DNA from: an uncultured virus (IMG/VR IMGVR_UViG_3300008108_000027)
Taxonomy: Duplodnaviria; Heunggongvirae; Uroviricota; Caudoviricetes
DNA: 20,000 nt
Virus record (IMG/VR): IMGVR_UViG_3300008108_000027
Strand: one strand, 5' to 3'
The notes under the pieces were generated by a model. That model did no database searches. It was not told the origin of the DNA and worked only from the letters and a program-made list of their open reading frames with translations. Shown here piece by piece: positions 1-20,000 of the stretch. Position 1 is the first letter of the stretch. Every line of letters begins with the position of its first letter. A program made the translations under genes and the position numbers.

Positions 1-2837
1 TTACTTATAACAGAGTTTTCTTGTAATGAAACAACTTTTCTATTGTGATCAACCCAATATTGATCAACTAAACTTAAACTATCTTCCACATACATAAAAT
101 AAGGGTCACGATTAACTCTATTCCAAAATATCACCTCACTATCTGAAAGTGTCATAACTTCATCAAAATTATCTTGACCACCTTCTTTTAATGGATGTCC
201 ACTGATTAATTCACATTGTGATTTTGTAAAGTATTGACGATCTTTTGGGTCTTCTATTAATATATCTTCCCTTATCTCAGGTTTAAACACAACTAATAAA
301 GGTTCTATTCTTTTATTAAAATTATTAAGATAACGAGGCACATTATAATCACCGGTCATGTCGGGATTATTTTGAATATCTTTTTCTGATATCATGTAGC
401 AATTAACTTCTATGAAATCGTTCGGCATTTCTACACCATGTTTTTGTAGGTATTCTTCTTGTTGTTTTTTAGTTGGTTTACTTATTTTTTGTACATCACC
501 CGAAGACTTTTTAAGACCATTGTTGATGTAATATATTGTTTCACCCAAACCGGCAGGATAGTTATTTTGAATAACTAATTCCATATGAGCTTGTCTTGAC
601 ATCAGTGATCCTGCCTTAGTTGTTTTCTTTATGTGTTTTTTATAATCTTCCACATTTTGTTTTACACGTGATTTGTTTGCTATTTTAGATAGTGGAATTT
701 CTTTATTATATATCTTTTCAACGTATGAATAGTATAATTCAACAAATGAATGTCCATCACCATTTAACAAATATTTTAAACCTTCATCTAAAAACTCAAC
801 AATATACTGTTGTAATTTTTTTGATTTAATCGTATTACCTGTTAATTTTATTTTTTCCTTACCTTTCTTAATTAATTTAATGATGTAATTCTTTCTTGAA
901 ACATTGATACAAGATGGGGCAACATAATCAATATCTAACCCCATCTCATTTCTCATAAAAATATCATTAAACTCGGCAGTATCCGCTTCAATACCTTTAT
1001 ACTCTTTTCCTTCTGTAACTAATTCATTTAATCCTTTACCGACATAAATATGTTTGTCAATATCTTCAGGTGTTTCAAAGTTAACACCATCAGTGTCCAT
1101 TACAAGTGGTTTATAACCTTTCTTCATAAAGAACATAATCATCATACGAAGACATTGTCTACCCACACATGTAATAGTTTCACCCATATTCATATCACCC
1201 CACGGAAATACTTGTGGTGCAGATAATGAACCAAAATATGCATTGATGAAAATTTTAATAGGTAATTGTTTCCTATCATACATTTCCGCCTCAACAGGAT
1301 TTGTTTTAGAAAGTTCACCGGCAAGTCTTTTATATTTGATACGAATATTACGGAAATATTTCAACATTGATTTCTGTACACCCATAACATCGCAATCGGG
1401 AAACACATCATATACAAGTTGAATTGATGGATAAAGAGATGCATAGTCAAATTTAACAATGTTCTTCGCATAACCTACATTTAATAATCTTGATAACCCA
1501 CCTGTAATTGCCCTCTTTTCATCTTTTTCAGGTATTGCCAAATTATTTTCATAAGACCATGCCAACATTATTATTTTCCATAATGTTGCTGTACCCATTG
1601 TTGCAACTCTCTCATAAGTGGTAGGTACTAATTTAGAAAGTAAAAATGTAGACTGACTAAAAGAATCATCAACAATCATCGTTTCATAAAGATCATCATC
1701 CAAGTATTGTTCTACAATTCTTTTACCTGACCATATTTCATATTTACCAGGATATTTTTCCAATAGTCCTTCAGTACCTTTCTCACCAATTTTTTTATAT
1801 TTTCCCGTTTTTGGATTTACGTAGTATAATTCATTATCTAAGTAAATTTTGGAAATAAATGGACCGTCAACATAAACACGATTTTCTTTTTCCTTTTCGA
1901 GATATTTTGTTATATATTTTAAACCCCAAGATTTGATTTCTGAGTTTATCGCCTGAGCTCTTCTTACAGAATGTGCAATATCAATAATATTGAAACCCCA
2001 AATGATATGTTGGGTATATGGTTCGATTTCATTAGCGAGTTTTAATATACCTTCTTTTTCTTTTATTCCCTGTGAGGTTAAAATACTTGTCAACCCTTCA
2101 ACATTAACACCAAGTATTTCCGCCCTTTTAAGTATAAACGGAAAGTCAAATGAAGCTGAATTGTATCCACCAATTATTGTTGGTTTTAATTCTTTTATTG
2201 TTTTAAAAAACTCTTCGATACATCTTTTCTCACCATCATCACCGAAAGCGTCGATTGTTTTAACTAAACCACGATTATCCTTCATACCAATTAAGATTAT
2301 CTTATTGGTTTCAGGTTCAAGACCTGTGGTTTCAATATCAAATACAAGTCTATGTACACCACTATAATCATCGATACCCTTAAACAATCTTTTTTTCTTT
2401 TGAATAAGATATTGTTCAACAGGTGATAATATTGTGAAATATTTTTTAGTTTCATCACCCCAAGGATTTAACCCACCAAACCTAAAAAAATTAATTAATT
2501 CTGTATAACCTTTAATACTCTTAACAAGAAACTTCATTCCGTTTTCTAATCGTTCATTACCGTGAGTTTCTAATTTTTCGATAATAATACCAAATTCACC
2601 CATTTTTTTCTTTTGAGTCATTTTACTATTACCGTAAAAATTTAATCCATTTAGATCTGAAACCCACAAAAATGGTGTGAACGTGTCGGGAACAACAACT
2701 TTACCCTTTTGGGGGTCTTGTATAATTTTATAAATTTTATTTGTGGGATAATCGTATTCTACACCAACGATAAATTCTTCGGGATCTGCACCGTTTAGGA
2801 AGCTCTCGATAACTTCCTGAGAGATAACATCTTTCAT
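1..2837 (-). CDS. polB: Family B DNA polymerase with 3'-5' exonuclease (>=945 aa, C-terminus beyond window edge)
   Basis: Manual translation from ATG at 2837 (MKDVISQEVIESFLNG...) is open to position 1. Exonuclease motifs: ExoI FDIETTG (DIETTG 2322-2339), ExoII YNSASFDFPFI, ExoIII YLDDD. Polymerase motifs: A DYASLYPS (1425-1448), B KIFINAYFG (1230-1256), C MDTDG (1086-1100), then RKNY. No intein evident. Confidence 0.97.
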   Translation of the reverse strand, partial: MKDVISQEVIESFLNGADPEEFIVGVEYDYPTNKIYKIIQDPQKGKVVVPDTFTPFLWVSDLNGLNFYGNSKMTQKKKMGEFGIIIEKLETHGNERLENGMKFLVKSIKGYTELINFFRFGGLNPWGDETKKYFTILSPVEQYLIQKKKRLFKGIDDYSGVHRLVFDIETTGLEPETNKIILIGMKDNRGLVKTIDAFGDDGEKRCIEEFFKTIKELKPTIIGGYNSASFDFPFILKRAEILGVNVEGLTSILTSQGIKEKEGILKLANEIEPYTQHIIWGFNIIDIAHSVRRAQAINSEIKSWGLKYITKYLEKEKENRVYVDGPFISKIYLDNELYYVNPKTGKYKKIGEKGTEGLLEKYPGKYEIWSGKRIVEQYLDDDLYETMIVDDSFSQSTFLLSKLVPTTYERVATMGTATLWKIIMLAWSYENNLAIPEKDEKRAITGGLSRLLNVGYAKNIVKFDYASLYPSIQLVYDVFPDCDVMGVQKSMLKYFRNIRIKYKRLAGELSKTNPVEAEMYDRKQLPIKIFINAYFGSLSAPQVFPWGDMNMGETITCVGRQCLRMMIMFFMKKGYKPLVMDTDGVNFETPEDIDKHIYVGKGLNELVTEGKEYKGIEADTAEFNDIFMRNEMGLDIDYVAPSCINVSRKNYIIKLIKKGKEKIKLTGNTIKSKKLQQYIVEFLDEGLKYLLNGDGHSFVELYYSYVEKIYNKEIPLSKIANKSRVKQNVEDYKKHIKKTTKAGSLMSRQAHMELVIQNNYPAGLGETIYYINNGLKKSSGDVQKISKPTKKQQEEYLQKHGVEMPNDFIEVNCYMISEKDIQNNPDMTGDYNVPRYLNNFNKRIEPLLVVFKPEIREDILIEDPKDRQYFTKSQCELISGHPLKEGGQDNFDEVMTLSDSEVIFWNRVNRDPYFMYVEDSLSLVDQYWVDHNRKVVSLQENSVIS

Positions 2838-2850
2838 TATTATATTTTTA

Positions 2851-2907
2851 AATGTGACACATTAGCTTACCGAAAATCGGTAGTTTGTCTTAACATTAAT
2901 AAATATA
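2851..2907 (-). promoter_or_regulatory. polB leader: TATATTTAT promoter-like motif plus hairpin and palindrome
   Basis: TATATTTAT on the minus strand at 2899-2907; hairpin TACCGA-3nt-TCGGTA at 2868-2882; perfect palindrome AATGTG-N-CACATT at 2851-2863. Confidence 0.4.
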
Positions 2908-2926
2908 ATAAAAATTTTACCCTAAA

Positions 2927-3295
2927 TCAAAAAATGTTGATAAATAGTTTTTCTTTTAACGGAACAATTAATTTTGTTGTTGGATTCGAATTTGTGTCTA
3001 AAAATTGAATGGTAACAATTCCTTCAAATTTACCTTTTACAGATGTACCTTCTTCTGTAAATCTATATGTAATATAATATTCATCGGTTGTTTGGTCGTA
3101 TTTCTTGGTTCTTGTGGTTATTAAACACTGACCATTTAAAATTTGAGGTTCTTCTGTTTTAAAATCATACATATCAAATGTGATATTTGAATTTTCTAAC
3201 ATATCATTAAAAGATGACTTGTCGTTTTTACCATCATCAATTAATCTTAATTTTAAAATTGGTTCAGTTGCTCCCTGTCTTATATTAAATTCCAT
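2927..3295 (-). CDS. BppU N-terminal-like (Ig-fold) baseplate/adaptor protein, 122 aa
   Basis: The pattern F.I.QG.T.P.L...L.D ... Y.F...T...G.F.G...I.F ... P....L.I.I is typical of BppU-like phage domains. Confidence 0.6.
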   Translation of the reverse strand: MEFNIRQGATEPILKLRLIDDGKNDKSSFNDMLENSNITFDMYDFKTEEPQILNGQCLITTRTKKYDQTTDEYYITYRFTEEGTSVKGKFEGIVTIQFLDTNSNPTTKLIVPLKEKLFINIF

Positions 3296-3308
3296 ATAGG
3301 TTTATTTT

Positions 3309-3317
3309 ATAAATATT
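3309..3317 (-). promoter_or_regulatory. Putative phage late promoter motif variant (AATATTTAT)
   Basis: 13 nt upstream of ATG 3295; matches the motif seen before six other genes at 8 of 9 positions. Confidence 0.55.
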
Positions 3318-3947
3318 TTACTTTTGAAAGTATTTCTCAATTCTTTTACTTAATCTAACTCTCGGGTCGTTTATATTTCTACCAAGATCCTCATATTTCA
3401 AAATAAATCCGAAACTCAAAAAAACTCTTCTTGAATTAAATTCATTTGTCCAGTGTTTATAAAGAGAAGCTTCAAATCCATATAAATCTGTTTCTTGAAT
3501 TTTTATTGATTCCCTATCAATAAAAAAATCATAATCCTCAGATAATACACTTATATTACATTTGTAATTAACATAACCATCAATTGACGCATCATAATGT
3601 GGATTTATTTTTCCACCTTTATTCATGTCTACAGCCTGTAAAAAAATATTGTCTTTTGGGAAATTAAATTCTTCAGATATTCTATCTATTATTTTATAGA
3701 TAAAATCAGGTAAAGGTTCTTTTGAAACGTCAGATATTGATTGAAATTTTGTGATGTAATTTGTTAAATAGGTATTTGAAATATCGAATATACAAGATTT
3801 ACCCTTTAATGTTTTTGAAAGTTCAGTGAGATGGTAATTACTATCATTACCTATATGATTGACAGAATCCAACCAGTTAATTATCTGATTGGATTCGTCC
3901 TTTGTGATAAAGTTTTTTTTTATTTTATAACAATCCGTATTTTCCAA
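3318..3947 (-). CDS. 2OG-Fe(II)-dependent dioxygenase, 209 aa
   Basis: HxD...H...R facial triad: H117-Y-D119 (KINPHYD), H165 (YKHWT), R174 (RRVFLSFGF). N-terminal IKKNFIT..E motif. Confidence 0.85.
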   Translation of the reverse strand: MENTDCYKIKKNFITKDESNQIINWLDSVNHIGNDSNYHLTELSKTLKGKSCIFDISNTYLTNYITKFQSISDVSKEPLPDFIYKIIDRISEEFNFPKDNIFLQAVDMNKGGKINPHYDASIDGYVNYKCNISVLSEDYDFFIDRESIKIQETDLYGFEASLYKHWTNEFNSRRVFLSFGFILKYEDLGRNINDPRVRLSKRIEKYFQK

Positions 3948-4185
3948 TTTTTTTAAGATTATGTTTTTCCAAAAATTCTTTTGGATTCATCGCTTCAATT
4001 ATTGTTAATTCAGCAGAACTAATCATTTCTTGTGCTTTATTTTCGGGTATCGCCATAACACACATTTTATGTGTTGCGGGTGATTCTCCGGTTGGTGATA
4101 AATCTATGTTTAAGATGTTATCATTTTTCATTTTTTCTCTAACTTGTGAAAGTTTAGATACTTCACATAATATACAGATTCTCAT
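3925..4185 (-). CDS. Hypothetical phage protein, 86 aa
   Basis: The ORF fills the gap between co-oriented genes, has an A-rich leader and overlaps the oxygenase start by 23 nt. It contains LSPTGESPATHKMC. Confidence 0.75.
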   Translation of the reverse strand: MRICILCEVSKLSQVREKMKNDNILNIDLSPTGESPATHKMCVMAIPENKAQEMISSAELTIIEAMNPKEFLEKHNLKKIGKYGLL

Positions 4186-4211
4186 ATTATTTATTTTTTA
4201 TTTTTTATTTC

Positions 4212-5369
4212 TTAATTATACACTCTTATTTCTATTGATTCTATCGCATCTTGACCAATATCAATATAGTCTCCAACATTTACAATTCCATCATTAAAGA
4301 CTAACTGAACTTCGTTATTTGATATTCTAACTCCTCCAGGAAATCCTGTATTTCCATTAAGACCATCATGAGTATAAATTATGAATGTTTTATTCTCAGG
4401 AAAAGCGTTACTTAAAGTACCCAAATAATATCCGACATTATTTCTTGTCCAAACTATATCACCAATAGTATTTTCTAAAACAGTAACAACAGGGTCAGTT
4501 ATTCCAGATTGTCTTAATAAAGCAGTGTACACTTTATATTTAGGTCCATATGCCGTTGATTGTACCGTATCATCAGGGAAGGTTAGACCTGTAGTAGAAA
4601 AACTCCAAGCCGTCCCAACTCCATCTGAGAAGTTAATGTTTACGTTTGTCGGATTGGCAACCACTGCACTACCTGGTGCGGATGGTCCACTACTTATTAA
4701 GTCGGGAATTGCGGTAGTCTGAATAGATCCGTCGGGAAACTCTAAAGATCCGTCTGCACCGAAGGTCCAGTTACTAGCAGTTATTGCTCCGCCAATATAA
4801 GTTGATGAAGTTGTTAAAAAATCACCTCCTGGTAGAAAGTAGTTACCTACTCCTCCATCTCCTTGTGGTGTTAGTACAGTACCAAATTGTAAAGTATAAC
4901 CGCCAAGTATTCCAGGACCGTATATTGTCATACCATCTGTAATCGTACCGTTAATCATATCGGTAACATGTAGTGTTGCTCCTGGACCATCACCATATCC
5001 ATTATCAATGTATCCTATAAATTCAACTTCTGCATCGGTTGTTTTTATTTGTACCTTATTTAATGAATCGCTTATTAATAGATTATTATTTTCACCACCA
5101 ATTATTAAATCAGCGTTACTCTGATCAATAGTACCTCCGGCTCTAATGTGAATGTGATTAGGACCGGTTGGATCTAAAACAACGTAACGATTATCATCGG
5201 TACTTGCGTCAGGTTTTAGGATAAGTGTAGTCAATCCTGAACCATCACCCGAACTTTCAGGTATTGATTCTATTTGACTACCTTCAGGAAAATTAAGAGG
5301 ACTTGTTAAATTTATTTGAGGTATTGTTTGTCCCGATACGTTATTTACAATATATTTTGTTGTTGCCAT
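4212..5369 (-). CDS. Tail fibre-like protein, 385 aa
   Basis: Two W.F...G.L.FPD...Q.TA fibre-type repeats. The C-terminal domain YKVYTALL.QSG...P...VLENT.G...W.R...G.Y...IEIRVY is one I recognise from Flavobacterium-type phage fibre proteins. Confidence 0.7.
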   Translation of the reverse strand: MATTKYIVNNVSGQTIPQINLTSPLNFPEGSQIESIPESSGDGSGLTTLILKPDASTDDNRYVVLDPTGPNHIHIRAGGTIDQSNADLIIGGENNNLLISDSLNKVQIKTTDAEVEFIGYIDNGYGDGPGATLHVTDMINGTITDGMTIYGPGILGGYTLQFGTVLTPQGDGGVGNYFLPGGDFLTTSSTYIGGAITASNWTFGADGSLEFPDGSIQTTAIPDLISSGPSAPGSAVVANPTNVNINFSDGVGTAWSFSTTGLTFPDDTVQSTAYGPKYKVYTALLRQSGITDPVVTVLENTIGDIVWTRNNVGYYLGTLSNAFPENKTFIIYTHDGLNGNTGFPGGVRISNNEVQLVFNDGIVNVGDYIDIGQDAIESIEIRVYN

Positions 5370-5371
5370 TT

Positions 5372-7900
5372 TTATTCGTTTATATCTTTAATTGTTAATA
5401 TATCACTTGAATCGTAATATGATAATCTTTTATTTCCACCTTGTCTTTCAAAAATATGACAAGTATATGATTCATATACAGATGGATTAGGACTTACGCC
5501 GGTTATTGTTATTACAATGTCACCATCACCGTCAGAACCACCAATAGCGGAACCTAATATAGTAATTGTGTCTCCAACATTGAAAGACGTTCCTGATGAA
5601 ACAAGTGACATACTTGTAACCTCACCACCAACAGGTGTAAACTGAAAGTCAGAACCAACACCGTTTCCACTATTTATAAATTTAGTAGGTTCAAAAAGTT
5701 CAATAATCTGTGTTGACCATGGATTATCCGTTCTATTAGTTCCTAAAGCAGTATACGTAAATGATGTTATAATACCATAATTAGTTGTAAAATCAGTCCC
5801 ACTAACGTCTGTATCAATAACATTCCATTGGAAGTAATCACCAATAGTGTTATTTTGGAAGTAATTACCAACTCTATTATTGTAAAAGTATTCTCCAATA
5901 ATATTATTTTGGAAAATATCACCAATGTAGTTTTTCTGTGAGTTAAATCCTCCAAATCCGAAACCTTCATCAATTATATTATTTTGGAAGAAACTACCAA
6001 TTTCATTATGTTGGAAATTTTGTGCAATTGTATTTCCTTGAAAAGCAGAACCTATGTTGTTACCAACAAATCCGTCACCGATAATATTACTTGTAAATCC
6101 ATCCTTAATTATATTTGCAAAAACATTACCAAAAAAGTCATTACCTAAGAAAAATGAACCGAAAGAATTATCGGCACAAATCCCACTAAATTCATTTCCT
6201 GAAACACCCCAACCTGTTTTATTGGTGTAAAACTCTTGATATATTATATTACCTTTAAATTCATTGAATATTTGGTTATCGTAGAAATGACCATATATTG
6301 TGTTATTTTCAAATCGTTCTCCAATGATATTGGTATAAAAATCTGAGTTTATTGTGTTATTATAAAAATCATGATCAATTTGGTTTTTATAAATCGATTC
6401 GTTAATTGTATTGTTAGAGAATCTAGTACCTATTCTATTTTCATAAAAATCTCTACTAGAAGGATTCAAAATATCACCTAATGTGTTATTCTCAAAATAT
6501 TCACCGATAACATTATCATAAAACACACAATAAAGGTTATTATTGTTAAATCCGTTACCAATTAAATTTCCATTACCTCCCCAATAAATTTCATTATTAT
6601 AAAATCCATTACCAATATCGTTTTTATAAAATTGTTGTTTAATTTTATTATTATTGAACTGACTACCTATTTCGTTATTTTGAAAGTCTCCTCCACTTAT
6701 TTCATTATCTCGGAAATCATTCATAATATTATTTCTATAAAAACTATTTTGGACTATATAGTTGTTATAAAAGTTTTCACCAATTCTATTATATTGGAAA
6801 TTTGAGGTAATTCTATTATTAAAAAACTCATTTCCGATAACATTAGCATCAAAGTCATCATCAGTAATGTTGTTAAAGAAATAGTTTCCAATGTTATTAT
6901 CATAACAATCATCAAAAAATGTGTTATTATAACAACTATGACCAAATTTATTACCTATAAATCTATTATGAAAAACATTATTAGCTAAAATAAAGTCATT
7001 TTCATTCTCTTGATATAAATTGGCATGATTACCAATATAATTGTTATAATTACCAGTACCGTCAAAAGTATAATACTCTCCAAATAAAGAAGGGTCATCT
7101 ACATTGTTTTGATAATAACTACCATATTCGTCCCAAAAGGTACCATACATTTTAGTATTTGGACCTAAAGTTACGGTTGTTAATCCTGTAATAGCCATTT
7201 CGGTATCACTTACAATATTTGTTACTTCAAAAACCCTAAAATCATTATTAACCGATTCAAAACCAATCTTATCGCCCACTATAAGAGTACTTAAGAAAAT
7301 AGTATCAGTACCAAAAACTGTCATTTCTGTTGAAGAAATATCCGCAACACTAACAGTTCCTTGATATGGATTGTTTAGTGAAACTTCATAGTATCTATAT
7401 CTTTTGAATAAAATTGTTCTATGATCGTAATCAGTTCTGTTATTAAACTCATCAATTCTTTCTGTTATTCTACCTTTAGCTGGTGATCCAGTTCTTTCTG
7501 TCACATTAAATGTTATATCATACTTAATACTATCTTTTGGATAAGAAGGTTGATATGCGTTTTCAGATAAAGTTGAATTTGATGTTGCAAACACAATTAT
7601 TGAGTCAATATCCGCAACTTTATAGTTATTTCCGACTATGGAATTTTTATTGTAATCATAATCAGGTTGATCATAACAAGTTTGGAAATCTGTTATTCTA
7701 TAATAAGAACCGGCAACAAATGTTGCACCTGTATATTTGTCATATAACTCTGAGTAAGTAATATCCTCAAATGTTAGATTATTAGTTATAGATGAAAAAT
7801 CTATATGATATGTTGACCCACTTAATTCTACCGGAAATAATGTGTCCGAAGTGGGATTTGCTAGATTAGTTAATTGACCGATGGTTTTTCCTGTTAACAT
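5372..7900 (-). CDS. Tailspike/fibre-like protein with long Asn-rich beta-helix, 842 aa
   Basis: N-terminal adaptor shared with 7967-9010, then a YSEL...GSYYRITDFQT module, then many 9-aa NxIGxxFxN repeats and a beta-rich C-terminus. Confidence 0.7.
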   Translation of the reverse strand: MLTGKTIGQLTNLANPTSDTLFPVELSGSTYHIDFSSITNNLTFEDITYSELYDKYTGATFVAGSYYRITDFQTCYDQPDYDYNKNSIVGNNYKVADIDSIIVFATSNSTLSENAYQPSYPKDSIKYDITFNVTERTGSPAKGRITERIDEFNNRTDYDHRTILFKRYRYYEVSLNNPYQGTVSVADISSTEMTVFGTDTIFLSTLIVGDKIGFESVNNDFRVFEVTNIVSDTEMAITGLTTVTLGPNTKMYGTFWDEYGSYYQNNVDDPSLFGEYYTFDGTGNYNNYIGNHANLYQENENDFILANNVFHNRFIGNKFGHSCYNNTFFDDCYDNNIGNYFFNNITDDDFDANVIGNEFFNNRITSNFQYNRIGENFYNNYIVQNSFYRNNIMNDFRDNEISGGDFQNNEIGSQFNNNKIKQQFYKNDIGNGFYNNEIYWGGNGNLIGNGFNNNNLYCVFYDNVIGEYFENNTLGDILNPSSRDFYENRIGTRFSNNTINESIYKNQIDHDFYNNTINSDFYTNIIGERFENNTIYGHFYDNQIFNEFKGNIIYQEFYTNKTGWGVSGNEFSGICADNSFGSFFLGNDFFGNVFANIIKDGFTSNIIGDGFVGNNIGSAFQGNTIAQNFQHNEIGSFFQNNIIDEGFGFGGFNSQKNYIGDIFQNNIIGEYFYNNRVGNYFQNNTIGDYFQWNVIDTDVSGTDFTTNYGIITSFTYTALGTNRTDNPWSTQIIELFEPTKFINSGNGVGSDFQFTPVGGEVTSMSLVSSGTSFNVGDTITILGSAIGGSDGDGDIVITITGVSPNPSVYESYTCHIFERQGGNKRLSYYDSSDILTIKDINE
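5812..7050 (-). repeat. Degenerate 9-aa (27-nt) coding repeat NxIGxxFxN, predicted beta-solenoid
   Basis: Examples: NNIGNYFFN, NVIGNEFFN, NRIGENFYN, NEIGSQFNN, NDIGNGFYN, NTIGDYFQW. Confidence 0.85.
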
Positions 7901-7917
7901 GATTTTTTCTTTTTAAT

Positions 7918-7926
7918 ATAAATATC
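7918..7926 (-). promoter_or_regulatory. Putative phage late promoter GATATTTAT
   Basis: 17 nt upstream of ATG 7900 and just downstream of a terminator. Confidence 0.65.
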
Positions 7927-7936
7927 TTTTTAAATG

Positions 7937-7961
7937 AAAAACCCTCTAATTTAGAGGGTTT
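7937..7961 (-). terminator. Intrinsic terminator after the 7967-9010 gene
   Basis: Inverted repeat AAACCCTCTAA/TTAGAGGGTTT (7939-7961) with a T-run on the minus strand, 5 nt after the stop codon. Possibly bidirectional. Confidence 0.8.
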
Positions 7962-7966
7962 GTTTT

Positions 7967-9010
7967 TTATACTGTTTCAGCAACAAATTTAAATTTATAT
8001 GTTTTACTTGGATATGTTGCAGGTATTATAATACCAAAACCATAATATTCATTACTGTACGGGTTAAACACCGCATCAATTGGACCGGCATATGTTGGAC
8101 CATTTGGATTAAGACTCAAATCAAGAACTGCACCGAGTGTATTTGAATCACCTATCTGAGTTGGATTATTAACAACAGAAGATCCTGGAGTTACTCTAGT
8201 TGTATATGTGTATGGATACCATTCAATACCAACGAGATCACCACCAATATCAACCCCACCACCTTGAAGACCTGAAGAAGATCCGTTAGGAGAAACTTTT
8301 AATGCTTTATATATACCAACAAATAATCCATACTTACCATCGGCTTCAGTGTCCAATATATTTGTTGTTACCGTTAATTTACTAATTGATTGTGGTGTTG
8401 AAAAACTGTGCCAATATTGACTATCAGGATATAAAATTAAACTTGTATCAACATTTATACCTGAACCAATACCTATTGATGGTGCTTGAAAATAATCGTA
8501 TACACCGAAAGCCTTTGTTTCTGTTCCACCAGTATGACTAATCTCAAAAATTGGATAATCCGCCACATTTGAACTTAATGGTGTTACAGTTGTTGACCAA
8601 CCGCCAGGTAATGGATTTTCATAACATACAAAATCATATGATATACCATCGTTAGGTACTCTAAAAAATCCGTCTACTATACCATTAATATCACCACCAC
8701 CATTTGATGGGAATACTCTAATTGATCTATCGGATTTATTAACAACACTAACTCTCTTACCTTTAATTGGTGTTGTGGGTAATTTTACTGCAAAATTTTC
8801 AGTTGTTGCTGTTGTTATTACATTAATACCGTAAACCAACACCGCGGTTGTACCACTATCAACACCTTGTGGTATCAAATCTGAAACCTGTTCAACAAAT
8901 CCTGAATATATCACATGATATGTTTGACCATCAAGTTGTACTGGTATAAGTGAATCTTGTGTGATTCTGTTTAAATTCGTTAATTGACCAATTGTTTTTC
9001 CTGTTAACAT
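7967..9010 (-). CDS. Virion accessory/fibre protein, 347 aa
   Basis: The first 13 aa are identical to the 842-aa protein. It carries a V.LP.....G..V.V.N......VFP..G..ING module common in phage fibre proteins. Confidence 0.65.
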   Translation of the reverse strand: MLTGKTIGQLTNLNRITQDSLIPVQLDGQTYHVIYSGFVEQVSDLIPQGVDSGTTAVLVYGINVITTATTENFAVKLPTTPIKGKRVSVVNKSDRSIRVFPSNGGGDINGIVDGFFRVPNDGISYDFVCYENPLPGGWSTTVTPLSSNVADYPIFEISHTGGTETKAFGVYDYFQAPSIGIGSGINVDTSLILYPDSQYWHSFSTPQSISKLTVTTNILDTEADGKYGLFVGIYKALKVSPNGSSSGLQGGGVDIGGDLVGIEWYPYTYTTRVTPGSSVVNNPTQIGDSNTLGAVLDLSLNPNGPTYAGPIDAVFNPYSNEYYGFGIIIPATYPSKTYKFKFVAETV

Positions 9011-9037
9011 TTTATTTTTTTTTATTTTTTTATACTT

Positions 9038-10219
9038 TTATTCAATAAATTGAAGATAAAATCCCTCACCGATTGAAATATATTCATTATTATCTGTTAT
9101 TATTGGATCTACTAGAACTTCATCTAATGGTGGACACTGACAATCACCAACATAAGTTATAGTGTAACTTGGGAATAAATCTAAATAAAAAGTTCCACCT
9201 GATATACAACTATTATCAAAAGGTGTATATTCTGTAACACCAGAATTTATGAGATCATTTTTTTGTTGTCCTGTACAACAATCAGTCCAAAATACATATG
9301 TAGAATCTGTAGTTACATCAAATTGAACTGATGTATAACAACCTGAAATCGGTGACAGACACGTACCTGATGTAACTATTGGTAAAGGATTTTGTCCCGG
9401 ACCAGTTAATTCCCACGTAGTAACTAAATCAGGTGTTGCAACATTGTCGCTACTAAAATAATAACTAGTTCCTATATTTTTTATAAACCAAAATCCTCCA
9501 AATCCTGGCTCCCAAACTATAAAATTATTTTCATTTGAATATGAATTTTTACCATCTACAATTCCCACAAATGTGTATGTACCATTAACAATAGATGATC
9601 CCGCATCGGACACACAAATTGGTCCAAATGGATCAATTGTAGGCGTTGGCGTTGGTGTTGGTGTATCTGTTGGTGTTGGTGTAGGTGTATCTGTTGGCGT
9701 TGGTGTTGGGGCATTAATTAAAAAGATTTCTGCAATAGAACCAAGAGGTGCCCCCGATAAAATCGGTTGACCAAATAAAACTTCACCGGTCAAATTACTA
9801 TATTCTTCATTTATTGTGACAATTGTTTGTCCTGTTAAGTTTGAGTGATTTATTGTAACACCAGTAGAAATAGTCACCGAACCACCTGAAAATAAACTTA
9901 AAAACATTTCAAAATATAAAGTAACGTTACCACTAACTCTACGATTAGAAATTAAGTTAAATTTACCAATTATTGAACCGGGTAAAATTTCTGTTTCTAA
10001 ACTTAATTCTAATGGTGTTGGATCGGGTACCAATAAAGAATATGTGTGATCATATTCCCCAAAGTACAAATCATATATACCATATGGGTTTGTGTCATAA
10101 TAATTAAATGGAACTGTTTTGACACCCAAATTAAACGATCCACCGGAAGTTGGATTAAAAGTAACATTTGTTGTTTTACCACTCAAATTATTACTTAATA
10201 TTCTTGCACCTATTGCCAT
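9038..10219 (-). CDS. Modular virion-associated protein (Ig-like domain, PT linker, Cys module, acidic C-terminal motif), 393 aa
   Basis: Shares domains with 10275-11741 and 13708-17160; PT linker at aa 171-194. Confidence 0.65.
   Translation of the reverse strand: MAIGARILSNNLSGKTTNVTFNPTSGGSFNLGVKTVPFNYYDTNPYGIYDLYFGEYDHTYSLLVPDPTPLELSLETEILPGSIIGKFNLISNRRVSGNVTLYFEMFLSLFSGGSVTISTGVTINHSNLTGQTIVTINEEYSNLTGEVLFGQPILSGAPLGSIAEIFLINAPTPTPTDTPTPTPTDTPTPTPTPTIDPFGPICVSDAGSSIVNGTYTFVGIVDGKNSYSNENNFIVWEPGFGGFWFIKNIGTSYYFSSDNVATPDLVTTWELTGPGQNPLPIVTSGTCLSPISGCYTSVQFDVTTDSTYVFWTDCCTGQQKNDLINSGVTEYTPFDNSCISGGTFYLDLFPSYTITYVGDCQCPPLDEVLVDPIITDNNEYISIGEGFYLQFIE
9638..9709 (-). repeat. Pro-Thr linker repeat (PTPTPTDT)
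   Basis: Direct translation. Confidence 0.9.
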
Positions 10220-10233
10220 TTTTTATTTTATTT

Positions 10234-10242
10234 ATAAATATC
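10234..10242 (-). promoter_or_regulatory. Putative phage late promoter GATATTTAT
   Basis: 14 nt upstream of ATG 10219. Confidence 0.65.
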
Positions 10243-10274
10243 TTTAATTTACTATTTATTTTTTCATATTAAAT

Positions 10275-11741
10275 TTATTCCAAAATTTCGTGATTCAGAT
10301 CACCGGTTGGTATTATCAAATAAGACAATTCTCCGTTAGGTATAATTGTATATATTGTATCGTTATTTGGGATTATTAAGTGTGTTAAGTTATTAGGTAT
10401 TATTAAATAAGACAAATCCCCGTTAGGTAATATATTATAATTTATATCGTTATTTGGAATTATTAGATATGTTAAATCATTTTTTGGTGCAAATATAAAT
10501 TCATAATTTATTGTATATTGAGCATTAATTGTATTTGGAACAACATTTAATTGATCATAAGATGCTGTGGCATTTAATAAATTGTAATCATCATTCAAAT
10601 TAACAATCGTACTTCCACTAGTACCATTTTGCTCTATTGATACTGAATTTGTTATTGTTATTGGTGATCCCGATATCACACCAAGATTATTAACAAAATT
10701 TAATGTTATAGATTCAAATAATGGTTTATCTGACGTTAATATATATTTTGATTTAATAGATCCTGGAGTGAAAATTGCCTTAAGATTTAAATTAAAATTC
10801 GTACCTGAACCAATTAAATTATCATCACATTTAACACCACAAATTTCAAAATCAAACTCATTCAGTCTGGTCATAAAATTATGATAAACCTGAACAAAAT
10901 TTAACGGTTCTTCATAATATTTTATTGTTTTTATATTAAATTCAGAAACACCTTCGTGAATACCCATCATTAATGGTGTACCACCTCCCCATGATTGTAT
11001 GAATGGTTGAACACCTCTATTTGAAGGTATTACCTCTTCAAAATCTTTTATTTTTGCAATAGGTCTACCATTTAAATATATTTTTAAAATACCCAATCTG
11101 TTTTTTCTTTCATTCGCCCATTTTCTGTTTAAAACTTCAGGATACGAATAATCGGGAGTGGCCCCCGTCATAACATCAAGAGGATTGTTATTTAATGTTC
11201 TACCGGTAATTAAATCATTCCAACCACCATCATTTTCTAAATTACAATCTGTTAATCTTTTATATCGGTCAAATGTTATTGTAATATTAAAATCTTTATT
11301 TAGATCTGTAACACATAATGGGTCCGTTTGACCATTTGTAACATAATAAGATTCGGTATACCCACTATTTGTTTGACATATACCCAAATAACGAATTGCA
11401 GACCATTTTATTCTACCATCATTTGTAAAACCAAAAGATAGGTTATTGTCTGCATAATTTTTAATGTTGTCATCACCCCTAACACCAATATAATAAAAAA
11501 TACTACCTTGTGACCAATTTAAACCCTCTCTATTGAATACAAAGTCAAGGGTCCATCCTTTTTCTGGTCTTCTTTTTATTATACCATCACAATTATCGGG
11601 ACCGGCACCACTATCAATTTTAAACGCCCAAGGTTTTACACCCGTTTTTGGGGCTTGTGAACAACAATTATCAGGATCAGATAATTTTTCCACACAATCA
11701 ATAATAGAAACCGAAAATCCCGAAATATTTAATATTGACAT
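10275..11741 (-). CDS. Concanavalin A/LamG-like domain protein with Ig-like domain and C-terminal 10-aa repeats, 488 aa
   Basis: LamG-like pattern WTLDFVF...IFYYIG...NITITFD...LKIYLNG...IKYYEEPL...V..NF, then the shared PGSI domain, then YLIIPNxD repeats. Confidence 0.6.
   Translation of the reverse strand: MSILNISGFSVSIIDCVEKLSDPDNCCSQAPKTGVKPWAFKIDSGAGPDNCDGIIKRRPEKGWTLDFVFNREGLNWSQGSIFYYIGVRGDDNIKNYADNNLSFGFTNDGRIKWSAIRYLGICQTNSGYTESYYVTNGQTDPLCVTDLNKDFNITITFDRYKRLTDCNLENDGGWNDLITGRTLNNNPLDVMTGATPDYSYPEVLNRKWANERKNRLGILKIYLNGRPIAKIKDFEEVIPSNRGVQPFIQSWGGGTPLMMGIHEGVSEFNIKTIKYYEEPLNFVQVYHNFMTRLNEFDFEICGVKCDDNLIGSGTNFNLNLKAIFTPGSIKSKYILTSDKPLFESITLNFVNNLGVISGSPITITNSVSIEQNGTSGSTIVNLNDDYNLLNATASYDQLNVVPNTINAQYTINYEFIFAPKNDLTYLIIPNNDINYNILPNGDLSYLIIPNNLTHLIIPNNDTIYTIIPNGELSYLIIPTGDLNHEILE
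10278..10487 (-). repeat. About 7 copies of a 10-aa (30-nt) repeat PN(N/G)DL(S/T)YLII
   Basis: PKNDLTYLII PNNDINYNIL PNGDLSYLII PNN-LTHLII PNNDTIYTII PNGELSYLII PTGDLNHEIL. Confidence 0.9.
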
Positions 11742-11753
11742 TACATTTTTTAT

Positions 11754-11762
11754 ATAAATATC
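11754..11762 (-). promoter_or_regulatory. Putative phage late promoter GATATTTAT
   Basis: 12 nt upstream of ATG 11741 and downstream of a terminator. Confidence 0.65.
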
Positions 11763-11785
11763 AATGAAATAAAAGATTTGATAAT

Positions 11786-11816
11786 AAAAAACCCCACATA
11801 ATACATGTGGGGTTTT
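11786..11816 (-). terminator. Intrinsic terminator after the 11839-12429 gene
   Basis: AAAACCCCACAT-aatac-ATGTGGGGTTTT hairpin (11788-11816) flanked by A and T runs. Probably bidirectional. Confidence 0.85.
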
Positions 11817-11838
11817 ATTTTTGATTTTTAATCAAATC

Positions 11839-12429
11839 TTATACTGCTAATTTTTTAACATATATTGTTGTTGGGGCACCGTTACTATTTGACGGGAATG
11901 GTGCATTTATTGATGGATTTATTGAAACTGTATAATATGTTGGTGAAGTAATGTTAACAATTGTATGACCATATATTATTTGATCGTCCGAAGTCTCTGT
12001 ACTTGAATAATCTGAAATCATATTACCTACAGTCATTGCACCGTTAGATGTTGTTGAACTATTTAATCTAACACTAACGTCGATACTATTGAATAAGTCA
12101 AAAATATGTACACTTGAAGTTATTTCATAAAATCCAGGTTCTTTAAAAAATATTCTAGCACCTGTATTACCTGCTTGTGTTGAGTTAACTAATTCAAAAA
12201 TATCGGTATTACTATTAAGAATGGTAGTGTCCCATCTAGGATAGTTTTCAACACCATTTGTTAAGTTAGCATAGTTTGTTGTCCAAGAAAAAGATGCAAC
12301 TGCGGAATCTAAAAAAACAGATCTGGTTACTTTAAATGTTTCTGTTTCACCACTATTATTCATCACCACGTATGAACCAGTGGTGTCCCCTGTAAATAAG
12401 GGTAATTGACTTATTTTAACGTTAGCCAT
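11839..12429 (-). CDS. Short fibre-like protein: N-terminal KISQLP adaptor plus C1q/BclA-CTD-like jelly-roll head, 196 aa
   Basis: Starts MANVKISQLP. The pattern P.WDT...N ... IFFKEPGFYEITSSV ... G.TIVNIT is typical of C1q/TNF-like domains. Confidence 0.55.
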   Translation of the reverse strand: MANVKISQLPLFTGDTTGSYVVMNNSGETETFKVTRSVFLDSAVASFSWTTNYANLTNGVENYPRWDTTILNSNTDIFELVNSTQAGNTGARIFFKEPGFYEITSSVHIFDLFNSIDVSVRLNSSTTSNGAMTVGNMISDYSSTETSDDQIIYGHTIVNITSPTYYTVSINPSINAPFPSNSNGAPTTIYVKKLAV

Positions 12430-12442
12430 ATTCTTTTTTTAT

Positions 12443-12451
12443 ATAAATATC
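12443..12451 (-). promoter_or_regulatory. Putative phage late promoter GATATTTAT
   Basis: 13 nt upstream of ATG 12429. Confidence 0.65.
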
Positions 12452-12477
12452 ATAGATTTATGTTTTTTCAATTTTTT

Positions 12478-13704
12478 TTAATACAAACCTACTTGATAAA
12501 ATGTTTTACCTGATAAAATTAATTTTTCGGTAGAACTTCTACCTAAAACAATATGTGTTTCGGTAATACCTGTATTTGAATAATTAACAGTTTGTCCTGT
12601 CCAAGGAGAAATATTTATGGCGTCTACAACATCATCTATTCTATTGGCGTATCCAAAATATGTAACACCACCAATTAGTCCACCAGCAAATACCAACCCA
12701 ACAATTTTTCTTGTTCCTGAAATATCAGCAACAAGAGCGGATCCCGAATCACCACCATTTATTGGATATGAACATATACTACCATTCGGTGTTGTAGTTG
12801 CACTCGCAATAAATTGTATACATCTACCAAATTGAACCACAGTGTCGTTCCCCTGCTTAGTATATGCAATATTAATTGTTACAGGATATGAATTTGTTAA
12901 AAGTTTCATTTCACCTTCACCTTTAGATCCGGTCGTTCTACCCGCACTAAATAAATTGTTTTTATTTGTTAATAATCCGTCAATTTCAGAAGAAGTTGCA
13001 AATTCGAGTGGTTGCGTCCATCCGGTAACACCTTCCATTAAATAAGAAGTACTTATGTTAATATCTGAAGAATTAATGGTTGTTAATGCAACATCTGCAT
13101 AGTTTATTGAACCACTTGAAATTGGTTTATATTTTTTTACTTTACCAATTGCATTATTTAAACTTGAATTACCCGATTCATTTGGTTGTGTAACAAAATC
13201 ATTAAGTATTGATGTTTTTATTCCACCTAAACTTCTATCTGAATTTAAAAATGCATCGTAAACTAAAACATGATTATTTGATACACCCACCAATGAATTT
13301 GTCTCGTTGTCAACAGCCAAAAACCCCATCGTCCCAACAAACCCACTTAAATCACTAAAATTTGTTACAGATATACCACATTTTAAAGGTCTTATTTTAT
13401 TTCTATTGGATGGAGGTGTTGTTTGCCAATTATAAAAATCAGAAGGACATGTTAATGGTTTTATTTCCAATTCTACCACATCTGTTTTAAATGTCTCACC
13501 AGAATATGTTATGGTATTTGGGATTAAATCTTTTTCATCCACTTGTTCTATCGGTAATTTTTTCGACACACTGAAAATCAATGATTTTTCTGTTGTTAAT
13601 AAACCATTTTTTGTTTTATATCCATATCCAACACCAATAACATTATCTGAAGTCTCTTGTTGATATTTTATTGTCAATTCATCCAATAATTTCATGTCTT
13701 CCAT
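12478..13704 (-). CDS. Trypsin-fold (PA clan) serine protease, Nal1-like, 408 aa
   Basis: Catalytic triad H145 (SNNHVL), D204 (ADVAL), S320 (GGDSGS), plus GTMG, GRTTG and VGLVFAG motifs. The N-terminal NVIGVGYGYK...V.KKLP...LIP...TDVVE domain is characteristic of Nal1-like proteases. Confidence 0.9.
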   Translation of the reverse strand: MEDMKLLDELTIKYQQETSDNVIGVGYGYKTKNGLLTTEKSLIFSVSKKLPIEQVDEKDLIPNTITYSGETFKTDVVELEIKPLTCPSDFYNWQTTPPSNRNKIRPLKCGISVTNFSDLSGFVGTMGFLAVDNETNSLVGVSNNHVLVYDAFLNSDRSLGGIKTSILNDFVTQPNESGNSSLNNAIGKVKKYKPISSGSINYADVALTTINSSDINISTSYLMEGVTGWTQPLEFATSSEIDGLLTNKNNLFSAGRTTGSKGEGEMKLLTNSYPVTINIAYTKQGNDTVVQFGRCIQFIASATTTPNGSICSYPINGGDSGSALVADISGTRKIVGLVFAGGLIGGVTYFGYANRIDDVVDAINISPWTGQTVNYSNTGITETHIVLGRSSTEKLILSGKTFYQVGLY

Positions 13705-13707
13705 ATG

Positions 13708-16700
13708 TTATAAATTTGGTATAAAGATAAATAATGTGTTGACTGTTGAATCAATTATTAAAAAATCAGAATTTTCTGTTAATATATTATCCGAACCTTC
13801 CGTTGATAAATAATCTTCAGGGACACTTGTCGATGTTGGCGTTGGTGTAGGTGTTGGAGTTGGCGTCTCAGTTGGTGTAGGTGTACTAGTTTCAGTTGGT
13901 GTAGGTGTACTAGTTTCTGTTGGTGTAGGTGTACTAGTTTCTGTTGGCGTTTCTGTTGGTGTAGGTGTACTAGTTTCTGTTGGTGTAGGTGTACTAGTTT
14001 CTGTTGGCGTTTCTGTTGGTGTAGGTGTACTAGTTTCTGTTGGCGTTTCTGTTGGTGTAGGTGTACTAGTTTCTGTTGGTGTTGGCGTCTCCGTAGGAGT
14101 TGGCGTTTCTGTTGGCGTAGGTGTACTAGTTTCAGTTGGTGTTGGCGTACTAGTCTCCGTAGGAGTTGGTGTCTCGGTTGGCGTAGGTGTACTAGTTTCT
14201 GTTGGTGTTGGCGTTTCTGTTGGTGTCTCGGTTGGCGTTGGTGTACTAGTTTCAGTTGGTGTTGGTGACGGTGTTGGGTCAGGACACTCATCCTGTTCTA
14301 ATGAAATATAATCACTATTCTCAGTTAATACATAAAACCCATCTTCTTTTGTTAATAATTTTTCACAAGTTTCTATTGGTGTTGGTGTTGGCGTTTCAGT
14401 TGGTGTTGGCGTACTAGTCTCCGTAGGAGTTGGTGTCTCGGTTGGTGTTGGTGTTTCTGTTGCAGTTGGCGTAGGTGTTTCTGTTGCGGTTGGTGTAGGT
14501 GTACTAGTTTCTGTTGGTGTTGGCGTTGGTGTACTAGTTTCAGTTGGCGTTGGTGTACTAGTTTCTGTTGGTGTAGGTGTACTAGTTTCTGTTGGTGTTG
14601 GCGTTGGTGTACTAGTTTCTGTTGGTGTTGGCGTTGGTGTACTAGTTTCTGTTGGTGTTGGCGTCTCCGTAGGAGTTGGCGTTTCAGTTGGCGTTGGTGT
14701 ACTAGTTTCTGTTGGTGTTGGCGTCTCCGTAGGAGTTGGCGTTTCAGTTGGTGTTGGCGTACTAGTCTCCGTAGGAGTTGGTGTCTCGGTTGGCGTTGGC
14801 GTAATAGTTTCAGTTGGTGTTGGGGACGGTGTTGGGGTCGGTGTTGCTGTAGGTGTAGGAGTAGGTATTGTCACATACACATAGTTAGTTGAAATTGTGA
14901 AACCACTTAAAGTTCCTCCTGTTGTATTAACAGTAATATTTTCAAATTGAGATTCTAGTGTTAGTTCATTATAATTACCATTTGTTACGATTTGTGTCGT
15001 TCCACTTGTTGTACCACTTGATAATAATAATGTAACATTATTAATTATCGGACTTCCAGTTGTGGTATATAATACCTCATCAAAATTTAAAGAAATGTCA
15101 AAATCATATTGTTGAAATATATATGTATTATAATTACTGATTATTGAACCTTCAGTATGTTCAGATTCAATAATTATTGTACCACAATTTCCATCTTCAA
15201 ATATTATATAATCACCATTTTCAGTTGTTATTAAATTACCATTTTCACCTTCAACTATTATTTCACATAATGGTAATGTAGGTGTTGGTGTTGGAGTTGG
15301 TGTTTCTGTTGGAGTTGGAGTCTCAGTTGGTGTAGGCGTTGGCGTACTAGTTTCAGTTGGTGTAGGCGTTGGCGTACTAGTTTCAGTTGGTGTAGGCGTT
15401 GGTGTTTCTGTTGCAGTTGGCGTTGGCGTACTAGTTTCAGTTGGTGTAGGCGTTGGTGTTTCTGTTGCAGTTGGCGTTGGGGTTGATGTTGCGGTTGGTG
15501 TAGGCGTTGGAATAGGTCCGGGTTCCGCACCAAAAATACCCCATAAAAGATTTGTTCTAAATTCTATACCAGTAAATGTTAATGTTATTTGACTATGTGT
15601 ACCTGGGAATCTTATAACACCATATCCTTCATTTGATGATATTTTTTTATTTATTGGATCAACTATTAGTCCATTAAAACATGTCGGATAACATGGATCA
15701 AAATTAACAAAATCAACATCGGTAAAGAATGTTTGAGTTTGTGTCGGCGAACCTAAAGACCAAACACCTAATAATGCGTCTGTTATTTGAGGATTAAATG
15801 TAAAGGTTAATTGATTTGGACCCTCAACTAAATAGGTTATACCAGTACTCGGTTGTGTAACATCAGTACATGTTAAACAATCTGTAAATTGTGCACTTTC
15901 TTTACTTACAATTCCCGATCCACTATAACTCACTGAAACATCATGAGATTGTGTTGTTGTTATAATTTGACCTTCAGTAACACCTGTATTTATAAAATAT
16001 TCCCAAACAATATTTTGAATACTTGGTGTTGGTGGAAGTGTAGGTGTTGGAGGAGTACAATCGTTTATCTCGGTATATATTATACTACCATCTTCTGTTG
16101 TTATAATGATATCATTTTCACCTGACACAACACCAATACAAGTACCTATATTAGTGGTTATACCACCTTCATCATCAATAACACTTGATGCACAGAAATA
16201 AACCTGACTATTACCCGAAACTTCAATTGTGATAGGTGAAGAAGTTAAACAATCCAAATATGTTACAAAACTTGAACTTGGGAAAGTGTTATTTGCTAAA
16301 TAACAATAACAATTAAGTATAGTAGGTGTTGGCGTTGGTGTAGGTGTACTAGTTTCTGTTGGTGTAGGTGTACTAGTTTCTGTTGGTGTAGGTGTACTAG
16401 TTTCAGTTGGTGTTGGTGTACTAGTTTCTGTTGGTGTAGGTGTACTAGTTTCAGTTGGCGTTGGTGTACTAGTTTCAGTTGGTGTAGGTGTACTAGTTTC
16501 TGTTGGTGTTGGTGTACTAGTTTCAGTTGGCGTTGGGGTTGATGTTGCGGTTGGAGTACTAGTTGCAGTTGGAGTACTAGTTGCAGTTGGAGTACTAGTT
16601 GCAGTTGGAGTACTAGTTGCAGTTGGAGTACTAGTTGCAGTTGGTGTTGGAGTACTAGTTGCAGTTGGTGTTGGAGTACTAGTTGCTGTTGGAGTACTAG

Positions 16701-17160
16701 TTGCGGTTGGGGTTGGTGTAATTGTGGGTGTTGGGGTTAATGTCGGGCTAGGTGTTGGTGTCGGAATGGCAATACTTAAATAATGAGTTTCTCCCGATAT
16801 TCCAACATATGTATATATATGATTACTTAGTATTATATGAGAATAGATATATTCAGGAACATTAAAATGTGTTACAAATTCATTGTAGTTAAATGTTACA
16901 GATAAACCGGAATATATATAATTAGGATTATTTATCGTATTATCTATCTCAACAAGTGTTATTGTTAAGGTATTACTACTAAAATTTTCTAAACTATCGT
17001 CTATTTTTAATGAATTATAAAAAATTGGACCACTAAAATCAAGTACCTCTTTATTGTAATCATTACCTATTTTTGATAATTCATAATCGTAATATTCTGA
17101 GCTATCCAATTTAACATCTAATCTAGACCCAAAAAACTTTAAAATGTTCTGATTATTCAT
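13708..17160 (-). CDS. Large Pro/Thr-repeat (mucin-like) modular scaffold protein, 1150 aa
   Basis: Four PT(E/A)TS blocks separate small globular or Cys-containing modules and acidic TE(N/D)G motifs. No signal peptide or transmembrane segment is visible. Confidence 0.85.
13834..14283 (-). repeat. PT block 4 (PTPTETST / PTET units)
   Basis: Degenerate 12-30-nt tandem repeats. Confidence 0.95.
14377..14865 (-). repeat. PT block 3
   Basis: Degenerate tandem repeats encoding PTPTET(ST). Confidence 0.95.
15277..15510 (-). repeat. PT block 2
   Basis: Mostly 30-nt units encoding [10 protein letters not shown] / PTPTATET. Confidence 0.95.
16321..16764 (-). repeat. PT block 1
   Basis: 18-nt PTATST units followed by 24-nt PTPTETST units. 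Confidence 0.95.
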
Positions 17161-17166
17161 ATTTTA

Positions 17167-17197
17167 ATAAATATCTTTCGAAACGTTTGATATTTAT
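17167..17197. promoter_or_regulatory. Divergent back-to-back GATATTTAT promoter pair
   Basis: ATAAATATC (17167-17175, minus-strand copy) and GATATTTAT (17189-17197, plus-strand copy) are 13 bp apart, and each points at its adjacent gene. Confidence 0.7.
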
Positions 17198-17213
17198 ATA
17201 AAAAACTGTATTG

Positions 17214-17960
17214 ATGAATAATTTTATAAAACAAGTTATTGAAGAGAAATTTCTGTCTAAAAAACAACAAAGATTTTTTTATGCAAAAACTTCCGATAAA
17301 TCTTTACCAAAGAAAGAAAGAAAGAAATGGTCAAAGTGGGCTAAAGAGTTTTCAGATAAGACAGATTTCAAAAAACTACCTGATGAAGTAAAAGAAAAGG
17401 ACATCGAAGAAATCGTTGATGGGTTAGGTAATATTGGTAGAAGTAAAAAATCTAATAATTTTAATACCAAAGGTATCACATCAAATTCAATAACAGATAA
17501 AGTGGTTAAAATGGGTGCAGGTACAATGGGTACACATGGTGTACATGGTACACACACATCTTTAAGATATTGGGCCGAATCTGATATGAGTAAATCACTT
17601 GGATTTGATAAAACCATGGGAGTAGACGCATCATATGAAGACGCTGAAGACCACTTTGAAGATGAATTAGGTTTAGAACCAGAAGAGGCAAAAGATAGAT
17701 TAGACCAAATGGGTTATGATAAAAAATTAAAAGACGATAAAGTAAGATTGGTTGAAAACCCTAAAAAATTTATTGAGGAGTATATTGATAATATTTTAAG
17801 TAAAAAAAACCAATCAAATGATATCCTTTCAAATAAAGAAATTAATCCTATTATTTTAAAACAAATAAAAGCTTTAAAAAATAGTATGAATAGTAATAAT
17901 TTATCGATGGAAACAATTGTAAAATATCTATCCGATGATGTTGTTAACTTTAAAAAATAA
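17214..17960 (+). CDS. Hypothetical charged protein, candidate internal head protein (248 aa from ATG 17214; TTG 17211 alternative)
   Basis: Lys/Glu-rich. N-terminus MNNFIKQVIEE, followed by an F.SKKQQRFF...AKEF...T.FKKLP..V module. Confidence 0.75.
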   Translation: MNNFIKQVIEEKFLSKKQQRFFYAKTSDKSLPKKERKKWSKWAKEFSDKTDFKKLPDEVKEKDIEEIVDGLGNIGRSKKSNNFNTKGITSNSITDKVVKMGAGTMGTHGVHGTHTSLRYWAESDMSKSLGFDKTMGVDASYEDAEDHFEDELGLEPEEAKDRLDQMGYDKKLKDDKVRLVENPKKFIEEYIDNILSKKNQSNDILSNKEINPIILKQIKALKNSMNSNNLSMETIVKYLSDDVVNFKK

Positions 17961-18454
17961 TGAATAAAGATCTAAAAGGTAGGATATTTGATATACCACA
18001 AAATATTTTAGATAAGATTAATCACACAATTGTTGGTCTTAATGGTAAACATGCACATGGATTAAATAGGGCAAAAAAGTTACTTTCAGATAAAAAAGTA
18101 AAATATGGTCAATTAAAAAGAATAATACACGATATTCAAAATACAGATAAAATAAAAGATAGAACTAAATATGATTTATGTGGTGGTGACTTGATGAAAG
18201 AATGGAGTAGAAAATTTTTAGATGGTGAAAGAGATTTAGTGGGTAAAAGAAAAGATTCTAAAAAAAGAGCGGACGATATAGGTGGTCTAACTGGAAGTAG
18301 AAAAAATAGTCATTTAAAGAAACATACTAAAAGATTTGGGTTCAAAATCCCTGTAAATTTAATAAAAAGTAATTCAAATAAAAGTTCAATTTCACCAATA
18401 ACATCTTTAAAGTTATTTGAAGAAATTGAAAAAATAAAAAAATTAATGTTATAA
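17960..18454 (+). CDS. Hypothetical basic protein, 164 aa
   Basis: TAATG stop/start overlap with the upstream gene; very Lys-rich; C-terminus LFEEIEKIKKLML. Confidence 0.8.
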   Translation: MNKDLKGRIFDIPQNILDKINHTIVGLNGKHAHGLNRAKKLLSDKKVKYGQLKRIIHDIQNTDKIKDRTKYDLCGGDLMKEWSRKFLDGERDLVGKRKDSKKRADDIGGLTGSRKNSHLKKHTKRFGFKIPVNLIKSNSNKSSISPITSLKLFEEIEKIKKLML

Positions 18455-18455
18455 T

Positions 18456-19115
18456 ATGCCAACACAATTAGAAATTATCGCAAACCAACAAAGAGTTGAA
18501 CATTTGGCAAGAAATGAATACAACTATTCAGACTTATATTCTTCAGTAAACACGAGAGCTTTATCTGATGGTGATGAAGCGGGTAAAGGTGAAAATAATG
18601 GTTCTATTGGTTCTTTGACAGACATCAACACAAGAAACGATTTAAAAGGTAGAAACATATATAATGAAAACAATGGTTATTCATCGGTAAACACAAGAGC
18701 ATTATCCGATGGTGATGAACCAGGTAAAGGAGAGAATAATGGTAATGTTGGTGGACAAACAGATATATTAACAAGGGTCGATAACACCGGTAGAAATTTA
18801 TATTCACCTAATAATCAATATTCTTCAGTAAACACGAGGGCTTTATCTGATGGTGACGAAGCGGGTAAAGGTGAAAACAACGGTTCTATCGGGGGTCAAA
18901 CAGATATTTTCACAAGAGTTGATAATACTGGCAGAAACTTATATTCCCCTAATAATCAATATTCTTCAGTAAACACAAGAGCATTATCTGATGGTGACGA
19001 AGCGGGTAAGGGGGAGAATAATGGATCTGTAGGTTCATTAACAGATATAAACATAAGAGTAGATAATACAGGTAGGAACATTTACGGACTAACAAGACAA
19101 TATCCTGATTTCTAA
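18456..19115 (+). CDS. Hypothetical protein made of four 47-aa repeats, 219 aa
   Basis: Unit YSSVNTRALSDGDE(A/P)GKGENNG..G..TDI..R.D..GRN.Y. Confidence 0.85.
   Translation: MPTQLEIIANQQRVEHLARNEYNYSDLYSSVNTRALSDGDEAGKGENNGSIGSLTDINTRNDLKGRNIYNENNGYSSVNTRALSDGDEPGKGENNGNVGGQTDILTRVDNTGRNLYSPNNQYSSVNTRALSDGDEAGKGENNGSIGGQTDIFTRVDNTGRNLYSPNNQYSSVNTRALSDGDEAGKGENNGSVGSLTDINIRVDNTGRNIYGLTRQYPDF
18537..19100 (+). repeat. 4 x 141-nt coding tandem repeat
   Basis: Units start at 18537, 18678, 18819 and 18960; differences in the conserved core are mostly synonymous. Confidence 0.95.
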
Positions 19116-20000
19116 TGAAAATAAAAAAAATATTATTTAATCTTTTAAATGAACAGGTCGTTCTTCAAAGTACAAGAACGAAACCAATTGTTAATGCAAT
19201 TAAAAATAGGAATCCGATTACATTTTATTATTCTGGACCAAGAAAACCTAAAAAAGATAGTGTAAAACCAGGTAACAGAATAAAAGGTGAGGCAGTCGCA
19301 ATAGGGTTAAATAAAAAAGGTAATTTAGTTATTAGAATGTGGGTCCAACCCCCATCAGTATCAAAAAGAGGATTTGAGGAACATGGTTGGAGAACATTTA
19401 TGGTTTCAAGAATGAGTAATATACAAATATTAACAAACGAAAAGTTTGACACAAAAAGACCACAATATAAAGAAGGTGATGACGGTAGTATGAGTGTCAC
19501 ATATGTTACATCCGATTGGACATCAACACCACCAGTATCTAAAAAACCAGAAATAAAACAACCCCAACAACCAACTAATTTACCACAACCTAAACCAGAA
19601 GAAAAACCAACTAAAAAACCTGAACAATTACCACAACCTAAACCAGAAGAAAAACCAACTAAAGAACCTGAAATAGTTAGTACAACAAAATATGACGTTG
19701 ATGTTTATACTACACTAAAACCGAAAATAAAAGATATTAATGGTAAAAAAGTGGTTTCAACACAAGATTATCAAAATTCATTAAATGATCTTTATAAGAA
19801 AAAAGAAACAGAATGGATTGATAATCAGAAAAAAATTGGCGGGAACATAAGGCCAGGTGAGGGAACAAGAAATAAATTTAAAAAAGATTCTAAATTCGAA
19901 TTAGATAAGTTATTGTCTAATGACAAGATAGAAGTTTCGGACGAACAAGAAACACAACTTAATGAAACTATAAAAAGATTTAAATCTTTAATTTTTTATT
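19115..20000 (+). CDS. WYL-like domain protein with Pro-rich linker (>=295 aa; stop probably at the window edge)
   Basis: Manual translation from ATG 19115 (TAATG overlap): MKIKKILFNLLNEQ...IVNAIKNRNPITFYY...R..GEAVAIGLNKKGNLVIRMW...GWRTFMVSRMSNIQIL...F...RPQY, matching the WYL pattern (about 19187-19470). It ends LNETIKRFKSLIFY. Confidence 0.8.
   Translation, partial: MKIKKILFNLLNEQVVLQSTRTKPIVNAIKNRNPITFYYSGPRKPKKDSVKPGNRIKGEAVAIGLNKKGNLVIRMWVQPPSVSKRGFEEHGWRTFMVSRMSNIQILTNEKFDTKRPQYKEGDDGSMSVTYVTSDWTSTPPVSKKPEIKQPQQPTNLPQPKPEEKPTKKPEQLPQPKPEEKPTKEPEIVSTTKYDVDVYTTLKPKIKDINGKKVVSTQDYQNSLNDLYKKKETEWIDNQKKIGGNIRPGEGTRNKFKKDSKFELDKLLSNDKIEVSDEQETQLNETIKRFKSLIFY
19580..19672 (+). repeat. 48-nt period tandem duplication encoding LPQPKPEEKPTK(K/E)PE
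   Basis: Copies start at 19580 and 19628 and are nearly identical. Confidence 0.9.

Follow-up and report, generated by a model that had tools for sequence, protein, structure and literature searches.

A candidate joint between terminal acidic peptides and N-terminal tags in a fibre module of a T4-like jumbo myovirus

The window analysed here, a 20,000-nucleotide stretch of DNA, is part of the 287-kb genome of a T4-like jumbo myovirus and appears to encode a receptor-binding fibre module made of exchangeable parts. Two short elements, an N-terminal protein tag and an acidic peptide, are conserved, terminus-specific, co-occurring, and adjacent in this and other phages. We tentatively favour, at a little under an even chance, the reading that they form a cognate joint, in which the C-terminal peptide of one protein would receive the N-terminal tag of the next and heads would be displayed on flexible leashes. 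Three heads, of which one is a TNF/C1q-like jelly roll and another a body of nonapeptide repeats, each start with a family-wide adaptor of approx. 40 amino acids that is always N-terminal. The upstream gene typically ends in a short acidic β-strand-turn peptide, usually after a long Pro-Thr (PT) or poly-Thr linker, and this terminal peptide may be where the tag of the following protein is received. The products of consecutive genes would then be linked head to tail in the style of the T4 long tail fibre, and the apparent cognate pairs would be the type 1 peptide with the B-type tag and the type 2 peptide with the A-type tag. Internal, disulfide-closed copies in the scaffold protein P0001 are the same element and may act as extra sockets or as mere structural beads.

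The phage ORF set comprises 392 ORFs (89,032 residues). A PHROG search matched a T4-like virion module of sheath, gp23-type capsid protein, portal, large terminase, and baseplate wedge (phrog_23, 4.4e-61; phrog_138, 2.6e-66; phrog_213, 1e-65; phrog_2, 3.1e-37; phrog_219, 7.1e-21) as well as a T4 gp63-like fibre-attachment catalyst, and relatives of the capsid protein were found. A previous sequence-only reading, whose ORFs and translations are as described when recomputed from the sequence, had proposed a cellulosome-like docking system on the virion. Its conserved adaptor, its mini-domain, and their genomic linkage stood, but cohesin/dockerin homology and a match in copy number did not. Kinship with cohesins and dockerins is contradicted by the 28-residue length of the repeated unit and by a Pfam scan, which found no cohesin, dockerin, or other family in the window proteins, no family in P0001 at E ≤ 0.01, and no dockerin in P0002, P0003, and P0006 or in their first 50 residues at E ≤ 10. 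The linkage, stronger than the sequence-only reading could detect, falls on the peptide that ends the upstream gene, not on every internal copy. The features concerned are as follows.

5372..7900, minus strand: P0002, A-type tag and nonapeptide-repeat body of period 9/18 (sequence comparison, periodicity)
7781..7900, minus strand: A-type tag of P0002, aa 1-40; first 39 nt 90% identical to the start of P0003
7967..9010, minus strand: P0003, A-type tag (by BLASTP) and 300-aa body
8891..9010, minus strand: A-type tag of P0003, aa 1-40 (sequence comparison)
9038..10219, minus strand: P0004, 393 aa, with PT linker, Cys-rich domain, and terminal type 2 peptide (sequence)
9041..9124, minus strand: type 2 acidic peptide at the P0004 C-terminus, 28 bp before the tagged P0003 (7.3e-17, this copy itself being in the profile)
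10275..11741, minus strand: P0005, 488 aa, with C-terminal repeats of the LIIPN(N/G)D type (type 3; sequence)
11839..12429, minus strand: P0006, B-type tag and TNF/C1q-like jelly-roll head (AF2, Foldseek)
12310..12429, minus strand: B-type tag of P0006, aa 1-40 (profile comparison)
12478..13704, minus strand: P0007, trypsin-like serine protease with GDSGS motif (phrog_20754, 4.6e-23)
13708..17160, minus strand: P0001, 1150-aa PT-linker scaffold or fibre protein (ORF; relatives with the same N-terminal domain and modules)
13756..13818, minus strand: module 4 of P0001, type 1, open, lacking the Cys pair, aa 1115-1135, with a 13-residue tail behind it (2.2e-5)
14284..14367, minus strand: module 3, type 1, capped, aa 932-959, flanked by a 168-aa and a 156-aa PT block (1.5e-14)
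15184..15267, minus strand: module 2, type 1, capped, aa 632-659, immediately preceded by a PT block of 82 aa (1.4e-11)
15517..16020, minus strand: β-rich domain of P0001, aa 381-548, common to the scaffolds of relatives
16057..16140, minus strand: module 1, type 1, capped (C-x26-C), aa 341-368 (domain E 1.8e-11)

The claim that three downstream proteins share an N-terminal tag (approx. 40 aa) was borne out, P0006 joining the others by profile only. The N-termini of P0002 and P0003 are identical at 24 of 36 residues (E 3e-11), and BLASTP did not find the N-terminus of the 196-aa P0006. When the A and B sub-families are compared with hhalign, 41 columns align in register (probability 62%, E 7.8e-5), and intermediate sequences exist. 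A tag profile search returned 166 clusters at E ≤ 1e-3; at least 136 carry the tag in the first approx. 50 residues (136 of the 150 matches listed), and the other 14 of the 150 are internal or repeat false matches. Hydrophobic and Gly/Thr positions of the family are conserved over 40 residues, down to low identity. Behind the tag, 30 inspected proteins have collagen-like, SHSEG-repeat, propeller-repeat, or nonapeptide-repeat bodies; together with the profile search, they establish the N-terminal peptide as a true, widespread adaptor on exchangeable bodies. PDB sequence searches with the tag profile and with a tagged crAss protein found no relative among solved structures, and tblastn of the crAss tag returned only its own record. 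As tblastn of P0170 indicates, its C1q-like head is shared with freshwater phages and its tag is not. A tblastn match of the P0006 tag to T5-like 'distal tail protein' genes (E 0.6) was dismissed as chance because it lies on the strand opposite to the gene.

The AF2 model of P0006 (mean pLDDT 81, head mostly 80-94) shows the tag as a β-hairpin-like N-terminal peptide. Searched against the PDB with Foldseek, the head gave 331 matches at E ≤ 0.001, led by TL1A, APRIL, BAFF, C1q, and BclA. Against these structures and F-BclA, the head (aa 43-196) scored E values of about 1e-6 to 1e-5 with probability 1.0, a target TM of 0.65-0.75, and a sequence identity of 8-19%. The model and the search thereby confirm the C1q-like head that had been read from the sequence, with the ten-strand jelly roll of the C1q/TNF family. 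The heads are probably trimeric, because the fold is of the C1q/TNF type and collagen-like stalks follow the same tag in relatives. Judging from its 9/18-residue periodicity, the P0002 body is a candidate β-helix.

P0001 consists of an N-terminal 132-aa domain, PT blocks (aa 133-281, 549-630, 764-931, and 960-1115), a Cys-rich domain, the β-rich domain, a domain at aa 660-763, and four acidic modules. Translations agree with the four motif copies reported at 16069-16119, 15190-15264, 14293-14364, and 13750-13818. Three of these directly follow a long PT block, as had been noticed; the first copy instead follows the Cys-rich domain. The pattern [hydrophobic]xTE(N/D)(G/S)xx[hydrophobic]xx(E/D) occurs four times in P0001 and once elsewhere in the 392 ORFs, compared with a mean of 0.13 in residue shuffles (n = 200; maximum 2 in total and 1 per protein), and P0001 is the only match in the genome to the type 1 profile (domain E 1.5e-14 to 2.2e-5). 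More precisely, the module has the form C-x26-C, i.e., 28 residues with three 8-residue repeats. Among 15 copies from five lineages, Cys1, Glu8, Glu16, and Cys28 are invariant and the remaining positions vary. C-x26-C is constant in lineages with PT linkers; modules are retained where poly-Thr/Ser linkers replace these, and the poly-Thr lineages keep Cys, three Glu, and Cys. In AF2 predictions of the module alone (38 residues), the first and last strands pair, the best model having a pLDDT of 77 and the other four 51-58, which is too uncertain to search for similar folds. Descriptions of the module as an RTX-type β-roll (GGxGxDxUx nonapeptides) or an EF-hand-like Ca2+ motif were rejected because period and consensus do not fit: the period is 8 and the consensus hhhxENxD, with no Gly pair and no Pfam match. 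Word-based protein searches found nothing for aa 629-672 (module region) or aa 1-132 (N-terminal domain), and the ESM Atlas held no usable match for the latter. None of the 601 pattern stretches from a locus search with the module alignment was confirmed by tblastn, and a locus search with the single P0001 β-domain returned near-identical contigs only. A literature search found no description of a 28-residue Cys-closed acidic mini-domain or of the N-terminal tag family; both stand as undescribed conserved building blocks of fibre proteins, even if binding between peptide and tag should fail.

The C-terminal peptide of P0004 had been taken for a relative of the P0001 motif. The two are related, but the P0004 peptide is a second flavour (type 2); as a type 1 module it was rejected, since the type 1 profile misses it (E 0.25). 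Carriers of type 2 peptides have unrelated bodies, namely P0004, a 354-aa protein of locus L051, and the scaffold of L057. The N-terminal domain of P0004 (approx. 65 aa) is common to two other PT proteins of the genome, and a relative carries the body of P0005 in fusion with PT linkers and modules. The protease P0007 lies between the P0001 scaffold and the first tagged gene, and a protease gene holds the same position in L011. This separation, like the 13 residues behind the last P0001 module, counts against a terminal joint. PDB sequence searches with P0007, P0005, P0002, and P0008 gave nothing meaningful.

Co-occurrence was assessed by whole-record profile searches, the tag type being read from the loci. 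Two main flavours of acidic peptide and two types of tag co-occur, flavour by type, in approx. six lineages with no mismatch. Type 1 peptides and B tags are found together in G000, G002, G004, G005, G006, and G015 (G003 has a degenerate type 1 copy, recognised by eye only), type 2 peptides and A tags in G000, G011, G012, G013, G014, and G015, and no record pairs an A tag with type 1 alone or a B tag with type 2 alone. In particular, the complete genome G012 (321 kb, terminal repeats) has the A tag and type 2 peptides and has no type 1 peptide (none of ten candidates at E ≤ 0.1), no P0006-type gene, and no capped module. For 9 of 15 non-redundant tagged genes, an acidic peptide forms the end of the immediately upstream gene, at a distance of 12-58 bp; seven of these nine are profile-supported (three are members of the type 2 profile) and two were recognised by eye only. 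In the other six cases, the peptide is internal in the upstream protein (two), a protease gene lies between (two), or the gene is the second of a tagged tandem (two). Many of the 15 pairs occupy homologous syntenic positions; the evidence therefore amounts to approx. six independent lineages and two outside phages. At one syntenic site, compared between L051 and L058, the terminal peptide of a homologous upstream protein and the tag type of the next gene change together. Motif and tag are thus linked by flavour and adjacency, but their copy numbers do not correlate: G002, G004, and G005 each have 5-6 modules and one tag in the available sequence, and G000 has two A tags versus one type 2 peptide.

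The two outside phages were not used for building the profiles, and neither has DNA similarity to the window phage. In the crAss-like cr11_1 (76 ORFs), the tagged gene, a remote family member, ranks first for the tag (1.2e-8), and the C-terminal 35 aa of its upstream gene come first in the search with the type 2 profile (E 0.0045, against 0.48 for the second best); the type 1 profile missed this peptide in a whole-genome search at E ≤ 1. G010 is an unrelated 210-kb phage with 223 ORFs. Its tag matches ranked third and first have, directly upstream, the two C-terminal sequences that score best for type 1 (E 0.0018 and 0.088), and two of the four best tag matches have no upstream C-terminal match among the top six. 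Random-label simulations for cr11_1 and G010 gave p = 0.013 and 2.5e-4, with cut-offs chosen after seeing the data. Co-folding of an internal capped module and its flanks with residues 1-45 of a P0006-type tag scored 0.02 and 0.01 (mark 0.32), the fold of the partner being uncertain and the runs being without controls; this result weighs neither way on binding.

Adjacent genes are co-inherited whether or not their products touch, and their juxtaposition can be read differently. As a less likely but serious alternative, the tag might be a virion anchor in a pocket of the baseplate, tail hub, or capsid, the acidic peptides doing other work and the cassette junction being inherited together; the peptides might then be Ca2+-stabilised beads that stiffen or oligomerise PT strings, or weak binders of glycans or cell surfaces. 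Short N-terminal peptides of trimeric fibres dock the fibres of PhicrAss001 in such a manner, gp22 with residues 1-26 in the tail hub and gp21 with residues 1-38 in a capsid hexon pocket (PMC10172136), and the window phage has its own baseplate wedge protein and gp63-like catalyst. The module's invariant Glu-8/16/24 and Cys pair would suit metal binding, and charge complementarity with the tags is absent: mean net charge is -7.7 for modules, -1.7 for A tags, and 0.07 for B tags. Neither do modules and tags match in number, and the first approx. 32 nt of A-tag genes are nearly identical at synonymous sites in three lineages. Anchoring alone is nevertheless the less likely reading, given that the peptide keeps its place beside the tag gene as the carrier protein changes, that peptide flavour and tag type switch together, and that the pairing recurs in cr11_1 and G010. 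The near-identity of gene starts, which P0002 and P0003 share, is as compatible with a recombination box as with selection at the protein level. In the extreme, a reading that also draws on the A-rich spacers of 12-58 bp between genes, neither element would dock; both would be conserved gene-boundary sequences, and a box with late-promoter or translation-start context would let the phage shuffle head genes. Such a box would leave the long-range protein-level conservation of the C-terminal peptide unexplained, and it is made highly improbable by the breadth of the tag family at low identity, by Cys and Glu residues held invariant in otherwise variable modules, by internal modules far from any gene boundary, and by outside phages that share the peptides and not the DNA.

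Every acidic module of P0001 could also be a socket, as the previous reading had it in full, which would give a cellulosome-like array of tagged heads on PT linkers. Internal capped and terminal open copies fall into one profile family, a capped copy is itself the C-terminus of the 844-aa protein of L011, and internal copies are always linker-flanked, whatever the linker chemistry. In G012-G014, the A-tag gene has no other copies beside it than internal, tandem type 2 peptides, in scaffolds that end in another domain, which counts at the same time against a joint confined to terminal peptides. However, an array of this kind is quite unlikely in view of the missing cohesin and dockerin homology and of relatives with 5-6 modules and a single tagged gene (yet all sockets could be filled by one head). 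It is for terminal copies that the adjacency signal holds, and among the 150 listed tag-profile matches (136 with an N-terminal tag) none carries the module (best full-sequence E 0.046) and four carry PT linkers.

The cognate joint of terminal peptide and next tag might be one instance of a general code by which phage fibres are connected in two pieces, in phages ranging from jumbo myoviruses to crAss-like podoviruses; so broad an extension is, on present sequence evidence, unlikely. The socket would be a short acidic β-peptide, C-terminal or between linkers, the plug would be the approx. 40-residue I(S/G)QL...G.T(Y/F)(H/K)(I/V) peptide with which the next product begins, and cognate flavours would keep different heads apart. 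The internal disulfide-closed copies of P0001 would be sockets too, on a Pro-Thr string of approx. 150 nm with several heads, C1q-like and other. Such a scaffoldin-like array on the virion would have arisen in evolution without any tie to cellulosomes. Removal by the adjacent serine protease of the 13 residues that follow the last module of P0001 may open the last socket.

We tentatively infer that the peptide and the tag bind and that these proteins are present in the virion. If terminal peptide and tag do bind, the order of fibre assembly and the pairing of heads with stalks could be read from sequence in many uncultured phages, the set concerned being at least 136 tag-bearing protein clusters, including a crAss-like gut phage. 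The pair would also offer laboratory phage work a very small connector (about 25 and 40 residues) with which receptor-binding heads could be exchanged, and would account for the display of several unrelated heads on long flexible leashes by a jumbo phage.

Several known systems resemble the proposed joint in part. In cellulosomes, Pro-Thr linkers of scaffoldins space cohesins (β-sandwiches of approx. 150 aa), which bind dockerin-tagged cargo; the dockerin is a duplicated Ca2+-binding helix pair at the C-terminus. In P0001, PT linkers likewise space repeated small modules, and unrelated candidate cargo proteins share a tag, but the module has 28 residues, the tag is β-hairpin-like and N-terminal, and the setting would be the virion rather than the cell surface. 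In the T4 long tail fibre, gp34, gp35, gp36, and gp37 are joined serially and encoded by consecutive genes. As proposed here, gene order would similarly mirror assembly order, with a C-terminal end meeting the next N-terminal end, and the window phage has a T4-like capsid, sheath, baseplate, and gp63-like catalyst; unlike in T4, the joints would be small peptides on flexible linkers instead of rigid rod ends. Pfam and PHROGs found no similarity between window proteins and T4 fibre proteins.

The closest parallels lie in docking by N-terminal peptides, which has also been described for Klebsiella, G7C, and K1-5 phages (accessible part of PMC6872550). [quoted passage not shown] As in those systems, a short conserved N-terminal peptide precedes unrelated bodies in several proteins of a single phage, a neighbouring RBP gene encodes the docking partner (here a candidate), the design is plug-and-play, and the peptides vary from group to group. 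Here, by contrast, the candidate acceptor is an acidic β-peptide of 22-28 residues at the upstream C-terminus or between linkers, the leashes are long PT or poly-Thr stretches, and the joint is a proposal from sequence. No T4gp10-like domain was found in any window protein by Pfam or PHROGs; published detections used HHpred-level sensitivity (PMC6872550). As in PhicrAss001, fibres (probably trimers here) would be held by a very short N-terminal segment, and a remote tag member occurs in the crAss-like cr11_1; the acceptors in PhicrAss001 are hub and capsid proteins, not the C-terminal peptide of the preceding gene product. Finally, the fold of the P0006 head is that of the Bacillus spore proteins BclA and ExsFA, the Ena-fibre protein F-BclA, C1q, and TNF ligands. 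The stalk of P0006 is the 40-residue tag, unlike in BclA, which has collagen-like repeats, as do some members of the tag family.

The window spans G000:C1:23463-43462 of a 286,785-bp IMG/VR virus record (G+C 30.5%, completeness estimated at 86%), and all open reading frames (ORFs) and peptides described in the sequence-only reading were found where it had placed them. Megablast with the whole window gave no match and no close phage record. Of the 94 ORFs of at least 280 aa that were listed, 87 were run against PHROGs, and the remaining seven, which are those of the window, were scanned separately. The matches comprise tail sheath, T4 gp23-type major head protein, portal, large terminase, baseplate wedge subunit, and tail proteins. 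The closest isolates by capsid protein are Rhodothermus phage RM378, Microcystis phage Mel-JY01, and other large myoviruses, which, together with this structural set, identifies the phage, as judged by gene content, as a jumbo T4-like myovirus. A T4 gp63-like 'RNA ligase and tail fibre attachment catalyst' is encoded at G000:C1:77502-78572 (phrog_562, 4.8e-71) and may have a bearing on fibre attachment. The genes considered here form a minus-strand row, from 17160 down to 5372, that adjoins a family B DNA polymerase gene.

The acidic pattern reported for P0001, the 1150-aa PT-linker protein, held up in a genome-wide count: it occurs four times in this protein and once in the other 391 ORFs, and shuffling of the residues gave a mean of 0.13 matches and never more than one per protein (200 shuffles). 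The observation is real and richer than first noted. The unit (type 1) is exactly 28 residues long, is capped by a cysteine pair (C-x26-C), and consists of three octapeptides, hhhxE(N/D)x(D/N). An alignment of ten copies, taken from the window and from two relatives, needs no gap, and across 15 copies from five lineages both cysteines, Glu8, and Glu16 are invariant and Glu24 nearly so. A profile of the module run against the genome returned four domains, all in P0001; the best other match was 0.15, and no module outside P0001 was found at E < 0.1. The fourth copy in P0001 is open, i.e., it has no Cys pair, and the protein ends 13 residues after it; open copies also occur at C-termini in loci of relatives. 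PT blocks make up approx. 550 residues of P0001, and in five other PT-linker ORFs of the genome the module profile found no module. Poly-Thr/Ser linkers replace PT in two lineages with the module retained. In one lineage (L016:6146-9946, L017:5167-9966), the poly-Thr/Ser runs are punctuated by EEP, and both the modules and the P0001 beta-domain are kept; linker chemistry is free there, and the beads are constrained.

Two further peptide forms and a second shared N-terminus accompany the type 1 module:

Consensus DPIITDxDEYISVGxxFYLxFI(E/D): type 2 peptide
Window 10278-10487, minus strand: type 3 repeat (LIIPNND), (L/I)IPN(N/G)D-type, approx. seven tandem copies, C-terminus of P0005 (488 aa)
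G000:C1:254552-255499, outside the window: PT-linker protein with a P0004-like N-terminus
G000:C1:255529-257868, outside the window: PT-linker protein with a P0004-like N-terminus

The type 2 peptide forms the C-terminal end of P0004 (393 aa) and of two unrelated proteins in relatives, and in a third lineage it occurs in tandem between PT linkers. Type 3 is a third flavour of strand-turn peptide; a stretch resembling it sits between PT linkers in L057, a locus from a relative. The first ~65 residues of P0004 (window 10025-10219) are common to the two PT-linker proteins listed, and the pattern of this domain, ..TF.P.(S/T)GG(S/T)FNLG....P(F/Y).Y.., is present also in loci L015, L053, and L055; the phage thus has a further N-terminal domain common to several of its proteins, in addition to the tag. 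Domain shuffling among PT-linked proteins is heavy across the loci. In particular, a single 950-aa protein of a 75%-identity relative (L011:5225-8077) fuses a P0005-type body, PT linkers, three acidic modules, and the P0001 beta-domain; therefore, domains shuffle freely between the genes of the window. Nearly identical tails end P0001 (window 13708-13746) and this fusion protein (L011:8039-8077, ..NTLFMFIPNL), placed right after the last acidic module in the window and beyond a further PT stretch in L011. Both scaffolds lie directly upstream of a serine protease gene (in the window P0007, with a GDSGS motif and a PHROG protease family match at 4.6e-23), and scaffolds that directly precede a tagged gene are without that tail, which the protease might recognize or which might be a propeptide.

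Three window proteins were said to share an N-terminal tag. The kinship of P0002 (842 aa) and P0003 (347 aa) was borne out (24 of 36 residues identical, E 3e-11), but that of P0006 (196 aa) was invisible to BLASTP. These are the only tag carriers in the genome. A three-sequence profile searched against 1.84 billion representatives yielded 166 clusters at E<=1e-3, of which 150 were listed and classified: 65 of A type (MLTGKTIGQL...), as in P0002 and P0003, 55 of B type (MANVKISQLP...), as in P0006, 16 variants or intermediates, and 14 false matches to internal repeats. The tag stands at the very N-terminus in 136 of the 150, on proteins of 40 to about 1600 aa; among the same 150, none carries the acidic module and four have PT linkers. 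By hhalign, the A and B sub-families are in register (probability 62%, E 7.8e-5), though this supports kinship only moderately because both sets were picked by a profile containing both kinds; the intermediates strengthen the case. Bodies behind the tag in 30 fetched members were, by eye, collagen-like, SHSEG-type fibre, propeller-like repeats, or P0002-type.

Pfam gave no match in P0001-P0006. The C1q-like head ascribed to P0006 was confirmed by modelling of the protein (mean pLDDT 81): residues 43-196 fold as a jelly roll that Foldseek matches, with probability 1.0 and E about 1e-6, to TL1A, APRIL, BAFF, C1q, BclA, and F-BclA. Confidence is lower for residues 1-40, which contain a hairpin at 19-24 and 32-37. 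In other phages, the same head is the C-terminal domain of longer fibre-like proteins. In P0002 (window 5372-7900), whose body many database relatives carry behind the tag, N, G, F, and I recur at aa ~290-700 with strong periods of 9 and 18 residues (NNxIGxxFx-like units), which suggests a beta-solenoid.

Linkage between peptides and tags was followed in 14 loci around P0006 relatives, six around the P0001 beta-domain, and 10 around A-type tags; removal of near-identical contigs left about six lineages of one phage group. The two motifs do co-occur when sorted by flavour, with no mismatch. B tags occur together with type 1 in G000, G002, G004, G005, G006, and G015 (the type 1 copy of G003 is degenerate, and G001 is cut at the contig end), and A tags together with type 2 in G000, G011, G012, G013, G014, and G015. 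G004 and G011 represent parts of the same kind of phage, bridged by the contig behind L014 and L052. The complete genome G012 has an A tag and type 2 peptides and neither a type 1 module nor a P0006-type gene, so that A tags do not depend on the capped motif. There was no correlation of copy number: in fragment records G002, G004, and G005 one tag stands against 5-6 modules, and in G000 three tags stand against four copies of type 1 and a single type 2 peptide. Of 15 non-redundant tagged genes, nine directly follow, at 12-58 bp, a gene with an acidic peptide at its C-terminal end, and two follow a gene that has the peptide at an internal position; two have a protease gene in between, and two come second in a tandem of tagged genes. 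With six loci, a lax Fisher test on non-independent pairs gave p = 0.0015. Two observations go beyond simple synteny. The type 2 peptide keeps its position ahead of the A-tag gene on three unrelated carrier proteins, and, where the row meets the polymerase gene, the upstream protein of L051 has a type 2 end before an A tag and its homologue in G012 has another peptide before another tag.

For phages outside the group, the tag profile was built from 120 regex-classified A- or B-type database matches, none from these phages, and the last 35 residues of every ORF were scored with both peptide profiles. In the crAss-like phage cr11_1, the N-terminus of a 594-aa protein matches the tag profile (2.3e-6; 1.2e-8, rank 1 of 76), and the gene upstream of it ranks 1 of 76 by type 2 (E 0.0045; next 0.48); a search of all of the cr11_1 genome with the type 1 profile had no match at E<=1. 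In G010, a 99%-complete, 210-kb phage with 223 ORFs, the tag profile matches a 230-aa protein in a fibre cluster, and the two top type 1 scores (E 0.0018, 0.088) lie directly upstream of the tags ranked third and first; two of the four best tags have no such upstream neighbour among the top six. Random labelling gave p = 0.013 (cr11_1) and 2.5e-4 (G010), values to be read with low scores, two profiles tried, and rank cut-offs set afterwards.

A-type tag genes start with ~32-39 nt that are nearly identical, synonymous sites included, within the window and across three lineages:

Window 7862-7900, minus strand: A-tag gene start
Window 8972-9010, minus strand: A-tag gene start
L051:9992-10030: A-tag gene start
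L057:9992-10030: A-tag gene start

The flanks are much more diverged across the three lineages. Near-identity at synonymous sites suggests recombination at this boundary, and the gene start resembles a recombination box through which head genes could be exchanged.

The likeliest mechanism, proposed tentatively, is that the acidic peptide of an upstream protein would join the N-terminal tag of the next protein in cognate pairs, and that this joint would put exchangeable trimeric heads on flexible PT leashes. The main rival, which seems rather unlikely, has the tags anchored in the virion body instead and the peptides as unrelated beads that travel in the same cassette. It is favoured by phage PhicrAss001, whose trimeric fibres have their 26-38 N-terminal residues inserted in a tail hub or capsid pocket (PMC10172136). 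Two findings count against binding: the tags are neutral to acidic and the modules carry a net charge of about -8, and the A-tag genes have near-identical ~32-nt starts. On the side of a cognate peptide-tag joint stand the matching of flavours and the change of carrier with the A tag retained. A socket role for the internal capped copies as well, which the array first imagined would require, is improbable.

The comparison with cellulosomes holds as an analogy only. Text searches of the literature turned up no description of PT-linked scaffolds in phage fibres and none of a cohesin-dockerin-like system on virions. PhiKp24 shows that jumbo phages are able to build hyperbranched fibre sets (PMC9700779), and in Klebsiella, G7C, and K1-5-type phages shared N-terminal peptides dock secondary receptor-binding proteins (RBPs) on a neighbouring primary RBP, the acceptor being a T4gp10-like domain (PMC6872550; PMC13352976). 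This domain was not found in the window proteins by Pfam and PHROGs, whose sensitivity is below that of HHpred. Modular RBP docking via conserved N-terminal peptides would be the known kind to which the present system belongs as a variant.
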